Shown here: positions 1 through 64,000 of the stretch, piece by piece
Position numbering within the stretch: the first letter of the stretch is position 1
Layout of the letters: every line of letters starts with the position of its first letter
DNA from: Candidatus Nomurabacteria bacterium
GTDB taxonomy: Bacteria; Patescibacteriota; Minisyncoccia; Phycocordibacterales; UBA918
Direction: 5' to 3'
Assembly (NCBI GenBank): GCA_023898525.1
Contig: CP060227.1
Location: 957,932 to 1,021,931, forward strand
DNA: 64,000 bases
Made by a program: the position numbers and the translations under genes
Notes under the pieces: generated by a model
The model's input: only the letters and a program-made list of their open reading frames with translations
What the model was told of the DNA's origin: nothing
Databases searched by the model: none

Positions 1-6611: not shown

Positions 6612-7811
6612 ATGAATAAGTCAGAAACCACTAAAAAGAGGATTTATTTGGATAATGCCGCTGCTACTCGTGTAAGGAAGGAGGTGTTGGAATCAATGAT
6701 GTCGTTTTTGACGGAGGATTTTGGTAATGCTAGTTCTATTCATGCGGAGGGCGTGCGCGCCTCGCGAGCAGTAGACGAAGCCAGAGTCTCGGTGGCGCGC
6801 ACGCTTGAGATCAAACCCGAAGGAATAGTTTTTACCGGTAACGGTACCGAAAGTAACAACTTGGCTATTTTAGGTTACATCAAACATTTACATCTAGACA
6901 AAAATGTACCATATGAAGAGATGGAGGTGGTGACTACCAGAATAGAACATCCTTCAATTAGCGAAGTGATGAAAGAGCTTGAGAGTCTGGGGGTGGCGGT
7001 GCGGTATGTAAAAGTGAATGAAGAGGGAATTATTACTCTGCTGGCTCTACAGGAGGCTTTGTCTAACAAAACCGTGTTAGTCACTTTTGCTTACGCCAAC
7101 AGTGAGGTGGGTACAGTACAGCCAGTACATAGACTAGTGCGAGCGATTCGTAAGTATGAGGAGGGGGTTGGTCATGAAATAGTTGTGCATCTAGACGCTG
7201 CGCAAGCGCCGCTCTGGCTACCGTGTGCTTTTAAACAACTTGGAGTCGATATGATGGCGCTTGATGCGGGGAAATGCCATGGTCCGAAAGGGGTAGGACT
7301 CTTGGCTATGCGAAAAGTGATAGCACTTCGGCCGATTATATTTGGCGGTGGTCAAGAAGGCGGTTTGCGACCTGGTACCGAGAATGTAGCGGGGATAGTA
7401 GGTATGGCAAAGGCTCTAGAGCTGGCTCAAGCTGATTATAAGGAAAGAGTGGAAAAAGTAGCAGGACTTCGCGATGAAACGATAAAACTCTTAGAAGAGA
7501 AAGTGGTAGGTGTGGTCTTGAATGGTGCTGTAGGTGAGAGTAGGTTAGCTAATAATATAAATATTTCACTCCCGGGATTTGATACCGAGTACGCGGTAGT
7601 GTATATGGATGCGCAGGGGATAGCTGCTAGCACCAAAAGCGCATGCGCGGGAGCGGGCGGCGGCGAGAGTGCGGTGGTAAAAGAACTGACCGCTGACGCC
7701 GCCCGCTCCCGCTCCACCATCCGCTTTTCATTAGGTGAAGATACGACTATGGAAGATTTGGAGTACGTAGTAGATGCTTTAGTAAAGTTTTGCGACCGGA
7801 TGAGGGGTTGA
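6612..7811 (+). CDS. Cysteine desulfurase (class V aminotransferase, IscS/NifS-like)
   Basis: PLP-lysine context DAGKCHGPKGVG and catalytic Cys loop STKSACAG. 399 aa. Confidence 0.8.
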   Translation: MNKSETTKKRIYLDNAAATRVRKEVLESMMSFLTEDFGNASSIHAEGVRASRAVDEARVSVARTLEIKPEGIVFTGNGTESNNLAILGYIKHLHLDKNVPYEEMEVVTTRIEHPSISEVMKELESLGVAVRYVKVNEEGIITLLALQEALSNKTVLVTFAYANSEVGTVQPVHRLVRAIRKYEEGVGHEIVVHLDAAQAPLWLPCAFKQLGVDMMALDAGKCHGPKGVGLLAMRKVIALRPIIFGGGQEGGLRPGTENVAGIVGMAKALELAQADYKERVEKVAGLRDETIKLLEEKVVGVVLNGAVGESRLANNINISLPGFDTEYAVVYMDAQGIAASTKSACAGAGGGESAVVKELTADAARSRSTIRFSLGEDTTMEDLEYVVDALVKFCDRMRG

Positions 7812-7885
7812 TTTATGTTTTATTTTAGCTATATTTAAACAAGCATAGATGTGTAATATTCATTAGAATTACAGGAGGTGGATAA

Positions 7886-8230
7886 ATGAGTATTTTAAAA
7901 AATTATTTACGTTACGTTCTAGCGCTCCCTTTTTTGTTTGTTTTGTATATGTTTTTTAGTGGTGCTAATACACCTTATGTAAATGAGCAAGATATGTACA
8001 GGGCTAGTGATACATACGTAGTTAATCTTACGTATGTTGACGAAGAGAATGATAGAATTTATTTTGACTTGATAGATTATAATAAAAAATTATTTAATGG
8101 TCGTAGGTTTATATTGATTACAGATTCATCTGGACCAAAAGAATTCGATTTTTATACCATAAATGGTGAACTTGTTCTCATTGAAAATGATAGACTAGAC
8201 CTTATCCTAAAAGTGAGAGGGATAGATTGA
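7886..8230 (+). CDS. NfeD-like small membrane protein (putative partner of the downstream SPFH protein)
   Basis: N-terminal TM segment and a C-terminal beta-rich domain. Placed immediately upstream of, and abutting, the band-7 gene. Confidence 0.4.
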   Translation: MSILKNYLRYVLALPFLFVLYMFFSGANTPYVNEQDMYRASDTYVVNLTYVDEENDRIYFDLIDYNKKLFNGRRFILITDSSGPKEFDFYTINGELVLIENDRLDLILKVRGID

Positions 8231-9106
8231 TTGTGGGGGCTGTCTACTAATTTTGTAGATGGCTCTTTCATTATCTCCTCACCAGCGTATAATAAAAATA
8301 GGTTACCAGATTCTAACTTTTTAAATATGAACTTATTTTGGATTATATTTCTTGTAGCTATTGTTTTGATTTCTTTCTTACGGGAGGTGAAGCAGTATGA
8401 GCGAGGGGTAGTACTTACCATGGGGCGTTATACAAGCTTGCGTAAGCCGGGTTGGAGTATTATCGTGCCGGTATTTCAAAAAATGTACAAAGTAGACCTG
8501 CGAGTAAAGGCGGTTGATGTGCCGGACCAAAAGGTGATTACTAAAGATAATGTATCGGCCAGTATCAATGCGGTGATTTACTATCGGGTGTCTGATGCGG
8601 CTATGGCGATACTGGAAGTAGAGGATTTTCGTTATGCGGTGTCACAGTTGGCACAGACTACGATGCGAAATGTGGTTGGTGGTGCGGAGCTTGATGAGGT
8701 TTTATCACAGCGGGAAAAATTATCGACTCAAATTCAAAATATTGTTGATGAAGAAACTAATCAATGGGGAATTAAGGTAGATAACGTTGAACTAAAAGAC
8801 TTTTTCTTACCAGAAGATATGGAGCGAACTATTGCCAAGCAAGCCGAAGCAGAAAGGGAACGACGATCAGTGATTATCAAGGCAGAAGGAGAGGTGGTAG
8901 CGGCGGAGAATATCCAAAAAGCCGCTAGGATACTTTCTAGTGCTCCAGGCGCTTTGCATCTAAGAACTCTTCAAACTCTAAATGACCTATCGTCAGATCA
9001 GTCTAATACGGTGGTATTTGCTACACCAATTGAGGTACTAAGAGCCTTTGAGGGAACGAAAGAATGGCTACAGGCCAGTGTGGCGGAGAAGACTAAGGAT
9101 AACTAG
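8231..9106 (+). CDS. SPFH/band-7 (stomatin/prohibitin-like) membrane protein
   Basis: N-terminal TM helix, SPFH core (…VDLRVKAVDVPDQKVITKDN…) and a coiled-coil C-terminus. Confidence 0.8.
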   Translation: MWGLSTNFVDGSFIISSPAYNKNRLPDSNFLNMNLFWIIFLVAIVLISFLREVKQYERGVVLTMGRYTSLRKPGWSIIVPVFQKMYKVDLRVKAVDVPDQKVITKDNVSASINAVIYYRVSDAAMAILEVEDFRYAVSQLAQTTMRNVVGGAELDEVLSQREKLSTQIQNIVDEETNQWGIKVDNVELKDFFLPEDMERTIAKQAEAERERRSVIIKAEGEVVAAENIQKAARILSSAPGALHLRTLQTLNDLSSDQSNTVVFATPIEVLRAFEGTKEWLQASVAEKTKDN

Positions 9107-9331
9107 AATAAGTTAGGAGTGACAAAATGTCTTATTAGATTTAATATTTTTTAGATATGAACAAACATCTAATTCAGGGAGACCCGCGCTCAACCAAACA
9201 TACTGATATTCAGCAAACGCCACACAGAGTCGCGCCGCGTCTTAAAGAGGTGGTAAAAAATAAGGGGACAAAAGAAGGGAAAAAAGAGGCGAAATAATAA
9301 TAGAAAACTTATAAAAAGTAATATTGTTATT

Positions 9332-9529
9332 ATGAAAATATTTCGAACATGGAGGTTTTTATGGTGGGAGGTGAGTTTGATCAAGATCTGTCTTATTTCA
9401 CTAGGGATTTTGATTGGTGTGTATTTTTATGATTACTTAGTTGGTACTGAGTGGTTGTGGTGGATATTATTTGTATTAACAGCTATTTATTTTGTAGTCA
9501 GGTTTTTTAGGGACGAAGAGGAGACTTGA
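9332..9529 (+). CDS. Small membrane protein (65 aa)
   Basis: Two hydrophobic helices. Lies upstream of the methyltransferase. Confidence 0.3.
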   Translation: MKIFRTWRFLWWEVSLIKICLISLGILIGVYFYDYLVGTEWLWWILFVLTAIYFVVRFFRDEEET

Positions 9530-9536
9530 TTTTGCT

Positions 9537-10187
9537 ATGGATGATACCAAAATACCCGAAAAGTCTGGTTACGGAGTAGATGTGGCACTTAGGCGGGCGG
9601 ATGACTTGGATCGGAAAATGATTGGTCATGTGCTTAAAAAAGATGATTCAAAAGTGCTTGATCTTGGGTCTGGAGCCGGTGGACAGTCGGTACGGCTTTG
9701 TCTCGCAGGTGCTTCTGTAACGGCGGTTGATATAGATGATTACAGTGATGAATTTCTTAAGTTAAGGGAGGAAAACAATTTGTTCTTAGATCAGTTAAAG
9801 TTTATTCAAGGCGACATTAGAAATTTAAAGGAAATACTAAAAGGCGAGAAGTTTGATGATTGTTGTCTGCAGCGAACGATTCATTATTTGTCGTATCAAG
9901 AGGCAGAAAAGTTTTTAAAGGAATTGAGAGGAATGGTTAGTGATCGTTTGTATATTTCTGTGACCGGCTTAGGCACTGCGATTGGTGAAAAGTATCCAGA
10001 TAGAAAAAAGTCTGTTTCCGAACGCTTTGCCAAATTACCTGATGAAGAGGCGGAAATTTTTAGTGTGCAAGCGCCGGTTTGTTTATATACAGAAAAAGAA
10101 TTTATAGAGTTGTTGCAAAGTTCCGGCTGGCAAATTTTGGAATCTTCGGTGTCGCAGTTTGGTAATATCAAAGCGGTGTGCTTTTAA
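9537..10187 (+). CDS. Class I SAM-dependent methyltransferase
   Basis: Motif I VLDLGSGAGGQS and an acidic motif II (VTAVDID). Confidence 0.7.
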   Translation: MDDTKIPEKSGYGVDVALRRADDLDRKMIGHVLKKDDSKVLDLGSGAGGQSVRLCLAGASVTAVDIDDYSDEFLKLREENNLFLDQLKFIQGDIRNLKEILKGEKFDDCCLQRTIHYLSYQEAEKFLKELRGMVSDRLYISVTGLGTAIGEKYPDRKKSVSERFAKLPDEEAEIFSVQAPVCLYTEKEFIELLQSSGWQILESSVSQFGNIKAVCF

Positions 10188-10290
10188 TTATTACAATTTT
10201 TAGTAAATAAAGTAACCGAGGAACGACCTTTCTGTTGTCGCTCGGGCTCCTCTTTAAGGTCGCACCTTCGTTATTTTAATGTATAATTAA
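10184..10290 (+). mobile_element. Degenerate copy of MITE-1 (carries the internal repeat ...CTCCTCTTTAAGGTCGCACCTTCGTTATTTT)
   Basis: The 10213-10279 core aligns to 49298-49358 and to the reverse complement of 36820-36890. The left TIR is degenerate (gtgcttttaattatt). Confidence 0.35.
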
Positions 10291-10295
10291 AATAT

Positions 10296-10865
10296 ATGGG
10301 CTTAATTAGTTTGTTATTAGCAGCTGTTTTGGTTGTTTTTGGCGTGGTTTATATCTTTGATGATAGTGGTAGCACTGCTAGTAAGAATGTTTTAGAAGAA
10401 AGAGTAAATACTGAACAGACAGTTGATGATATGGTGAAGCAAGTGGTTCCAGATTATATATCGGAGCAGTCATCTGCTAAAGCCGGTAACAGAACTCTTG
10501 ACTTGAGTAACCAAGGTCTAGCTAAGGTGTCGATAGATATTTTTTCTAAAACCGAACTCACTACCCTCAACCTCTCGCATAATAATCTAAGTGGAGCTCT
10601 ACCAGCTGAGGTTAGGCATTTACAAAATTTGCAAGTTTTAGATTTGAGTGACAATAACTTTACCGGGGTACCAGCAGAAATTGGTCAGCTAACTAATCTT
10701 GAGTTGCTTGATCTTTCAAATAATCCTATTACCGGCTTACCATACGAATTAGGAAACTTAAGTAACCTAAAAACTTTGAATTTAAGTGGTACAAATTACT
10801 CCAAGCAAGATTTAGAAATTATAGTTGAAAAACTACCAGTGGATGTGAAAATCATTACTAATTAG
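10296..10865 (+). CDS. Leucine-rich-repeat protein with N-terminal membrane anchor
   Basis: N-terminal TM helix and six or more LRRs (LxxLxLSxNxLSG, LQVLDLSDNNFTG, LELLDLSNNPITG...). Confidence 0.75.
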   Translation: MGLISLLLAAVLVVFGVVYIFDDSGSTASKNVLEERVNTEQTVDDMVKQVVPDYISEQSSAKAGNRTLDLSNQGLAKVSIDIFSKTELTTLNLSHNNLSGALPAEVRHLQNLQVLDLSDNNFTGVPAEIGQLTNLELLDLSNNPITGLPYELGNLSNLKTLNLSGTNYSKQDLEIIVEKLPVDVKIITN

Positions 10866-11006
10866 CATCGGTGAAAGGTGCGGGTTTGACCCAGACGTAT
10901 TTTTGTTGCAATATAGAGATACGAAACACAGAATGTGGTGGCGGTATGGTTAGACACACGGTTTTTCTGATTTCTAAGCAGTGTATCGTATAATTAAATT
11001 ATAGTT

Positions 11007-13715
11007 ATGCCTAATTTTCAAAATTTTACATCAAAGGCCAAGGAGGCAATTCGAAAAGCGCACGAGTTGGCGATTGAACGTGGGCAAAATCATGTTAGTC
11101 CGATTCATTTACTGACTGCTTTGTCGATGCAGGATGAAAGCATGGTTATTTCAATTTTAGATCGTCTGGATATTGATGTAATTGCTTTTACAGATATGCT
11201 TTTGGAGGCTATAGAAGTGGAGGAAATGCAATCTACTATTTCTCCTTCTTATCAGCTTTATCTAACACCAGAGCTGGCTAAAGCGCTTGAGTACACTGTT
11301 CGTATCTCTGAGCAAATGGGAGATTCATACATTGGAGTTGAGCATTTGTTTATTGCAATATTGGAGTACCCTGGACCGGCAGTTGAGCTACTCCGGAGAG
11401 CGGGAATTGATAAAGAGAAAGTGTTACGCACAGTGAAAGAGATTCGTGAACATAATGTTACTGACGCGCAAACACCTAAGAAGTATCGAGCTTTAACCAA
11501 ATACTCCAGAAATCTAACTAAGTTGGCTCAAGAAAACAAACTCGATCCAGTAATCGGTCGCGATGTCGAGGTGCAGCGGGTAATCCAGATACTCTCTCGT
11601 CGCACCAAGAATAATCCGGTTCTGATCGGAGAAGCTGGAGTGGGAAAGACTGCGATAGCTGAAGGTCTGGCCCAGCAGATAGTGCTTGGTTATGTGCCAG
11701 AATCAGTTAAGGATAAAGAGATTCTTTCGCTGGATCTGGGTCTTTTGGTGGCTGGAACAAAATTCCGCGGAGAGTTTGAGGAGCGGCTAAAGGCAGTTAT
11801 GAAGGAAGTGGAGGCTTCCAGCGGATCCATTATTCTTTTTATTGATGAATTGCATACGATTGTCGGAGCTGGTCAGGCTGATGGATCAATGGATGCTTCC
11901 AATATGTTGAAGCCGGCTCTGGCTCGTGGAGAGATTAGGGTCATTGGTGCCACTACTCTCAAGGAGTACCAAAAGCATATTGAAAAGGATCCAGCTTTGA
12001 CACGTCGTTTTCAGCCGGTCTTTGTAAATGAACCGACACCGGAGGATGCGGTAGCAATTTTACGTGGTTTGTCTGAGAAGTACGAGTTATTCCATGGTGT
12101 GCGTATCACCGATGACGCTATTGTGTCAGCGGTTGATTTATCTTCACGTTATATTACTGATCGTTTTCTACCAGATAAGGCGGTGGATTTGATTGACGAG
12201 GCGGCTTCGGCACTGAGAATCTCTCTGGAAAATAAGCCGGATGAGTTAGTGGTAGCTGATCGTCAGGTGCGTCGATTGGAAATCGAGCGTGAGGCGCTGC
12301 GTAAGGAGGTAGAGATATCTGAAAACAAGAAGAAGATAAAAGATCGCATCAAGGAGATAGAAAAGGAAATTGGTGAACTGAAAGAGAAGACTTCAGCCAT
12401 GGAAACTAAGTGGAACAATGAAAAATCAGCCCTGGGCGAAATCAGTAAGTTAAAGAAGGAACTCGAAGAGCTCCGAATAGAAGCCGAGACCGCGGAGGCA
12501 ATGGCTGATTTGACTAGAGCGGCTGAGATTCGCTACGACTCTATACCGAAGGTGCAAAAGTCGCTGGATGACAAGATGAAGCGTCTCAAGAAGTTGCAGC
12601 GTAGTCGTCGTTTACTAAAAGAAGAGGTAACAGAAGAAGATATTGCCGGAGTGGTATCACGTTGGACCGGCATACCGGTATCACGCATGCTAGAAGCTGA
12701 AGCTAAGAAATTGTCACGTATGGAAGAAGTGTTGCGTACTAAGGTCGTCGGGCAAGATCATGCGGTTAAGCTGGTAGCTGATGCGATTAAACGCTCTCGG
12801 GCGGGCATTGCTGACCCGAATCGACCAATTGGCTCATTCCTATTTCTTGGTCCAACCGGAGTAGGTAAGACAGAATTATCACGAGCTTTGGCTGAGTTTA
12901 TGTTTAATGATCCTGACGCTTTGCTGCGGATCGACATGTCGGAGTTTATGGAGAAGCACGCGGTCTCTAAGATTATTGGTTCACCACCTGGTTACGTGGG
13001 ACATGAAGAAGGGGGCTCAATTACTGAACGGGTGCGACATCGTCCTTATTCAGTAATTCTGCTTGATGAGGTGGAAAAGGCTCATAAAGAAGTATTTAAT
13101 ATTCTGCTGCAAGTACTGGATAGTGGTCATTTGACTGACGCTAAGGGGCGTAGAGTAAACTTCCGTAATACAGTGATTATCATGACTTCTAACATTGGGG
13201 CTGAACATATTGATAGGATGTCTACCTTTGGTTTTGCGACCGATAAGGGAGAAGAGGCACAATATGTGCAAGCCAAAGACAAGGTCATGGACAGTCTTAA
13301 GGCTTATTTCCGACCAGAATTTCTCAACCGCTTGGATGAAATTATCGTCTTTGATCTATTATCACCCGAGACCTTGCGTAGTATTGTTTCGATTCAGATT
13401 GAGGATGTACAATGCCGCTTAGAAAAGAAGGAAATTATCCTTACCATGACGGATGATGTGCTCGAATATCTGGCCAAAGAGGGGTATGATCCTAAGTTTG
13501 GTGCTAGACCGCTAAAACGTCTGATTCAAAGCAAGATACTAACTCCAGTAGCTAATATGATGGTGGGTGAAGGTATGTTGCAGCGTGGATCTGTTAAGGT
13601 AACCATGAAAAAGGGCGAGCTTAATTTTGAGGTAAAAAGAAGTGGTCAGCGGGCCAGAAGTAATTCACGTAAAAAAGCTGGCTCGAGTAAACAGAAAGAG
13701 ACGGTATCTGTGTAG
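11007..13715 (+). CDS. clpB: ATP-dependent chaperone ClpB
   Basis: Clp N-domain, two AAA+ modules (GEAGVGKT and GPTGVGKT) and a middle coiled-coil. 902 aa. Confidence 0.95.
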
Positions 13716-13737
13716 ATAATGGTGTGACCACCCATAA

Positions 13738-13770
13738 TAAAAGGCGTTTCCCGTAGGGAAACGCCTTTTA
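13738..13770. terminator. Bidirectional intrinsic terminator between clpB and the convergent gene
   Basis: aaaaggcgtttccc-gtag-ggaaacgcctttt hairpin flanked by T-runs. Confidence 0.7.
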
Positions 13771-13780
13771 TTATGGGTGA

Positions 13781-14635
13781 CTATGACTTGGTACAAACAG
13801 AGGCGATGGTAAATAAGTCACTCATGTCTACACCGCGCCTCGTGCTATTTGACTGAAGGTTGATGCTATATTGGTCTCCTGGTTCTATTGGGGCTGAACC
13901 TTTTTGTTCGGTGGAGGTTACGTGGTCCTTACTTATATACCAATAATATACACCTTCGGTGGTACGTACAGTATCTAGTCTCAAAACGGTGCTTGGGGTG
14001 TTAAGGAGAATGTCTACAGTGCTGCCTTCAAGGTATTCAGGATGCCACTTAACTTCTACAACATCACCATAACAAAATATTTCACCACCCAAAGGATAAA
14101 TTAAGGATTGCTTGTTTGGAGTGTTTGATTCTTGGTAATCAGGGTACAAGTTTACCTTCATTGGCGGCGGGTTGTATGACGGGTCTATGGTTACTGGTGG
14201 CGGTTGATTACTTCCGATTTCTTGAGGAGTAGCAGCAGGAGGATTGGTAGGTTGTATGGGTGTCGTGGTATCAAGAGAATCGTCGGTCTCAGTAATCGTC
14301 GGTGTAGGTTCTGGTGTTGTGGCTTGATTTGGTGTCGGGCTTGGTTCTGGTTTGTTTTCACTGTAGGAGGTAGTTGGTTGTATAGGTGTGGCAGGTTCTG
14401 GTGAGTCCCGCTTAAGTAAAATATAAACAGATGCAGAAGCGATAATGACAATAAAAAGTACCGCTGCAATCATCATTACAATAACAGCTCTTTTTTTCTC
14501 TGGGGCCAAAGGTGCAGCGGGTGGTGTGGGTGGTGGTGGAGCCGGAATCGGCTCATCTTGATCTGGGTTATTTTCTACCCCAACAACCTCTTCTGGTGTA
14601 GAGGTTGACTCTTCTTTGGTTTGATTTGTATTCAT
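13781..14635 (-). CDS. Pro/Thr-rich membrane-anchored surface protein with a C-terminal globular domain
   Basis: N-terminal TM helix, a long P/T/E-rich low-complexity linker, then a folded C-terminal domain. Confidence 0.5.
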   Translation of the reverse strand: MNTNQTKEESTSTPEEVVGVENNPDQDEPIPAPPPPTPPAAPLAPEKKRAVIVMMIAAVLFIVIIASASVYILLKRDSPEPATPIQPTTSYSENKPEPSPTPNQATTPEPTPTITETDDSLDTTTPIQPTNPPAATPQEIGSNQPPPVTIDPSYNPPPMKVNLYPDYQESNTPNKQSLIYPLGGEIFCYGDVVEVKWHPEYLEGSTVDILLNTPSTVLRLDTVRTTEGVYYWYISKDHVTSTEQKGSAPIEPGDQYSINLQSNSTRRGVDMSDLFTIASVCTKS

Positions 14636-14876
14636 ATAAAAAGTTTATCATAGAGATATATGGTATGGTATATGGGGTGTTGGGTATGCGTAAAAAAACC
14701 TGTCAAGGGCGTGTTGGGAGGTTTTCAGTTTGCTTTACAGTCTATTTATCCCAAGCATCTTGTATAAAACAAGTTTTTAGTAGCATATCTATTTCTGGTT
14801 CATGCAATTTATTATAGTTTAGTTATCTATAATAACCTGCTTAAATAAAGTTACCTATGTGTAACCTAAAACACTA

Positions 14877-15329
14877 TTATATAAGTCTGACTATTATATT
14901 TAGGGGAGAAATAGCATATATACTGAATATTCCAATAGACGATAATAGTTTAAGAAGAAGGAGTATCATTATAGGAGATATAACAAAATACAAGCTGCGT
15001 GCAATCTGGGGAGATACAGTTTGTCTATGTTTAGCTAAAAACCACAAATGTGGTGCAATTAGTAATCCTGCTGTATAGTCACCTAATAAACTAATTACGC
15101 CAAGCTTTATTAGAACTACGAGTAGTAATAAATATACAGATAAAAAATAATAGTATCGTTTGTTTTGTAAATCTCTTCTAATACCTGTGATAAGCAAAGA
15201 TAAAATTAAATACAGATCAAATATACTGACTGCTGAATTTATTACTTGCGTTCCACTAAGATATGCAATTACTACTAGCAATAATGCAATAGAAAGATAT
15301 TTAACCAAAATTTTATGTTCGTGTGACAT
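14877..15329 (-). CDS. Polytopic membrane protein (hypothetical)
   Basis: 150 aa with four predicted TM helices. Confidence 0.4.
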   Translation of the reverse strand: MSHEHKILVKYLSIALLLVVIAYLSGTQVINSAVSIFDLYLILSLLITGIRRDLQNKRYYYFLSVYLLLLVVLIKLGVISLLGDYTAGLLIAPHLWFLAKHRQTVSPQIARSLYFVISPIMILLLLKLLSSIGIFSIYAISPLNIIVRLI

Positions 15330-15455
15330 GAAAGCAATGCTAAACCAATGTTCTTATTTATAGTTATTCTATAATAGCTATAAATAAACAAATAATCCAC
15401 AATCCACCAATTTAATGTATTGGAATGCGCATGGGGGAAGGATTGATCCTGACAG

Positions 15456-15590
15456 TCACCAATGTATTTTGTTCCAAGTATTCACAAAATACACAGTGCC
15501 GCGATAAAATAATGTCCAAACATTATTTTATCGCCTCGTTCGTGACAAAGTCACATCACTTCGACGCATACATTAGAAAACACTTCAAAC
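15456..15590. repeat. Element-family relative E (GTCACC start, hairpin GTATTTTG / TTCCAAGTATTCA / CAAAATAC, second perfect hairpin 15501-15534)
   Basis: Its loop matches the conserved loops at 2227, 4019 and 2021. It lies directly upstream of copy D. Confidence 0.5.
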
Positions 15591-15599
15591 AAGGATTTG

Positions 15600-15706
15600 G
15601 TCACTCTCGTGGATATTTTGCTCGCAAGCTCCAAAATATCACACTCCATTGACCTCCACTCGTCGCTACAATTTTTCGTACCTCAAAATTGGCTTCGCAG
15701 CGACTC
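15600..15706. repeat. GGTCAC-family structured element copy D (107 nt)
   Basis: Starts GTCACTCTCGTGGATATTTT. Hairpin-1 stem GATATTTT/AAAATATC. Left flank ggatttg (tRNA-Tyr T-arm half). Right flank ggttcaaatccctcccggcgc (inverted tRNA-Tyr 3' end). Confidence 0.7.
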
Positions 15707-15732
15707 GGTTCAAATCCCTCCCGGCGCTACAA

Positions 15733-15760
15733 ACGACAACAGCCAAAAAGTAACTACTTT
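15733..15760 (-). terminator. Terminator hairpin downstream of tRNA-Tyr (minus sense)
   Basis: agccaaaaagta-ac-tactttttggct, a perfect 12-bp stem, followed by TTGTCGTTTGT in minus sense. Confidence 0.55.
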
Positions 15761-15776
15761 TTGGCTGGTCATTTTG

Positions 15777-15860
15777 TGCGCCGGGAGGGATTTGAACCCC
15801 CGTAGGGCGAAGCCCGTCAGATTTACAGTCTGATGCAATTGACCACTCTGCCACCGACGC
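15777..15860 (-). tRNA. tRNA-Tyr(GTA), type II
   Basis: Manual fold: acceptor GCGTCGG/CCGGCGC, anticodon stem TCAGA/TCTGA, loop CTGTAAA, long variable arm, T-arm GGGGG-TTCAAAT-CCCTC. Confidence 0.85.
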
Positions 15861-16141
15861 ATATTTATAATTTTGTAAGAACGCTTAGTTTCTACTATGC
15901 GTTCGACCTTATTTCCTCCTTTGGTCTTGCTCGTCAAAGCTTCGCAATGACTCACATCGACCAATCTGCTCGCATTCGCTCGCAGACCAGATGAAAAGTG
16001 AAACTGTTCACTTTTCATCTGGTCTGCCACCGACGCATATGTATTTGTGTACCGTAAGTATTCTTAGAGACACGTAGGCTATAAATTACCACAACCTGTG
16101 CGTTTTTAAAAGGGCTGGCTAATGGTACCATATAAAATAAC

Positions 16142-17107
16142 ATGTGGAGAATTCTTTTGGTTGTAGTGTTGATTTCGTTACCAAGTATATCTAGCGCGGC
16201 TGGACTGGTGCCTTGTGGCGGTGTTGGTGAGGAGCCTTGTCAATTTTGTCACGTCTCGCAGCTCGTAAATAATGTGACAATCTGGCTCACAGCTGCCCTG
16301 ACTTCAATTCTTATTCTAGTAATCGTGGTAATGGGTCTACATTTAGTAACTTCAACTGGTGAGGTTGACTCAAAAACCCGCGCCAAAAGATTTATCTCTA
16401 CCGCTATCGTTGGGTATATCATATTCTTGGCGGCGGCTATGATTGTTGATTTTGCTATGAAGCTAATGGTGGATAACGCAACTTATGGTTTTTGGAACAA
16501 AATTCAGTGTATAGAACAGCCGGTGGCACAAGAGGCTAGGTTATCTGCTTCTGGTTATAATGATCATATTATGACCAGTAATGAGATCAAAAATATTCCA
16601 ATTACCGGACCGGTAGCTTCTATGATCACACAAGCAGCTAACAATAATGACTTAACCGATCCTAAAAAACTTTCCTATTTCCAAGCTATAATTGCTCAGG
16701 AATCATCTAACTGCACGAATAAGGTGGGGACGGTGGCTTATGGTTGTGGACAGGTAACGGTTGATACTGCACGTCAGCTGGACCCGTCATTGCGTGGTAT
16801 GAGCGATGAGCAAATAAAAAATAAATTAATAAATGATAATGCTTATAACCTAAATCTGAGTGCGGCTAATTTTAATCGGTTACTTGGGTTGTATGGTGGT
16901 AATTATGACTCTGCTTTGGCGGCTTATAATGGAGGGTATATGGCTAACCAGCCAAGCAGAGACTGTCCTGGTCTAAATCGGTGGGAATGTGTCTGGGACA
17001 GTCCGGGTTGTTATGGTACTAATAACACAGACTGTAAGGTAAATGAAGGTTATAAAGAGACCAGAAATTATGTGACAAATATTAACAACGCCGTAAACCT
17101 AAAGTAA
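16142..17107 (+). CDS. Membrane-anchored lytic transglycosylase (SLT domain) with an N-terminal VirB2/TrbC-pilin-like two-helix module
   Basis: Signal peptide, Cys motif PCGGVGEEPCQFC and two TM helices. SLT catalytic motif AQESS and AYNGG. Confidence 0.65.
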   Translation: MWRILLVVVLISLPSISSAAGLVPCGGVGEEPCQFCHVSQLVNNVTIWLTAALTSILILVIVVMGLHLVTSTGEVDSKTRAKRFISTAIVGYIIFLAAAMIVDFAMKLMVDNATYGFWNKIQCIEQPVAQEARLSASGYNDHIMTSNEIKNIPITGPVASMITQAANNNDLTDPKKLSYFQAIIAQESSNCTNKVGTVAYGCGQVTVDTARQLDPSLRGMSDEQIKNKLINDNAYNLNLSAANFNRLLGLYGGNYDSALAAYNGGYMANQPSRDCPGLNRWECVWDSPGCYGTNNTDCKVNEGYKETRNYVTNINNAVNLK

Positions 17108-17121
17108 TTAATAAATTATCT

Positions 17122-17973
17122 ATGTCTAAAAAAAACATAATCAGCTCAAGTTTAATTGCCTTGATTTTGGTTGGGTGGATTAGTTCTGTAGAACCTGTGC
17201 AGGCGGCCTTTGTCCCTTGCGACGGCGTTGATTGTAGTTTATGTAATCTGGTTGACATGATTAATCTAATAATCCTTTGGTTGTTTGGGATAATCTTCCT
17301 TATCTTTGCGGTTATAATGCTGGTGGCTGGGTTCGGCTTAATTACGGCTGGAGGCAATCAAACAGCTCTAGATGAAGCCAAAAAGAAATTCCAGAACGCG
17401 GTTATCGGTATCATAATCGTTATGGCGGCTTGGCTCTTGATTGATACCATTATGAAAGGCTTGCTTACCGACGGTGAAATAAGTGGCTACGGCCCATGGA
17501 CTGATGTGCAGTGTCAGCAGCAGACTGTTCCAATCGAACACGGAGAATTGGGCTACGCTGGAGGTACGCCGCCGGATCCAAATATTACTGCCGAATGTAC
17601 AGACGATGCAGCTTTGATGGCTAAGTACAAAGGTTCACCGGTTGGTGTAGAAGCCCCAGGGCTTAGGAAAATGATTAATTGTTACAGGGCTGATCAGAAT
17701 ATTGAGAAGGTGTTGGATACAAACCAAATTTTCACTGTTGATAGAACACATGAACGTTGTAGCTTAACCAACGGTAATCCGGTTTGTGGCCCTTGTAGTC
17801 ACAGCAATAATTCTATGCACTATGGTCGTGGTAGTGGACAGGGAGCACGAGCAGTCGACTTTAACGCCAGAGGAGTTTCTGAGTCAACTCTCTTTGGTTT
17901 GATCAGAGAGCGACAAAAGGTGTGTGGTGGTACGTTAAATTACGAGAATAGCCATACACATATTAGTTTGTAG
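17122..17973 (+). CDS. Membrane-anchored peptidase M15 (VanY/D-Ala-D-Ala carboxypeptidase-like) with the same N-terminal pilin-like module
   Basis: Paralogous N-terminus (signal peptide, PCDGVDCSLC, two TM helices). C-terminal motifs SMHYGRGSGQGARAVD and ENSHTHISL, typical of zinc M15 peptidases. Confidence 0.6.
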   Translation: MSKKNIISSSLIALILVGWISSVEPVQAAFVPCDGVDCSLCNLVDMINLIILWLFGIIFLIFAVIMLVAGFGLITAGGNQTALDEAKKKFQNAVIGIIIVMAAWLLIDTIMKGLLTDGEISGYGPWTDVQCQQQTVPIEHGELGYAGGTPPDPNITAECTDDAALMAKYKGSPVGVEAPGLRKMINCYRADQNIEKVLDTNQIFTVDRTHERCSLTNGNPVCGPCSHSNNSMHYGRGSGQGARAVDFNARGVSESTLFGLIRERQKVCGGTLNYENSHTHISL

Positions 17974-18319
17974 TGGTTCACGTAATTTGTTTAACGTTGC
18001 GGTCACAGGTCACTAAGCTTGCTCCAAATATTCGCAATTTACTAAGTATCTTTGATTCGTAAAGCAGTGTCTAAACGCTGTTTTACCAGCTGTCGTATCT
18101 GCTTCGCTCGGTGCGACATGCTTCCGGCTCACGCTCCAGCATAAAAGTGATGAAGAGTACTCGGCGGTCACGAGTTACTAATTATTTTATTTCGTTACAC
18201 TCATAAAATAATAAGTACTCGCGACCCCGGCTCAGCTGTTTTTATTTCTGGAAAGGGAAATAAAAACATGCTTCCGCCTCCCGCTCGAGCACGAAAGTGA
18301 CGCAGGTCACTTTCTAAAG

Positions 18320-18352
18320 AAAAAGTACAATGCTGTTGCATTGTACTTTTTC
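18320..18352 (+). terminator. Intrinsic terminator
   Basis: aaaaagtacaatgc-tgtt-gcattgtactttttc, a perfect 14-bp stem followed by TTTTTCTTT. Confidence 0.65.
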
Positions 18353-18361
18353 TTTACTCGC

Positions 18362-18380
18362 GCGGGCCCACGAGGACTCG
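18362..18380 (-). other. Partial copy (19 nt) of the tRNA-Trp 3' end through mid T-loop
   Basis: gcgggcccacgaggactcg is identical to 18542-18560 of the intact gene. Confidence 0.7.
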
Positions 18381-18478
18381 GTCACTCTCATGGCTATTTG
18401 TTTCGTCTATATAACTCACAAATAGCTCATTCGTTCGACCCTGGCTTGTCGGCCCAAAGGGCCCCGACTTCGCCTTTC
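18381..18478. repeat. GGTCAC-family structured element copy C (divergent)
   Basis: GTCACTCTCATGGCTATTTGTTTCGTC... Hairpin-1 stem GCTATTTGT/ACAAATAGC carries two compensatory base-pair changes relative to copies A and B. Followed by the inverted T-arm fragment ggtcctcgtgg. Confidence 0.7.
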
Positions 18479-18542
18479 GGGTCCTCGTGGATCCTCGCTC
18501 GCAAAACAAAAGTAACCCTATTCGGGTTACTTTTGTTGCTCG

Positions 18543-18613
18543 CGGGCCCACGAGGACTCGAACCTCGGCCGCTGGTTTTGGAGACCAGCATTCTACCACT
18601 AAACTATAGGCCC
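18543..18613 (-). tRNA. tRNA-Trp(CCA)
   Basis: Manual fold: acceptor GGGCCTA/TGGGCCC, anticodon stem CTGGT/ACCAG, loop CTCCAAA, T-arm CGAGG-TTCGAGT-CCTCG. Confidence 0.85.
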
Positions 18614-18946
18614 TTAAAATGTCTGGGAGACATTCTAAGTTGAGTGAAAAACTTGGTTTGTCATACCTCATTATCACTCTACTTGCATACCTCTATTATG
18701 TGTCCGGGATAAAATTTGTTGAGTGAAATACTTAATCTGTTTAATTTAATATAGCACTATACTCACAAATCTCTCTTATGTGTCTGTAAGACATCTAAGC
18801 TGAGTGCAACACTCATTTATCTTGCTGTATTAAACAACAAGTGACAGTAATAGTAGGCGAAAGCCGGTGATTGGTCAAGAAATAACCAAGGGTTACCCTT
18901 GAGGAGGAGCTTGCGACGGAAAAGGGTAACCCTTGGATATTTCTTT

Positions 18947-19852
18947 CTAGTTGTCTAGAAGAGTTTTAACTTCCTCTTCAAGTTTATCAACATCAACTGG
19001 GAATTTTTTCCAAATTATGTCTGAATCAGCTTTTAGCCAGGTATATTGACGTTTGGCGAATTGTCTTGATTTGATTATGATTAGCTCCTGCATTTCTGTG
19101 TAAGTAATCTTATTTTGTAAGTACTCTGTAATATATCTATATTCTAGGCCAAAACTTATTAGTTTGTCTGAAGAGATACCTTGCTCGAGTAAGTTTTCTA
19201 CTTCGTCCACCATGCCTTTCTTCAGCCGGTTTTCCAGTCTGGTTTTTATTCTTTTTTCCAGATCTGCTTTGTCGATATCAATTCCTAGGATTACCCAGTC
19301 ATAAGGGGTGGATACGCCTTTGTCCGCACTAGGAACTTTACCCAGAGACTCAATTATCTCCAAAGAGCGAATTAGTCGTCGACGATTGTGTTCGTCTATA
19401 GTCTTGGCTCTAACCTCATCCTTTTCCAGTAATTTTGTAAAAAGTTCTTCGTTAGAAAGCTTTTCCAACTCAGCCCTTAAAATAGGGTTTGGCGGTACCG
19501 GCGCGGCCGCTTTGCGGCCGCGTAAAAGCTCCAGCCAAAAAAAAGTACCACCAGTCACGATAGGTAATTTATCTCGCTTCAAAATGTTTTCAATAGCCGC
19601 TTTCGCGTCACGTGAAAAATCGGCGCCGGTATATGTTTCTTTAGCTAGGTTCGCTATATCCAGTAGGTAGTGAGGCACGTCTCTCATCTCTGGGGTGGTT
19701 ATTTTACCAGAGCCAATATCCAGACCTCGGTACACTTGTCTAGAGTCAGTAGAAATAACCTCGCCACCAAGGCGAAGTGCAAGTTCCACTGCTAAATCAG
19801 ACTTGCCCGAAGCGGTTGGTCCAACAATGGCTAGGACTTTTGGTTTGGTCAT
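18947..19852 (-). CDS. miaA: tRNA dimethylallyltransferase
   Basis: P-loop GPTASGKS and MiaA core motifs. 301 aa. Confidence 0.9.
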   Translation of the reverse strand: MTKPKVLAIVGPTASGKSDLAVELALRLGGEVISTDSRQVYRGLDIGSGKITTPEMRDVPHYLLDIANLAKETYTGADFSRDAKAAIENILKRDKLPIVTGGTFFWLELLRGRKAAAPVPPNPILRAELEKLSNEELFTKLLEKDEVRAKTIDEHNRRRLIRSLEIIESLGKVPSADKGVSTPYDWVILGIDIDKADLEKRIKTRLENRLKKGMVDEVENLLEQGISSDKLISFGLEYRYITEYLQNKITYTEMQELIIIKSRQFAKRQYTWLKADSDIIWKKFPVDVDKLEEEVKTLLDN

Positions 19853-19945
19853 ACAGGGGAGTGTAGCATATTTTTCTATTTATTTTGGTGATAATAAAAT
19901 TCCCAGACTAAGCTGGGAATTAATAATTGGTGACAGGTCTTATGT

Positions 19946-20254
19946 TTAACAGTGTCGCTGCTGTTTTTCGACGACACTAATATTTTCTAGTAGAGTACGC
20001 CTACTTTCTTTTTCTTGTTTTAAGTACTTACTATGGTGTGGCCAGAAGAGAGCTTTTTTCTGCTCTTCTTCTGGCATTGAAAGAACGTCTTCGTAGTAGG
20101 AAATCCATCCTTCCGTTTTTTTGAGGTCACTTTTTAGTTGTTCGAGTGTCTGCTCGTTGTGTTGGCAGTCGGTAGTATATCTGCCAGTTGCGCTACAAGC
20201 GGATATTAAAAAAAGTGCTAAAATTAACAAAAGACCAAGACCAAGTTTTTGCAT
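19946..20254 (-). CDS. Small lipoprotein (hypothetical)
   Basis: Signal peptide with lipobox LISACS. 102 aa. Confidence 0.4.
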   Translation of the reverse strand: MQKLGLGLLLILALFLISACSATGRYTTDCQHNEQTLEQLKSDLKKTEGWISYYEDVLSMPEEEQKKALFWPHHSKYLKQEKESRRTLLENISVVEKQQRHC

Positions 20255-20364
20255 TATTGAAATCTCCTCTAAATGTTGAACTTACTGCTTAAGCAAATCA
20301 TATAAAAGGCCAATTGTCAATATTAAATTTTATAAGCTTCATGACATAATAGGCACTGTTTTGT

Positions 20365-20703
20365 TTGGAGGATAAAGTGCTTAGAAAAATACCAGATCTA
20401 GTTGATTTATTTGCAGAAAAAGTAAGAGAAAAATTGTCAGACTTTGTAAATACTCGTGTCGGTCAGTGGTTTATGAGTTTACCTCTACTTGGTCCAGTTA
20501 TTTTTTTACCAGTACAGTGGACTGCTTGGACTACTGAAAATATAGCTGAATTTCAGGATATAACCTGGCCGTTAATGATTGTATCTAATATCTCTGTTTT
20601 TATAGGTCTATGCTTCAATGGTGATTGGCGACTTAGATTGAGTTTGATTTTTTGGATACAAACTATGGTCTCCATTACTTTAGCTGGTTGGATAAGAGGT
20701 TAG
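20365..20703 (+). CDS. Hypothetical membrane protein
   Basis: 112 aa with three hydrophobic helices. The start is assigned by the ORF track. Confidence 0.35.
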   Translation: MEDKVLRKIPDLVDLFAEKVREKLSDFVNTRVGQWFMSLPLLGPVIFLPVQWTAWTTENIAEFQDITWPLMIVSNISVFIGLCFNGDWRLRLSLIFWIQTMVSITLAGWIRG

Positions 20704-20706
20704 AAG

Positions 20707-20733
20707 AAACCGCTCATAATGAGCGGTTTTTTA
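20707..20733. terminator. Bidirectional terminator
   Basis: aaaccgctcat-aa-tgagcggttttttat. Confidence 0.6.
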
Positions 20734-20736
20734 TAG

Positions 20737-20818
20737 TGGGCGTGGAGGGAGTCGAACCCTCAATCCTTGCGGAACACGATTTTGAGTCGTGCGCGTATAC
20801 CAATTCCGCCACACGCCC
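20737..20818 (-). tRNA. tRNA-Leu(CAA), type II
   Basis: Manual fold: acceptor GGGCGTG/CACGCCC, anticodon stem CACGA/TCGTG, loop CTCAAAA, T-arm GAGGG-TTCGACT-CCCTC. Confidence 0.85.
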
Positions 20819-20953
20819 ATCTGTATCTCAGAGTGTACCAGATTTGCTGAAAAATAAAAGTTATAAACAGTGGCACTTATTACTGTATGGTACAATAGTC
20901 AAATAATAGCGAACGCAAGTTCGGAGGTAATTAATTACGGTTTTTAGTATTGT

Positions 20954-22408
20954 ATGGCATTTCAGGGAGATTCAATTTTTTGGGTAGAAGTAGAAAAAAT
21001 AGTTCCAAATCCGTATCAACCACGGCGCGAGTTTGATGAACAAAAATTGCAGGAGTTAGCTGAATCAGTCCGAATGTACGGGATTTTGCAACCACTTACA
21101 GTTACTAGAAACGAGGTTCAGCGTGGAGACGGAACTTTTTATACTGAATATGAGTTGGTAGCAGGAGAGCGACGTTTGCGAGCGAGTAAATTGGCTGGAC
21201 TGACTCAAGTGCCGGTTATTATTCGTGATGGTGAAAACAACGATCAAGAAAAACTAGAACTAGCTATTATCGAAAACTTGCAGCGTGAAGATCTTAATTC
21301 TGTTGATAGGGCTATTGCCTTCAAGCAGCTCGCTGATACTTTTGGACTCTCTCATTCGCAGGTGGCCAAGAAGGTTGGTCGTAGTCGTGAATATGTCTCG
21401 AACTCCATTCGTCTTCTTGGCTTGCCTGACTATATGCTGAGCGCTCTTCGTAAAGGGGAACTCACAGAAGGGCACGCCAGAACCCTCTTGATGCTTAATG
21501 ATAAGCCGGAAGAGCAAGATGTGGTGTTTCGAGAGATTCTACTCAAGAAACTGTCAGTTCGCGAGCTAGAGAAGATTGTTCGTAAAATTGCCACTGATAA
21601 AGTGAGAAAAAAAGCCCCAGGTGAATTTGATACTGAACTCATTGAGATGGAGAAAGAGTTTATGGAGACCTTGGGAACCAGGGTGCATATTCAAAAAACT
21701 GAGTACGGTGGACAGCTAACTATCGATTATTTTTCGGTTGATGACTTGGAGATGATTTTGAAACGCATGAAAGATGATCATATAAAAATGCAACTTGGGG
21801 CGAGTGGGGATATTTCAAAGTTGGAAACACACACGCCACTCACCACGATAAAAGAAGATGAAACCGTGTCATCTAAGGTTGATGAGGAAGAGTTAATGCA
21901 TCAAGAATTCGATGAGATTGGTTTACATATACATGACGATGAAACTCGTAATAGTGTTTATGTTCACAGAGACCAAAGTCACACTCAAGAAAGTAGTAAT
22001 ACTTCAAATCTATCTGACGATGAAAAACCGGATGTGACCGATGTGCAGCCAGAGCCTGTCTCTGTGTCTGACACTGACACACCAACTTCTGCACCTAAGG
22101 TATCGGGCGATCATTATCCTAGGGCTGATTACGGCAATCCAATGCCTCAGTCACCAGAATCGCCGGTGTTATCACCGACTCAAACCGATGTACAGCAACC
22201 GAGTCCGGCTTATGCTCCTGTTAAGTCAGCTTCTGAAGCGGTTGGAGTAGAGGTAAATCATAACGAATCTGAATACATCAAACCGACGGTAGAATCTTCT
22301 GTTTCGTCTTTTCAGTCAGATCAGAACGTATCCAGTAATCCAACAAAACCGCCAGTAAAGAATACTGACGATAGTGATTTATATTCAATTCGAAACTTCA
22401 CAGTTTAG
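20954..22408 (+). CDS. parB: ParB/Spo0J-family DNA-binding protein with a long disordered S/P/T/D-rich C-terminal tail
   Basis: ParB box GERRLRAS and an HTH region. Roughly 200 aa of low-complexity C-terminus. No adjacent parA. Confidence 0.75.
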   Translation: MAFQGDSIFWVEVEKIVPNPYQPRREFDEQKLQELAESVRMYGILQPLTVTRNEVQRGDGTFYTEYELVAGERRLRASKLAGLTQVPVIIRDGENNDQEKLELAIIENLQREDLNSVDRAIAFKQLADTFGLSHSQVAKKVGRSREYVSNSIRLLGLPDYMLSALRKGELTEGHARTLLMLNDKPEEQDVVFREILLKKLSVRELEKIVRKIATDKVRKKAPGEFDTELIEMEKEFMETLGTRVHIQKTEYGGQLTIDYFSVDDLEMILKRMKDDHIKMQLGASGDISKLETHTPLTTIKEDETVSSKVDEEELMHQEFDEIGLHIHDDETRNSVYVHRDQSHTQESSNTSNLSDDEKPDVTDVQPEPVSVSDTDTPTSAPKVSGDHYPRADYGNPMPQSPESPVLSPTQTDVQQPSPAYAPVKSASEAVGVEVNHNESEYIKPTVESSVSSFQSDQNVSSNPTKPPVKNTDDSDLYSIRNFTV

Positions 22409-23952
22409 TGTCTTAATTTTTCTTCCTCATCCAAAGCTGTTCTAATACGTCGTCTAGCTAGCGAGGTGCGAGCTGAGATTAGCCATTTTTCAGTTGGTTT
22501 CGCGGATTTTCTAGTCTCAATCTCTACAATATCGCCGTTTTTTAGTTCAGAATCCAGAGGAATTAGTTTTTTGTTGACTTTGGCTGCAAAGGTTCGTTCA
22601 CCAATTTCCGAGTGAATGGCATAGGCAAAATCTATCGGGGTAGCACCGACCGGTAAATCAACTACGTCGCCGTTTGGAGTAAAGACAAAAATCCGGTTCG
22701 AAAAAAAGTCCCTCTTAATGTCTTCAATAAAGTCAGCGGTAGTTGATTTTTCTTTATCATAAGTTTGACCGATTTGTGATATCCATAGTGGTATTTTGTC
22801 TCTATGAGGAGTGCTTCTGATTTGGTAATGGTCTATAGCATCCTGGCTCTTAGAAAATGGTCTAAACAGACTTGGTATAAGACTCATAAAGATTGACGAA
22901 GTAGAGGCTTTTTCACCAGTTAAGGTTGGTTCTTTATAGGTTATATGTGAAGCCACGCCAAACTCTGCTTCGTGGTGCATTTTGCGAGTTCGGATCTGGA
23001 TTTCCATAATCAAACCATTTTGGGAGGTAACGGTAGTGTGGATGGATTGATAGCCGTTTGGTTTTGGAAAAGCAATATAATCCTTCATTCGGCCTGGTAA
23101 AGGACGCCACAACTCGTGAATAATACCCAGTGCTCGATAACAATCTTCAACTGTCGGTACGATAACTCGCATAGCTAGAAGATCATAAACACCGTTTATA
23201 TCCCAGTCTTTACGCTTTAGTTTATGATAAAGACTGTATAAGCCTTTGACCCGGTATGAGGTACTAAAATCTAGAAGCTTAGCGTCCGCCAACTTCTTCT
23301 GCAAAACTTTCCTTTCTTTTTCTAGAAGTTCGTTTGATTTACCGGTCTTTGATACTAAGAGTTCTTGAACTTTAGTGTATTCATCTGGGTATACATAAGC
23401 AAAGGCCAAGTCCTCTAGCTCCTTGCGAATCTTACCCATACCAAGGCGGTGAGCAACTGGAACATAGATCTCGAGTGTCTCACGAGCGATCCTGGTTTGT
23501 TTTTCGGCTGGTACATATTTAAGGGTTTGCATATTGTGGAGTCGGTCCGCCAACTTTATGATTAATACCCTGATGTCTTGGCTGGTAGCTACAAATAGTT
23601 TTCGTAAACTCTCGTTGTGGCGGTTTGCTCCGTAATAGCGGACTGAACCAAGTTTGGTGACACCGTCTACCAAAAAAAGTATTTCATCGCCAAATAGATT
23701 ACTAATATCTTCCGGAGTAGTATTGGTGTCTTCTACTGTATCGTGTAGTAGTCCGGCGGCAATGGTGCGAGCTCCCATGTCCATGTTAGCCAAAATCATA
23801 CCTACTTCTGCCAAATGGTTCATATATGGTTCTCCCGAGTATCTTTTTTGCTCAGCGTGAACTTTTTCTGCATAGGCAAAAGCATCTTCTACCAATTTAA
23901 TATCCTCCTCAGAAGGATTTTGCATGCGAGCTACTATGTCTTTTGCGGTCAT
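22405..23952 (-). CDS. RelA/SpoT-family (p)ppGpp synthetase/hydrolase (short, 515 aa)
   Basis: HD hydrolase domain (HD motif...HDTVED), a synthetase domain and a TGS-like C-terminus. Overlaps the parB stop by 4 nt (convergent). Confidence 0.85.
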   Translation of the reverse strand: MTAKDIVARMQNPSEEDIKLVEDAFAYAEKVHAEQKRYSGEPYMNHLAEVGMILANMDMGARTIAAGLLHDTVEDTNTTPEDISNLFGDEILFLVDGVTKLGSVRYYGANRHNESLRKLFVATSQDIRVLIIKLADRLHNMQTLKYVPAEKQTRIARETLEIYVPVAHRLGMGKIRKELEDLAFAYVYPDEYTKVQELLVSKTGKSNELLEKERKVLQKKLADAKLLDFSTSYRVKGLYSLYHKLKRKDWDINGVYDLLAMRVIVPTVEDCYRALGIIHELWRPLPGRMKDYIAFPKPNGYQSIHTTVTSQNGLIMEIQIRTRKMHHEAEFGVASHITYKEPTLTGEKASTSSIFMSLIPSLFRPFSKSQDAIDHYQIRSTPHRDKIPLWISQIGQTYDKEKSTTADFIEDIKRDFFSNRIFVFTPNGDVVDLPVGATPIDFAYAIHSEIGERTFAAKVNKKLIPLDSELKNGDIVEIETRKSAKPTEKWLISARTSLARRRIRTALDEEEKLRH

Positions 23953-24052
23953 GGGTTAATTGTATGGGGGAGTGAGAGATATGGCAAGTTTTGTAGTAAA
24001 TATGAGCCGCGAATTTCATTCGCGGCTCAATATACAACTGGTTGAAATCAAA

Positions 24053-24658
24053 TCAAAGCGACCAATTTTCCCATTCTGGAAATAATTCAAAATAATAATC
24101 AGGAACAGCTTTTTGCAGTTGTCTAAACGAAATCATTTCCGGGTTTGGACATCTCATGCAACGTCCGACAAAACCTACATACACTACACCTTCTTCATCG
24201 ACAGGGGAGACGATTATATGTCCACCATCAGCCACTACATGCTCTAGAGCGTGTAGCTGGACTCCGCGATACATATTTTGGGTTACTTTGTCAGTTTCCT
24301 TGACTAAGGCATACCCTTCGTTTTCTTCTCCCGATCCTGCGCCGCCGTCTAAATACATAGAACAGCGGAGTGAGCCGGGTAGAGATTTTGGGACATTATC
24401 AGCACCACCAAATCTACCATCAGAAGTTACAAACCACTGATGATGAACAAGTCCACCCATTCCTACTTTATGATTTTGCCAAAGTTTGAAAGCATGATTG
24501 TCGTTGGGTAAGTTACCCCAAGGGAAAGGATAGCCTAGGTTGGCAGAAAGTAATTCACTGTGTGTGGCAAGTCTAAAACCGTCAGGAATAGTTTGCGATG
24601 GATTTCTTAGTATTACTAAGTTACCGCCGGGTAAAACAATCATTTCTTTACAGTTCAT
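24053..24658 (-). CDS. Hypothetical protein (201 aa, Cys-rich C-terminus CMRCPN)
   Basis: ORF only. No confident family assignment. Confidence 0.4.
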   Translation of the reverse strand: MNCKEMIVLPGGNLVILRNPSQTIPDGFRLATHSELLSANLGYPFPWGNLPNDNHAFKLWQNHKVGMGGLVHHQWFVTSDGRFGGADNVPKSLPGSLRCSMYLDGGAGSGEENEGYALVKETDKVTQNMYRGVQLHALEHVVADGGHIIVSPVDEEGVVYVGFVGRCMRCPNPEMISFRQLQKAVPDYYFELFPEWENWSL

Positions 24659-24736
24659 GATTAGACCTCTTTGTTTAAGATATGGAACAAAAAATAACCG
24701 TTACTATACTACTCTTTGCTTGTTTAAAATAAAATA

Positions 24737-25573
24737 GTGTTGTATTGTTACGACAACATGGAAAATAATCTATTACAAAATCTAGGTATCAGTCCAGAAG
24801 AAAATAAGCTTTATATAAGTATGCTTTCATCAGGGTCGGTGACAGCGGGGGAGTTGGCCAAGCAGACTGGCTTACCACGGCCGTCGGTCTACACCGTTTT
24901 AGACAGATTGATCACCAAAGGTTTGGTAACAGAATCAAGAAAAGATAATAAAAAGATCTTCAAACCGATTCATCCTGATAAGATAATTAATCTATTTGAA
25001 GAAAAGAAAAAAGATTTAGAATTGTCTGAAAGTGAATTTAAAAAAGCTTTACCTGATATCCGCTCACTATTAAGTGATTATTATGTGTCACCAAAGTTAG
25101 AAATTTTTGATACTAAAGAAAGTTTGGAAAGAGTGCTCAAGGATATGCTTTTGTATCGAAATATCGAGACTGAAGCCTTGTGGCCGATTCAAACTATGAT
25201 TGAGACTCTGTCGCCACGCTTTTTTGACTTACACAATCGAGAGCGAATAAAGCGAAATATTTCAGTACGAGCGATTTGGCCGGAAAACCAAGTGGTCAAT
25301 TTTAAAACCCATCCTTATCTAGGATCGGGCGAAGATTTTAACCGCGAGATAAGAATCGCTCCCGGTAACATTGATTTTTCCATGGGTTACTGGATTTATG
25401 GCAAGAAGATTGCTTTTTTATCCTCCAGACAGGAGAGTTTTGGTTTTATTATCGAAAGCGCTGAGTTGGCTAAGACCTTGCGGTCGCAATTTGATATTGT
25501 TTGGAAACAGTCTAGAGCGGTAAAAATGAAGCGGGGTGATGTGGAGAGGTTTGTGAGGTCGTTGAATTCTTGA
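24737..25573 (+). CDS. TrmB-family transcriptional regulator
   Basis: N-terminal winged HTH (LAKQTGLPRPSVYTVLDRLITKGLV) and a TrmB-like C-terminal domain. Confidence 0.6.
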   Translation: MLYCYDNMENNLLQNLGISPEENKLYISMLSSGSVTAGELAKQTGLPRPSVYTVLDRLITKGLVTESRKDNKKIFKPIHPDKIINLFEEKKKDLELSESEFKKALPDIRSLLSDYYVSPKLEIFDTKESLERVLKDMLLYRNIETEALWPIQTMIETLSPRFFDLHNRERIKRNISVRAIWPENQVVNFKTHPYLGSGEDFNREIRIAPGNIDFSMGYWIYGKKIAFLSSRQESFGFIIESAELAKTLRSQFDIVWKQSRAVKMKRGDVERFVRSLNS

Positions 25574-25643
25574 ATCCCCACCTGAAACGCACAAACCCGT
25601 GCTTGAATAGTTTTGTTAGAAACCAATTCAATAACACGGGAAT

Positions 25644-26561
25644 ATGCATCAGCATCTTAATCAATCAGACCGTGCTTGTATAGCCGCTCTTTTAAGAAAA
25701 GAATATTCATACAGTGCTATAGCTAGGGTACTTGAAGTACACCCAAGCACTATTAGTCGCGAAGTGAGAAGGAATAGCAGCGGAAGCTATAGAGTCCATC
25801 ACGCACAGCGCTGTGCGAGATTGAGACGAGCAAACGCTCGGACAATGTATCGCACCATAGACACTAATGTGGTGCTAGAGCAGCACATCATCGATGGACT
25901 CAAACAAGATTGGTCGCCAGACCAAATAGTGGTGCGTTGCGGTGTTTCATCAGTGAGTTCAATCTATCGGTATTTAGAAAGACAGCCACACCTCAAGCAG
26001 TACCTGAGACGCGGTGGCAGACGCAGGCGAAAGTACGGTACCAAACGCATACCAAGCAGGTATCAAGCCAATAAACGTTCAATTCATGAGCGACCACCGA
26101 TACAGAGTATCGGTCATTGGGAGGGTGATACCGTGCTCGGGAGTGAACGGAAGCTACGTATTGTGACGTACGTGGACAAAGTCAGTGGCTATTTGATTGC
26201 CGCAAAGACTTCAGGTGGTGCCGACGCGATACATGCGCAAGCTAGAAAACAGTTTAGACATATGCCGTGCAACTCAATCACTTATGATAATGGAACCGAG
26301 TTTGCCTTGCATCAGATGATTGAGCGAGACTGCAATACCAAAGTGTATTTCGCCGACCCAGGAGCACCACATCAACGTGGTGCAAATGAGAACTGCAATG
26401 GACTCTTGCGGCAGTATTTCCCGAAAGGCACATCGTTTGCTACGATAACTAACAGCGACGTGCAGCGTGCCGTTCGAAGACTAAACAACCGACCGCGCAA
26501 ACGTCTCAACTATTTAACACCACGGGAATTCTTAGAAAAAGAAGGTGTGCATCTCAGGTGA
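25644..26561 (+). CDS. IS30-family transposase (copy 1)
   Basis: N-terminal HTH and DDE triad context (HWEGDTV, DNGTEF, ...E). 305 aa. Terminal inverted repeats not resolved. Confidence 0.85.
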   Translation: MHQHLNQSDRACIAALLRKEYSYSAIARVLEVHPSTISREVRRNSSGSYRVHHAQRCARLRRANARTMYRTIDTNVVLEQHIIDGLKQDWSPDQIVVRCGVSSVSSIYRYLERQPHLKQYLRRGGRRRRKYGTKRIPSRYQANKRSIHERPPIQSIGHWEGDTVLGSERKLRIVTYVDKVSGYLIAAKTSGGADAIHAQARKQFRHMPCNSITYDNGTEFALHQMIERDCNTKVYFADPGAPHQRGANENCNGLLRQYFPKGTSFATITNSDVQRAVRRLNNRPRKRLNYLTPREFLEKEGVHLR

Positions 26562-26664
26562 TTATTTACTATTAAATCTTGCGTAAACAACGTTTATGTG
26601 GTATAAAAGTAATGAATCTACTGGTCTTTTATAGATTTTTCTAAAACTTTTTGGAGAATAACAT

Positions 26665-27438
26665 ATGATTGAGTCAGAAAAACTGATAACAAAAGTTGGT
26701 CATCCTCAAAAATGGAATAAAGCAAATCGTGCTCGCATTGAAAAATATTATTCAATTTTTTGTGCGAAATCTTTACTTAACACTGTTATGGATCAAAATG
26801 AAGATGGGATTTGTGGTGGACCTGAGTTTGAGCTTGGGTTTGATCCTGAGGCTGAGTTTGGTCCTGATTATGAGTTTGATCCTGAGTTTAGCTGTGAGTC
26901 TGATGATGAACGCTGGCTGGAAAAAGTATTACCTGTTATTTGGTTATGTATACTTGATGGCGACGGCTTACCTGACGAAGACTTTGATACAAGTTATGTG
27001 TTGCAAGAATACGATTTGGCAAAACTTTCCTATATTTTTACTCTTTCCAAAGAAAAGAAGGATTATTATATAGGTTTTAAGGTCGCTGAACTATTTGTTC
27101 GTGCTAATCACTTCGATAAAATTTATGAATTACTTGAGTTGTGTATACGGTCCGGCTCTAGCTATTTGTATAGTACTGCAGCAGAAAGTATTCTATTTTT
27201 ATGGGGTATAGAAGATCACTTTATTAAAGTGGACCGTACACAATCTTTAATTTGTATCATGATTGATAATTCTATGAATTATAATCTTGGTTTAGATGCA
27301 GCTGCTTTAATTTCTCTGATACAAGATGGTGACCTGAAAAAAAAGCTTGCTAGAAGTTTTCATGCGAAGTTTCTTTTTAATGGGGAGTTTTTAGATTACT
27401 TCAAATCCTTAGGTTTAATGAAGTTGATTAAGTCCTAA
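26665..27438 (+). CDS. Hypothetical protein with an acidic FE(L/F)GFDPE repeat region
   Basis: 257 aa. Lies adjacent to IS30 copy 1. Confidence 0.4.
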   Translation: MIESEKLITKVGHPQKWNKANRARIEKYYSIFCAKSLLNTVMDQNEDGICGGPEFELGFDPEAEFGPDYEFDPEFSCESDDERWLEKVLPVIWLCILDGDGLPDEDFDTSYVLQEYDLAKLSYIFTLSKEKKDYYIGFKVAELFVRANHFDKIYELLELCIRSGSSYLYSTAAESILFLWGIEDHFIKVDRTQSLICIMIDNSMNYNLGLDAAALISLIQDGDLKKKLARSFHAKFLFNGEFLDYFKSLGLMKLIKS

Positions 27439-27493
27439 GATTGATTTGAATCAGCACCCGCAGAACAGAATTGTTTTGCGGGTTGTTTTATTA

Positions 27494-29854
27494 TCACCCC
27501 TGTTTCAATAACTCCACCGCCACTTCTAAAGTCAAATCTTCGGTTTTGATTTCGTCAGGGATACTGATGCGTTTGAAGCCTTTTTTGAGATAGCGGCCGG
27601 ATTTTGATTCGAAGACATTGACCAGCTTTCTGGTCGCTGGATTTACACCTAGCTCTTTAATCAAAGTTTCACCTTTACGGGTACCTTTTGGCTCTTTGTA
27701 GATTTCGAGCGCGCGTTCGTAGGTGACGGTGTAGGGGTTGTCATCACCTTTTAGAGAGCGAAAATCACCAGCGTGAGCCAAGTATGGACCGTACTGGCCG
27801 GTATTGGCTACGATAGGCTCACCAGTGGTAGGGTGCGCGCCTAGTTCGCGAGGCAGGGTTAGATACATCACTGCGTCTTTTAGAGTGACGTCTTCTGGCT
27901 TGACGCCAGCTGGTAGGGAAGCGCGTTTTGGTTTGGCTTGTTTTTTACCTTTTACTTTTTCCGGAGTTTCACCAAGTTGAACATAAGGGCCGAACTTTCC
28001 GTTCATAACAAAAATCGGTTCGCCAGTGTCTGGGTGGTTGCCGATTGGTTCGTCTGGTTTCATTTCGCTACCATCTATCAGTCTCGCTCCGTTACAATCA
28101 GGAAAGCGACTACAAGACAAGAAAGTTCCGGCTTTACCAAGCTTGATGATCATATCAGCACCACAATCCGGACAAGGAAAACCTTTTGGTCCTGGGCCGA
28201 GGTTGGTTAGTTTTTCGATATCTTCTTTATCGGCTACGGCCTTTTGGAATGGTTTATAAAAATCTTTTAGAGTCTTGGCGTACTCGCGGTCACCTTCGGC
28301 TATTTCGTCGAGCTCAGTTTCCATTTCACTGGTAAAGGTGTCGCTGATGTAGTCAGCAAAATGTTGCTCAAGGAATGAAGAAACCACGTCGCCGGTGTCG
28401 GTCGGAATCAGAGTACGACCTTCTTTGGTGACATAACCACGATCGGTAATAGTCTTCATAATAGAAGCGTAAGTAGATGGTCGGCCGATACCGCGTTTTT
28501 CGAGTTCTTTGATCAGACCAGCTTCGGTGTAGCGGTTTGGTGGTTGGGTTTGTTTGGCTTCGATGTCGATCTTCTTTAGATCAAGTGGGTCACCAGTGGT
28601 TAGTTTTGGCACTTCAGTATCTTCGCCACGAGCGGTAGTGTCGACCTTAAGCCAACCATCAAAAATAATGCGAGAACCGGTGACAGCAAAGTCAGGAATG
28701 GTTTCCTTAGCATTATCGATATTAGCGGTGATCTTGGTGCGTTTGGCGATCGCGTCAGACATTTGTGAGGCTACGGTACGTTTCCAGATTAATTCGTACA
28801 AAGCTTTTTGATCGGCGGTGCTACCGGCACTACGAATAGCAAAGTTGGTCGGGCGTACAGCTTCGTGGGCTTCTTGAGCGGATTTGCTCTTTGTTTTGTA
28901 TTTTCGTGGTTGAACGTAGTCTTTACCATACTCTTTGTTTAGTAGAGCTAAGATTTGTTTTTCTGCAACGGCGCTGATGGTCGTACTGTCGGTACGCATG
29001 TAGGTGATATGTCCGGCTTCGTAGAGTTTTTGCGCCGCGCCCATGGTGCGAGATGGCGCAAAACCTAGGCGGGTTGAAGCGACCTGTTGCAAAGTAGAAG
29101 TAGTGAAAGGTGGACGCGGCGTACGCTTGACCTCGGTCTCTTTAAGACCGGTAACTTTCCATTTGTTAGCTTCACCGACTTTTTTGATTCTTTTTGATTC
29201 TTTCTGCTCCTTTGGCTCAACCGAACAAAGGAAAGGAATGTTAGTCTTACCAGCTTTCATGTCAGCGGTCAGGGTGAAGTAGTCTTCTGGGATAAAGGCG
29301 CGAATTTCTCGCTCGCGTTCCATCACGATACGAAGAGCCGGGGATTGTACGCGACCAGCCGATAGACCGTAGCGAACTTTTTTCCAGATAAGGCCAGATA
29401 GGTCGTAGCCTACTAGGCGGTCGAGTACGCGACGGGCTTCCTGGGCTTCTTTTAGGTGGAGGTCAATTTTGCGTGGATGAGCGATGGCTTCTTTGACAGC
29501 ATCTTCGGTAATTTCGTTGAAAACCACTCGCTTGAGGTTTTTGTTTTCTTTTTTTATTAGTTCAGCCACGTGCCAAGCAATCGCCTCTCCTTCACGGTCG
29601 GGGTCGGAGGCGAGTAGTACGGCATCAGCTTTTTCGGCGGCGGCTTTTAATCCATCGATTACTTTGCCTTTACCGGGGGAAATAATGTAACGCGGTATAA
29701 AACCGCCCTCGATGTCGACGGCGTCAGTATTGCTTTTTGGTAGGTCGCGGACGTGTCCAATAGAGGACATAACCTTATAATCTTTGCCTAAATATTTTTC
29801 GATGGTCTTCGCCTTGGCTGGAGACTCAACGATTACTAAAGTTTGTTTACTCAT
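27494..29854 (-). CDS. topA: DNA topoisomerase I
   Basis: TOPRIM domain, catalytic Tyr region and C-terminal Cx2C zinc ribbons. 786 aa. Confidence 0.95.
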   Translation of the reverse strand: MSKQTLVIVESPAKAKTIEKYLGKDYKVMSSIGHVRDLPKSNTDAVDIEGGFIPRYIISPGKGKVIDGLKAAAEKADAVLLASDPDREGEAIAWHVAELIKKENKNLKRVVFNEITEDAVKEAIAHPRKIDLHLKEAQEARRVLDRLVGYDLSGLIWKKVRYGLSAGRVQSPALRIVMEREREIRAFIPEDYFTLTADMKAGKTNIPFLCSVEPKEQKESKRIKKVGEANKWKVTGLKETEVKRTPRPPFTTSTLQQVASTRLGFAPSRTMGAAQKLYEAGHITYMRTDSTTISAVAEKQILALLNKEYGKDYVQPRKYKTKSKSAQEAHEAVRPTNFAIRSAGSTADQKALYELIWKRTVASQMSDAIAKRTKITANIDNAKETIPDFAVTGSRIIFDGWLKVDTTARGEDTEVPKLTTGDPLDLKKIDIEAKQTQPPNRYTEAGLIKELEKRGIGRPSTYASIMKTITDRGYVTKEGRTLIPTDTGDVVSSFLEQHFADYISDTFTSEMETELDEIAEGDREYAKTLKDFYKPFQKAVADKEDIEKLTNLGPGPKGFPCPDCGADMIIKLGKAGTFLSCSRFPDCNGARLIDGSEMKPDEPIGNHPDTGEPIFVMNGKFGPYVQLGETPEKVKGKKQAKPKRASLPAGVKPEDVTLKDAVMYLTLPRELGAHPTTGEPIVANTGQYGPYLAHAGDFRSLKGDDNPYTVTYERALEIYKEPKGTRKGETLIKELGVNPATRKLVNVFESKSGRYLKKGFKRISIPDEIKTEDLTLEVAVELLKQG

Positions 29855-29880
29855 ATATTAGTCCTGTAACAAATACTAGG

Positions 29881-29917
29881 AATGAGGAATAAAGTCAACT
29901 GTTAGGGTGTTGAGGGG
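29881..29917. repeat. R38 direct repeat copy 1
   Basis: aatgaggaataaagtcaactgttagggtgttgagggg. A second copy lies at 30425-30460 (1 mismatch). Confidence 0.7.
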
Positions 29918-29996
29918 TGTTTAGAATAAATAAATATCGACATAATTTATTTGTTATGTTACCTTCTCTTCAGATTAACAAAGAGAGGTGATTAAA

Positions 29997-30149
29997 ATGG
30001 CAGAAGCAAGAATAGGTTGCAATAATGATTTAAAAAACCAAGGAAAAGATTGTTATTATGTGTCTCGTGAGGAGTATAGTTTTAAAGTGAATAGAAATGT
30101 TTCTAAATATTTACATAGTGATGGTATTTGGAGAAGGAGTACATCGTAA
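29997..30149 (+). CDS. Small protein (50 aa) with a strong RBS, followed by a 25-aa ORF (30159-30236) and a terminator (30262-30295)
   Basis: AGAGAGGTGA lies 7 nt upstream of the ATG. Protein: MAEARIGCNNDLKNQGKDCYYVSREEYSFKVNRNVSKYLHSDGIWRRSTS. Confidence 0.3.
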   Translation: MAEARIGCNNDLKNQGKDCYYVSREEYSFKVNRNVSKYLHSDGIWRRSTS

Positions 30150-30338
30150 TTATTAACGATGAAGAAATTTTTTCTGGTTACTTTCCGACTAGAGAAAGTG
30201 CTCAGAAAGCTCTTGATAAAGCATCATAAATTTTAATACTATTTTCATTTGATTTCACAAAGAAAGCCATGTTCGCTACATGGCTTTTATTTTTTACCGA
30301 TTCTACAACTCAGATACTAGATTTATAATGTGGTGAAT

Positions 30339-30421
30339 CATACTTTACATACCCCTGCATTTCCATATTCATCAGCAATATTCCAGCTTCTGCAGTTGGG
30401 ATATTTAGTTGTCTGATAAAG
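30339..30421. repeat. R85 direct repeat copy 1 (duplicate of the dprA 3' end)
   Basis: About 92% identical to 30882-30964. Contains the hairpin atattccag...ttgggatat. Confidence 0.7.
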
Positions 30422-30424
30422 AAA

Positions 30425-30460
30425 AATGAGGAATAAAGTCAACTGATAGGGTGTTGAGGG
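30425..30460. repeat. R38 direct repeat copy 2
   Basis: Lies immediately after R85 copy 1. Confidence 0.7.
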
Positions 30461-30550
30461 ATATCTAACATTATAAATTGTTGAAGTTCCTTGTTTAAAA
30501 AAACGCTTATATTCCGAATATTTGGATAATATAAGCGTTAGATATAAATA

Positions 30551-30865
30551 TTATTTTAGTTTAATTAATTTTATTCTTTTTCTCATTCTTTCTTCTTCCT
30601 CTTTACGTATATCTTTGTAATACTGACCGCTTTTTCCATAATCTAAGGCATTTGCACATAAAAAAAGAAAACCTAAAAATAAAATAATGAAAATAGTAAC
30701 CAAAAAACCTTCAAGTGAAATGGTTCCATTCATATTTCCCATTAAGTGAACGGGTGGTACTGGCATGGTTATACCCCTGTAGTTGTTTTTTATCAAAAGA
30801 ATCCGATTGGGTTTTAGCACAATTGTTCTAAAAAGTAAACAACCAATAAATCTCAAATTGTACAA
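30551..30865 (-). CDS. Hypothetical membrane protein (104 aa) inside cassette-like unit 2
   Basis: ORF with one TM helix and a basic C-terminus. Confidence 0.3.
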   Translation of the reverse strand: MYNLRFIGCLLFRTIVLKPNRILLIKNNYRGITMPVPPVHLMGNMNGTISLEGFLVTIFIILFLGFLFLCANALDYGKSGQYYKDIRKEEEERMRKRIKLIKLK

Positions 30866-31725
30866 TGATAGTAAGACATTTCACACTTTACATACCCCTG
30901 CATTTCCATATTCATCAGCAATATCCCAGCTTCCGCGACTGGGATATTTAGTTGTCTGATCAAGGTGTCGCGGTCGAGGGGTTCGTGGAGGAGTTTGATA
31001 ACTTTTTCCTCGAGTTCTGAAAGTTTTGGTCTAGCTTTTTGCTCGGCTTTTTTCTCTTCTATATTTAAGGCAAGGAGGATGTCGCTAGCGTCGGTGACCA
31101 TGGTGGCGCCGAGTTTTAGAAACTGGTGGGTACCATGAGAGTTTTTGGAAAAGATACTACCAGGGACAGCTAGTAGCTCGCGATTGTAGTCGACTGCCAT
31201 ACGGGCGGTGATTAGGGTGCCGGACTTGGCTCTGGCTTCTATTAGTATCGTAGCGTGTGCTAGACCGGCCATAAGACGGTTTCTTTGGGGGAAGGTCCAC
31301 GGGGCGGAGGCGGTTGTAGGTGGTAATTCCGACATCAGACCGCCGCCGCCCTCCACAATCCTCCTTGCCAAACTCTTATGACTGGCAGGATATAAAACTT
31401 TTTCATCCAGTCCACTACCAGGTACGGCTAGGGTGTACAGATTATTCTTGAGGGCGGCTTCGTGCGCTAGTCCATCTATGCCGAGCGCGAGGCCGGACAC
31501 AATCCCGACCGGGTAGCCAGCCAGTCCAGAAATAAGGTGCTCAACTACTTGCTTGCCGTAGGTGGTGTATTTTCGCGAGCCAACTACCGCTAGAAGCTTT
31601 AGTTCTCTCGGTGGCATTTGTCCTTGGTACCAAAGCTGCTTGGGCGGGTCGGGAATTTCGTGAAGAAGCCCAAGTCCTTTGTCTTTAAAATCACTGGGAT
31701 TTAGTTCTTTTATCTCACTTTCCAT
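30853..31725 (-). CDS. dprA: DNA-processing protein DprA
   Basis: Rossmann-like DprA core (AVVGSRKYTTYG...GLALGIDGLAHEAAL). Confidence 0.85.
   Translation of the reverse strand: MESEIKELNPSDFKDKGLGLLHEIPDPPKQLWYQGQMPPRELKLLAVVGSRKYTTYGKQVVEHLISGLAGYPVGIVSGLALGIDGLAHEAALKNNLYTLAVPGSGLDEKVLYPASHKSLARRIVEGGGGLMSELPPTTASAPWTFPQRNRLMAGLAHATILIEARAKSGTLITARMAVDYNRELLAVPGSIFSKNSHGTHQFLKLGATMVTDASDILLALNIEEKKAEQKARPKLSELEEKVIKLLHEPLDRDTLIRQLNIPVAEAGILLMNMEMQGYVKCEMSYYHCTI
30882..30964. repeat. R85 direct repeat copy 2 (overlaps the last 23 codons of dprA)
   Basis: The hairpin atatcccag-cttccgcga-ctgggatat lies within it. Confidence 0.7.
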
Positions 31726-31837
31726 AAATAAAGTTTAGCACGCTGTATGTTGATTATTTTAAATGGTAGATGTAGAGTAAGATAAGAATAAGTTCGTTTA
31801 ATTTTGAGATATTCTTAAAAACTGAACTCGTTCTTTT

Positions 31838-32254
31838 TTGGAGATTCTTATGAATGGTACCAATATATTAAAGCTATTCACTACTGGAGAACAAATATAT
31901 GATCGTGTTCGTACTTGGGATTTATCAAAGATAAAAGAATACGTTGTAAGTAAAGGGTTGTGTACAGATTCTGAAATAGACGCTATTGAAGCTGAGTATA
32001 AAAGATATTTGGCTATATGTTTTACGTTTCCGGAACAAGCATTCCCTACACCTGCAAAGATTGATATTTTGTGGCATCAACATATTTTGTTTACGCAAGA
32101 CTATGCGGATATGTGTGAAATTACTGGCGGTCGTTTTTTACATCATTTCCCATTTAGTGATGACAAGATGTTTAGTTTACTTGATAATCAATTACTTAAA
32201 CAAAAATATGTTGATATGTTCGGTGAAAAACCAAATAGTTTATGGGATTGTTAA
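31838..32254 (+). CDS. DUF1399/GRDP-like protein
   Basis: Motif DILWHQHILFTQDY. Confidence 0.35.
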   Translation: MEILMNGTNILKLFTTGEQIYDRVRTWDLSKIKEYVVSKGLCTDSEIDAIEAEYKRYLAICFTFPEQAFPTPAKIDILWHQHILFTQDYADMCEITGGRFLHHFPFSDDKMFSLLDNQLLKQKYVDMFGEKPNSLWDC

Positions 32255-32360
32255 TGGTTTATGTAGCCCGAATCCAAATTGTGAGGGTAAATCCTAGTTA
32301 AAATATTTTCACTCTTGACTTTTTTGTTGAGAGTGAATTTATATATAATATATACAAATT

Positions 32361-32918
32361 ATGAATACAAAATGGACAAGTTATTATTCAAATACAAATA
32401 CAAAAAGCGCTCGTCCCTTGCTTGTTGAGGCCATGCCTTATGTAAATAATGGTAAATATGCACTTGATTTAGGTTGCGGTGCAGGTAACGATACTATTTT
32501 TTTAAGAGAAAACGGTTTTACTGTGACTAGTGTAGATAGTTCATTAGAAGTTAAAAAGTATATTCCGGATGTAATAATTTCTACTTTTGAGGATTTTTCT
32601 TTTTCCACTGATAAATACGATATTGTAAATGCTCAATATTCATTACCTTTTAATTCACCAGATAGTTTTCATAAAGTGTTTGATAAAATAACTAAGTCAC
32701 TAAGGTTAGGAGGAATTTTTGTCGGTCAATTTTTTGGTGATAGTGATGAATGGTCCAAAAATAAAGACATGTCTTTCTATACAAAAGATAAAGTGTTGGA
32801 GTTTTTTAATCAGTATCATATCCATGTATTCAGAGAAAAAAAGGAGAATGGTAGATTGGCTTCTGGTGAAGCAAAATTTTGGCACGTTTTTAGTATTATT
32901 GCTGAAAAAACAAATTAA
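32361..32918 (+). CDS. SAM-dependent methyltransferase (TehB-like)
   Basis: Motif I LDLGCGAGNDTIFL. 185 aa. Confidence 0.6.
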   Translation: MNTKWTSYYSNTNTKSARPLLVEAMPYVNNGKYALDLGCGAGNDTIFLRENGFTVTSVDSSLEVKKYIPDVIISTFEDFSFSTDKYDIVNAQYSLPFNSPDSFHKVFDKITKSLRLGGIFVGQFFGDSDEWSKNKDMSFYTKDKVLEFFNQYHIHVFREKKENGRLASGEAKFWHVFSIIAEKTN

Positions 32919-32987
32919 ATTTATAGTTTAAAGATTTTCAGGTTAAGGTATAATCATAAAGATTAAAATAGGGCTATAATTGCATTT

Positions 32988-34253
32988 ATGTTAGATATTA
33001 AATTTATTCGCGAAAACGCAGATTTGGTGAAAATGGCAGCCAAGAAAAAGAAGATCAATGTTGATATTGATAAGTTAATCAGTCTGGATGACCAACGGCG
33101 GGAGCTGATGACGGTGATTGAAGGGAAGCGGGCTGAACAAAACCGTGTATCAGCTGAAATTGCTCAGTCAGGAGCTGACGAGAATAAACGAAATGAATTG
33201 ATCCGAGAAATGCAGGAGCTAAAGACTGATCTTCATATTAATGAAGAAGACTTGAAGCCGGTGATGAAAAAATGGCAAAAACTGATGCTACAGGTCCCAA
33301 ATATTCCAGACATGTCTGTACCGGACGGCGATAGTGACGCAGATAATCAAGAAATCAAGACTTGGGGGGAGCAAACAAAGTTCTCGTTTGCGGCTAAAGA
33401 CCATGTTGAGCTAATGACTAAGCATCAATTAGCGGATTTTGAGCGTGGTGTGAAGGTGCATGGTTTTCGTGGCTATTTCTTGCGCGGTGATGGAGCGCGT
33501 TTGTCTTGGGCGATTTGGAATTATGCCAATCAGTTTTTTCAGGCTAAGGGCTTTGAACCGCTGCTGGGTCCGACGATTGTGCGTAAAAGTAATTTATACG
33601 GTACCGGCCATCTACCAAACGATGCCGAGGATGTCTATAAGACTCAAGACGATGACTATTTAATCGGGACGAGCGAAGTGTCGACTATGGGCTTTTATGC
33701 TGATGAGATTATTGAGCAGTCACAATTCCCAATCAAATTCTTATCTTTCTCTCCTTGTTATCGACGAGAAGCCGGTAGTCATGGTAAAGACACAAAGGGT
33801 CTGATTCGAGTACATGAGTTTAACAAGGTGGAACAGGTGGTTTTTTGTGAAGCTTCACACGAGGAGAGTGTAAGATTGCATGAAGAAATTAATCGTAACA
33901 CTGAAGAATTTATTGAATCTTTGGGTATTCCGTATCGCACGGTAGTGAACTGTGGTGGTGACTTGGGACAAGGACAAGTGAAGAAATATGATATTGAGCT
34001 TTGGGTACCAGGTGAGAAAACTTATCGAGAGATCAGCTCAGCTTCCTACTTCCACGACTTCCAAACTCGTCGCTTCAATATCCGCTATCGTGACGCTGAG
34101 GGTAAGATGCGCTACGCTCACTCTCTAAACTGTACTGCCATCCCAACTCCGCGTATCTTGGTCTCCTTGATCGAAAACTTCCAGCAAGAAGACGGTTCAA
34201 TCGTGATACCGGAAGCGCTACGACCATTTATGGGTAAGGATAAGATCGGATAG
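32988..34253 (+). CDS. serS: Seryl-tRNA synthetase
   Basis: N-terminal coiled-coil and class II motifs (…FRGYFLRG…, …GSHGKDTKGLIRVHEF…). 421 aa. Confidence 0.95.
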   Translation: MLDIKFIRENADLVKMAAKKKKINVDIDKLISLDDQRRELMTVIEGKRAEQNRVSAEIAQSGADENKRNELIREMQELKTDLHINEEDLKPVMKKWQKLMLQVPNIPDMSVPDGDSDADNQEIKTWGEQTKFSFAAKDHVELMTKHQLADFERGVKVHGFRGYFLRGDGARLSWAIWNYANQFFQAKGFEPLLGPTIVRKSNLYGTGHLPNDAEDVYKTQDDDYLIGTSEVSTMGFYADEIIEQSQFPIKFLSFSPCYRREAGSHGKDTKGLIRVHEFNKVEQVVFCEASHEESVRLHEEINRNTEEFIESLGIPYRTVVNCGGDLGQGQVKKYDIELWVPGEKTYREISSASYFHDFQTRRFNIRYRDAEGKMRYAHSLNCTAIPTPRILVSLIENFQQEDGSIVIPEALRPFMGKDKIG

Positions 34254-34254
34254 T

Positions 34255-34593
34255 ATGGCAACAATTGAAGATTTTGAAAAGGTTGATATCAGACTAGGGA
34301 AGATTGTCGAGGTGCAGGATTTTCCGGAGGCGCGCAAACCAGCGTACAAACTAAAGATTGATTTTGGTGAGGAAATAGGTGTGAAAAATTCGAGTGTACA
34401 GCTCGTGGGTACTTATGAAAAAACGGAACTGGAAGGGCTTTTAGTAGCGTGCGTGGTAAACTTTCCACCTAGACAAGTTGGTCCGTTTATCTCTGAGGTT
34501 CTGACTTTAGGCTTTAAAAATCAGGCTGGTGACGGGTATGTGTTGGTGACTCCATCTAAGGAGACGGTAAGGGTGGGTGATAGGCTGTGTTAA
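34255..34593 (+). CDS. tRNA-binding domain protein (Trbp111/CsaA-like OB fold)
   Basis: 112 aa. Motif VDIRLGKIVEV...KLKIDFGEE. Confidence 0.7.
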   Translation: MATIEDFEKVDIRLGKIVEVQDFPEARKPAYKLKIDFGEEIGVKNSSVQLVGTYEKTELEGLLVACVVNFPPRQVGPFISEVLTLGFKNQAGDGYVLVTPSKETVRVGDRLC

Positions 34594-35740
34594 AAAACTC
34601 CCAGGGTAAACCGAGAGTTTGTGTTCAACAATAATTTATTCAATTTGCTCTCGCTCTTTGCGAGAGGTGAATAACCAAATGAGAATAAATAATATGTAAA
34701 TTGCAATTCCAGATAATACTACCTTAAATTGGTCTAACATTCTTCTTTCTCCTTGTACATTACTCAATCTCGGCTTCGCCAAAAAATCCTGCAATTTTTT
34801 TTGGTGCGACAAGAATAATTACTGATAGTAACAAAAGTGCTGCTAAAGCCTTGTAGTCATATTTAAAGATCATTTGATGCCTCCCAGTAGAAATTTACTG
34901 TGATTTATTTATAACACATCTACAGATTATGTAAAGCGTTTTTTGAGCAAATAGGGTGTTTTTGAAAAGATGGCAAGGATTTTGGTCCTTGTATTTACCA
35001 GATTACAAAGTGATAATCATGTCGCTATTGGATTTATTTTAAGAATCGTGGTATAAACCAAAAGTATTCATAACTCTCAAAAAGGAGGAAGACATGAATA
35101 TATTGAAGATATTGGTCTCTAACCGGATAGCCCTTGCACATTCAATAGTGTTTTTATGCACAGGGAGTCTTATACTTAGTTCATGGTTTAGCACACCGCT
35201 ACCATTTATCGGGTATGTTCTTTATCTGATTATAATTAATTATGCAGAGTATGTTCACTGGCGGGATATGAACCCAGTTCCTCTAAATAAACGCTAATTC
35301 TAGTTCAAAAACTAGTTAAAGTCCTTGATATTTTTATTGGGGACTTTGTTTTTTATTAAAGTAAGTATAAGCCTAAAAGTACAAACGGTAATAAACGAAA
35401 AAGCCGGCTCCTAAAAATACAGTGCCGGCTTTTGCTTTGTCTCATGATTCCTCTATCATCTTTACCTCTGCGATGGCAGCGGCGGTTTCAATGGTTTTGA
35501 AACTTTGCGCAGCGGCAGAGTTAAGAGAGGTAAATGCTTCGGTGAAGAAGTGAGACAAAGCCCATAGAATTATAATAAAACCAATTGCTTTAAACATATT
35601 TGTGGATGTTAAGACCCCGACGACACTTGTTATTAATAAGTGTCAAAAATAATAAAGATGGGGCGCAATTGATTTGAAGAACCAGCTGACGGCAATATAC
35701 CACAAATTTTAAATATTGCAACTGTAAAGTCCTGAATTCT

Positions 35741-36764
35741 CACCCTAATTGCACAATCCTTTGCACCCTAATTGCACAGGTCAAGATGACATACATACTG
35801 CTTTTGTATGTCACACAAACAAATAGGACCGGAAGACTGGCCGGTTATTTCACGTATGCTCAAAGCGGGATACTCAGGAGTGGAGATTGCGCACATTATC
35901 AACAAAGATCCAAGTGCGGTTAATAGACATATTAAAGCGTATGGTGGTCGGGATAGATACGATGCTCGCGAGGTTCGCAGAAAGAAAAAACAGGCACGTA
36001 TCATTGCTATGGAAGGTACTAGAATACTCAAAGGAGTATTATTACGAGAAGTGAAACGATTATTAAAACAACACTACTCACCGGAACAGATAGTCGGAGT
36101 ACGTGATGACATCTCTGCGAGCACTATCTACCGATACATTAACGAACGAGCTCCACACCTTAAACAATTTCTTCGTTCTCAGAAAGGCAAGTATCGGCGC
36201 AAACGAGGCACCAAAATACGTGAAAAAGTTCGTGAAAGAGCCAAGAAACGTCGTATTGATGAACGACCGCCCATTATTGAACGTCGCTCCCGTTTGGGAG
36301 ATTGGGAGGGAGATACTATGCTGGGAAGAGACAAACGAGTACGTATTGTCACCTTCGTTGATCGCAGAAGCGGGTATCTAATTGCGTATCTTCTGCCAAA
36401 ATTAAATGCTACTTTACTCACTAAACTGGCGGTGGAAAAATTCAGGCGTATACCCAAAAACAAACGAAAGACCGCTACCTTTGATAACGGTACCGAGTTC
36501 AGTGACTGGGAACGGTTTGAGAAACAAACGAGTATGACTGTGTACTTTGCTTATCCATACCACTCTTGGGAGCGTGGTACCAATGAAAATACTAACGGGC
36601 TACTTCGACAATATTTTCCGAAAGACTTGGATTTCAACACCATTACTCCACAAGAACTTTCTGAAGCGGTTCGTCGTATAAATCATCGTCCTAGAAAGAG
36701 ACATAATTTCAAGTCTCCACATCAGATATTTTGGAAGTGATGGTCTGTGCAATTAGGGTGGTGA
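35741..36764 (+). mobile_element. IS30-family insertion sequence (copy 2) with identifiable inverted repeats
   Basis: The left IR caccctaattgcaca (duplicated in tandem at 35741 and 35763) pairs with the right IR tgtgcaattagggtg (36749-36763). The transposase ORF lies between them. Confidence 0.65.
35808..36740 (+). CDS. IS30-family transposase (copy 2, distinct sequence from copy 1)
   Basis: DDE context DWEGDTM, DNGTEF and a C-terminal E. 310 aa. Confidence 0.85.
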   Translation: MSHKQIGPEDWPVISRMLKAGYSGVEIAHIINKDPSAVNRHIKAYGGRDRYDAREVRRKKKQARIIAMEGTRILKGVLLREVKRLLKQHYSPEQIVGVRDDISASTIYRYINERAPHLKQFLRSQKGKYRRKRGTKIREKVRERAKKRRIDERPPIIERRSRLGDWEGDTMLGRDKRVRIVTFVDRRSGYLIAYLLPKLNATLLTKLAVEKFRRIPKNKRKTATFDNGTEFSDWERFEKQTSMTVYFAYPYHSWERGTNENTNGLLRQYFPKDLDFNTITPQELSEAVRRINHRPRKRHNFKSPHQIFWK

Positions 36765-36776
36765 TTCAAGAGTGTA

Positions 36777-36908
36777 TTGGTAACTAGACTAATTAAAATC
36801 AAGTAAAATAAGGGAATAACGGAGGTGCTACCTTAAAGAGGAGCGATGAGCGACGGGGAAAGGTTGTTCCTCGGTTATTTTCTATACAAATTAATTAGCA
36901 CAGGTGCC
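36777..36908 (-). mobile_element. MITE-1 copy (inverted orientation) immediately after the IS30 copy-2 right end
   Basis: Right TIR aattaattagcacaggtgcc. The internal sequence is the reverse complement of the 49298-49358 core. The left TIR is degenerate (ggtaactagactaattaaaa). Confidence 0.45.
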
Positions 36909-36977
36909 TTTCTAGTATTCTATATACTCTGAATATTCAGCTACCGCCACACACTTTTCGTGTGATAACATAAGCGG

Positions 36978-37877
36978 ATGAAGTTTAGTCGTGCGAAGAA
37001 AAAAAAGACCTATTTAGCACCCGAGAAGTGGCTTATTATTAAGCAGATTGCGTTAGGGGTGCTTTTGTTTACTCTACTTGGTCTTATAATTACCGGTGTT
37101 TGGTATGGTACTCGTGTTTCTTCCTTAACGATTAGCGATGTGACTGTGTCCGACGGTCAAACGATTCGTGCGGAAACAGTTAAAAAGATAGCTGCGCAGG
37201 AATTGGTTGGTGAATATTGGCATTTAGTGCCACGGCAATTTTCTTGGTTTTATCCTCAAGAAGATATCATAGAAAAGGTACAGGAAATTGAACGTATTAA
37301 GGATGTGGCGGTGGAAAGAGTTTCGGGAACAGAGATCCGTATAACTTTTAGTGAATATGAGCCAGACGCATTGTGGTGTGATGAAGACGACGGCGAGTGT
37401 CACTTTCTAGATGACCGGGGCTTTGCCTTCGGCAAAGCCCCGGCTCTAGCCGGTGAAAGTCTTCTTCGCTACTACAAAGCGGGCGAAGGGCCTCGTGCAC
37501 AAGAAAACATCACTACCACTCTGGATTATTTGAGCACAAAGAAGATGGTTGACTTACTAAAAGATATTGATTGGTATGTAAACAGGGTTGAGATTGATGC
37601 GGTTCGCGATGTATTTTATTCATTGTCCGGTGACAGTGAACTTCGTGCTTCTCTTACAGATGATCCGATTGAGACTTTCGATTACTTTCAAACCCTTATC
37701 CGCTCTGAGGAATTTACTCATCTAAAACCCGGTAATTTTAAGTATGTCGACCTGCGCTTCGGCGAGAAATTGTATGTTAATGAAGAGGTGGGTGTGGAGG
37801 ATGAAGTGGCCAGTAGTACCGATCCTGTGAACGAAGAAATGTCTGAGTTGCTGGAAGAAGTGGATGAGGAGGAATAA
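36978..37877 (+). CDS. FtsQ/DivIB-like cell-division protein (POTRA domain), acidic C-terminus
   Basis: N-terminal TM helix and a POTRA-like region (...ISDVTVSDGQTIRAETV...ERVSGTEIRITFSEYEPDALW). Confidence 0.45.
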   Translation: MKFSRAKKKKTYLAPEKWLIIKQIALGVLLFTLLGLIITGVWYGTRVSSLTISDVTVSDGQTIRAETVKKIAAQELVGEYWHLVPRQFSWFYPQEDIIEKVQEIERIKDVAVERVSGTEIRITFSEYEPDALWCDEDDGECHFLDDRGFAFGKAPALAGESLLRYYKAGEGPRAQENITTTLDYLSTKKMVDLLKDIDWYVNRVEIDAVRDVFYSLSGDSELRASLTDDPIETFDYFQTLIRSEEFTHLKPGNFKYVDLRFGEKLYVNEEVGVEDEVASSTDPVNEEMSELLEEVDEEE

Positions 37878-37949
37878 CTGGGAGAAGTTGACACTCAGTG
37901 ATAATAAACTATTCTTTACACAGCTTGGTCTGGATGGAGGTCTTAGATA

Positions 37950-38192
37950 ATGAAGCTTAAACTAAACAAATGCCCTCACTGTGCCGCTCCACAACTTTAT
38001 AAGAGCCAGGAAGTGGTTTTGATAAAAAGTGAACCAAAGGTTGGTGGTAACGGAACGGACTTTTGGGTTGAGTGCGGTTGTTGTAGGACGCGGTCTGGGA
38101 AGTGGGATACAGAGCATAAAGCACAATATCATTGGAATAGAAGAAATAAGGAATATGATTCTAGTGAGTTGGCAGAGTGTGGTTTTTTGTAA
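37950..38192 (+). CDS. Lar-family zinc-ribbon protein (restriction alleviation-like)
   Basis: CPHC...CGCC four-cysteine arrangement. 80 aa. Confidence 0.4.
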   Translation: MKLKLNKCPHCAAPQLYKSQEVVLIKSEPKVGGNGTDFWVECGCCRTRSGKWDTEHKAQYHWNRRNKEYDSSELAECGFL

Positions 38193-38206
38193 ATTTAGAG
38201 ATAAAA

Positions 38207-38240
38207 AAGTAAACGCTGGTTTTAAACAAATCAAAACCAG
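38207..38240 (+). terminator. Intrinsic terminator
   Basis: aaacgctggtttt-aaacaaatc-aaaaccagcgttt followed by TCATATT. Confidence 0.55.
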
Positions 38241-38340
38241 CGTTTTCATATTATATTGACACTGCTCGATATTAAGTGTACTTTTTTGGCAGATGTAAAT
38301 GTAGAAAATAATTCTAAATATCCTAAAAAGGAGGACTGAT

Positions 38341-39108
38341 ATGGATATTAATCGTACTTTGACTTACTGTTTTATCTACTTAATGTTTGTATTTACATTT
38401 TTTCAGATCTGGGAACCTGTGTTTACTGAGTATTCCAGACAGAAAGACAAAGCAACGGAAGAAATGTATGCGCTTGTACCAGACATTAGTTTGGTTCAGT
38501 TGCAGGATAATTTGAGTGAGATAAGATGCTTACTGGATAATGGTGTTGGAAGTCGTCCAGAAGCAAAATTCGAAACTCTTTTTCTAATAGAGAAATCTGA
38601 ACAGTCTATTGCAAAAATGACGTGGCAGGCAAGAACAAAAGGCTATAGCTTTGAAAAACTTCAGTATTATCAAGAGGTTTTGTCTCACTACCGGTATGAA
38701 TTTAGTAGTCTTCAAAAGTACTACCAGGCTGAATTCGGAGTAGATAAAATGATGAGTGCTGGTAAGGATTATCTGACTCGTACTGATGGAGGGGTAAAGA
38801 AGTATCCTGTAATTGACTATTCGACAGTCCAACCTTTGTTTCTACAGGCGTACGTTCATACAATCGTGCCTGCAATGCTCTTTTTTATGCTTCGTCTTTA
38901 TCAAAAAGGACTTAGTGTTGCTTTGGAGCTTTGGAGGGTGATGTTGTGGTCTTTGATATGGTTTGTTGGTGTATGGAAATACCCAAGAAACATTCTTAGA
39001 GCTGAGCAATTGCGAAGTATGTGCAGGTTTGTTGGTGGTCTAATCTCTGTATTAGTGTCTATATTGCCAATGTCTAGTCTAGTGAAGGCGGCTGATAAAA
39101 AAAGGTAG
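38341..39108 (+). CDS. Hypothetical membrane protein
   Basis: 255 aa with several TM helices in the C-terminal half. Confidence 0.35.
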   Translation: MDINRTLTYCFIYLMFVFTFFQIWEPVFTEYSRQKDKATEEMYALVPDISLVQLQDNLSEIRCLLDNGVGSRPEAKFETLFLIEKSEQSIAKMTWQARTKGYSFEKLQYYQEVLSHYRYEFSSLQKYYQAEFGVDKMMSAGKDYLTRTDGGVKKYPVIDYSTVQPLFLQAYVHTIVPAMLFFMLRLYQKGLSVALELWRVMLWSLIWFVGVWKYPRNILRAEQLRSMCRFVGGLISVLVSILPMSSLVKAADKKR

Positions 39109-39130
39109 GCCTAAGCAAGATGAATCATCT

Positions 39131-39931
39131 GTGCAGCTTGATAATTATGCTTTTGCTGACATTGTGACTGGTCCAAGCTTGAGCGACGGTTTTTTTGCAA
39201 GGACTACACGTCTAGGTACTACGGTAAACACCCTAACTCCATTTGGTTTTCGGGGTGAAGTAGAGCTTATCGATATTGATAAGTCGGGAAGTAATTTCCT
39301 AAGACAGGCTTACTTTCAGTACGATACTGGTTCGTGGAAACATAGGTTGGGGCGATTGTTTCTCGGGGCTGGTTTTTCTACACCACCACCGTTTAAATTA
39401 AGGACAGTTAATTATCCAGGTTCTCCATACAATTTACATGCATGGGGAATACAAACACTCGGCAATCTTTCAGATACTACAAGCGCTGTACTGGATATTT
39501 CTACTAGAAGCGGAGTAGCTTTTTCGGATCCAGGTAGTTTTGGTGGATTGGAAGCTTCGGGAAGGATTCAGTATGAAATAAATTCTTCTTCTCTAGCTCC
39601 TTCTTTTCAAGTTGGGCAAGGTTTCTACCGTGTAGGGATTGATGGTACTTATAAGTTTTCAGATAAGTTTGATGCTTATGGTGCTGTTCATTTGGCAAAA
39701 GAGGGTGGATTGTTGAAAAAAATTGGACATCTGTTCGTAGGCTGGAAAGTATTTAAGGGTGTTGAACTTCATACTCAAATAATCTATCGTCAAAAGCAGA
39801 GTATTTGGTGGACTAATGGTATCAGGCTGTCGGATCCTTCTGATAAGTTTTCGATAACTTTGGACCATGAACATTCTTTGGTGGAAGGGGTACCTTCAGG
39901 AACCTTTGTCCGCCTTCAGTTTGTTTATTAA
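39131..39931 (+). CDS. Hypothetical protein (beta-rich, C-terminal aromatic residue)
   Basis: ORF only. Confidence 0.35.
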   Translation: MQLDNYAFADIVTGPSLSDGFFARTTRLGTTVNTLTPFGFRGEVELIDIDKSGSNFLRQAYFQYDTGSWKHRLGRLFLGAGFSTPPPFKLRTVNYPGSPYNLHAWGIQTLGNLSDTTSAVLDISTRSGVAFSDPGSFGGLEASGRIQYEINSSSLAPSFQVGQGFYRVGIDGTYKFSDKFDAYGAVHLAKEGGLLKKIGHLFVGWKVFKGVELHTQIIYRQKQSIWWTNGIRLSDPSDKFSITLDHEHSLVEGVPSGTFVRLQFVY

Positions 39932-39998
39932 GAAAACAATAAGTTTTAAAAGGTGAACAGCATCTCGTGCTTTTTGGCGAGGTGCTGTTTTTTCTTAA

Positions 39999-40526
39999 AT
40001 GGTAGACACGTCATTGACAGTTTTAATAAATAATGTGATTATATCAGGCGTATTTTTAAAAAGGAGTACCTTAATGTTTTTTGGTTATGCTAAGTTTATG
40101 CAAGACGAGTGGCCCAGCATAGAGCTTGTGATAGATGGAATGGGAGGGGTAGAAGTTGTTTTGGTTGATGATGAGCTTATAAAAGCGGCTTCAAAACTTA
40201 TTTATGAATACCGTAAATTGAATGGTGTAAAAGATTATAACGAAGCTGAATATCGTAGATTAAAACGTCATAATAATGAACATACCTATACTTTTAATAG
40301 TGAATATAGTTTTAAAAGTATGCGTATGCATGCCGCACAAAAGCTTAAACAAGAAATTAATGTATGTAAAAAACTTTTGAAAATTAGAAGAAACGTTACT
40401 AGGCATTATGCTAAGAAATACGATTCCATTTTCGAAAAAATAACTATAGATCTACAAAGAAAGGAAGAGGTTATGAAAAGAGTAAAAGAGGTTTTAGATA
40501 CCTCTGAGATTTATGAACTTGAATAA
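39999..40526 (+). CDS. Hypothetical protein
   Basis: ORF only. 175 aa. Confidence 0.35.
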   Translation: MVDTSLTVLINNVIISGVFLKRSTLMFFGYAKFMQDEWPSIELVIDGMGGVEVVLVDDELIKAASKLIYEYRKLNGVKDYNEAEYRRLKRHNNEHTYTFNSEYSFKSMRMHAAQKLKQEINVCKKLLKIRRNVTRHYAKKYDSIFEKITIDLQRKEEVMKRVKEVLDTSEIYELE

Positions 40527-40607
40527 TTCATCCTTTTAATTAACGAATCACATGACTTAGCTGGTTGTGTGATTTTTTATTATTTCTATAGAATATCCTT
40601 TTGAATT

Positions 40608-41648
40608 ATGGTAAAACAAACATCTATGAACTTCTGGGAAAAGTTACCAAAACCTTTTTATATATTGGCGCCGATGGCGGATGTTACGGACGCGCCTTTT
40701 CGGCGTGTGATCGCCAAATACAGCGCGCATAAGCGGGCAGATGGAACCGACGGTGGTCCTGACGTGACTTTTACTGAGTTTGTGTCGGCAGATGGCTTGG
40801 CGCGAGCGACTCCAGAGGGAAAAAAGAAGCTAATGGCCGATCTCATTTATACTGATACAGAGCGACCGATTGTAGCGCAGCTTTTTACTAGCAATGAAGA
40901 ACATATGGAGGCAGCGGCTAGGCTATGTCGTGAGCTGGGGTTTGATGGGGTGGATATCAATATGGGTTGTCCAGATCGGTCAATCGAAAAGCAGGGTTGT
41001 GGCTCAGCGATGATAAAAAATCCAGAAGTAGCAAAGAAGATTATTCGGGCGGCCAAGCGTGGGGCAAAGATGGGTGAGATAGACGGAATTCCGGTGTCAG
41101 TCAAAACTCGCCTTGGCTACAACCGTGACCAGCTGGAGGAATGGTTGCCGGTAATCTTGGAAGAAAAACCTGCAACTATTATCCTTCATGGCCGGACTCG
41201 TAAAGAAATGAGTAAAGTACCAGCACGTTGGGAAAGGATAAAGCGAGCGGTTGAGCTTCGTGATGAACTACAAAAGGGTCTTGAACATAAGACATTGATT
41301 GTTGGTAATGGGGATGCTTTGTCGCTCGAAGATGCGCGCCAGAAAGCGGAGCTTTCTGACGCTGACGGAGTAATGCTCGGTCGAGCGGTTTTTGGTAATC
41401 CGTGGCTATTTCATCCGGAAAAAGACGCTAGTAATGTGCCTATAGAAGAAAAACTACGGGTGATGGTAGAACACTCGGAATTATTTGCTGGACTTCTACC
41501 TTTCAAAAACTTTTCTATTATGAAAAAACATTACAAAGCCTATGTTAAAGACTTTCCTGGAGCGCATGAACTTAGAAATAAGTTAATGGAACAAAATACC
41601 GCGGGTGAGGTAAAAGAGGTGGTTGGAGATTTTCTGTTAACCAGGTAA
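40608..41648 (+). CDS. dus: tRNA-dihydrouridine synthase
   Basis: TIM-barrel Dus motifs (LAPMADVTD, catalytic Cys in NMGCP). Confidence 0.85.
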   Translation: MVKQTSMNFWEKLPKPFYILAPMADVTDAPFRRVIAKYSAHKRADGTDGGPDVTFTEFVSADGLARATPEGKKKLMADLIYTDTERPIVAQLFTSNEEHMEAAARLCRELGFDGVDINMGCPDRSIEKQGCGSAMIKNPEVAKKIIRAAKRGAKMGEIDGIPVSVKTRLGYNRDQLEEWLPVILEEKPATIILHGRTRKEMSKVPARWERIKRAVELRDELQKGLEHKTLIVGNGDALSLEDARQKAELSDADGVMLGRAVFGNPWLFHPEKDASNVPIEEKLRVMVEHSELFAGLLPFKNFSIMKKHYKAYVKDFPGAHELRNKLMEQNTAGEVKEVVGDFLLTR

Positions 41649-41716
41649 TTGCTGTGCAGGGTTTTCCACCACTGTTTTACATAACTACTTTGAATACTTG
41701 TTAGAATATACTGAAG

Positions 41717-42058
41717 ATGGATGAAATATTGCACGCCAACATTTTTTTCTTTGTTGCTACTGTAGCGACGGTTGTTTTTATGATATTGATTTCTGTTATT
41801 CTCTATCATGTTCTAAGGATAATCAAATCTATCAGGCGTATTATTGAAAAAATTGAAGCTGGAAGTGAAATCTTGGCTGGTGATATCTCTGATCTTAGAG
41901 CGCAGTTTATGAATGGTGGGTTTATTTCTCGTCTCCTGGCACTCTTTATGGGCTTTAGCAATTCTTACCATAGTGACGACGATGAGGAAGAGGATCGGCC
42001 AAAAAGGCGATCTTCAAGAAAGAGAAGGGCTAGAGTAAGAGACGCAGATGATGAATAA
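41717..42058 (+). CDS. Membrane protein with an acidic/basic C-terminal tail
   Basis: 113 aa. One TM helix. Confidence 0.35.
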   Translation: MDEILHANIFFFVATVATVVFMILISVILYHVLRIIKSIRRIIEKIEAGSEILAGDISDLRAQFMNGGFISRLLALFMGFSNSYHSDDDEEEDRPKRRSSRKRRARVRDADDE

Positions 42059-42089
42059 TTTTAATAATTTTTAATATTTAAATTTAAGT

Positions 42090-42512
42090 ATGGCAACAAA
42101 CAAGAAGGGGGGTAATAAAGATAACGGACTAGGAGTGGCAGTAGGACTGGGAGCGGTGGCAGCGGCTGTCGGGGCGTACTTTATGTATGGTAGTAAAAAA
42201 GCGGCTAAGAACCGCAAGGCGGTAAAGAGTTGGATGTTCAAAGCAAAAGCAGATGTTTTGGAAGCGCTTGAGAATACGCAAGACATGACCAAGAAAGAGT
42301 ACGAAAAATTAATTGATACCGTTGGTACTTCATATGCCAATATTCAGAGTGCCACTAAAACAGATTTGGCTGGTTTTAAAAAAGAAATGAAAGAACACTG
42401 GCTTGAAATTGCTAAGACAGCAGCACCAAAGAAAGCTCCGGCTAAGAAAAAGCCAGCTAAAAAAGCAGCACCAAAGAAAGCTCCAGCTAAAAAAGCAGCT
42501 AAGAAGGAATAA
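42090..42512 (+). CDS. Lys/Ala-rich histone H1-like protein (AKKAAPKK repeats) with a hydrophobic N-terminus
   Basis: C-terminal KAP-type repeats. A terminator follows at 42526-42560. Confidence 0.45.
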   Translation: MATNKKGGNKDNGLGVAVGLGAVAAAVGAYFMYGSKKAAKNRKAVKSWMFKAKADVLEALENTQDMTKKEYEKLIDTVGTSYANIQSATKTDLAGFKKEMKEHWLEIAKTAAPKKAPAKKKPAKKAAPKKAPAKKAAKKE

Positions 42513-42525
42513 ATTATTAGATTTA

Positions 42526-42560
42526 AAAAGAACCGCGCCGTAGGCGCGGTTCTTTTTAAA
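42526..42560 (+). terminator. Intrinsic terminator
   Basis: aaaaagaaccgcgcc-gtag-gcgcggttctttttaaa. Confidence 0.7.
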
Positions 42561-42610
42561 TACACACCCTGTTTTTCATCCTGAATCACAGATGTTATTA
42601 TAATCTTATT

Positions 42611-43486
42611 ATGCATAGAACTTTGGGTCTAGTTACTTTTTTAGTTGTGTCCGTTTTAATGCTGTTTAATAACGACAGTGTATTACCTAATCAGCAACTG
42701 GCTTCAGCCGCTGCTTCTTTCGCTGAGCCACAATTTTGGATTGCTGAAGATGCGAAAAGAGAAATTTCAGAATTACCGGTGGCTGATTTTGCTATTTTTG
42801 ACGCTATAACTGGTGAAATCTTGGTCACTAAGTCTAAATATGGTAATCAAAAGCTTCCGATTGCTTCGGTAACTAAGCTAGTGACCGCTAGTGTAATTAA
42901 TGATGATCTTGATCTAGGAGTAATGACAACGATCACTAAGGCTGATGTCGACACTGAGGGGCGGTCGGGTAAGTTAAAGGTAGGTGAAGAATATACTTAT
43001 AGAGAGCTGCTTTTCCCGCTACTCTTGGAGTCATCAAATGACGCGGCGACAGTCTTTGAAAGAGTTACTGGTGGTGACTTAATAAGTGCTATGAATTCCT
43101 TTGCGCAAGGTCTGGGAGCGGCTAATACCTCTTTTGCAGACGCTTCTGGATTATCAAGTAGGAATGTGTCGACTGTCAGTGATTTAGCGTTAATTACTTC
43201 GTATTTATACCAAAACCAATCTCATGTTTTGGATATCACAAAACTGTCACAGTACATTGGTCCGTACACTGGGTGGGTAAATAATAATCCGGTCTTAGGA
43301 AGTGATTATGTGGGTGGCAAGCATGGCTACACCGAAGCCGCTAATCGTACCATAGTTTCTCTATTTAATGAGGATTTCACAACTGGAAAAAGAGTGGTTG
43401 GTTATGTGGTGCTTGGTAGTGATGATGTACGCTCTGATGTTGCTACTCTTCGTCAGTTTGTTGCTCAGGCGGTTAAATATGAATAA
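42611..43486 (+). CDS. Serine-type D-alanyl-D-alanine carboxypeptidase (PBP5 family)
   Basis: SxxK (ASVTKLV), SxN (ESSND) and a KTG-like motif (KHGYT). Confidence 0.75.
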   Translation: MHRTLGLVTFLVVSVLMLFNNDSVLPNQQLASAAASFAEPQFWIAEDAKREISELPVADFAIFDAITGEILVTKSKYGNQKLPIASVTKLVTASVINDDLDLGVMTTITKADVDTEGRSGKLKVGEEYTYRELLFPLLLESSNDAATVFERVTGGDLISAMNSFAQGLGAANTSFADASGLSSRNVSTVSDLALITSYLYQNQSHVLDITKLSQYIGPYTGWVNNNPVLGSDYVGGKHGYTEAANRTIVSLFNEDFTTGKRVVGYVVLGSDDVRSDVATLRQFVAQAVKYE

Positions 43487-43504
43487 TCTGTTATACTAGT
43501 CTCT

Positions 43505-44539
43505 ATGACAGAACACGGAGCGTTATATAGAAAGTACCGTCCGCAGACATTTGCCGACGTACGTGATCAGGATCACATTGTTAAAGTTTTAGAAGGAGCG
43601 ATTGAGAAGGGTGAGATACCCCACGCCTTACTTTTCTCGGGTACTCGCGGTACTGGTAAGACTACGCTGGCGCGTATATTTGCCAAAGCTATTGGTACTA
43701 AGAGCGTCGATCTCTACGAGATCGACGCTGCTAGCAATCGTGGTATCGACGACGTGCGCGAACTAAAAGAAGCGGTACATACCGTCCCGTACGAATCAAA
43801 ATACAAAATATACATTATTGACGAGGTGCACATGCTGACCAAAGAAGCATTTAACGCGCTCCTTAAGACTCTAGAGGAGCCACCAGCGCACGTGGTGTTT
43901 ATTTTAGCGACGACTGAGGAAGAAAAACTTCTCGACACTATTCTGTCTCGCTGTTTGGTTTTTCGTTTCCGCTCTCCATCGCGTGCGGTCTTGGCCGATA
44001 CGGTGACTGATGTGGCGAAGAAAGAAGGTTTCACTCTGTCCACTGAAGCGGCTGCCTTGATCGCGATTGCGGCCGACGGATCTTTTCGTGATGCTTTGGG
44101 TGTGACACAAAAGGTGATTATGGCTTCGGGAGATGAGATTGGTGACGTCGATGAGGTAGCTGAAATCATTGGCGCACCAAAGCGTGAAATTATCACTGAT
44201 TTGCTACGATCACTGCATGATAAGAATGTCGAATTGGGTCTAGAGGCGGTTGCTAAAGCAACCGCCTGCCACACGGACGTCAAACTCTTACTAAAACTTC
44301 TTCTAGAACACGTACGAGCTGTAATGTTGCTGCGTAATCGACCTCAAGATCAATCGGTCCTGGAATCGTACAATACCGATACTCAGACTTTACTTAATGG
44401 TTTTGCCAAAGAAGCGACTAATTCTCTAAACTCCCACTTACTATTGAAGCTAATTACCGCCGCTGAACAGTCCACCCGCTCACCACTACCGTATTTACCC
44501 TTGGAGATTGTGGTGGTGGAGCATTGTGAGAAGGTTTAA
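43505..44539 (+). CDS. dnaX: DNA polymerase III gamma/tau (short, 344 aa). Delta' (holB) not excluded
   Basis: Walker A GTRGTGKTT, SRC motif TILSRCLVF. Clamp-loader AAA+ fold. Confidence 0.65.
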   Translation: MTEHGALYRKYRPQTFADVRDQDHIVKVLEGAIEKGEIPHALLFSGTRGTGKTTLARIFAKAIGTKSVDLYEIDAASNRGIDDVRELKEAVHTVPYESKYKIYIIDEVHMLTKEAFNALLKTLEEPPAHVVFILATTEEEKLLDTILSRCLVFRFRSPSRAVLADTVTDVAKKEGFTLSTEAAALIAIAADGSFRDALGVTQKVIMASGDEIGDVDEVAEIIGAPKREIITDLLRSLHDKNVELGLEAVAKATACHTDVKLLLKLLLEHVRAVMLLRNRPQDQSVLESYNTDTQTLLNGFAKEATNSLNSHLLLKLITAAEQSTRSPLPYLPLEIVVVEHCEKV

Positions 44540-44548
44540 TCTTTTATT

Positions 44549-45178
44549 ATGAGAAGGGTATATATAGTTAGGCATGGATTGACTAATAGCGATGCACAGG
44601 GTCTAGTACAAACAGCTGATTCGGCTTTGTCAGAAGAGGGGATTAAACAGGCGGAGGCCCTGGCTGAACGTTTTTGTCATCTTAAGTTTGACCATCTGCT
44701 AGCCAGTGATTACAAGCGGGCGGTAGAGACAGCTGAGTATATATCCGCCAAAACTAAGAAGAAAGTTGAAACTTCAAAGTTGCTGCGAGAAATGCGTCGT
44801 CCTAGTCAGTACCAAAATAGTCCAAGTAGTTCACCCGAATACCGTGCCTATCTAAAATTAGCCGATGAAAATGTGGCGGATAAAAATTGGCGTATGGGTG
44901 ACGGTGAGAATTTTTACGACGTACTTGAAAGGATTAAAGGACTCTTTTCATTAATTGAGGCAAGTGACGGCGATTTTGTTTTAATTACACACGCTCGGAT
45001 GACAAAGTTAATTACACTTTATGTGATGATGAAAAAACAACCAGATCCCCTTGTGTGGCGGATAGTGATGAATAACGTTATAACGACAAATACCGGTATA
45101 ACATCCCTTGTGTTTAATGATAAGCATGGTCACTGGCAACTTGAGAGCTTTAATGATAAGGCACATTTTGCAGAATAA
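44549..45178 (+). CDS. Histidine phosphatase (phosphoglycerate mutase-like) family protein
   Basis: RHG motif (VYIVRHGLT). Confidence 0.65.
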   Translation: MRRVYIVRHGLTNSDAQGLVQTADSALSEEGIKQAEALAERFCHLKFDHLLASDYKRAVETAEYISAKTKKKVETSKLLREMRRPSQYQNSPSSSPEYRAYLKLADENVADKNWRMGDGENFYDVLERIKGLFSLIEASDGDFVLITHARMTKLITLYVMMKKQPDPLVWRIVMNNVITTNTGITSLVFNDKHGHWQLESFNDKAHFAE

Positions 45179-45200
45179 TAATTTAGATAATTAAGAAAAT

Positions 45201-45821
45201 ATGGATGTTTACCTTATACGCCATGGAGAGACTGATGGAAATGTCGCCAGACGACACCAGCACGACAAGACCGATATAAATGAGATCGGTACGGCGCAAA
45301 CTAAAGCGATTGCTAAAGCTATAAAGCGAATCAACCCAACTCATATTGTGACCAGTACCAATTTGCGAGCAGTGGAGACAGCGAAACTGATTATAATCAC
45401 TTGTGAACTAGACCTGATACCAGAGACCAGCACGGCCTTTGAAGAGATACGGCGACCAAGCTGGCTCATTGGCAGTAGTCATTTTAGCCTTATTTCAGCC
45501 CAGTATATGTGGCATTGGTTTTTTGATTATAAGTTGAAAGGGGAGATGGAAACCTATACCCCTTTCCTTGGACGTATTATTGAAGCTAAGCGGTATTTAG
45601 AATCATTGCCAGACGATGCGCGAGTAGTTGTAGTATCGCACTCAGTTTTTATCAATATCTTTCTTGAGCACCTTTGTGTTGAAAAAAGAATGAGTTTTTG
45701 GCGAGCGATGAAGCGTCTCTGGAAGGTATTTACCATGCCTAATACTAGTATGATTCATCTGCGTCACGTGCATTCTGAGGGTGGTTGCCACTGGGAAATT
45801 GTGTCTGATAGGGTTAAGTAA
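45201..45821 (+). CDS. Histidine phosphatase family protein (paralogue)
   Basis: RHG motif (VYLIRHGET). Confidence 0.65.
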   Translation: MDVYLIRHGETDGNVARRHQHDKTDINEIGTAQTKAIAKAIKRINPTHIVTSTNLRAVETAKLIIITCELDLIPETSTAFEEIRRPSWLIGSSHFSLISAQYMWHWFFDYKLKGEMETYTPFLGRIIEAKRYLESLPDDARVVVVSHSVFINIFLEHLCVEKRMSFWRAMKRLWKVFTMPNTSMIHLRHVHSEGGCHWEIVSDRVK

Positions 45822-45930
45822 AATAATCCTGAGTAACTAATGTAACCATAGTGCATATCCTACACTTGAAACTTACGCTCATTATGGCACTATAGTGCGA
45901 CGTGCACTATTTGTAGCACAGATTTATTTT

Positions 45931-46005
45931 TGCCGGATCGTTTGGTAGTAGGACTCCGTAAAACAGTCTCCCAGACTGTTTTACCTAGTACTGTCTATCG
46001 GTTTT
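45931..46005 (+). pseudogene. Degenerate tRNA-Gln-like copy in which hairpin H replaces the anticodon arm
   Basis: tgccggatcgtttggtagtaggac + CCGTAAAACAGTCTCCCAGACTGTTTTACCTAGT + actgtctatcggttttgattgg. The T-arm is degenerate. Confidence 0.55.
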
Positions 46006-46055
46006 GATTGGTTGAAATAAACCATGAGCAAATAATAAATCACAACAAACAACAT

Positions 46056-46075
46056 TGCCGGATCGTCTAATGGTA
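46056..46075 (+). other. 5'-half fragment (20 nt) of tRNA-Gln
   Basis: tgccggatcgtctaatggta is identical to 46141-46160. Confidence 0.7.
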
Positions 46076-46103
46076 TGTGAACATACAAACTGCGTTCGTA
46101 CGG

Positions 46104-46244
46104 AAACAAAAGAGGTATTTTAAATATTCATGTCTATCGCTGCCGGATCGTCTAATGGTAGGACTACGGTTTCTGGTACCGTCTATCGGGGTTCGAGTCC
46201 CTGTCCGGCAGCGATGGTCGGGAATTAAAATACCTCTTTTGTTT
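46104..46244. repeat. Perfect 20-bp inverted repeats bracketing the intact tRNA-Gln
   Basis: aaacaaaagaggtattttaa (46104-46123) and ttaaaatacctcttttgttt (46225-46244). Confidence 0.8.
46141..46211 (+). tRNA. tRNA-Gln(CTG)
   Basis: Manual fold: acceptor TGCCGGA/TCCGGCA, anticodon stem ACGGT/ACCGT, loop TTCTGGT, T-arm CGGGG-TTCGAGT-CCCTG. Confidence 0.8.
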
Positions 46245-46270
46245 TTCTCACTCACATTGTTTGTTGTTTT

Positions 46271-46342
46271 AGGACTCCGTAAAACAGTCTCCCAGACTTT
46301 TACCTAGTACCGTCTATCGGGGTTCGAGTCCCTGTCCGGCAG
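46271..46342 (+). pseudogene. 3' portion of a tRNA-Gln-like gene carrying hairpin H followed by an exact copy of the tRNA-Gln 3' 34 nt
   Basis: aggac + hairpin H (46279-46303) + accgtctatcggggttcgagtccctgtccggcag, identical to 46178-46211. Confidence 0.6.
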
Positions 46343-46429
46343 CAAATGTAAAAAGAATAGCTTCTACCTTATTTTTGGAAGTTTTTATATGGTCTATGTA
46401 CAAAATTATTGTGATAAACTGATATTGCT

Positions 46430-47410
46430 ATGCCAAAAAAGAAAGAGATTGGTCCAATGGTCATTTACCAAACAAAGTCTGGTGCGCTTGAATTGCGTGG
46501 GGATGCGAAGAAAGAGACTTTGTGGGCGACTCAAGCTCAGATTGCACAAGCATTTGATGTTGATGTACGTACTATAAACGAGCATATAAAAAATATTTAT
46601 AAGACTGAGGAGCTGTTTGAGAAGTCAACTATCCGGAAATTCCGGATAGTTCAAACTGAAGGGAAGCGTACGGTTAAACGTGAAATGAATCACTATAATC
46701 TAGATATGATTATTTCGGTTGGTTATCGAGTAAACAGTAAGAAGGCGACTCAATTTCGTCAATGGTCCACCAAGACACTTCGTGAACATATTGTCAAGGG
46801 TTACACTATAAATCGTAAGCGAATAGGACATAATTACGATATTTTTATGAAGGCTGTAGCGGACGTTCAGGCACTACTACCTGAACATGTCACTCTTGAC
46901 CCTAAGACAGTACTTGAACTTATTAAGGAGTTTGCTTCAACGTGGGTTTCACTTGATGCATATGACAAAGAATCTCTAGAAATCAAAGGGGTGACCAAAA
47001 AGCGTGTGACGCTTGTGGGTGCGGATTTACGCAATGCGATCAATGAGCTTAAGTACGAACTTGTGCGTAAAGGTGAGGCTGCTGATATATTTGCGTCTGA
47101 ACGTAGAGAGGGAGATGTGGAAGGTATTGTTGGAAATGTTATGCAGTCTTTTGATGGAAAGTTCGTATATTCTACAGTAGAAGAAAAAGCTGCTCATCTT
47201 CTATATTTTATGGTCAAGAATCACCCATTCATCGACGGAAATAAAAGGTCTGGTGCTTTTGCGTTTGTATGGTTTCTTAGAAAGACAGGTGTACGTGGAG
47301 CTAAAAATATAAACCCAGCAGCCCTCACAACCCTAACTCTTCTTATTGCAGAAAGTGATCCAAAGCAAAAGGATCAAATTGTTGCTTTGGTAACTCAAAT
47401 GTTGAAGTAG
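46430..47410 (+). CDS. RhuM-family N-terminal domain fused to a Fic/Doc domain
   Basis: Fic motif HPFIDGNKRSG. The N-terminal region is RhuM-like (…NHYNLDMIISVGYRVNS…). Confidence 0.75.
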   Translation: MPKKKEIGPMVIYQTKSGALELRGDAKKETLWATQAQIAQAFDVDVRTINEHIKNIYKTEELFEKSTIRKFRIVQTEGKRTVKREMNHYNLDMIISVGYRVNSKKATQFRQWSTKTLREHIVKGYTINRKRIGHNYDIFMKAVADVQALLPEHVTLDPKTVLELIKEFASTWVSLDAYDKESLEIKGVTKKRVTLVGADLRNAINELKYELVRKGEAADIFASERREGDVEGIVGNVMQSFDGKFVYSTVEEKAAHLLYFMVKNHPFIDGNKRSGAFAFVWFLRKTGVRGAKNINPAALTTLTLLIAESDPKQKDQIVALVTQMLK

Positions 47411-47464
47411 TGGGAGTTTTTAATATTAAAGTAGCTAATGTGATGTGGGTGTTGATGGGCAGGT

Positions 47465-48127
47465 ATGGGTAGACTTAGATACTGCCAAGGAATATATGGA
47501 ATCAAAGTGTTAAAAGGTTCTCAATCTACACCAGCTTTTGATATACTTACATGCATGAAAACAGCAATCATTATTCACGGAATGCCTGGCAAGGAAGGAT
47601 ATTTTAATCCAGAAAACGACGCTGAATCTAACTGTCATTGGTTACCTTGGATTCAAAGACAGCTTATTGTAAATGGTATTTTAGCTCAAACCCCCGAAAT
47701 GCCTGAGCCTTATACTCCAAATTATGAAAAATGGTTTTCACTGTTCTCTCAATTCAAGGTGGATGAGCAAACAGACCTTATTGGACATAGTTGCGGGGCA
47801 GGATTTTTACTACGCTGGCTTAGTGAAAATAAATTATCGGTCGGTAAGTTGGTTCTTGTTGCTCCATGGATGGATCCAGATAATGAACTGGGAGACGATA
47901 ATAGTTTTTTTGACTTCGAAATAGACCCTGAGTTGGTTCAAAGAACTAAAGGAATATACACCTTTAATTCTTTAGATGACGATCGTGCTGTTCATGAAAG
48001 TGTTAGAAATATTCTTGAAAAACTACCTAAAAGCAATTTGATTGAGATGAAGAACATGGGACACTTCACTTTTTCTTCTATGCGCACGAGAGAATTTCCC
48101 GAACTTGCTACTGCTTTACTCAAATAA
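47465..48127 (+). CDS. Alpha/beta hydrolase (serine hydrolase, YdeN-like)
   Basis: GxSxG motif GHSCGAG. 220 aa. Confidence 0.55.
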   Translation: MGRLRYCQGIYGIKVLKGSQSTPAFDILTCMKTAIIIHGMPGKEGYFNPENDAESNCHWLPWIQRQLIVNGILAQTPEMPEPYTPNYEKWFSLFSQFKVDEQTDLIGHSCGAGFLLRWLSENKLSVGKLVLVAPWMDPDNELGDDNSFFDFEIDPELVQRTKGIYTFNSLDDDRAVHESVRNILEKLPKSNLIEMKNMGHFTFSSMRTREFPELATALLK

Positions 48128-48199
48128 GCATTTATGTAGTTGTTTACTGAGTAAAACACGAAGGAGTGATGAGAGGAGGGTTGGATAATTGTAGTTGCT

Positions 48200-48325
48200 C
48201 CTAGGCTGGACCTCGTGGTAAATACTTGGTTTGTGAGGATTACGGAGCGATAAGGATTGTTGATGTTGGGGTTTGAGGGTGTTTGGCGAAAATGGTGGCT
48301 GAACCTGTTTCTGTGACCCCATTAC
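48200..48325 (+). repeat. Intergenic repeat B copy 1
   Basis: ...GGTTTGTGAGGATTACGGAGCGATAAGGATTGTTGATGTTGGGGTTTGAGGGTGTTTGGCGAAAATGGTGGCTGA... preceded by a half-palindrome cctaggctggacctcg. Confidence 0.65.
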
Positions 48326-48411
48326 TGCTATTTCCCTGTATAATCTAGTATAGTATAGTTGCTAAAATTATTCATAATAATGGAAATATTCTATTTACAA
48401 CCTTAAATAAC

Positions 48412-49083
48412 ATGCCAAATGAAGTTATCTTTTTTTTAATTTTATCAATTGACCTCGCACTTATTCTTTTCGCATTTAGACTTGGAAAGGAGTGGTTGTT
48501 CGCTGCAATTGCAGCGAACATGATTATTGTGAATTTTACATCATCTTTGCTTATTCCATTATTTGGCTTTGTTGCAAGTGCGGCTGCTGTTACATATGCA
48601 GCAATTTTTTTAGCAACAGATATTCTTACTGAGCATTATGGAAAGAAAGAAGGTTATAAATCTGTATGGATTGCATTCACAATGACATTGCTGTTTGTAG
48701 TTATAACGCAGTTAGTTTTATCATTTGATTCTATTTCTGACACAGCGTCTCTTAGTGAGTCGATGAGAAAAGCGTTAGAAGCAAGCCCCAGAATTGCTTT
48801 GGCAGGATTAACGGCATACCTTGTCGCTCAGAACTTTGATATTTGGTTTTATCATTTAATTCATTCAAAAACTGGTCCGAGACTTCTTTGGCTTCGCAAC
48901 AACTTGAGTACTATGGTTTCTCAAGCGATTGACTCTGTTATATTTTTCTCAATTGCATTTGTCGGAGTACTTCCATTTGTAGTAATTGTACAACTTATTA
49001 TAACTGGGTATGTAGCAAAGCTTGTGGTGGCTGTTATTGATACTCCTTTTGTTTATTTAAGTTATCTGATTAAAAAGAAGTAA
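48412..49083 (+). CDS. Putative queuosine-precursor transporter (YhhQ/DUF165-like)
   Basis: 223 aa, six TM helices and DUF165-like topology. Confidence 0.45.
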   Translation: MPNEVIFFLILSIDLALILFAFRLGKEWLFAAIAANMIIVNFTSSLLIPLFGFVASAAAVTYAAIFLATDILTEHYGKKEGYKSVWIAFTMTLLFVVITQLVLSFDSISDTASLSESMRKALEASPRIALAGLTAYLVAQNFDIWFYHLIHSKTGPRLLWLRNNLSTMVSQAIDSVIFFSIAFVGVLPFVVIVQLIITGYVAKLVVAVIDTPFVYLSYLIKKK

Positions 49084-49149
49084 AGTAAACGGTAGTAATA
49101 GGAAAATGAGGATAAGTATAATGTTTTAACATTAGAGTGTTAATTCTCT

Positions 49150-49256
49150 CGAGGTCCATCCTAGGGGTTCCCCCAGGATGGACCTCGGGGTCTGTAAGGA
49201 TAATGGAGCGATAAGGATTGTTGGTGCTGGGGTTTGAGGGTGGGTGATGTAGCCGT
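49150..49256 (+). repeat. Intergenic repeat B copy 2 (3' part replaced by a MITE insertion)
   Basis: Perfect palindrome cgaggtccatcctagggg-ttc-ccccaggatggacctcgg followed by GGAGCGATAAGGATTGTTGGTGCTGGGGTTTGAGGGTG. Confidence 0.65.
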
Positions 49257-49389
49257 GGTACCTGTGCTAATTAATTTCTTTAGAAAATAACTGAGGAACC
49301 ACCTTTTCCCGTTGCTCTCACCACTCCTCTTTAAGGTCGCACCTCCGTTATTTTCTTTATTTTACTTGATTTTAATTAGCACAGGTGCC
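49257..49389 (+). mobile_element. MITE-1 (133 bp) with 18-bp terminal inverted repeats GGTACCTGTGCTAATTAA / TTAATTAGCACAGGTGCC
   Basis: Perfect TIRs. The internal core 49298-49358 is shared with 10213-10279 and with 36820-36890 (inverted). Inserted into repeat B copy 2. Confidence 0.6.
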
Positions 49390-49465
49390 AGCCGTAATGG
49401 TTGACATAAGACATTATTTGTGTTATCTTATGGTTGGCAATTTCGCCTACAAACAGGAGAAATAA

Positions 49466-50392
49466 ATGTACAAAAAACTATGTGCAATTTTAATTTTCGT
49501 AGCAATATTTTTGTCCGGCTGTTCAACAGAGTCAATTAACGGAGGTGAAGTTGGTGTTATCCAAGATAAACCCTTTTTCTTTGGAAATGAAGGTTTTCGA
49601 GAACATGTTGAACCGCAAGGTAGAGTTGTTACCTGGCTCACTTCAGATATTCACAAAGTATTCATAGCACCACAAACGATACGGATATCTGTAGATGATC
49701 TAATGTCAAAAGATAAAGTACCTTTAGATTTTGACATTGCCGTAACCATAGAATCAACTAGTCCGGAAACTGTGTGGAAAATGCTTAGTCAGTACGGTGG
49801 AGGAGTCACACATACATTTAACAAGTTTGTCTTACAAGGCACCTACACACAAGAAGGTGTTTTAATTAGGCCAACAGGTGAATTTATGAGTCACCTTCGC
49901 GATAAGGTAAAGACTTACGCAATGGACGAGTATGTAGTAGGTCAAACAATGGAAGGTAAGACATCTTCTGCCAGTAAGGACACAGAAGAATCTCTTGTTT
50001 CTTACGTTAATAGTTTTTTGGAAAGCAGAGGTGTTGAAATCAGGGTTGTGAATATAGCTTTAGGAAGAGCGATACCTCCACAGGGTGTAAAAGACTCTAT
50101 GGAAAGGACTGCAGAGCAAATACAAAGAGTGAGAACAGAAGCAGAAAGAGAGCAGGCTGAAATCTCACGAAAGAATGCAGAAAAGGCTGCAGCTGATGCA
50201 GATAAACAATATATGGAAGAACTTGGTATAACTTCTGAGCAGTACTTAAAAATCAGAGAACTGCAGATGGTTGAAAACGTTTGCGGTAAATCAGCAAAAG
50301 ATCTAAAAGATAATGATCAACAAGGTAATAAACCTCGTTGTATGCTGGTTTATGGCCAAGCCTTACCAACAATAAGTACATCAATGGATTAA
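49466..50392 (+). CDS. SPFH/band-7 domain lipoprotein
   Basis: Lipobox LSGCS, SPFH core and a C-terminal coiled-coil. 308 aa. Confidence 0.65.
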   Translation: MYKKLCAILIFVAIFLSGCSTESINGGEVGVIQDKPFFFGNEGFREHVEPQGRVVTWLTSDIHKVFIAPQTIRISVDDLMSKDKVPLDFDIAVTIESTSPETVWKMLSQYGGGVTHTFNKFVLQGTYTQEGVLIRPTGEFMSHLRDKVKTYAMDEYVVGQTMEGKTSSASKDTEESLVSYVNSFLESRGVEIRVVNIALGRAIPPQGVKDSMERTAEQIQRVRTEAEREQAEISRKNAEKAAADADKQYMEELGITSEQYLKIRELQMVENVCGKSAKDLKDNDQQGNKPRCMLVYGQALPTISTSMD

Positions 50393-50405
50393 AATTTCAT
50401 TGTTA

Positions 50406-50431
50406 AATCCCCGACAACCTCGGGGATTTAT
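50406..50431 (+). terminator. Intrinsic terminator
   Basis: aaatccccga-caacc-tcggggattt followed by ATTTATG. Confidence 0.55.
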
Positions 50432-50461
50432 TTATGTTTTTGTAGTTTTTACTTTATTTTG

Positions 50462-50600
50462 TCCCGAGGGTAACCCTCGGGATAGGTTTGGTTTGTGAAG
50501 AAGGTGGAGCGATAAGGATTGTTGATGCTGGGGTTTGAGGGTGGTTGGTGAAAATGGTGGCTGACCCCATTTACTCATTTACTCATTTACTCATTTACTG
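50462..50600 (+). repeat. Intergenic repeat B copy 3 plus CATTTACT tandem repeats (x4)
   Basis: Palindrome cccgagggt-aa-ccctcggg then ...GGAGCGATAAGGATTGTTGATGCTGGGGTTTGAGGGTGGTTGGTGAAAATGGTGGCTGACCCC, followed by catttactcatttactcatttact. Confidence 0.65.
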
Positions 50601-50731
50601 GCTGACCCTATTTACTGCGTTTATCCCATTTATCATTATGTATATATCAAAGATGACGGATATACCACCATTTAAACTTTTACCTTGTCTGTGAGTTTAC
50701 AATTTATAATTATGGCGTATATTAGATATAT

Positions 50732-51448
50732 ATGGAAGATAATTCTTTGGTTTTTCTTTCGAGTCATATAGCTCTGAGCTTTGAAAAGCCTTTACTCTCA
50801 CCTGAAAACCATTATGTTGATTTGAATACCAAAATGAAGGGTATTTTTGGTGATTCTCCCGATATTAATCCAGTACCATTTGTAAGTAACGATAGAGAAT
50901 TATTAGATTCTCCTGTGGTTCAGGCTGTGTCAGAAGATGGTAAATATCAGTTAAATATAGCCAGAGGCAGAATAGACTTCTATAGACATGCAACACTTAA
51001 CGAGATTGCATTTTCTGACACAAAAGAAGATTTCTTAGCAAAAGCGTTACAGATTACAGAAATAACAACATCTTCTTTGGGTGTAAAGTGGATGGGCTTT
51101 GTTGTTGCTTATATTTACGTAAATAATAATCTAAAAACTGTATCTCACAACGTTTTAAATTCAGATATCGTAGATATAAATCCTGGAGATTCAAATTCAT
51201 TCTTTGCTAGAAATACTAACAAAATAAATGTGGGTAAAGTTTTATCAAACAACTTAATTGCAATTGGGTCTGGAACTGCCAGTAAGGAAAAACAAGAGCC
51301 GGTACAAGGTATTATGATAAATCAAGATTTTAACACAAGAGCTTCAGAGAATATTATTGATAAGGACTTTGTTAAATTATACATTGATGAATCAGAAAAA
51401 CTTATTAAGGTAGGTGAAGTTTTAAGAATCCTAAAAATTATTATATGA
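50732..51448 (+). CDS. Hypothetical protein (238 aa), first gene of an AT-rich three-gene operon
   Basis: ORF only. Overlaps the next gene by 4 nt (ATGA). Confidence 0.5.
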   Translation: MEDNSLVFLSSHIALSFEKPLLSPENHYVDLNTKMKGIFGDSPDINPVPFVSNDRELLDSPVVQAVSEDGKYQLNIARGRIDFYRHATLNEIAFSDTKEDFLAKALQITEITTSSLGVKWMGFVVAYIYVNNNLKTVSHNVLNSDIVDINPGDSNSFFARNTNKINVGKVLSNNLIAIGSGTASKEKQEPVQGIMINQDFNTRASENIIDKDFVKLYIDESEKLIKVGEVLRILKIII

Positions 51449-51987
51449 GTCTAGCTATACAGAATTATTCTTACAATACATCTGGCAAGACAGCTTTCAG
51501 AGATTTTTTTGTAAATGATAGTACTGCTGGCATACCTAGTCCTTATGCTAAGAGGTTTATTTATACAAATCGTTATGATTACGTACATTCATTTAAGCCA
51601 GAGGGTCCTATTTTTGATACCGATATTAGTAGAGGAAAAAAAGCGTCTGAGCTAAATAAAAAAATAGTTTCAAATTATTTAGATGCTTTTCAAATTGAAA
51701 ATTCAATAATAAAACCAGAAAAAGTTAGAAGTTTTTTGATTAAAAACAGAAGTATTTTTGGTAAATTAACCAAGTTGATAACACTTGCTCTGGCAGATTA
51801 TCAAGATTTGATAGAGAGTATATGTTTGAGGGTTTTAGCTGATGAATCAGGTAAGCAGGAGTTTGTACTAGTTGAATTTAATTTGAACGAAGAAATTGAT
51901 GTAGATGATTCAATAGAGATAGATGATGATTTTAAGTATAAAAACCCTGATTTGTCCAATAATCTAATAAATTTTGATTTTGTATAA
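51445..51987 (+). CDS. Hypothetical protein (180 aa, acidic C-terminus), second gene of the operon
   Basis: ORF only. Overlaps the next gene by 1 nt (TAATG). Confidence 0.5.
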   Translation: MSLAIQNYSYNTSGKTAFRDFFVNDSTAGIPSPYAKRFIYTNRYDYVHSFKPEGPIFDTDISRGKKASELNKKIVSNYLDAFQIENSIIKPEKVRSFLIKNRSIFGKLTKLITLALADYQDLIESICLRVLADESGKQEFVLVEFNLNEEIDVDDSIEIDDDFKYKNPDLSNNLINFDFV

Positions 51988-52391
51988 TGTCTTTTGATTG
52001 GAATAATTATTTAGAGTTAGCAAAAGTTTTAAGAGATGACTCTACAGTTGTAACAAATAATTTAACTGAAGCACAGCAAAGGTCGTCGGTCAGTAGAGTA
52101 TATTATTCAGCTTATAATTTAGTTCTTTCTCACGCAAAAACCCTAGGCTATTCTTTCCCGTACTTAAGAGATTCTAAAACAGGTAAACCTCTTACGGGTT
52201 CCCATGCTGATCTGATACAATTTTGCAAAGACCATACAGATCCTGTTATTAACAATATAGCCCGAGATCTTGAGTCTTGCAGGAATTCTAGAGTAATAGC
52301 GGACTACGAAGATGATTTTCCCGAATTAAATAAGAAAAACAAAATTGCGATTAAAAAAGTAACGAGGATTTTAAAAGTGCTTAATCCATAG
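51987..52391 (+). CDS. Hypothetical protein (134 aa, alpha-helical; weak HEPN/Abi-like flavour, unverified), third gene of the operon
   Basis: ORF only. The C-terminal segment ...ESCRNSRVIADYEDDF... is suggestive but not a canonical Rx4-6H motif. Confidence 0.45.
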   Translation: MSFDWNNYLELAKVLRDDSTVVTNNLTEAQQRSSVSRVYYSAYNLVLSHAKTLGYSFPYLRDSKTGKPLTGSHADLIQFCKDHTDPVINNIARDLESCRNSRVIADYEDDFPELNKKNKIAIKKVTRILKVLNP

Positions 52392-52541
52392 ATTAGCTTT
52401 TTTATTACTTGGTTTTAAATTACAAATAGGTAAAAAACAACAAGCAACTAAAATCTACTCTCTACTCTTATTGCAATAAACCCCTACCTAAATTACTATA
52501 ATGTACACACGTATACTAACAGTAATAATTTCAAATAAAAT

Positions 52542-53090
52542 ATGTCCTTACTAAACACTCTTAATCTTTTGTTTGCTTCTGGTGGACTCGTTTTGGCGGT
52601 GGTGACCATTGGCTTGTATGTAGATTATTTCTATAACCAAAGTAAGTTTTTTGACCGTTGGCTGGCTCGGTTTGCTTGGTCGATTGTTATGGTGACTACT
52701 ATCGGTAGTGTAGCTATTACACTTCTATACTCGGAGTATTTTGGTTTTGTGCCATGTTCACTTTGTTGGTTGCAACGGATTGCCATGTATCCGCAGGCTT
52801 TGCTTTCGGTGATGGCTTTCAGAATGAAGGAGCGCGTATTTTTCCCGCTATACAGTATTGCTTTGTCGGTATTTGGTTTTGTGGTCGCTGTCTATCACTA
52901 CATCTACCAAATGCAACCAAAAGAAGAATTGGCTAACGGCGTCATGCCTTGCTTGGCTGATGGTTCGGCTGACTGTGCGACTAAGGTGATTGATATGTTC
53001 GGCTTTGTGACCTTCCCGCTATTGTCCGCGATAACTTTCGCTTTCTTGATTGTGGTGTATTTGAATATGCGGAGGGGAGGGAGAGAATAG
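52542..53090 (+). CDS. Disulfide bond formation protein B (DsbB/BdbC family)
   Basis: Four TM helices with Cys pairs CSLC and PC...C in the periplasmic loops. Confidence 0.7.
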   Translation: MSLLNTLNLLFASGGLVLAVVTIGLYVDYFYNQSKFFDRWLARFAWSIVMVTTIGSVAITLLYSEYFGFVPCSLCWLQRIAMYPQALLSVMAFRMKERVFFPLYSIALSVFGFVVAVYHYIYQMQPKEELANGVMPCLADGSADCATKVIDMFGFVTFPLLSAITFAFLIVVYLNMRRGGRE

Positions 53091-53153
53091 GTCTTCACTT
53101 TTTCGTTTTTATCCTTAGAACTAAACAGGCTAGGGAAAATAAAATTAGCGCAT

Positions 53154-53187
53154 TAAAAAACAACCGGATGAACGGTTGTTTTTTTAA
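53154..53187. terminator. Bidirectional terminator
   Basis: aaaaaacaaccg-gatgaa-cggttgttttttt. Confidence 0.65.
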
Positions 53188-53192
53188 TGCGC

Positions 53193-53285
53193 TTATTCGT
53201 TGCCGCTTCCTGCCACATCATCACCTTCAGGCTGTCCAACTCCATCGTCGGGTTCAACAGCTGGGTTCTCTTCACGATCTTCCAT
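53193..53285 (-). CDS. Small acidic peptide (30 aa), not in the ORF track
   Basis: MEDREENPAVEPDDGVGQPEGDDVAGSGNE. Ends directly at the terminator. Confidence 0.25.
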   Translation of the reverse strand: MEDREENPAVEPDDGVGQPEGDDVAGSGNE

Positions 53286-53430
53286 ATATTTATTCTAAAT
53301 TTTATATACGAATAAAATTCGACCGTCACTCTTACTATTATACACGATTGATTGTTATGTATTGAGTTGTTAATTTAATTATGTATTTAGTAAAATTGGC
53401 TCTAGCTCAAAGTTAATATATAATCACAGC

Positions 53431-53847
53431 ATGAAAAGGATAATAATTTGCTGTTCAATATCAGTATCTGGTGACGTTTTACCTATTAAAAAAGATTTAG
53501 AAAAAATGGGTTTTGCAGTAGAAATTCCTTTTGGTGTTCAACAATATATTGATAACGGATATAAACATATAAGTGAGACTGAAAGAATGCAGAATAAAAT
53601 AGATATGGATTTAATTACTCGCTACTACAAAAGGATACAGGATAGCGATTATGTACTTATTATAAATACAGAGAAGGGGGGGAAAGAAAATTATATTGGT
53701 GGAAATACCTTTCTTGAGATGGGATTTGCTCACGTTCTAGGTAAACCTATGTTTGTTTTGAATCCATTGCCAGAAGTTTCTTATCGGGATGAGCTAGAGG
53801 CTATGAACTTAAAGGTTATTAACGGTGATTTGGGGTTGATAAAGTAG
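53431..53847 (+). CDS. Nucleoside 2-deoxyribosyltransferase-like protein (NDT/Rcl fold) paralogue 1
   Basis: Motif IGGNTFLEMGFAHVLGKPMFVL, matching the NDT-family catalytic Glu context. Confidence 0.55.
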   Translation: MKRIIICCSISVSGDVLPIKKDLEKMGFAVEIPFGVQQYIDNGYKHISETERMQNKIDMDLITRYYKRIQDSDYVLIINTEKGGKENYIGGNTFLEMGFAHVLGKPMFVLNPLPEVSYRDELEAMNLKVINGDLGLIK

Positions 53848-53896
53848 TTTTGCATCCAATAAGATCCCTGTTGATTTTTTGTTATAATACAAACTA

Positions 53897-54301
53897 ATGA
53901 ACAACTTCTCGCACCAAGCTTTAGAACTAAAAGAAGAATGGCCTTTGGTCTATACGGCCATGTCTAAGCATTTGTTTTATTACCGAATGTTTATTTCAAA
54001 ATACGTGTTGGAGCAGAGCGCTGTACCACTGAATCCTTTTATGGTGTTTGACTACTTTATGCTTGATGTTGTTGATCGGGATCTGGTGCGACAGGGTAAC
54101 AACAGTATGGTCAGGCGGAGTGATGAAATCTGGGTGTTTGGTCCGGTTAGTAACGGGGTTTTGGCTGAAGTGCAGATCGCTAAAGAGCAAGGAAAACCGG
54201 TGAAGTACTTTAAAACAGATAAGCCTCATACCATAATTTCGATAGATAAATTGGAAGTGGAAATGGAAGATGAGGTGAAGGAGTTTAGGGAGAGTCTGTA
54301 A
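53897..54301 (+). CDS. Nucleoside 2-deoxyribosyltransferase-like protein paralogue 2
   Basis: Motif VFGPVSNGVLAEVQIAKEQGKPVKYF. Confidence 0.55.
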   Translation: MNNFSHQALELKEEWPLVYTAMSKHLFYYRMFISKYVLEQSAVPLNPFMVFDYFMLDVVDRDLVRQGNNSMVRRSDEIWVFGPVSNGVLAEVQIAKEQGKPVKYFKTDKPHTIISIDKLEVEMEDEVKEFRESL

Positions 54302-54374
54302 TGTTTTATTTAGGTATTTTATTAACTTACATTAACCTGAGTCAAAGTGATTTAAATCTGCTAAACTTATATTA

Positions 54375-54623
54375 ATGGCAACAAAAATCGCTAGTGGTGT
54401 GGTGCATACTGTACCTAAAGACATGAGAGAGGCCCTCACTGCTTCTGAAAAGATAAGTGAAGCGTGGAATAGTCTTACTCCATTGGCGCGGAATGAGTGG
54501 ATTTGTTGGACAATTTCGGTCAAAAAGTCAGAAACTAGAAAGGACCATATAAAAAGAATGAGTCATGATATCACTCATGGTAAACGACGTCCTTGTTGCT
54601 GGCCAGGCTGCTCACATCGCTAA
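54375..54623 (+). CDS. YdeI/OmpD-associated family small protein
   Basis: 82 aa. Motif ...WNSLTPLARNEWICWTISVKKSETR... Confidence 0.4.
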   Translation: MATKIASGVVHTVPKDMREALTASEKISEAWNSLTPLARNEWICWTISVKKSETRKDHIKRMSHDITHGKRRPCCWPGCSHR

Positions 54624-54665
54624 TTTTAAACTTTTAATTTTCAAACTTATTTAGTAACATAGGGT

Positions 54666-55397
54666 ATGAAAAAGTTTTTAATCTTACAATTACGTCCCGA
54701 AGACGAAACTTCAGATAATGAATACGAAGCTTTTTTGAAGTTTGGTGGTCTTAAGGCCGAAGAAACTGAGCGGATTCGCATTGAGAAAAATGGTATTCCA
54801 GAACTAAATTTAGATAATTACTCAGCGATTATTGTTGGTGGGAGTCCGTTTGATATCAGCACTCCAGAAGACAAAAAAAGTGCTGTCCAGAAGAAGATCG
54901 AGGCTGATTTTAAAAAATTGTTTGACGAAGTAATTGGGAGGGATTTTCCTTTTCTTGGGGCTTGCTCCGGTAATGGGCTTTTGGGCAATTATTGTGGAGC
55001 GACTATTTCTAAAAAGTATGGCGAAGCGGTGGGTGGAGTTGATATTATTTTGACTGAAGAAGGGAAGAAAGATCAGTTGCTGGTCGGTCTACCAGAGACT
55101 TTTCGGGTGTTAGTGGGACATAAAGAGGCGTGTGATTCGACTCCTAAAGGCGCCGTATTATTGGCCTCTAGTGCTACTTGTCCAGTAGAGATGTTTCGAG
55201 TTAAGAACAATGTTTACGCTACCCAGTTTCACCCTGAGGGTGATGCCGAGGGTTTTACTGTTCGTATCAATATCTACAAACACCACGGATATTTCCCGGC
55301 TGAAGATGCTGAAAAGTTGATAGAAGCGGTAGAGAAAGAAGATACTCCGCATGCTCAAGAAATATTGCGTCGATTTGTGGAGATATTTCGAAAGTAA
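54666..55397 (+). CDS. Class I glutamine amidotransferase-like protein
   Basis: Nucleophile elbow LGACSG and His in TQFHPE. Confidence 0.7.
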   Translation: MKKFLILQLRPEDETSDNEYEAFLKFGGLKAEETERIRIEKNGIPELNLDNYSAIIVGGSPFDISTPEDKKSAVQKKIEADFKKLFDEVIGRDFPFLGACSGNGLLGNYCGATISKKYGEAVGGVDIILTEEGKKDQLLVGLPETFRVLVGHKEACDSTPKGAVLLASSATCPVEMFRVKNNVYATQFHPEGDAEGFTVRINIYKHHGYFPAEDAEKLIEAVEKEDTPHAQEILRRFVEIFRK

Positions 55398-55401
55398 TTA
55401 T

Positions 55402-56622
55402 TTAAGGCAGAAGTCTTACAAATCGTCTTTTGCCAATTTTTAGTACAGTTGGTTTTGTGACCTGGCCTGGTAATTCGGCAATTTTTTCACCGGTTTCCAT
55501 GTCTCTAATACTACCGGCCTGCAGGAGACGTCTTAATTCACTCTTGGATTCTACAATCTTCTCACTTAAGAGGTTATCTACATACGGAGCTGAAAACTCC
55601 GGTATGTCTTCAGGAACCTGACCTTTTTGGAAGGTTTCGACAAAATGATTTTCTGCCTGTTTGGCCCCGTTTGCTCCGTGGTACATACTGGTTATTTCAT
55701 GAGCTAACCTCATCTTTGTATCACGCGGATTGGTTTCTTTGGCAAAAATTCCAGAAATTTCACTTAAGGGCACGTTGGTGCAGTCAATAAAGAGCTGATG
55801 CATGTTTTCGTCTGGCTGGGCCATGATGGCTCCATACATGGTTTCGGCGTCAAAGTCGAGAAAAACACCGGTACCTTGTGATTTTGACATCATTTTTTCA
55901 CCAGTTTTTGGGTTTTCTAAGAGAGTGGTTATAAAAACAAATTTGTCCTTATCTTTGAGCTTTTTTAGCAGAGTGCGACCAGCCAGAGCGTTGAATTTTT
56001 GATCAGAGCCACAGACTTCCATATCAACTTCCATAGCGACTGAGTCGTAGCCTTGCATTAGTGGGTAGAAAAGTTCGTGCAAATAAAGTGGCTTATTTTC
56101 AGCTAAGCGTTTTTCAAACATGTCGCGTTCAATCATCTGCTGGACAGTGAAGTGTGAAGCTAGACCTATAATATCTTCAAAATTAAGGGCGGCCAACCAA
56201 TCGTGGTTGTACAAAATAGTGACCGGATTTTCTTTGTTATCGATATCTATAATTGGTCTGATCTGATTCAGCCAGGACTTGGTGTTCTCTACTACTTCTT
56301 CTCGGGTAAGTTGCTTGCGCGCGCTGTCACTTTTGTCGGTGGGGTCACCGATTCGAGAGGTAAAATCACCAATTAAAAAGATGATTTCGTGGCCGAGCTG
56401 ACGAAATTTTTCAAGTATAAGGTAATTGGTTGCATGACCGATGTGTAGGGAGGTGCCGGTCGCGTCGGTACCAATGTACATTTTTAAGCGTTGTCCAGAC
56501 AAAAGCTTTCCTCTAAGCTCTTCTTTGCTTGGTAAAATCTCTTTAACTGATCTTTGGAGTAATTCCTCGATCTTGTTTTTGTCAGTATTTACTTCCATGA
56601 TGTTTAATTTAATGAATTTCAA
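55402..56622 (-). CDS. tyrS: Tyrosyl-tRNA synthetase
   Basis: HIGH-type motif GTDATGTSLHIGH, KMSKS (KMMSKSQG) and a C-terminal S4-like domain. Confidence 0.85.
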   Translation of the reverse strand: MKFIKLNIMEVNTDKNKIEELLQRSVKEILPSKEELRGKLLSGQRLKMYIGTDATGTSLHIGHATNYLILEKFRQLGHEIIFLIGDFTSRIGDPTDKSDSARKQLTREEVVENTKSWLNQIRPIIDIDNKENPVTILYNHDWLAALNFEDIIGLASHFTVQQMIERDMFEKRLAENKPLYLHELFYPLMQGYDSVAMEVDMEVCGSDQKFNALAGRTLLKKLKDKDKFVFITTLLENPKTGEKMMSKSQGTGVFLDFDAETMYGAIMAQPDENMHQLFIDCTNVPLSEISGIFAKETNPRDTKMRLAHEITSMYHGANGAKQAENHFVETFQKGQVPEDIPEFSAPYVDNLLSEKIVESKSELRRLLQAGSIRDMETGEKIAELPGQVTKPTVLKIGKRRFVRLLP

Positions 56623-56684
56623 TATAGCATATAACGGTGAGTGTTTGAAATGCGGCTTGGTGTAGTTTTGATATACTAATTGTC

Positions 56685-57203
56685 ATGAAATTCCCAAAAG
56701 ACATTTTGATAATTGATTTTGAAGGCTTAAAGAAGCCTGTCCAAATCGGTGCGGTTTTATTAGATAAAGAAACGTTAGAAGAGAAAGATCATTTTCTTTC
56801 TTATATTTATGCTGATTTAGATGGCTATGTAAGTTCTGTTTCTGGTATTTCGCAAGACATGATTGATGGCGCACCGAAACAAGCTGACGTAGGAAAGGTG
56901 TTTTATGAAAAATTTGGTACAGATGTGTTTTTATCAGCTTTTGTGCAAGATCTTGATATAAGCCATCTTAAGAAGTTGTTAGCTGAGGCCGGCTTTGAAT
57001 TTAAAGAGTATGATTTTCGTATTTTAGACATATGGCCAATTGCCTATACTTATTTACTAAAACAAGAATATCAGGGTGACTATCGCTCTGATCCTATATT
57101 TAGAGAATTTGGCATAAAACCACGCGGGCTACATAATGCGCTAGAGGATTGTCGTATTGCGGCTGAAGTTTTACGTATAATTCTAGAAAAGAAAAATAAT
57201 TAG
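56685..57203 (+). CDS. DnaQ-like 3'-5' exonuclease (DEDDh)
   Basis: Exo I ILIIDFEG and Exo III HNALEDCRIAAEV. Confidence 0.7.
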   Translation: MKFPKDILIIDFEGLKKPVQIGAVLLDKETLEEKDHFLSYIYADLDGYVSSVSGISQDMIDGAPKQADVGKVFYEKFGTDVFLSAFVQDLDISHLKKLLAEAGFEFKEYDFRILDIWPIAYTYLLKQEYQGDYRSDPIFREFGIKPRGLHNALEDCRIAAEVLRIILEKKNN

Positions 57204-57242
57204 TGTGAGAAATCTTGAATAACTATTACAGGAAAACAAGTT

Positions 57243-57608
57243 ATGAAAATATACGTATCCCACTCAAATCAATTAGATTATGAAAATGATTTATATATTC
57301 CTATACGTCAGTCTAGATTAAATAGTGAACATAAATTTGTTTTACCACACGAAGGCGGACAGAATATTAATTCTAAAGAGGAAATAAAGTCTAGTGATTT
57401 ATTTATTGCTGAAGTATCTTTTCCTTCAACTGGTAGTGGGATAGAGATTGGTTGGGCTGAGTCCTTTGGAATTCCGCTTTTGTTTATATATAAAAAGGGT
57501 AATAAAGTGCCTGGCTCATTAAAGTTTTTGTCTGGAGAGTTTTTAGAATATGAAAATTCTGATGATTTTATCGAAAAAATAACCAATTATCTAGAAAATA
57601 TTAGCTAG
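57243..57608 (+). CDS. Nucleoside 2-deoxyribosyltransferase-like protein paralogue 3
   Basis: Motif STGSGIEIGWAESFGIPLLFIY. Confidence 0.5.
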   Translation: MKIYVSHSNQLDYENDLYIPIRQSRLNSEHKFVLPHEGGQNINSKEEIKSSDLFIAEVSFPSTGSGIEIGWAESFGIPLLFIYKKGNKVPGSLKFLSGEFLEYENSDDFIEKITNYLENIS

Positions 57609-57624
57609 AAATTGCATTTAAAAA

Positions 57625-58143
57625 ATGAAAAAAGGGATAAAGTTACCAAAAAAGTTTTTTGAGCGGGAGGCGGATGTGGTGGCGCAAGAGCTTTTGGGGA
57701 CGATACTTTGCGTACGGGTAGGGAATGAGGTGGTGCGACTGCCGATTACTGAGACCGAAGCCTATATGGGACCACATGATCTAGCTAGTCATTCGTCTAA
57801 AGGACGGACTAAGCGGACTGAGGTTATGTATGGTCCGGCTGGGGTGATCTATGTGTATTTGATTTATGGTATGTATCATATGTTGAATTTTGTGACCGGT
57901 GCTGATGGAGCGGCGGTGTTGATACGTGGAGCTGGTAAGTATGATGGCCCCGGGAAGCTTACCAAGGTACTTGCTATTACTAAAGAGAAAAGTGGATTAT
58001 CATTAGGGGAAGAGAGTGGGTTGTGGGTGGAGGCGCGGCCTACGGCCGCGCCTCCTTCTCACCAAGTCACACCTCGTATTGGTGTCTCCTATGCCAAAGT
58101 ATGGGCAGATAAGCACCTAAGATTCGTGATTGACAGTGAATGA
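57625..58143 (+). CDS. DNA-3-methyladenine glycosylase (Mpg/AAG family)
   Basis: Motifs ITETEAYMG and VMYGPAGVIYVYLIYGMYHMLN. Confidence 0.8.
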   Translation: MKKGIKLPKKFFEREADVVAQELLGTILCVRVGNEVVRLPITETEAYMGPHDLASHSSKGRTKRTEVMYGPAGVIYVYLIYGMYHMLNFVTGADGAAVLIRGAGKYDGPGKLTKVLAITKEKSGLSLGEESGLWVEARPTAAPPSHQVTPRIGVSYAKVWADKHLRFVIDSE

Positions 58144-58152
58144 AATTGAAGA

Positions 58153-59049
58153 ATGTTTTGGTTATTTTTGATATCATTATTGAATATAAATTGTCAGCAT
58201 AAAATTACATTTATGAATTATATTGTAAACAGAGTCTCTCTTAGTGTTATCTTATTAGGACTATTAGTTCTTAGTTATCCAGCTTATGCTCATGAGCGTG
58301 GTGTACTGGAAGTGGAGGTTGGCAGTGGTGTGGATGGAGCTGTATCTGCTCATGATACTGACTTCACTGATGATAGTGATAGTGGTACGGTGGCTGAGAT
58401 AGATACTAAAACTACTATTGAAGCTAATATGTCTGGTTCAAGAGACAATGCTGAGGTTGGTGGAACCGAGGATATAAATATCGGTGTTGGAGAACAAAAA
58501 TCAGCTGACAAGAGCAAAGAGGACAAGGAAGAAGGTGAAGAGGGTGAAGATGGGGAAGGGATGGGGCATGCTTCAATGGTGTCTGTCTCAGCTAAAGAAA
58601 TACGAGGTTGGGATCCAGAAGAGAAAAGAGAGTTTCTGACTACTGTAAAGACTCATGCTGAAGTGAAGTCCAATCAGGATCTAGAGAATTTTGCAAAGGG
58701 CGTTATGGTAGAAGATGAGGAGGTGGAAGATATTGAAGTTACAGAAAAAAGTGTGAGTGTTAAGTATAATGTACCAGCTAAATTCCTTGGTCTTTTCAAG
58801 TCCGAAATTGAACAAGAGACCACTGTTACTTTTGGCGATGGTGAGCATGGGAAAGTCAAAGTTCGTTATCCTTGGCACCGTATTTTCTTCAAGGTAGACA
58901 AACAAGTGCAAGAAGAAGCTTTGACAGAGATTTTATTGCCAGAAATTGATGACGAAGTGTTGGTAACGGCGGAAGGGGAGGCTGTCACACCGGCCGCTAA
59001 AGCAAGTATTGTGGCGCGCGTGGTGGCAGCTTTGAAGTTGAATTCCTAG
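58153..59049 (+). CDS. Acidic secreted/anchored protein (hypothetical)
   Basis: Signal/TM segment and a highly acidic low-complexity middle region. Confidence 0.4.
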   Translation: MFWLFLISLLNINCQHKITFMNYIVNRVSLSVILLGLLVLSYPAYAHERGVLEVEVGSGVDGAVSAHDTDFTDDSDSGTVAEIDTKTTIEANMSGSRDNAEVGGTEDINIGVGEQKSADKSKEDKEEGEEGEDGEGMGHASMVSVSAKEIRGWDPEEKREFLTTVKTHAEVKSNQDLENFAKGVMVEDEEVEDIEVTEKSVSVKYNVPAKFLGLFKSEIEQETTVTFGDGEHGKVKVRYPWHRIFFKVDKQVQEEALTEILLPEIDDEVLVTAEGEAVTPAAKASIVARVVAALKLNS

Positions 59050-59091
59050 ATTAAACTAGACTAAATAAAATATAAGTAAAAACATCCCTGA

Positions 59092-59421
59092 TTGGGGTGT
59101 TTTTTGTTCTTTAAGAAATCTTGCAAAGCTCTATATGTTAAAATAAATTTAAAGATTTTTTGTATGACAAAGGAAACCAGCTTTAAGTTACCCTATGCTC
59201 TGTCATTAGCTTTACAGCTAGGCTTTCTGATTGTTTCTTCAGTGGTGGGTTTTTTGGGGGTTGGGTTGTGGCTTGACAGTGTTACCGGTAAGGGTCCGAT
59301 TTTTCTTTTACTTGGGATCATTGTTGGTGTTGTTACTGGTGTTTATGAGTCATATATAATGGTAAAGCCATTAACAAAATCAACTGAAACTAAAAGTGGA
59401 AATGAGCTGGAAAATACATGA
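59092..59421 (+). CDS. ATP synthase protein I-like small membrane protein
   Basis: Two TM helices. Lies directly upstream of atpB with a 4-nt overlap. Confidence 0.4.
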   Translation: MGCFLFFKKSCKALYVKINLKIFCMTKETSFKLPYALSLALQLGFLIVSSVVGFLGVGLWLDSVTGKGPIFLLLGIIVGVVTGVYESYIMVKPLTKSTETKSGNELENT

Positions 59422-60161
59422 TAGATATTAACTTACAAGCCGAATATGTACTTGAGATTTTTGGGCTATCAGTTACCAATACCTTTTTGACTACTGTCAT
59501 AGCCAGTTTACTACTTATCTTTGCCGCCTTGTTGTTCAAGGTACTTTATAAATCTGATGTAAATAAAAACGTCTTTGTTAAAGGGTGGCATATTGTGATC
59601 TATGAGTTATTAAAGTTGGCTGACGCTATAACTGGAGATAGAAAACTCTCACGTCGTTTGCTGCCGCTCATGGCTACTTTGTTTTTGTTTATTTTTACCA
59701 CTAATTTAATTGCTTTACTGCCAGGATTTTTAGGTTCTTTGTATGTTGTGGTGGGTGAAGATTATTTGTCTTTATTTCGTTCGCCCAACAGTGATTTGAC
59801 TACTACCACGGCCTTGGCTTTGATAGCGGTATTTTCTATTCAGTATTTTTCCATAAAGACTTTAGGGTTTGTTAGTTATGTAAAAAGATTTTTAAATTTT
59901 ACCGGTATCTTGCCATTCATTCTAGGTTTGTTTGAAGCGTTGTCTGAGCTGTTGCGGGCCTTGTCTTTTTCTTTTCGTTTGTTTGGAAATGTGTTTGCGG
60001 GAGAGGTGTTGTTGATCGTCATCGCCTTTTTAGTCCCTTATATATTACCGGTACCGTTTATGGTGTTGGAGGTGTTTGTTAGTGTTATTCAGGCCTTTAT
60101 CTTCTGTATACTAACTCTTACCTTCATCAGGCTTAGTGTGCAGAGTGATTTGAGAGGATAA
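59418..60161 (+). CDS. atpB: F0F1 ATP synthase subunit a
   Basis: Conserved Arg in ...LSFRLFGNVFAGE... Five TM helices. Confidence 0.85.
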   Translation: MIDINLQAEYVLEIFGLSVTNTFLTTVIASLLLIFAALLFKVLYKSDVNKNVFVKGWHIVIYELLKLADAITGDRKLSRRLLPLMATLFLFIFTTNLIALLPGFLGSLYVVVGEDYLSLFRSPNSDLTTTTALALIAVFSIQYFSIKTLGFVSYVKRFLNFTGILPFILGLFEALSELLRALSFSFRLFGNVFAGEVLLIVIAFLVPYILPVPFMVLEVFVSVIQAFIFCILTLTFIRLSVQSDLRG

Positions 60162-60219
60162 CTTTTTCAAAATGGCTAGCTTGGTTTGTTATACTGATTA
60201 TTGTAGTAGGGGAAATTAA

Positions 60220-60441
<222 letters not shown>

Positions 60442-60475
60442 GCGCTTGTTGCGCTAAAAGAATTTTGCTTCTTTT

Positions 60476-60850
60476 TTGTATATGCAGCTTTTAGGTATTT
60501 TAGGGATAGATATATGGTTGTTAATTGCGCAAATTGTTAATTTTGCGCTTTTGTTGTGGGTTTTGACAAGGCTTGTATATAAGCCTCTGATAAGGCGGAT
60601 TGAACAGGACGAAGATGTTATTGCTAGGGTAAAAGAGGCTGAGATAGCGCTAGTAGAGAAAGAAAAGAAACTAGAAGGTAAGCAAAAACGCTATGAAACT
60701 AGAGTAAAAAACAAGGCTAAATCAATAATCGCTGAAGCTGAAGAGATTGCTGTCGAGGTAAAAGAGAGAGCAAAAGAAGAAACTGAGCGAGAGAAGGCGG
60801 CGGTTTTAGCTCAAATCCGCCAGCGTTTAAGTGAAATAGATAAAATATGA
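60476..60850 (+). CDS. atpF: F0F1 ATP synthase subunit b (short, 124 aa)
   Basis: N-terminal TM helix and a charged coiled-coil. Overlaps the atpA start. Confidence 0.6.
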   Translation: MYMQLLGILGIDIWLLIAQIVNFALLLWVLTRLVYKPLIRRIEQDEDVIARVKEAEIALVEKEKKLEGKQKRYETRVKNKAKSIIAEAEEIAVEVKERAKEETEREKAAVLAQIRQRLSEIDKI

Positions 60851-62303
60851 CTAAAGTAGCTGACTCAGGAAAAATTGTAACTTTTTACGCTGGTGTAGCG
60901 ACTGTTGAGGGTTTGGTTGGAGTTTCCATACATGAAGTACTAAACGATAAAAACGGTGAGCCGGCGGCAGTAGTAATCGGATTTACTTCCAAACACGTGG
61001 AAGCACTGTTTATTGATGAAAAATTTAATATCGCAGAACCGGTTTATGCCAGTGGTCACCCATTTTCAATTTCAGTTTCAGACGCTTGGTTGGGACGAGT
61101 GGTTGACGGACTAGGGCGACCAATTGATGAATTTGCGCCAATCCCTGAGGGGAAGGAAATGTCGGTATTTTTACAGGCTCCGCCAATAATTCACCGCAAG
61201 CCTATTACCAGACCGTTAATAACCGGAATTAAGATCATCGATGCCACTTTGCCACTTGGTCGCGGACAGCGTGAGCTTATAATTGGAGACAGGAAGTTAG
61301 GGAAAAGTACTATTGCCACTGATATAGTTTTAAATCAAAAAAACGCTGAAGAGCCAGTGTACTGTATTTATGTTTTATGTGGTCAACGTACCACTAAGTT
61401 GGTGGAACTTAAAAATCAGCTTGAAAAAAATAACGCTACTGTCTATACGACTGTTGTGGCCGCTTTGGCCAGTGATTCGTACTTAGCTCAATACTTGGCT
61501 CCGTTTGTCGGCTGTACTCTGGCTGAGCATTTTCGCAACACTGGTCGCGACGCTCTGATTGTTTATGATGATTTGTCCAAACACGCCAAGGTTTATCGAG
61601 ACATTTCGCTTGTTCTAAAGCGTGTACCTGGTCGCGAAACTTACCCTGGTGACGTTTTTGCTCTCCATGCCACTTTGCTTGAGCGAGCGGCACAATTGTC
61701 TGATGATCAAAGCGGCGGATCTCTAACAGCCTTGCCTATCGTGGAAACGTTGGAAGGTGATATTACAGCTTTTATACCAACCAACATTATTTCCATTACT
61801 GATGGTCAAATTTATCTGGAGCATGGTTTGTTTAGAAAAAAGTTTTTACCGGCGGTAAATGTCGGGTTGTCAGTATCTAGGGTTGGGGCGGTAGTTCAGC
61901 CACCGGTTCTTAAATCAGTTTTAGGAGGGATTCGTTTGGCCTTAGCGCAACACAAGGAATTACAAAAACTCTCACAGCTAGAAACGGTAGTTAGCGAAGA
62001 AGCTAGAGTTAACATTCACCGTGGTGATCTGTTACTTAAAATTTTGACTCAACCAAAGCACACCTTAGTCACCTACCCTGAACAAACTGTTTTATTTTAT
62101 GCAGTAGAGAATGGTCATTTTGATGATTTAGTGGAGGAGGAGTGGGCTGACTTCATGCATCTGTTTTTAGATTTGCTTAGAAGTCGTTATCAAAAAGTTT
62201 TGGGAAGTATCGCGTCCGGTGTTTTTGATGATGAATTGAAGGAAACAATTAAAGCCATTGTCGCTGATTTTAAGGAAGAATTTGTGGTGCAAAAAAAATC
62301 TGT

Positions 62304-62307
<4 letters not shown>
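60847..62307 (+). CDS. atpA: F0F1 ATP synthase subunit alpha
   Basis: GRGQRELIIGDRKLGKST Walker A. 486 aa. Confidence 0.9.

Positions 62308-64000
<1,693 letters not shown>

Follow-up and report, generated by a model that had tools for sequence, protein, structure and literature searches.

The tRNA-Gln locus of the window (the whole 64-kb stretch of DNA that was analysed) lies on the forward strand. The entire unit is preceded by a promoter-like element consisting of TTGAAA (45866-45871) and TATAGT (45891-45896), which probably acts as its promoter; a consensus promoter scan missed this element (45866-45896) because of its 19-nt spacer. The first gene-like feature downstream is copy A (45931-46011, forward strand; repeat families D1, D2, and D4), an uninterrupted tRNA-Gln-like pseudogene made up of a 5' part with an altered D-loop (GGTAGTAGGAC), a hairpin designated aH (45958-45984), the hexamer CCTAGT and a decayed T arm. 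Copy A is followed by a second tRNA-Gln-like gene, the outer gene, which is split by an insert of 195 nt at position 20/21 of the D-loop, which we take to be the part of the tRNA D-loop that varies in length. The insert carries a complete tRNA-Gln(CUG), the inner tRNA, and the only open reading frames within it are spurious ones that span this tRNA.

The outer 5' exon, E1 (46056-46075), comprises the 5' strand of the acceptor stem, the 5' strand of the D-stem and the D-loop as far as A21. A small hairpin, hp1 (46073-46086; GTATG TGAA CATAC), includes the last GTA of the D-loop. Folding with RNAfold paired ACAAAC (P-left, 46085-46090) with GTTTGT (P-right, 46259-46264), the two strands of a helix that closes the insert. 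Next to this helix, toward the tip, the ladder motif m1 (46091-46103; TGCGTTCGTACGG) faces its counterpart m2 (46245-46258; TTCTCACTCACATT, with CACTCACTC common to the related loci L133 and L138), giving 2-bp G-C steps between pyrimidine mismatches. Further inward are the two strands of a 20-bp perfect duplex (IR-L, 46104-46123, and IR-R, 46225-46244) and those of an extension stem (46126-46140 and 46213-46225) that directly joins the acceptor stem of the inner tRNA (46141-46212; U1-A72, G73, CCA not encoded). P-right is followed by TGTTTT and then by A21/GGAC of the outer gene, whose 3' part (46271-46343) contains the 3' strand of the D-stem (AGGAC), a second hairpin aH (46279-46303) at the place of the anticodon arm, CCTAGT and an exact 37-nt copy (46307-46343) of the variable loop, T arm and acceptor 3' strand of the inner tRNA, with GC. 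All of these features are on the forward strand.

An earlier note on this DNA had described an intact tRNA-Gln bracketed by inverted repeats within a split tRNA-Gln-like gene, and every element that it named was recovered in place, in an arrangement far beyond chance. The 5' half copy matches the first 20 nt of the tRNA at 20 of 20 positions, for which shuffles expect 0 matches, and the two arms of the inverted repeat are complementary at 20 of 20 positions. The 3' copy, put at 34 nt, is present with a slightly longer exact run of 37 nt, and 39 of 40 positions are identical between 46304-46343 and 46173-46212. The hairpin, called H, proved to be a perfect 12-bp stem with a CCC loop at 45958-45984, and the copy at 46279-46303 is the same minus 1 nt. 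The uninterrupted, degenerate version of the outer gene also is present and extends here to 46011. The helix that continues beyond the 20-bp repeat on either side, the closing helix and the small hairpin at 46073-46086 had been missed.

The inner copy (46141-46212) is the sole copy at the locus that scores as a tRNA. ARAGORN called it as tRNA-Gln(ctg), and the Rfam model RF00005 matched it at 53.9 bits, compared with a gathering score of 29. L012 has exactly this tRNA sequence, and those of L003, L017, L022, and L041 differ from it very little. Judged by its sequence, the inner tRNA-Gln(CUG) is a working gene.

The outer gene and copy A gave different results. ARAGORN, in its default and intron modes, called neither copy A nor the joined outer gene as a tRNA and gave implausible calls only at the relaxed ps80 setting, and the Rfam tRNA model did not match either one even at E <= 10. 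The view that the copies containing the hairpin are not functional tRNAs is thus borne out. Since the 12-bp hairpin with its CCC loop replaces the anticodon arm, the outer gene cannot yield a decoding tRNA in this genome; it retains the acceptor stem, D arm and T arm, and so it is a relic in decay or else serves the precursor as a tRNA-like frame. A suppressor tRNA, with the hairpin or CCTAGT serving as the anticodon loop (CCC, or CUA/UUA), was rejected because an anticodon stem cannot form and position 33 would be C; the suppressor-type ARAGORN calls arose only at the relaxed threshold. The hairpin and copy A are not private debris, as had been supposed, because a hairpin of this type at the place of the anticodon, with CCTAGT after it, is conserved in relatives, where it takes the form of three different covarying stems. 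L017, for example, has the same outer 3' layout with a different covarying hairpin, orthologs of copy A lie between promoter and tRNA in L145, L146, and L147, and the same 5' half stands ahead of the insert in L003, L012, L022, L041, L133, L138, and L124. The hairpin with the CCC loop of the window had 0 viral matches, BLAST of two viral regions with the hairpin against Escherichia coli genomes and GenBank phages gave no match, and we found no mention of the motif sequence in the literature.

The insert folds as a rod that leads from base to tip through the closing helix, the CUCG ladder, the 20-bp perfect duplex and a 15-bp extension to the tRNA-Gln(CUG), with 46126-46147 paired to 46204-46225 so that the helix extends past the 20-bp repeat. 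Compared with shuffled sequences, folding of the region gave z-values of -5.9 and -4.7, and the duplex between leader and trailer reached -45.1 kcal/mol vs. -19.9 +/- 3.8 kcal/mol. Across loci, 94.4% of cells in the rod were paired, compared with 43-50% when the partners were slid, and 30 pairs had changed on both sides vs. 10.2 +/- 2.3 in shuffles (0 of 500 shuffles reached 30). Changes on both sides affected four of six pairs in the closing helix (helix 1; CTGTC/GACAG, CTTGGAC/GTCCAAG, CAGCC/GGCTG, and TCATC/GATGA in other loci), 10 of 21 in the 20-bp duplex (helix 3) and seven in the extension stem (helix 4); the ladder is helix 2 of the covariation analysis. G.U pairs outnumbered A.C combinations by 28 to 8, and the CUCG-type motif has the same sense on each arm of the rod. 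Compensatory evolution, the excess of G.U over A.C and the same-sense motif indicate a structure of the sense-strand RNA and not the ends of a double-stranded transposon. The rod is kept by compensatory change and is under selection at the RNA level.

The rod was conserved over considerable distances and apart from the outer gene. The ladder consensus, GTTCGYWCGG, is retained even in L138, whose dnaX is only 48% identical, and among 0.98 Mb of loci searched the motif was found only beside E1 or tRNA-Gln 5' halves. Every related locus has an equivalent of hp1, different in sequence, at the same position. E1 of L017 is degenerate, yet the rod of this locus is close to that of L003, and L019 has the rod and the tRNA with the outer exons absent. 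A role as a general tRNA processing stem was rejected, because the other seven tRNAs of the window have no pairing between leader and trailer. In a census of leader-trailer pairing among the 171 tRNAs of the loci, which was noisy in GC-rich genomes, the nested Gln loci ranked at the top.

The same architecture was present in at least 10 other loci from Patescibacteria. The full order of E1, hp1, closing helix, ladder, stem, tRNA-Gln, stem, ladder, closing helix and E2 was found in L003, L017, L022, L041, L133, L138, and L124, and the nested order was partial in L012, L019, and L098. Several nested loci occupy the same chromosomal position, after dnaX and two His_Phos genes. A promoter motif, CTTGAAnC...TGGCAnTATAGTG, lies upstream of the first tRNA-Gln or tRNA-Gln-like gene in L012, L017, L021, L022, L041, L065, L145-L152, and L156. 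In relatives the same promoter leads straight into an uninterrupted tRNA-Gln, which supports the suggestion that the outer gene is the resident one. The nested state was found in the window, L012, L003, L017, and L022 and was absent from L145, L146, L148, L149, L151, L152, and L156, and among the loci whose retrieved sequence included dnaX, this gene was 69-79% identical to that of the window, with similar values in the nested and non-nested groups. The distribution is thus sporadic among equally related genomes, as it is with intervening sequences (IVS) of rRNA genes. The locus is a fast-changing orthologous site whose states are a simple tRNA, an upstream paralog plus tRNA and the nested arrangement. 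The 18 loci had no nuclease or recombinase in common and shared only the synteny genes, dnaX, His_Phos and peptidase.

Variable presence among equally related genomes also is what would be expected of mobile DNA, and the earlier note had proposed a cassette bounded by the inverted repeats. Such a non-autonomous cassette, similar to a MITE or mobilized in trans by a site-specific recombinase, would target the D-loop of tRNA-Gln and bring a spare tRNA-Gln with it, which would make its insertion into an essential gene tolerable. Several features of the loci resemble the traces of such an element: a direct repeat of 2-3 nt, (G)TA, at both boundaries of the insert in most loci (only 1 nt in L003), which a structural constraint could explain as well; units in tandem in L041 and L066 and a doubly nested arrangement in L098; an exchange of the rod base (hp1 and closing helix) between L022 and L041, with the upper rod retained; rod motifs conserved across lineages with only 48% dnaX identity; and a copy A D-loop, GGTA-GTA-GGAC, that looks like an empty site with a footprint. 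The repeats themselves, however, are not terminal. They lie 28 and 26 nt inside the boundaries of the insert, and the additional hairpin at the left end has no counterpart at the other end. The ladder motif is strand-specific, the excess of G.U over A.C and the covariation of the rod point to an RNA, and the neighborhoods contain no transposase, integrase, homing endonuclease or nearby recombinase. There is one copy per locus, always at tRNA-Gln, with the unit single and the 20-bp repeat unique within the 64 kb, and none was found on IMG/VR contigs, where the split 5'-half pattern consisted only of coding-sequence matches or normal tRNAs; a phage-borne cassette was rejected accordingly. In every case E1 has the same acceptor variant (GCCGG, GGGGG) as the inner tRNA of its locus, which fits a local duplication better than an imported gene. 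We regard a mobile cassette as unlikely.

The repeats could instead be att-type scars of repeated integration and imprecise excision at tRNA-Gln with no function of their own. The stretch that the inner tRNA shares with the outer 3' copy starts within the anticodon loop and reaches the 3' end, and integrases that cross over in the anticodon loop reportedly leave such a signature. In relatives, the 3' end of the tRNA, from the T-loop onward, is repeated 130-200 nt downstream of the tRNA, and one such element, in L003, holds 1.2 kb with two open reading frames. Against this origin, no integrase was detected at any locus (scanned were the open reading frames of the window from ~40.6 to 59 kb and the related loci), just 91 nt separate the direct repeats, and the 5' half is duplicated too. 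Nor would scars maintain a rod of 40 bp from species to species through compensatory changes, and we consider this explanation very unlikely. A chimeric join of repeated tRNA sequence was considered as well, since the source is a metagenome-assembled genome and one short-read contig ends within the repeated tRNA sequence. Over 42201-46165, which covers copy A, E1, the left arm of the rod and the first 25 nt of the tRNA, an independent Logan assembly has the identical sequence, and therefore the arrangement is not an assembly artefact; the same protein also is recorded on a 1.09-Mb contig, and the same architecture recurs with diverged sequence in assemblies from many unrelated studies. An artefact is thus extremely improbable.

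The reading that we favor, at about even chances, is that the insert is an IVS-like intervening sequence that carries the working tRNA and from which RNase III, RNase P and RNase Z would release it. The region from 46056 to 46343 would be transcribed as one unit from the element at 45866-45896, with the resident tRNA-Gln-type gene interrupted at D-loop position 20/21 by the 195-nt intervening sequence. The insert RNA is predicted to fold into a small side hairpin and a long rod that is continued by the acceptor stem of the tRNA. A double-strand-specific cut of the RNase III type in the rod would most likely free the inner tRNA, and RNase P at the 5' end, RNase Z at the 3' end and the addition of CCA may complete its maturation. 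Ribosomal RNAs are cut out of processing stems in this way, and the IVS of rRNA are likewise removed without ligation. Many short inserts with no open reading frame, which are not group I or group II introns, occur in the rRNA genes of Patescibacteria (CPR) and are thought to be IVS cleaved by RNase III (PMC11270868).

As with the IVS of 16S and 23S rRNA genes (Salmonella, Leptospira, Coxiella), which are stem-loops of ~100-200 nt in a loop of a structural RNA, the insert is an extended stem-loop that has no open reading frame and no group I or group II core, lies in a loop of a stable-RNA gene and is sporadic among close relatives; rRNA IVS also are frequent in reduced genomes. The insert differs in that its host is the D-loop of a tRNA at 20/21, the tip of its stem-loop is a complete tRNA gene, it has a conserved ladder motif and a side hairpin, and its cleavage by RNase III is putative. 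Moreover, a tRNA cut in two may not work, and the host here has lost its anticodon arm as well. The stems that RNase III cleaves in rRNA operons (16S, 23S) likewise are long duplexes of leader and trailer around a stable RNA that is freed by a double-strand cut and then trimmed, whereas here a single tRNA is enclosed and the stem is embedded in another tRNA-like gene. The elements that integrate into tRNA genes share with the locus a direct repeat of the tRNA 3' portion from the anticodon loop and the principle that insertion into an essential tRNA survives only when a working copy is supplied; the locus differs in that a whole tRNA is inside the insert, the 5' half is duplicated, there is no integrase and the insert is a covarying RNA of ~195 nt.

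The insert did not correspond to a known type of intron. Rfam searches of the window and 26 related or viral loci, with gathering and E-value thresholds, returned only ordinary tRNAs and unrelated matches. A group I or group II intron was rejected because no intron family was found in the window or in 16 related loci, the site is in the D-loop and the fold is a simple rod. A bulge-helix-bulge intron was rejected because there is no 3-4-3 geometry; a 14-nt hairpin follows the 5' junction, and the 3' junction is 7 nt past the closing helix. The tRNA introns known from the same phylum also occur in tRNA genes of Patescibacteria and are missed by standard annotation; they are located in the anticodon loop, have a P1-P9 core and a length of at least ~200 nt, are self-splicing and can be matched with Rfam, whereas the insert is a rod in the D-loop with no Rfam match. 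The paper on these introns has nothing for tRNA-Gln, and its only D-loop case is one group II intron in a Bacillota genome. The disrupted tRNAs of archaea and algae, with bulge-helix-bulge introns that include D-loop ones, split genes (Nanoarchaeum, Caldivirga) and permuted genes (Cyanidioschyzon), resemble the locus in being interrupted outside the anticodon loop and in having two halves that a long helix from intervening or flanking sequence brings close to each other. In contrast, the host here is a bacterium, there is no bulge-helix-bulge, and the closing helix is 10 and 7 nt from the junctions with the 14-nt hairpin between. We know of no splicing endonuclease in this organism, of whose ~1.09-Mb genome 64 kb were analysed. 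Bacterial tRNA genes are not generally known to be interrupted by anything but group I (rarely group II) introns in the anticodon loop, and to our knowledge a whole tRNA gene nested in this manner has not been described. In the literature we found no account of bacterial tRNA genes, including those of Patescibacteria (CPR), that are nested, split or of the IVS type.

A conserved, structured D-loop insert that is not an intron would extend the rRNA type of IVS to tRNA genes, with a working tRNA at the tip, and would provide, in a bacterium, a concrete example of a disrupted or split tRNA that is open to testing. It illustrates how the disruption of an essential single-copy gene can be tolerated, with the replacement copy riding within the insert. 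The locus also exposes structured elements derived from tRNA-Gln that annotation does not see, namely rods, T-loop domains, and tRNA 3'-end copies that have a structured core, and tRNA counts at this locus in genomes of Patescibacteria (CPR) may be misread.

The preservation of the outer gene counts against a mere relic interrupted by an IVS-like sequence. E1 (20/20, including G18 and G19) is too well kept for a relic, as is the outer sequence of T arm and acceptor strand (37/37), while copy A decays; the parts that form the tRNA elbow and acceptor end are perfect, and the anticodon arm alone is replaced. L133 and L138 retain fully intact outer exons with the same sequence as the inner tRNA. 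The outer genes of L022 and L041 have an acceptor pair of their own, U4-A69, a compensated change relative to C4-G69 of the inner tRNA; their exons are identical between the two genomes at 72 of 73 positions though the rods diverged, and without the inserts the joined exons make a valid tRNA. That the rod is not a general tRNA-processing device in the window also counts against the IVS-like reading. The preservation of the outer gene would fit a functional outer RNA with the rod as a true intervening sequence, the halves remaining as a two-piece RNA or being ligated after release of the inner tRNA; the product would be a second tRNA-Gln in some species and, in the window, a non-decoding tRNA-like RNA with acceptor, D and T arms and hairpin aH. 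The covariation of aH (three different stems), the conserved CCTAGT after it, the closing helix that brings the exon ends together and an insertion point in the variable-length part of the D-loop are consistent with such a product. Nonetheless, the outer genes of L003, L017 (E1), L124, L012, L098, and L086 are plainly decayed, the outer anticodon of L041 is AUG, and the insert has neither a bulge-helix-bulge motif nor a group I core. We know of no bacterial enzyme system for the precise excision of such an insert, which counts against a functional outer gene. The identity of outer and inner copies could also reflect recent duplication or recombination; the paralog of L146 and L147 follows the tRNA of its own strain. 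On balance, a functional outer RNA seems doubtful.

Since the direct repeats of 20 and 37 nt around the arms of the rod should favor deletion to a simple gene, the fact that the nested state has long persisted hints that the arrangement as a whole has a function. A broader proposal, which we put forward as a tentative possibility, is that the locus belongs to an undescribed class of tRNA-Gln intervening sequences in Patescibacteria that are processed as RNA, and that the nested gene is a functional two-in-one gene, in which the tip of the rod would yield a normal tRNA-Gln and the outer halves would assemble into a split or ligated second tRNA-Gln or into a non-decoding tRNA-like RNA. If true, it would be the first bacterial counterpart of the split and multi-intron tRNAs of archaea, and also the first case of one tRNA gene nested within another. 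The class would include the D-loop rod and a structured domain of ~95-130 nt that replaces the T-loop. Among the loci examined, extra insertions were found only in outer genes and never in an inner tRNA: T-loop elements are present in the outer genes of L017, L022, and L041, and the 1.2-kb insert with two open reading frames is in that of L003.

The earlier note described an intact tRNA-Gln bracketed by perfect inverted repeats inside a split tRNA-Gln-like gene, and all of the element positions it gave were confirmed. The number of chance matches expected in shuffled sequence was zero for each of the 5' half (20 nt, 46056-46075), the 3' copy and the inverted repeat, and the exact copy of the tRNA 3' end comprises 37 nt (46307-46343). 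Only the inner tRNA-Gln(CUG) at 46141-46212 was recognised by ARAGORN and the Rfam tRNA model. Neither the uninterrupted tRNA-Gln-like copy (copy A, 45931-46011) nor the outer gene with its insert removed (46056-46075 and 46271-46343) was called as a tRNA, whether or not an intron was allowed, so the copies containing hairpin H were not found to be functional intron-containing tRNAs.

The insert spans 46076-46270, with a TA ambiguity of 2 nt, which places it between D-loop positions 20 and 21 of the outer gene. Pairing extends past the 20-bp repeat in both directions. On the tRNA side, an extension stem (46126-46140 with 46213-46225) continues straight into the acceptor stem; on the side away from the tRNA, C/T-rich ladder motifs (46091-46103 and 46245-46258) form 2-bp G-C steps with pyrimidine mismatches between them, and a closing helix (46085-46090 with 46259-46264) lies beyond. 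A small hairpin follows the 5' half (46073-46086). The insert folds as a single rod whose tip is the tRNA. The leader-trailer duplex has an energy of -45.1 kcal/mol versus -19.9 ± 3.8 in shuffles, and comparable pairing was detected in none of the seven other tRNAs of the window.

Recurrence was scanned using the tRNA 3' end in species-representative genomes and the 5' half without a following GGAC in metagenomes. The nested architecture was detected in seven of the fetched loci (L003, L017, L022, L041, L133, L138, and L124), partial forms in four (L012, L019, L098, and L058), and "empty" rods lacking the inner tRNA, at the same D-loop position, in eight (L056, L065, L082, L086, L066, L129, L071, and L041). 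In a seven-species alignment, 94.4% of the cells were paired versus 43-50% with slid partners, and 30 of 63 pairs had both-sided changes versus 10.2 ± 2.3 in shuffles, a value matched by none of 500 shuffles. These changes come from all four rod helices. The excess of G.U over A.C pairs (28 vs. 8) and the same sense of the ladder motif on both arms argue for a sense-strand RNA structure and against double-stranded inverted repeats. The ladder motif was confined to the neighbourhood of tRNA-Gln 5' halves in about 1 Mb of loci.

The data reveal a real and conserved feature, a structured, RNA-level intervening sequence that carries the working tRNA at its tip. Of the earlier proposal, a mobile cassette bounded by inverted repeats within a split tRNA-Gln, the anatomy stands; the mobile-cassette mechanism fits less well than the RNA-level structure. 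A mobile DNA cassette that carries its own rescue, and so would supply an intact tRNA where it splits one, is unlikely given the sense-strand signature of the rod. Integrase scars, by which the partial tRNA-Gln copies would be traces of past integration, are less probable still; no integrase or transposase domain was detected among the ORFs scanned from about 40.6 to 59 kb of the window.

The nested locus lies 3' of dnaX and, in several genomes, also of His_Phos genes (the window, L003, L012, L017, L022, L071, and L138). In the window, tandem histidine-phosphatase (His_Phos_1) paralogues (44549-45178 and 45201-45821) lie 3' of dnaX and directly 5' of the feature, and a RhuM-Fic gene (46430-47410) bounds it on the other side; the synteny of the pair with dnaX is kept across relatives. 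The window matches contig JACKGB010000004.1 of the metagenome-assembled genome GCA_020632175.1, labelled Candidatus Nomurabacteria, and an independent Logan assembly was identical to it from 42201 to 46165. Further orthologous loci, obtained via His_Phos homologues, contained a simple tRNA-Gln (L151 and L152), a simple tRNA with a structured element behind it that terminates in a tRNA 3'-end copy (L148 and L156), or a tRNA-Gln-like paralogue ahead of the tRNA (L145, L146, L147, and L149). The dnaX identity to the window was 69-79% in nested and non-nested genomes alike, and L138, at 48%, is also nested. The locus is thus orthologous and unstable. A promoter-like motif at 45866-45896 (TTGAAA, 19-nt spacer, TATAGT) is kept in all related loci; a sigma-70 consensus scan missed it because the scan allows spacers of 16-18 nt. 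Its position 5' of the first gene in all orthologous loci marks the outer gene as the resident one.

The state of the outer gene varied. In the window, hairpin H replaces the anticodon arm, and a hairpin at this position is kept in L145, L146, L147, and L017, where its stem exists in three different versions, its loop is rich in C and CCTAGT comes next; copy A and the upstream paralogue of L145-L147 are orthologues. The outer gene is fully intact in L133 and L138, intact save for a second insert, in the T-loop, in L022, and likewise in L041 but with anticodon AUG, and is decayed in L017 (E1, the 5' half), L124, L012, and L086. The outer tRNA-Gln gene of L003 holds, on the reverse strand at 4300-5500, a 1.2-kb insertion between direct repeats of about 25 nt (CCGTAGGRCGGGCCTACGGGAGAC); its two ORFs encode about 208 and about 75 amino acids, the shorter product being hydrophobic. 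A functional outer RNA is a doubtful reading, albeit likelier than a cassette: L022 and L041 have a compensated pair peculiar to the outer acceptor stem, the best single argument that an outer gene can be under selection. The rod is retained in L017 and L019 despite a degenerate or missing outer gene, and no inner tRNA was disrupted in any locus examined.

Both the function and the origin of the arrangement are inferred. The inner tRNA would be freed by an RNase III-type cut and then by RNase P and RNase Z, and the outer halves in the window are probably either relics or a frame resembling a tRNA. Among known systems, the intervening sequences of rRNA genes come closest. In Patescibacteria, rRNA genes frequently contain short inserts that are neither group I nor group II introns (PMC11270868), and a recent survey of introns in the tRNA genes of this phylum reported solely group I introns, in anticodon loops (PMC13011429). 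We found no account in the literature of a bacterial tRNA that is nested or interrupted in its D-loop in this way and no Rfam family covering the feature.

The stem of H (AACAGTCY/RGACTGTT) is also the first helix of T-loop and 3'-end elements in L017, L022, L035, L042, L086, and L156, where its loop is always GGG-type in the tRNA sense; in the window it is CCC. Small inversions that flip the loop between two inverted arms are common. The GGG form was detected on 23 IMG/VR contigs of unrelated taxa, some with 159-nt tandem arrays, and this distribution suggests that H-bearing modules form a wider family. No Rfam family, annotation, BLAST match or literature was found for the viral form. The hairpin AACAGTCYGGGRGACTGTT occurs on L179 (10774-11110), L190, L182 and about 10 other IMG/VR contigs (L177-L199), which include Streptococcus-like, high-GC and Bacteroides-phage-like contigs. 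The 159-nt units additionally hold a T-arm-like hairpin on the other strand, and in L187 the H-containing segment of about 115 nt lies between 50-nt direct repeats.

Other structured elements derive from tRNA-Gln. Many Patescibacteria tRNA-Gln genes have one on their 3' side (L014, L021, L023, L025, L030 with two in tandem, L039, L012, L022, L065, L082, L086, L133, L056, L148, and L156, e.g., L156:3290-3420). A terminator-like hairpin comes first; next are a stretch antisense to the tRNA acceptor and T arm (e.g., GCTGCCGGAC...GGGACTCGAA), a conserved, structured core of about 100-150 nt, which includes GGTTGCC-hairpin-GACAACC and a small UGUAA-loop hairpin, and a tRNA 3'-end copy (GAGTCCCTGTCCGGCAGC). 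The element had no Rfam match; as a whole it resembles a minihelix of acceptor and T arm whose T-loop is giant. In tRNA-Gln-like genes of L017, L022 (3453-3545), L041, L086, L042, L146, and L149, the 7-nt T-loop has given way to a homologous element of about 95-130 nt; it follows CGGGG, starts with hairpin H and ends in ...CCTGTACAGAATTCGTAGAA before TTCGAG. Between L022 and L041 the hairpins of this element covary, and in distant lineages it is found together with the D-loop rod in outer genes. An element of this kind in L035, at a distance of about 6.5 kb from the tRNA-Gln of that locus, and one in L007 have the 3' end of another tRNA-like sequence (acceptor GCGAGTG/CGCTCGC, ending GCA); the element family is therefore not limited to tRNA-Gln.

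Repetition of rod parts was also observed. L098 is doubly nested (a 5' half and left rod arm, then another 5' half and left rod arm with the tRNA), and L041 and L066 have rod units in tandem, a 25-nt side hairpin being exactly duplicated in both units of L041. In L022, L082, and L133, the right rod arm appears once more after the tRNA 3'-end copy that closes the downstream element, which suggests repeated duplication rounds or unequal recombination among tRNA-derived repeats. A further pattern, seen on many contigs from metagenomes, is a tRNA-Gln 5' half that precedes a short ladder-like hairpin and then the antisense of that 5' half (GGAACCTT + CCATTAGAC...); together they form a long hairpin, at times in tandem, just 5' of an intact tRNA-Gln (L073, L087, L088, L099, L101, L104, L106, L119, L135, L141, L143, L050, L054/L123, L108, L111, L075/L100, L118, L122, L129, and L066).

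Follow-up and report, generated by a model that had tools for sequence, protein, structure and literature searches.

A diverged intergenic spacer with a near-invariant 38-nt core separates unrelated single genes in a Nomurabacteria genome and is a candidate junction for the stacking of gene modules

We analyzed a 64-kb stretch of a Candidatus Nomurabacteria (CPR) genome, referred to here as the window, in which the copies of an intergenic repeat that we call Repeat B separate four unrelated and co-oriented transcription units, all on the + strand: Ser_hydrolase, Vut_1/YhhQ, Band_7/SPFH, and an operon of unassigned function. The locus comprises the following features.

46141..46343, + strand: tRNA-Gln(CTG) (46141-46212) and a 40-nt duplicate of its 3' end (46304-46343)
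47555..48127, + strand: Ser_hydrolase gene, upstream of copy 1, with its start as in the NCBI gene call
48200..48345, + strand: Repeat B copy 1, with the right arm only of a hairpin as a remnant (48200-48219) and the core at 48244-48281
48412..49083, + strand: Vut_1 / queuosine-precursor transporter gene; module flanked by copies 1 and 2
49150..49256, + strand: Repeat B copy 2, with a 38-nt palindrome (49150-49187) and the core at 49205-49242
49257..49390, + strand: MITE-like element of 134 nt, inside copy 2
49466..50392, + strand: Band_7/SPFH lipoprotein-like gene; module flanked by copies 2 and 3
50404..50430, + strand: canonical intrinsic terminator (stem and T-run) of the Band_7 gene, upstream of copy 3
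50462..50640, + strand: Repeat B copy 3, with a hairpin (50462-50482) and the core at 50506-50543
50732..52391, + strand: three overlapping ORFs, of 238, 180, and 134 aa (the last HEPN-like), that follow copy 3

A longer Ser_hydrolase ORF, starting at 47465, is also possible. These genes lie in a low-GC3 islet that begins directly after tRNA-Gln with a RhuM/Fic protein (PADLOC PDC-S23) and ends on the right with the three overlapping ORFs, the HEPN-like one being the last. GC3 across the genes from 46430 to 52391 is 0.19-0.33, compared with 0.39-0.46 in a reference set of four large housekeeping genes (IF2, ClpB-like, SerRS, and topA), so that the composition of the islet is foreign relative to these housekeeping genes. 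The tRNA-Gln gene with its duplicated 3' end is the left border of the islet and probably an integration scar. We rejected a viral origin of the modules, as neither Band_7 nor the 238-aa protein has relatives in IMG/VR. The 238-aa gene occurs in four contigs, which show the same arrangement wherever the contig reaches the repeats, and in none of the assemblies with these genes is the locus rearranged or free of the cassettes.

Repeat B is a genuine repeat, a single intergenic spacer of ~100-150 nt present in three copies. A first-pass annotation of the sequence had placed three copies at 48200-48325, 49150-49256, and 50462-50575, each after a + strand stop codon, and both our repeat search (48226-48310, 49187-49271, and 50488-50572, all + strand, with start-to-start distances of 961 and 1301 nt) and our scan for the core agree with this placement. 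The + strand stop codons end at 48127, 49083, and 50392, and the copies start 72, 66, and 69 nt later. The same annotation described a conserved G-rich segment of ~60 nt; a conserved G-rich segment does exist, but the strictly conserved block is shorter, a 38-nt core (GGAGCGATAAGGATTGTTGRTGYTGGGGTTTGAGGGTG, + strand) that differs from the consensus at 0, 1, and 0 positions in copies 1 to 3. The GATG of the annotated consensus does not hold in copy 2, which reads GGTG. No core match was found in 100 shuffles (0 expected by chance), and a scan with the 38-nt consensus over both strands of the 64-kb window yielded no fourth match. Conservation is markedly uneven, with 1-2 mismatches per 38 nt in the core vs. 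21-47% difference in the adjacent aligned flanks (Fisher p = 0.019 to 9e-6). Copies 1 and 3 share 88.75% identity over 80 nt and can be aligned, patchily, out to ~48345 and ~50640, while the homology of copy 2 to the others covers only ~54 nt before it runs into the inserted 134-nt element. By eye, the G-rich core has no evident dyad symmetry.

Taken as a whole, each Repeat B unit is built like a complete gene junction, running from a hairpin at the end of the upstream gene through a G/T-rich tail and the 38-nt core to promoter-like sequence. The first-pass annotation had each copy open with a palindrome, which is the case for copy 2 (49150-49187, two 18-nt arms with 1 mismatch) and copy 3 (50462-50482, a 9-bp stem). 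Copy 1 retains no more than a right-arm homologue (48200-48219), which is 85% identical to 49172-49191 in the right arm of the copy 2 hairpin and folds no better than shuffles (z = -0.23), so that the left boundary of homology falls within the palindrome. In a terminator scan, the copy 3 hairpin passes, with a G/T-rich tail, while that of copy 2 lacks a T-run and copy 1 lacks the hairpin altogether; the right arm of the Band_7 terminator and the copy 2 hairpin have the motif CCTCGGGG in common. On the 3' side, copies 1 and 3 share an extension that in copy 1 ends at an extended -10-like motif (TGTATAAT), and copy 3 carries a microsatellite, (CATTTACT)x4, at 50568-50599 together with a duplicated GGCTGACCC. 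In copy 2, homology stops 14 nt past the core at the MITE-like element, whose terminal inverted repeats, identified by eye, are GGTACCTGTGCTAATTAA and TTAATTAGCACAGGTGCC, with AGCCGT at both flanks; this element has four copies in the sampled genome, the others being at 36789-36908, 10209-10277, and 14943-15039 of contig L013. The predicted Band_7 promoter (TTGACA-17-TATCTT) follows at 49401-49429. From core to next start codon, the distances are 131, 224, and 189 nt.

We then searched for further copies in a sample of ~110 kb of the ~1.09-Mb genome, consisting of the window and ~45 kb beyond it (an extension, L006, and L013 and L015, two other contigs of the same genome fetched via a multi-copy IS transposase). 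Neither nhmmer nor blastn found a copy in these ~45 kb. Searches of public collections were similarly negative: an exact 19-mer had one match in 185,579 species genomes, a chance match that did not extend; a 29-position pattern had none in JGI metagenomes, and a gapped pattern none in IMG/VR; blastn found nothing in phages, and its matches in plasmids were restricted to the CATTTACT microsatellite. Nothing resembling Repeat B lies near the closest homologues of Vut_1 (68-70% identical) or Band_7 (39-50%), the best of which (70% and 50%, respectively) sit in other contexts, and the best TyrRS relatives (75-78% identical) have a different gene order. We rejected homology with the G-box GGGTGTTGAGGG of the topA-dprA spacer (29905 and 30449) and with a weak box at 47447, where sliding-window similarity is at background level; the count of the GGGTGTTGAGGG motif alone had looked enriched. 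Also rejected were an uptake-sequence role, as the hairpin motif CCTCGGG is confined to the Repeat B locus; minus-strand coding by a 68-aa ORF over copy 1 (48116-48322), whose frame is shifted in copy 3 by a 14-nt indel, as judged by inspection; and a resemblance to G-quadruplex, Chi, KOPS, or ops/JUMPStart sequences, none of which fits by eye.

Several readings of the repeat as a regulatory, RNA, or mobile element can be weighed against this evidence. The core could act in cis, either as DNA (an operator or an upstream activating site) or as RNA (a leader or an intercistronic signal), and have been duplicated together with the spacer to place the downstream genes under common control. This would account for core conservation far above that of the flanks and for the promoter-like sequences after each copy, and we regard such a shared cis-regulatory element as unlikely overall but as a serious contender. 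Its RNA version draws on an AAGGA Shine-Dalgarno motif 6 nt before a conserved mini-ORF (MLGFEG..., 7-17 codons), on the fact that the only two variable core positions are ATG->GTG and TTG->CTG changes within this mini-ORF that keep a start codon and the Leu, on two or three GGA motifs as possible targets of a CsrA-like RNA-binding protein, and on the position of copies 1 and 2, which do not follow a hairpin-plus-T-run terminator and are thus probably transcribed by read-through. Yet the conservation of the peptide ends at codon 6-7, the distance from core to start codon is not constant, the promoter-like matches are no commoner than in shuffles, the predicted promoters of Band_7 and of the 238-aa gene fall outside the clearly homologous part, and the copy 2 core is intact even though the MITE separates it from the Band_7 promoter. 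The similar G-box at 29905 and 30449, at background similarity, does not help this reading either. At the RNA level, tRNAs alone exceed the Rfam gathering cutoffs across the window, a search of 45800-51000 at E <= 5 gave no Rfam match over the core—preQ1 riboswitches, which are expected upstream of Vut_1/YhhQ, included—and RNAalifold found a compensatory change in 1 of 30 predicted pairs and no conserved fold. The nearest weak Rfam matches are sR20 at 48162-48201 and MIR2646 on the MITE. With no Rfam match, no common structure, and a terminator ahead of copy 3, the 3'-UTR regulatory RNA that the first-pass annotation had offered as an alternative lacks positive support. Three paralogous small RNA genes, or small RNAs derived from 3' UTRs, are very unlikely on the same grounds: the primary sequence is strongly conserved over 38 nt, and an antisense transcript would be C-rich and unstructured, but on neither strand is the core bracketed by a promoter and a terminator, and the hairpin, read on the minus strand, leads into a tail rich in A rather than T. 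A REP/BIME- or MITE-like repeat that inserted three times independently would fit the intergenic, hairpin-associated location; such an element, the other alternative raised at first, can be set aside as highly improbable given three copies inside 2.4 kb and none in the ~45 kb sampled beyond the window. The true MITE of this genome, by comparison, is dispersed, whereas Repeat B has neither terminal inverted repeats nor a target-site duplication, and the homology between copies 1 and 3 covers nearly the whole spacer instead of a compact element.

The organization of the locus had also been likened to integron cassettes, and part of this likeness stands: unrelated single co-oriented ORFs are each followed, shortly past the stop, by a ~100-nt unit, at intervals (961 and 1301 nt) typical of cassettes, in an islet beside a tRNA gene. 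Identity with an integron array or a CALIN, in which Repeat B would be a set of attC sites that an IntI encoded elsewhere recombines in folded, single-stranded form, is another matter. The lack of R''/R' boundaries, already remarked upon in the first-pass annotation, was borne out by a regex scan in which none of the three spacers has a RYYYAAC...GTTRRRY pair on either strand (both boxes being required on one strand), and there is no R''-L''/L'-R' imperfect palindrome. Folding, proposed earlier as a check for attC-like structure, leaves the non-palindromic core unpaired as RNA or DNA on either strand; bottom-strand DNA folds pair just the short, near-perfect, copy-specific hairpin, which is missing in copy 1 (z = +0.40). 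The companion check for an intI-like recombinase was equally negative, with no integrase or recombinase family among the window ORFs checked and no Phage_integrase (PF00589) among the precomputed Pfam hits of genes from window position 16 kb to 70 kb or in an hmmscan of 20 further window ORFs; unlike cassettes, moreover, the modules here appear to have their own promoter-like sequences. Every defining test that we ran came out against an integron, a reading that is largely refuted and to which we give next to no credence. Tandem accretion between attL and attR sites, as in tRNA-linked and CIME-like islands, offers parallels, in that direct repeats with a conserved identity block and diverged arms bracket inserts—here the compositionally foreign Vut_1 and Band_7—several of which share one site, and in that the islet lies against a tRNA gene whose 3' end is duplicated. 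The differences are that these are single-gene inserts of ~1 kb, that we found no recombinase, cognate integrase, or excisionase in the islet and a single arrangement in the four contigs with the 238-aa gene, and that the identity block is not a tRNA or gene end and shows no recognizable recombinase-binding symmetry. Acinetobacter pdif modules and Xer-dependent IMEX are comparable as small modules with short recurring sites served by a host recombinase in trans. A pdif or dif site is 28 bp long, with two 11-nt arms and a 6-nt spacer, and pdif modules have flanking sites in inverted orientation, whereas Repeat B copies are direct, longer, and by eye without dyad symmetry. The copies could also be an inert relic of local segmental duplication of the spacer, with no role in recombination or regulation, the core being kept identical by short-tract gene conversion. 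That the copies are clustered and were found nowhere else in the searches made agrees with this, as do the microsatellite expansion, the MITE insertion, and the loss of a hairpin arm, which show units in decay. Plain tandem duplication, however, would have copied genes too, and the intervening genes are unrelated; conversion confined in every copy to those 38 nt, amid flanks up to 47% diverged, is likewise strained, making this account distinctly improbable, though by no means negligible.

We instead favor, tentatively and with a probability of roughly 0.4, the stacking of single-gene modules, in which the three copies would be versions of one spacer that came together through insertion of the modules by recombination anchored within it. 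The repeat itself, its confinement in the sampled sequence, its anatomy and uneven conservation, the foreign composition of the islet, and the parallels described below are observations; the mechanism of recombination, the sequence in which the modules arrived, and any activity at present are inferred. Vut_1 and Band_7 would have been inserted successively, Band_7 either after or before Vut_1, through a Campbell-type single crossover of a circularized fragment or through homology-facilitated illegitimate recombination with DNA acquired from a related lineage. Such processes have been described for natural transformation in Acinetobacter, Streptococcus pneumoniae, and Pseudomonas stutzeri. Either route would leave the insert between two versions of the anchor, one resident and one incoming, and hence direct repeats that are diverged rather than identical; once present, such repeats may allow RecA-mediated recombination between copies to excise or duplicate each module.

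Independent cases of insertions bracketed by direct repeats of local sequence occur both in the window and in two other Parcubacteria. Within the window, a 180-nt segment (30304-30484) duplicates the 3' coding end of dprA and the topA-side leader at ~80% identity, with unrelated small ORFs between the two copies. In one relative (L029), an orthologous Band_7 gene is bracketed by copies of a terminator (78%) and of a 45-nt greA coding fragment (91%), while its close relative (L010, Band_7 80% identical) has the order Band_7-terminator-greA and lacks the duplication; in another relative (L007), the repeats on either side of Band_7 are one of 218 nt (95%) and a terminator repeat of 62 nt (89%). 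An SPFH/Band_7 gene is bracketed by repeats in three separate lineages. Coding fragments that have been duplicated are not regulatory elements but by-products of insertion. Insertion between a resident and an incoming anchor would explain these 65-95% repeats, including the greA piece of the relative and the dprA piece of the window, but it is a process and not an element, and on its own it leaves both the near-invariant core and three successive events at one spacer unexplained.

A constant core within diverged flanks is the pattern expected of a conserved site inside diverged spacer versions, and since this core would have been common to all recombining partners, its constancy must reflect some sequence-specific function. 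Most likely, the core is a candidate DNA site recognized by a protein at the module junction. Against stacking, neither a recombinase (among the window ORFs checked) nor a circular form was seen, and the core is without the obvious dyad symmetry that is usual at tyrosine-recombinase crossover sites. Homology-anchored insertion also needs donors with the same spacer, and the scans of public collections found no other instance; duplication in situ with selective constraint on the core, furthermore, would look identical. A stronger version, a Parcubacteria (CPR) platform for gene capture and stacking that is integron-like but unrelated to integrons, in which modules are inserted and excised at a non-palindromic junction of ~40 nt by a candidate trans-acting recombinase or by the competence/RecA machinery, is a long shot at this stage.

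CPR/Patescibacteria combine tiny genomes with a dependence on DNA uptake, and the ways in which they acquire accessory genes are, to our knowledge, poorly documented. At the locus described here, several unrelated single genes are stacked at one conserved junction sequence, with no integrase found. If the copies are the mere scar of past events, they would mark an insertion hot spot that is otherwise ordinary. If, instead, they reflect a regular route of gene gain, whether homology-anchored stacking or a novel site-specific system, this route would be a simple and testable mechanism of genome plasticity in which each module may be reversibly excised.

A repeat search of the window recovered one three-member direct-repeat family, Repeat B, whose copies (spacing 961 and 1301 nt) start 72, 66 and 69 nt past the stop codons of three successive plus-strand genes, so that the placement after consecutive genes reported in the first-pass annotation is real. 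The copies share a 38-nt core, GGAGCGATAAGGATTGTTGRTGYTGGGGTTTGAGGGTG, whose consensus has no further match on either window strand and none in 100 shuffles. The window itself has a GC content of 40% with positive plus-strand GC skew throughout, and its sequence is also found in JACKGB010000004.1 (GCA_020632175.1, a MAG labelled 'Candidatus Nomurabacteria bacterium' at NCBI and belonging to the CPR/Patescibacteria) and on a 1.09-Mb Logan contig.

Features of the Repeat B locus and copies of the 134-nt element found within it
Before copy 1, +, Ser_hydrolase gene (Pfam)
48226-48310, +, Repeat B copy 1 (core 48244-48281, 0 mismatches to consensus)
Before copy 2, +, Vut_1 gene (TIGR00697 queuosine-precursor transporter family)
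49187-49271, +, Repeat B copy 2 (core 49205-49242, 1 mismatch)
49257-49390, dispersed 134-nt MITE-like element
Before copy 3, +, Band_7/SPFH gene
50404-50430, canonical Band_7 terminator, upstream of copy 3 (consensus match)
50488-50572, +, Repeat B copy 3 (core 50506-50543, 0 mismatches)
50568-50599, microsatellite (CATTTACT)x4, acquired by copy 3
Downstream of copy 3, operon of three unknown ORFs, the last HEPN-like
36789-36908, -, MITE-like element
10209-10277, MITE-like element
L013 (contig of the same genome) 14943-15039, MITE-like element

From 5' to 3', the unit consists of a GC-rich hairpin, a G/T-rich tail of 17-22 nt, the core and a less conserved stretch. Hairpin sequence varies by copy, with the right arm terminating in CCTCG(G/T)GG, and all three CCTCGGG occurrences in the window fall in hairpins of this locus. 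An opening palindrome had been described for every copy; it is present in copies 2 and 3, but copy 1 retains only a right-arm homologue that folds no better than shuffles, and the strictly conserved block measures 38 nt rather than the ~60 nt first proposed. The less conserved stretch of copies 1 and 3 reaches an extended -10-like motif (TGTATAAT or TGTATATA), and these two copies are 89% identical over 80 nt, with patchy alignment across most of both spacers. In copy 3 the microsatellite, which produces spurious blastn matches to iteron-like repeats of Psychrobacter and other plasmids, is followed by a second GGCTGACCC. Copy 2 is broken 14 nt past the core by the 134-nt element, which has terminal inverted repeats, and 3' of this element Band_7 has a strong promoter-like sequence (TTGACA-17-TATCTT). 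Promoters and terminators were called by consensus matching, and promoter-like sites are no more numerous than in shuffles. AGCCGT is found at both flanks of the element in copy 2; on visual comparison its terminal inverted repeats look similar to those of an rve-transposase IS at its ends (35725-36776), and one copy of the element adjoins this IS.

Conservation along the repeat is uneven. In an ungapped register the cores differ at 1-2 of 38 positions in all pairwise comparisons, and the adjoining flanks at 21-47% (Fisher p from 0.019 to 9e-6). The core is thus under constraint or has been homogenised, and recent duplication alone does not describe the copies. A mini-ORF of 7-17 codons (MLGFEG followed by 1-11 variable codons) also lies within the core (48263-48316, 49224-49247 and 50525-50551); an AAGGA Shine-Dalgarno sequence precedes the mini-ORF start by 6 nt. 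Just two positions vary in the core; the changes, ATG to GTG and TTG to CTG, preserve a start codon and a leucine, and the peptide diverges past codon 6-7, a pattern that is suggestive at most.

The layout of a gene followed by a repeat had been likened to an integron array, and the likeness holds for organisation but for none of the sequence and structural criteria tested. As the first-pass annotation had itself remarked, no RYYYAAC...GTTRRRY pair occurs in any of the three spacers; in DNA and RNA folds of either strand the core stays unpaired and pairing is confined to short copy-specific hairpins, and Pfam matches among the genes at window positions 16-70 kb and 20 further ORFs include no tyrosine or serine recombinase family, intI-like or otherwise. 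Transposition genes in that set are limited to two rve-type IS transposases, at distances of 12 and 22 kb. Nor does the suggested 3'-UTR regulatory RNA gain support: only tRNAs exceed Rfam thresholds in the window, a permissive Rfam scan of 45800-51000 gave no match overlapping the core, and RNAalifold found no supported common structure (compensatory pairs, 1 of 30). Against a dispersed REP- or MITE-like element, nhmmer profile and blastn searches detected no extra copy elsewhere in the window, on two further same-genome contigs reached via a multi-copy IS (L013 and L015) or within the 6 kb past the window end (L006), together ~110 kb of the ~1.09-Mb genome, whereas the 134-nt element occurs four times in that sequence. 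Scanning 185,579 species genomes for exact patterns returned one chance 19-mer match without extension, and neither similar scans of JGI metagenomes and IMG/VR nor blastn against phage and plasmid collections revealed another instance. On L015 (JACKGB010000002.1, 7338-8613), an RVT_1 reverse transcriptase adjoins a bAvd gene, probably a diversity-generating retroelement.

GC3 is 0.19-0.33 in the genes that run from RhuM/Fic (46430) to the HEPN-like ORF (52391), compared with 0.39-0.46 in four large housekeeping genes (IF2, ClpB-like, SerRS and topA). The RhuM/Fic gene, first in this low-GC3 group, matches PDC-S23, a candidate defence family in PADLOC. This gene group begins directly past tRNA-Gln (46141-46212), whose 3' end (40 nt) is duplicated at 46304-46343 among other tRNA fragments. 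As judged from this composition and context, Repeat B lies within a small islet gained by horizontal transfer at a classical hot spot of integration.

The tRNA genes show further rearrangement. Two extra tRNA-Gln 5' pieces (45931-45958 and 46056-46083) form part of a nested set of fragments, two of which carry a ~26-nt hairpin insertion (TAAAACAGTCTCCCAGACTGTTTTAC) with a similar motif at 4260-4291, and the intact gene is flanked by 20-nt perfect inverted repeats (46104-46123 / 46225-46244). Inverted tRNA 3'-end copies stand head-to-head with tRNA-Cys and tRNA-Tyr (4461-4539 and 15707-15798), giving near-perfect palindromes of 39 and 31 nt across the gene ends, and may be integration or inversion scars. 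A Leu-Lys-Leu-Cys tRNA cluster (1978-4469) that encloses a Peptidase_M78/ImmA-like gene (2847-3362) and contains direct repeats of 127 nt (96%, 3778-3904 / 4343-4469) and 75 nt (81%, 1978-2052 / 3976-4050) looks like another much-rearranged hot spot. Elsewhere, a small ORF contains a tandem repeat of 15-nt period (42411-42509) that encodes a Lys/Ala/Pro-rich, AKKAAPKK-like tract similar to a histone-H1-like or DNA-binding tail.

With the best TyrRS homologues only 75-78% identical and in a different gene order, there is no close relative to compare; the best Band_7 (50%) and Vut_1 (70%) homologues have other neighbourhoods that lack any Repeat B-like sequence. Contigs carrying distant Band_7 orthologues nevertheless revealed parallel arrangements, in which long direct repeats derived from local sequence bracket the gene in two other Parcubacteria (L007 and L029). 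On L007 (7750-9591), Band_7 (46% identity) is bracketed by a 218-nt repeat (95%) and a 62-nt terminator repeat (89%), and the second unit keeps the 5' and 3' flanks around 205 nt of unrelated sequence containing a 42-codon ORF. On L029 (600-2300), the repeats on either side of the gene are a terminator (646-714 / 1943-2011, 78%) and a 45-nt greA coding fragment (728-772 / 2230-2274, 91%). Repeat spacing is 1310 nt on L007, 1297 nt on L029 and 1301 nt in the window. On L010, whose Band_7 shares 80% identity with the L029 gene, Band_7, an orthologous terminator and greA likewise follow one another, without duplication; given this comparison, L029 reads as a recombination of gene-bearing and gene-less haplotypes, anchored in the common terminator-greA segment. 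Bracketing occurs in 3 of the 7 lineages inspected for this subfamily (window, L007-9 and L029) and is absent from the other four (L010-12, L028, L030 and L032). A second Band_7/SPFH paralogue in the window (8231-9106), more typical and core-like in composition (GC3 0.39), has no flanking direct repeats.

The topA-dprA spacer (29881-30964) holds a repeat-bracketed insertion of the Repeat B kind: a 180-nt segment (30304-30484) repeats the 3' end of the dprA coding sequence (30847-30964, 81%) together with the leader beside it (29881-29940, 80%), and the two inserts between copies (363 and 362 nt), which lack mutual similarity, each carry unrelated small ORFs. A duplicated piece of coding sequence cannot serve as a regulatory device; such pieces record an insertion process that leaves the insert between two diverged versions of local sequence.

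Our tentative reading, at a probability of about 0.42, is that Repeat B represents one intergenic spacer in three versions, with single-gene modules stacked by recombination anchored in the spacer. This would proceed by Campbell-type integration of circularised DNA or by homology-facilitated illegitimate recombination after uptake of DNA from related lineages; each is an established process. Such stacking would account for the co-oriented genes, the unrelated cargo and the confinement to a single locus, as well as for the diverged state of the copies, the boundary of copy 1 at half a hairpin and the parallels on L007, on L029 and in the topA-dprA spacer. It does not explain the near-invariance of the core, which requires a sequence-specific function common to all partners; candidates are a junction site for a recombinase or other protein, or a regulatory signal acting as DNA or RNA. 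An operator is weakly disfavoured by the variable core-to-gene distance and by the MITE lying between the copy 2 core and the Band_7 promoter, and a classical recombinase core site, again weakly, by the lack of dyad symmetry. Mechanistically, Repeat B comes closest to attL/attR-type repeats, as left when elements accrete in tandem at a single site, and to insertions anchored by homology in transformation, and we classify it, as a variant, with the known repeat-bracketed recombinational insertions.

Follow-up and report, generated by a model that had tools for sequence, protein, structure and literature searches.

The stretch of DNA analysed here (the window, 64,000 nt) comes from Candidatus Nomurabacteria, a member of the CPR (assembly GCA_023898525.1, contig CP060227.1, positions 957,932 to 1,021,931, forward). 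It carries three overlapping open reading frames, hereafter A, B and C, with the following features:

50404-50430 and 50458-50486, plus strand: two terminator-like hairpins (element 50404..50486; terminator scan)
50696..50723, plus strand: sigma-70-like promoter (consensus scan, 10/12 matches)
50732-51448, plus strand: gene A, ORF of 238 aa
51445-51987, plus strand: gene B, ORF of 180 aa
51987-52391, plus strand: gene C, ORF of 134 aa
52203-52205, plus strand: putative catalytic His73 of C (invariance)
52290-52292, plus strand: putative catalytic Arg102 of C (invariance; aligns with R122 of Retron-Kva2)
52302-52307, plus strand: Asp106-Tyr107 of C (R102-x3-D-Y motif)

The original prediction described the three ORFs as overlapping by 4 nt and 1 nt, and both overlaps can be read directly at the junctions: A/B is TTATATGAGT (ATGA, 4 nt) and B/C is GTATAATGTC (TAATG, 1 nt), with B translationally coupled on both sides. 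The operon is also as AT-rich as had been proposed. Its GC content is 0.314 against 0.401 in the window, which corresponds to the 0.9th percentile among windows of 1660 nt, and the window-wide GC minimum at that size starts at 50901. The described location likewise stands, as a tRNA-Gln(CTG) gene (46141-46212), an 85-nt repeat (copies at 48226, 49187 and 50488) and a tandem repeat of CATTTACT (x4 at 50568-50599) were all found upstream. The 85-nt repeats were considered as an integron-like cassette array and rejected, being G/T-rich on one strand and devoid of dyad symmetry. An Rfam scan of 45000-54000 detected the tRNA alone in this island, and no retron RNA. Ordinary genes (yhhQ, SPFH, dsbB-like) lie nearby.

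The promoter consists of a -35 element TTTACA (50696-50701), a 16-nt spacer and a -10 element TATATT (50718-50723). With 8 nt between the end of the -10 element and the start codon of A, the operon mRNA, judged from this putative transcription start, probably has no leader or hardly any. None of the three starts is preceded by a recognisable Shine-Dalgarno sequence. The block GTTTACAATT-N4-AATTATGgcGTATATT upstream of A is kept in five lineages, whose A proteins share only 43-65% identity. On the 5′ side, the two terminator-like hairpins at 50404-50486 close the upstream SPFH gene and delimit the module; the terminator scan gave three hairpins versus 0.8 expected. In a sister Nomurabacteria contig, homology spans 50669 to 52395, that is, the promoter and the operon and nothing else. 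The module is an exactly conserved block with unrelated cargo around it, downstream of tRNA-Gln.

Protein C and the HEPN families

Bacterial immunity and toxin-antitoxin systems often employ HEPN RNases as effectors, and the point of interest in each such RNase is how it is restrained and released. A weak HEPN-like flavour had been ascribed to the third gene product, and profile comparisons strengthened this assignment considerably. The best library match of C is PADLOC HEPN_IX (1e-6). A profile of nine C sequences detected the HEPN protein of PDB entry 9xbd_A (1.3e-5) and the HEPN protein of Retron-Kva2 (4.3e-4), the latter being matched weakly by the window C on its own. Against the Pfam HEPN family PF05168 (cut-off 22 bits), the window C scored 18.1 bits (E 0.003), while its Thermus orthologue, 31% identical and encoded in the same operon, passed with 27.4 bits. 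There is also a weak, full-length match to PDC-M05B (0.003), and hhalign aligned C with its homologue from locus L022 at a probability of 96.8% (E 2e-10). C is basic (pI 8.9), as are most of its homologues; those of two lineages (L007, L008) are acidic. On sequence grounds, these matches place C among the HEPN domains of the HEPN-T / type IX-retron class. A literature search on 9XBD/9XBC returned nothing relevant.

The canonical Rx4-6H motif is absent from C. Nevertheless, the earlier statement that none of the three proteins has a recognisable catalytic motif did not hold, as C possesses the alternative His/Arg pair of HEPN-T and type IX-retron HEPN RNases. Ten residues (W5, R32, S36, R37, Y39, Y40, H73, R102, D106 and Y107) are invariant in the nine C sequences, which represent CPR, Deinococcota, Cyanobacteria and viral contigs. 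In AF0298-like HEPN-T proteins and AbiV, the motif retains its Arg, Asp takes the place of His, and a further conserved His on the N-terminal side of the motif has been proposed as the alternative catalytic residue (Anantharaman et al. 2013). C shows exactly this arrangement, H73 ... R102-VIA-D106-Y107, and the pattern extends over all nine sequences from four phylum-level sources. The AF0298-like and AbiV proteins differ in that they are encoded by solo genes or are MNT-associated, no A-like or B-like partners having been described.

The HEPN protein of type IX retrons also lacks Rx4-6H, and in Retron-Kva2 either H64A or R122A abolishes both defence and toxicity (bioRxiv 10.64898/2026.07.14.738597). 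R102 of C is aligned with R122 of Kva2 (SRVIADYE vs VRGIVDYE), and H73 is aligned exactly with the His of the HEPN structure 9xbd. In the HMMER alignment, Kva2 H64 sits four residues off H73, so the equivalence of these two histidines is putative. Altogether, the sequence evidence suggests that C is most likely an RNA-cutting toxin with a non-canonical HEPN domain.

Proteins A and B

B is acidic (pI 4.9), a property seen in eight of nine proteins examined from the B and B-like set. Its N-terminus is variable, and a C-terminal core of ~105 residues (about residues 75-180) is conserved. Searches of family libraries and PDB gave no match for B, with PDB empty even by profile at E<=10; a B-like profile retrieved only spurious G-alpha matches from PDB, and no Pfam HTH or KH family matched B. 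A single-sequence AF2 model was unusable (pLDDT 35). C-type HEPN genes of Thermus, Gloeothece plasmids and viral contigs are preceded by a gene whose product aligns collinearly with the core of B (hhalign E 1e-4, probability 58%, 104 columns), a value reached only once the intermediates L033 and L034 had been added to the profile. Without them, the 4-sequence B profile gave no significant hhalign match to single B-like sequences or to a 5-sequence set; the two intermediates match both B profiles when scored against a tiny database. B appears to define a new family of HEPN-associated proteins spread across phyla, and its inferred role is that of a putative inhibitor or adaptor of C.

A is likewise acidic (pI 5.2) and has no match in Pfam, NCBIfam or PADLOC. 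Its AlphaFold2 model (pLDDT 79, pTM 0.81) has a predicted two-repeat beta-alpha-beta3-alpha fold resembling the TBP pseudo-dimer. In a Foldseek search with this model, the best PDB match was TBP itself (1tbp_A, E 6e-5) at a TM-score of just ~0.3, so the predicted likeness is one of topology only; the best BFVD match reached TM 0.51/0.58. An exhaustive HMM search collected 206 representatives of the A family at E<=1e-3, most, though not all, of ~220-250 aa, and all four members in named genomes belong to CPR. Scans of IMG/VR for the family returned nothing. Nine positions (P24, P49, R78, R80, D82, N173, G193, D199 and N201) are invariant in a 16-member alignment. A is the founder of this family of ~230-aa proteins.

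A literature search gave no published function for the curated family TIGR04255 (NCBIfam). Its members occur in the position of A. In L022 and Thermus pTB1, a TIGR04255 gene lies upstream of the B and C homologues, and the first-slot proteins of Thermus pTB1 and of one viral contig are bona fide TIGR04255 members. TIGR04255 proteins are also about as long as A and, on plasmids and viral contigs, head short operons with translational coupling, although other TIGR04255 operons have Xre-type HTH or uncharacterised partners in place of B-C. At the sequence level, the window A had no match to TIGR04255.1 at E<=1 (membership cut-off 30 bits) and one of 82 A-family members matched, at 5.5e-5, whereas the L022 protein, used as a positive control, scored 84 bits. 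With the TIGR04255 HMM, A-family proteins rank right under the true members, but at 1-8 bits. Direct comparisons of the A family with single or seven TIGR04255 sequences (HMMER, about 0-8 bits overall; hhalign) were not significant; hhalign of A4 against the seven gave E 0.072 over 76 collinear columns, with a probability <1%. A is possibly related to TIGR04255. The L022 TIGR04255 protein itself had one marginal match in a Ralstonia phage.

Distribution and genomic neighborhoods

The trio is extremely sporadic: a word-index search of 5.8 billion proteins found 5, 2 and 2 homologues of the three proteins. A, B and C recur, closely linked and with unchanged gene order, in six CPR-type lineages at 31-78% identity, and in four of these the overlaps are identical. 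This conservation at the protein level in six independent lineages shows that the three genes are real. B-C pairs without an A-like gene are present on Gloeothece plasmids (conjugative and other) and on another viral contig.

The neighbors change from lineage to lineage and are rich in conflict genes, such as DUF4145 with Abi_C, PhdYeFM-ParE, VapBC with a methylase and Cas6, and PDC-M63B. We asked whether homologues are found in conserved metabolic or cell-envelope operons, which would have spoken against the proposed defence role. They are not; neighborhoods vary, and the settings comprise Abi_C/DUF4145, PhdYeFM-ParE, VapBC, restriction-modification genes, recombinases, plasmids and viral contigs. 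The module is horizontally mobile and occurs here and there in bacteria that are unrelated to each other.

We examined 11 genomic contexts of the A family, a small and search-biased sample rather than a census of the ~206 representatives. A is followed by B and C in six contexts and by a protein of 155-241 aa in seven, the latter having 3-4 hydrophobic segments where these were computed (L015-L018). One such A-linked membrane protein matched SLATT_6 (4.6e-4) and a CBASS 2TM effector (9.5e-4). Genes near these operons encode an MvaI/BcnI restriction-modification system, a type III-like methylase/helicase, an SDH protease and serine recombinases. The presence of a membrane protein in place of B and C after more distant A relatives looks like effector swapping.

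The operon corresponds to no catalogued system in PADLOC-DB v2: A and B have no match, and C matches just one component from each of two distinct systems. The sister operons gave no system match there either. Searches of 50,697 phage genomes (tblastn) with A, C and the L022 homologue of C found none, and the PHROG matches of A and C were weak (phrog_13579 at 2e-4 and phrog_5176 at 7e-8). A literature search on HEPN-based defence in CPR yielded nothing relevant.

A candidate tripartite module and its relatives

Taken together, these observations make it probable, in our view, that A-B-C is a self-contained, mobile, tripartite module resembling toxin-antitoxin or abortive-infection systems, with C as the effector, B as its partner and A in a sensing or regulatory role. 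It seems to represent a variant of one of these kinds that has not been described before. Its own conserved promoter would give a probably leaderless, translationally coupled A-B-C mRNA. C would be a HEPN-T-class RNase, probably dimeric, in which His73 and Arg102 replace the canonical Rx4-6H, and would cut tRNA and/or rRNA, causing growth arrest. Acidic B, made right before C, would be the cognate partner that keeps C inactive or tethers it; its slot is that of MNT in HEPN-MNT and of the WH/KH-HTH protein in type IX retrons. A, the TBP-like lead protein, would be the constant sensing or regulatory subunit, which in the sister operons would be coupled to a multi-pass membrane protein rather than to B and C; it might just as well act as a transcription factor, as a chaperone or as an effector in its own right. 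Defence or toxin-antitoxin action of the trio is suggested by genomic context and homology, and RNase activity, toxicity, who inhibits whom, the trigger and anti-phage function are likewise all inferred.

The closest parallel is provided by type IX retrons (Retron-Kva2, Retron-Yin1), whose HEPN effector cleaves tRNA/rRNA to bring about abortive infection and is kept in check by a partner, encoded by an overlapping gene, that covers the active site in the absence of a trigger (bioRxiv 10.64898/2026.07.14.738597). C shares with them the non-canonical HEPN domain, with His before helix 3/4 and Arg in R-x3-D-Y, and in A-B-C too the HEPN gene overlaps that of its partner. However, the A-B-C locus lacks a reverse transcriptase, an msr/msd RNA and a WH/KH-HTH protein, and A and B resemble nothing in the retron. 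Moreover, the HEPN gene is first there and last in A-B-C, and C is shorter (134 aa vs 174), with ~29 fewer residues between His and Arg. A retron was therefore ruled out, as no RT (ORFs, Pfam/PADLOC) and no ncRNA (Rfam) was found. Here, the unusual active site lately characterised in type IX retrons occurs in a HEPN protein without a retron, beside two uncharacterised partners.

Similarly, HEPN-MNT (HepT-MntA; PADLOC candidate PDC-M05) is plasmid- and island-borne and has a small PF05168-like toxin gene directly after, and overlapping, that of its neutralising partner. In A-B-C, however, the partner is no nucleotidyltransferase and A is an extra gene. HEPN-MNT was ruled out because A and B match no nucleotidyltransferase family and no PDC-M05A, the nucleotidyltransferase of PADLOC, at E<=1; as B specifically matches neither NTP_transf nor PDC-M05A, neutralisation by AMPylation should not be assumed. 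A looser analogy is offered by the RNase LS family (RnlA-RnlB, LsoA), which combines TBP-like domain(s) and a HEPN RNase with a separate antitoxin; in some of its proteins, the TBP-like domain is N-terminal and thought to bind nucleic acid (Anantharaman et al. 2013). A-B-C distributes the TBP-like protein, the putative inhibitor and the HEPN protein over three genes. RNase LS HEPNs keep Rx4-6H, and no sequence similarity was detected. RnlA/LsoA were also absent from the top 50 Foldseek matches of A.

A broader reading, which we put forward tentatively and think may well prove wrong, is that A-like and TIGR04255 proteins form a widespread, hitherto unrecognised modular class of conflict systems. 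A constant TBP-fold subunit of ~240 aa would head short coupled operons and be combined with interchangeable downstream effectors (B with a HEPN RNase, multi-TM SLATT-like proteins, Xre-HTH proteins) across CPR, Deinococcota, Cyanobacteria, Proteobacteria, Actinobacteria, plasmids and prophages. If so, TIGR04255 would gain a functional context and A-B-C would serve as a compact three-protein model of HEPN regulation. The tiny genomes of CPR bacteria are thought to be poor in defence and toxin-antitoxin systems. To these bacteria, the modular picture would add a candidate system of this type, and the window would contain one of a small number of dedicated abortive-infection systems known from minimal CPR genomes.

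Could B-C alone be a plain two-component type II toxin-antitoxin pair, with B as antitoxin and C as HEPN toxin, stabilising islands and plasmids instead of acting against phages, while A is just a co-transcribed regulator or an unrelated passenger? The Gloeothece B-C pairs without an A-like gene fit this idea, as do the typical overlap of a small acidic gene with the basic toxin gene after it, the toxin-antitoxin-type architecture of PDC-M05, which C weakly resembles, and an AATT-N4-AATT in the spacer of the conserved promoter that could be an autoregulatory operator. Yet A stays with B-C, ATGA-coupled, in six CPR lineages, and a TIGR04255 protein fills its slot in two distant ones. The coupling of the A family to membrane proteins is a further argument for A as a functional partner of effectors and not a passenger. 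We therefore regard the two-component reading as unlikely; toxin-antitoxin and abortive-infection roles are in any case not mutually exclusive.

Not every HEPN-T domain is a nuclease; some bind nucleotides or substrates as partners of nucleotidyltransferases. Accordingly, C, which lacks Rx4-6H, might be a non-catalytic ligand- or substrate-binding subunit; many PF05168 HEPNs are binding modules that accompany nucleotidyltransferases. The active component, an enzyme or a small-molecule/nucleotide binder, would then be A, and a metabolite or nucleic acid would be sensed or modified. The invariant polar residues of A (R78/R80/D82/N173/D199/N201) resemble those usually found in binding or catalytic sites, and TIGR04255 proteins have varied partners, HTH proteins included. 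Against this, all nine C-family sequences share the His and Arg on which defence and toxicity depend in the nearest characterised relative, and A matches no enzymatic family (Pfam, NCBIfam, PADLOC, PDB), which leaves a catalytically inert C quite improbable. Finally, the ordinary genes nearby and the weak PHROG matches might suggest a lineage-specific CPR housekeeping or RNA-processing operon, or decaying, functionless prophage remnants, but the extreme sporadicity, the different neighbors in every lineage and the empty phage search make this hardly credible. Instead, the intact ORFs, overlaps and promoter, kept at 43-78% protein identity, point to purifying selection on the module.

Operon structure and conservation of the gene trio

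The three + strand open reading frames lie exactly as the original prediction described them, and a promoter pair directly precedes the first:

50696–50723, +, -35/-10 promoter pair (TTTACA, 16-nt spacer, TATATT), 8 nt upstream of the ATG of gene A
50732–51448, +, gene A, ORF of 238 aa
51445–51987, +, gene B, ORF of 180 aa
51987–52391, +, gene C, ORF of 134 aa

The ATGA and TAATG overlaps reported earlier are visible in the junction sequences, TATATGAGT between A and B and GTATAATGTC between B and C. The AT-richness noted at the same time also holds, the 1660-nt block having 31.4% GC compared with 40.1% in the window. By GC content, the operon ranks in the bottom 0.9% of windows of its size, and the minimum of the entire window falls inside it. 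The proteins are recorded as hypothetical proteins H6779_05035/40/45 on a 1.09-Mb contig of Candidatus Nomurabacteria (CPR). No Shine–Dalgarno sequence was found before any of the three starts, and the promoter block GTTTACAATT-N4-AATTATGgcGTATATT is kept in five lineages whose proteins are only 43–65% identical. From these features we infer that the transcript is leaderless or nearly so, and translationally coupled.

A word-index search of 5.8 billion proteins yielded few relatives, five for A and two each for B and C. Every relative with enough surrounding contig displays the same gene order and tight linkage. Identity to the window is 65% (A), 59% (B) and 78% (C) in the L001–L006/L012/L019 group of loci, 45% (A) and 42–43% (C) in L007, and 43% (A) and 45–46% (C) in L008–L011/L020; L014 is a partial relative of the trio. 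Two more lineages, L033 (member P0010) and L034/L035 (P0013), emerged from an exhaustive profile search. In both, A is followed by proteins matching B profiles and then by proteins that score 112 and 94 bits with the C profile. The neighbors of the trio vary by lineage, with DUF4145 and Abi_C upstream in the L001 group, PhdYeFM-ParE downstream in L008 and RecO next to it in L033. The window and the sister Nomurabacteria contig L019 are syntenic over dnaX, His_Phos_1 and tRNA-Gln and then carry unrelated cargo, after which homology picks up exactly at 50669 and ends at 52395. Since homology amid unrelated cargo is limited exactly to this segment, the A-B-C module acts as a discrete unit within a variable tRNA-linked island.

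The HEPN protein C and its partner B

The suggestion that the third gene has HEPN character gained support from a match of C to HEPN_IX (1e-6), the PADLOC model of the type IX retron effector. The window protein also matched phrog_5176 (7e-8), PDC-M05B (0.003) and Pfam HEPN (0.003, under the cut-off), and its Thermus homolog clears the Pfam HEPN gathering score (27.4 vs 22 bits). In an alignment of nine C-family sequences from CPR, Thermus, Gloeothece and two viral contigs, W5, A12, L15, A29, R32, S36, R37, Y39, Y40, A42, H73, R102, D106 and Y107 are invariant. The resulting profile matched PDB entry 9xbd_A, 'HEPN domain-containing protein' (1.3e-5), and the HEPN of the type IX retron Retron-Kva2 (4.3e-4).

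The type IX retron HEPN effector lacks Rx4-6H (preprints; bioRxiv 10.64898/2026.07.14.738597). According to these preprints, it cuts tRNA and rRNA, loses both defence and toxicity when either His64 (helix 3) or Arg122 (helix 4) is mutated, carries these residues opposite each other across the dimer interface, and is silent because a WH/KH-HTH protein and msDNA cover the active site. In AF0298-like HEPN-T and AbiV, the Arg is kept, Asp replaces His and an alternative His lies upstream (Anantharaman et al.); C has exactly their pattern, H73 ... R102-V-I-A-D106-Y107. R102 is aligned to Kva2 R122 (SRVIADYE vs VRGIVDYE), and H73 is matched without offset to the His of 9xbd. In the HMMER alignment H73 is four residues from Kva2 H64, within a variable-length loop; because of this offset, we regard the two histidines as likely, putative equivalents.

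B had no match in Pfam, NCBIfam, PADLOC, PHROGs or PDB. Searching outward from C, we found that C-type HEPNs elsewhere always have an overlapping gene of 118–205 aa directly before them. Such a gene is present on Gloeothece plasmids and on viral contigs L021 and L022, and on Thermus brockianus plasmid pTB1 the HEPN gene (L023 5294–5686) shares one base with it, as in the window. By eye, B and these partners have in common a C-terminal succession of a helix 'v..fL..n..l', a strand 'l.LeV..DPe', a strand, a helix and a last 'l.fdF'. Initial profile comparisons of B with the non-CPR partners were not significant. The B protein of L033 matched both the CPR and the non-CPR profile, with 57 and 11.5 bits, respectively, and that of L034 reached 25.8 bits with the non-CPR one (E-values here relate to a database of ~19 sequences). 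With these intermediates included on each side, hhalign matched B to the non-CPR partners at E 1e-4 (probability 58%, 104 collinear columns). We conclude with moderate confidence that residues ~75–180 of B represent a conserved domain dedicated to C-type HEPNs. Moreover, of nine B and B-like proteins checked, eight are acidic, and of nine C proteins seven are basic; an acidic antitoxin with a basic toxin is the usual polarity.

Gene A and the likely nature of the module

An AlphaFold2 model of A, with five homologs as the alignment (pLDDT 79, pTM 0.81), has two tandem strand-helix-three-strand-helix repeats. The best Foldseek match in PDB was yeast TBP (E 6e-5, probability 1.0), and the best BFVD match (TM 0.51/0.58) was a nameless entry. 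Since TM to TBP is only ~0.3 and further matches (AdoMetDC, guanidino-kinase C-domains) have the same common topology, 'TBP-like' describes the topology of the modeled protein, not its membership. When 1.84 billion representatives were searched exhaustively with an HMM, 206 relatives came up; among the 150 matches listed, most are stand-alone proteins of ~220–250 aa. Residues invariant in a 16-member alignment include P24, P49, R78, R80, D82, N173, G193, D199 and N201. In a single peptide pattern search, all four matches in named genomes were CPR (Nomurabacteria, Saccharibacteria, Peregrinibacteria and 'Patescibacteria group').

We examined 11 A-family contexts, a sample and not a census of the ~206 representatives. 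B and C follow A in six contexts, including the members closest to the window. In seven (L015–L018, L031, L036, L037), another protein of 155–241 aa takes their place, computed in L015–L018 to have 3–4 hydrophobic segments behind a polar, lysine/glutamate-rich N-terminal half. That of L018 matched SLATT_6 (4.6e-4) and the CBASS 2TM effector (9.5e-4), both under curated thresholds. These A+TM operons neighbor an MvaI/BcnI R-M system, a methylase with a ResIII helicase, serine recombinases and, twice each, SDH-type ClpP-like proteases and DUF3467-like genes. The serine protease gene (Pfam PF01972) directly precedes the A-like + TM pair in two independent lineages (L016 2487–3524, L031 2972–3997) and the small DUF3467-like gene precedes it in L015 and L017; both may be further components of these sister systems.

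The position of A is elsewhere occupied by TIGR04255, a bona fide member in L022 (84 bits vs cut-off 30) and, by RefSeq annotation, on Thermus pTB1. The window A did not match TIGR04255, and one of 82 A-family members did (5.5e-5). hhalign aligned the two families over 76 collinear columns (E 0.072), among them S.D...(helix)...RIGF vs RIGLRY, and A-family proteins rank just under true members in the TIGR04255 HMM, at 1–8 bits. This is weak sequence evidence for kinship; A is a positional equivalent of TIGR04255 and possibly a distant homolog. TIGR04255, for which no literature was found, also heads coupled operons on other plasmids. In Rhodococcus, Methylocystis, Acinetobacter, Rhizobium and Crinalium (L026–L030), it is consistently first in 2–3-gene overlapping operons. 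The partner genes encode Xre-type HTH proteins on the Rhodococcus and Acinetobacter plasmids and unknowns on the others. Next to these operons are IS elements, a MobF relaxase, an Abi-family gene or a Bil-like ubiquitin system, the last being a multiubiquitin/ThiF/DUF6527 cluster. On pTB1, the C-type HEPN (NZ_CP016313.1 ~201173–201565; intact, 130 aa, GTG start, passing Pfam HEPN) is missing from the PLSDB gene table, an incomplete listing; with this gene, pTB1 has a full TIGR04255-B-HEPN trio, adjoined by VapBC, a DNA methylase and cas6.

The most likely reading, and on balance a probable one, is that A-B-C is a tripartite toxin–antitoxin or abortive-infection-like module. C would be an RNase toxin acting through H73 and R102, B its dedicated inhibitor or adaptor, and A a constant sensing or regulatory subunit that in sister operons would drive a membrane effector. 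Such a module could serve either phage defence or island/plasmid maintenance. RnlA/LsoA, in which TBP-like domains occur together with a HEPN and a separate antitoxin, offer a loose parallel to A-B-C. In type IX retrons the HEPN is likewise covered by a partner, until a phage factor breaks the complex, but a retron component is ruled out at a locus with no RT, ncRNA or WH protein. HEPN-MNT systems resemble A-B-C in having the neutralizing gene directly upstream of the toxin gene; a strict HEPN-MNT toxin is ruled out, as no nucleotidyltransferase is present and neither A nor B matches the nucleotidyltransferase model PDC-M05A. A-B-C belongs to none of these three systems.

The effector class of C is already known, and the A/TIGR04255-B-HEPN architecture, the B-core family and the CPR A family were not found in PADLOC-DB v2, Pfam, NCBIfam or the searchable literature. 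The module is of moderate interest, which would increase if the modular TIGR04255/A-led architecture proves general.

The island around the operon

tRNA-Gln(CTG) is 4.5 kb upstream of the operon, which comes after copy 3 of an 85-nt repeat and a tandem array, in agreement with the setting first proposed. Features of the island are:

45931–45958 and 46056–46083, copies of the tRNA 5′-part
45949 and 46270, duplicated 32-nt block TAGGACTCCGTAAAACAGTCTCCCAGACT...
46141–46212, tRNA-Gln(CTG)
46304–46343, 40-nt copy of the tRNA 3′-end, 98% identical
46430–47410, gene for a RhuM-family N-terminus joined to a Fic/DOC domain (Pfam 4.8e-27 and 1.3e-11)
48226–48310, 49187–49271 and 50488–50572, three copies of the 85-nt G/T-rich intergenic repeat
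50568–50599, perfect CATTTACT x4 tandem array, directly after repeat copy 3 and ~130 nt upstream of the A promoter
53431–53847, 138-aa gene without a Pfam match, just downstream of a dsbB-like gene
53897–54301, DUF7768 gene (Pfam 7.9e-9), just downstream of the dsbB-like gene

The partial tRNA-like copies (45931–46343) have the look of scars left by integration that occurred repeatedly, or of a second tRNA gene that was disrupted, and are consistent with a tRNA-linked island. The first gene after this cluster is the RhuM-Fic/DOC fusion, a protein type linked to toxins and mobile elements. The 85-nt repeat occurs only within the island; all specified bases of its 38-nt core GGAGCGATAAGGATTGTTGNTGNTGGGGTTTGAGGGTG are identical in the three copies, with a chance expectation of 0. 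Each copy directly follows a GC-rich terminator-like hairpin that ends the preceding gene (hydrolase, yhhQ and SPFH). The repeat has no strong fold (z -1.9), no Rfam match and no copy in the 30 related loci searched; it may act as a regulatory element or small RNA, or may be the scar of a mobile element. The CATTTACT array sits inside a looser 41-nt x1.9 repeat (50558–50637).

A compact cluster of candidate conflict genes is found on the viral contig L021 (1–3562; IMGVR_UViG_2515154007_000002), where a PDC-M63B-like protein (PADLOC 7e-34) is encoded upstream of the B-like and C-type HEPN pair and a 359-aa candidate RES-domain protein, by eye, downstream of it.
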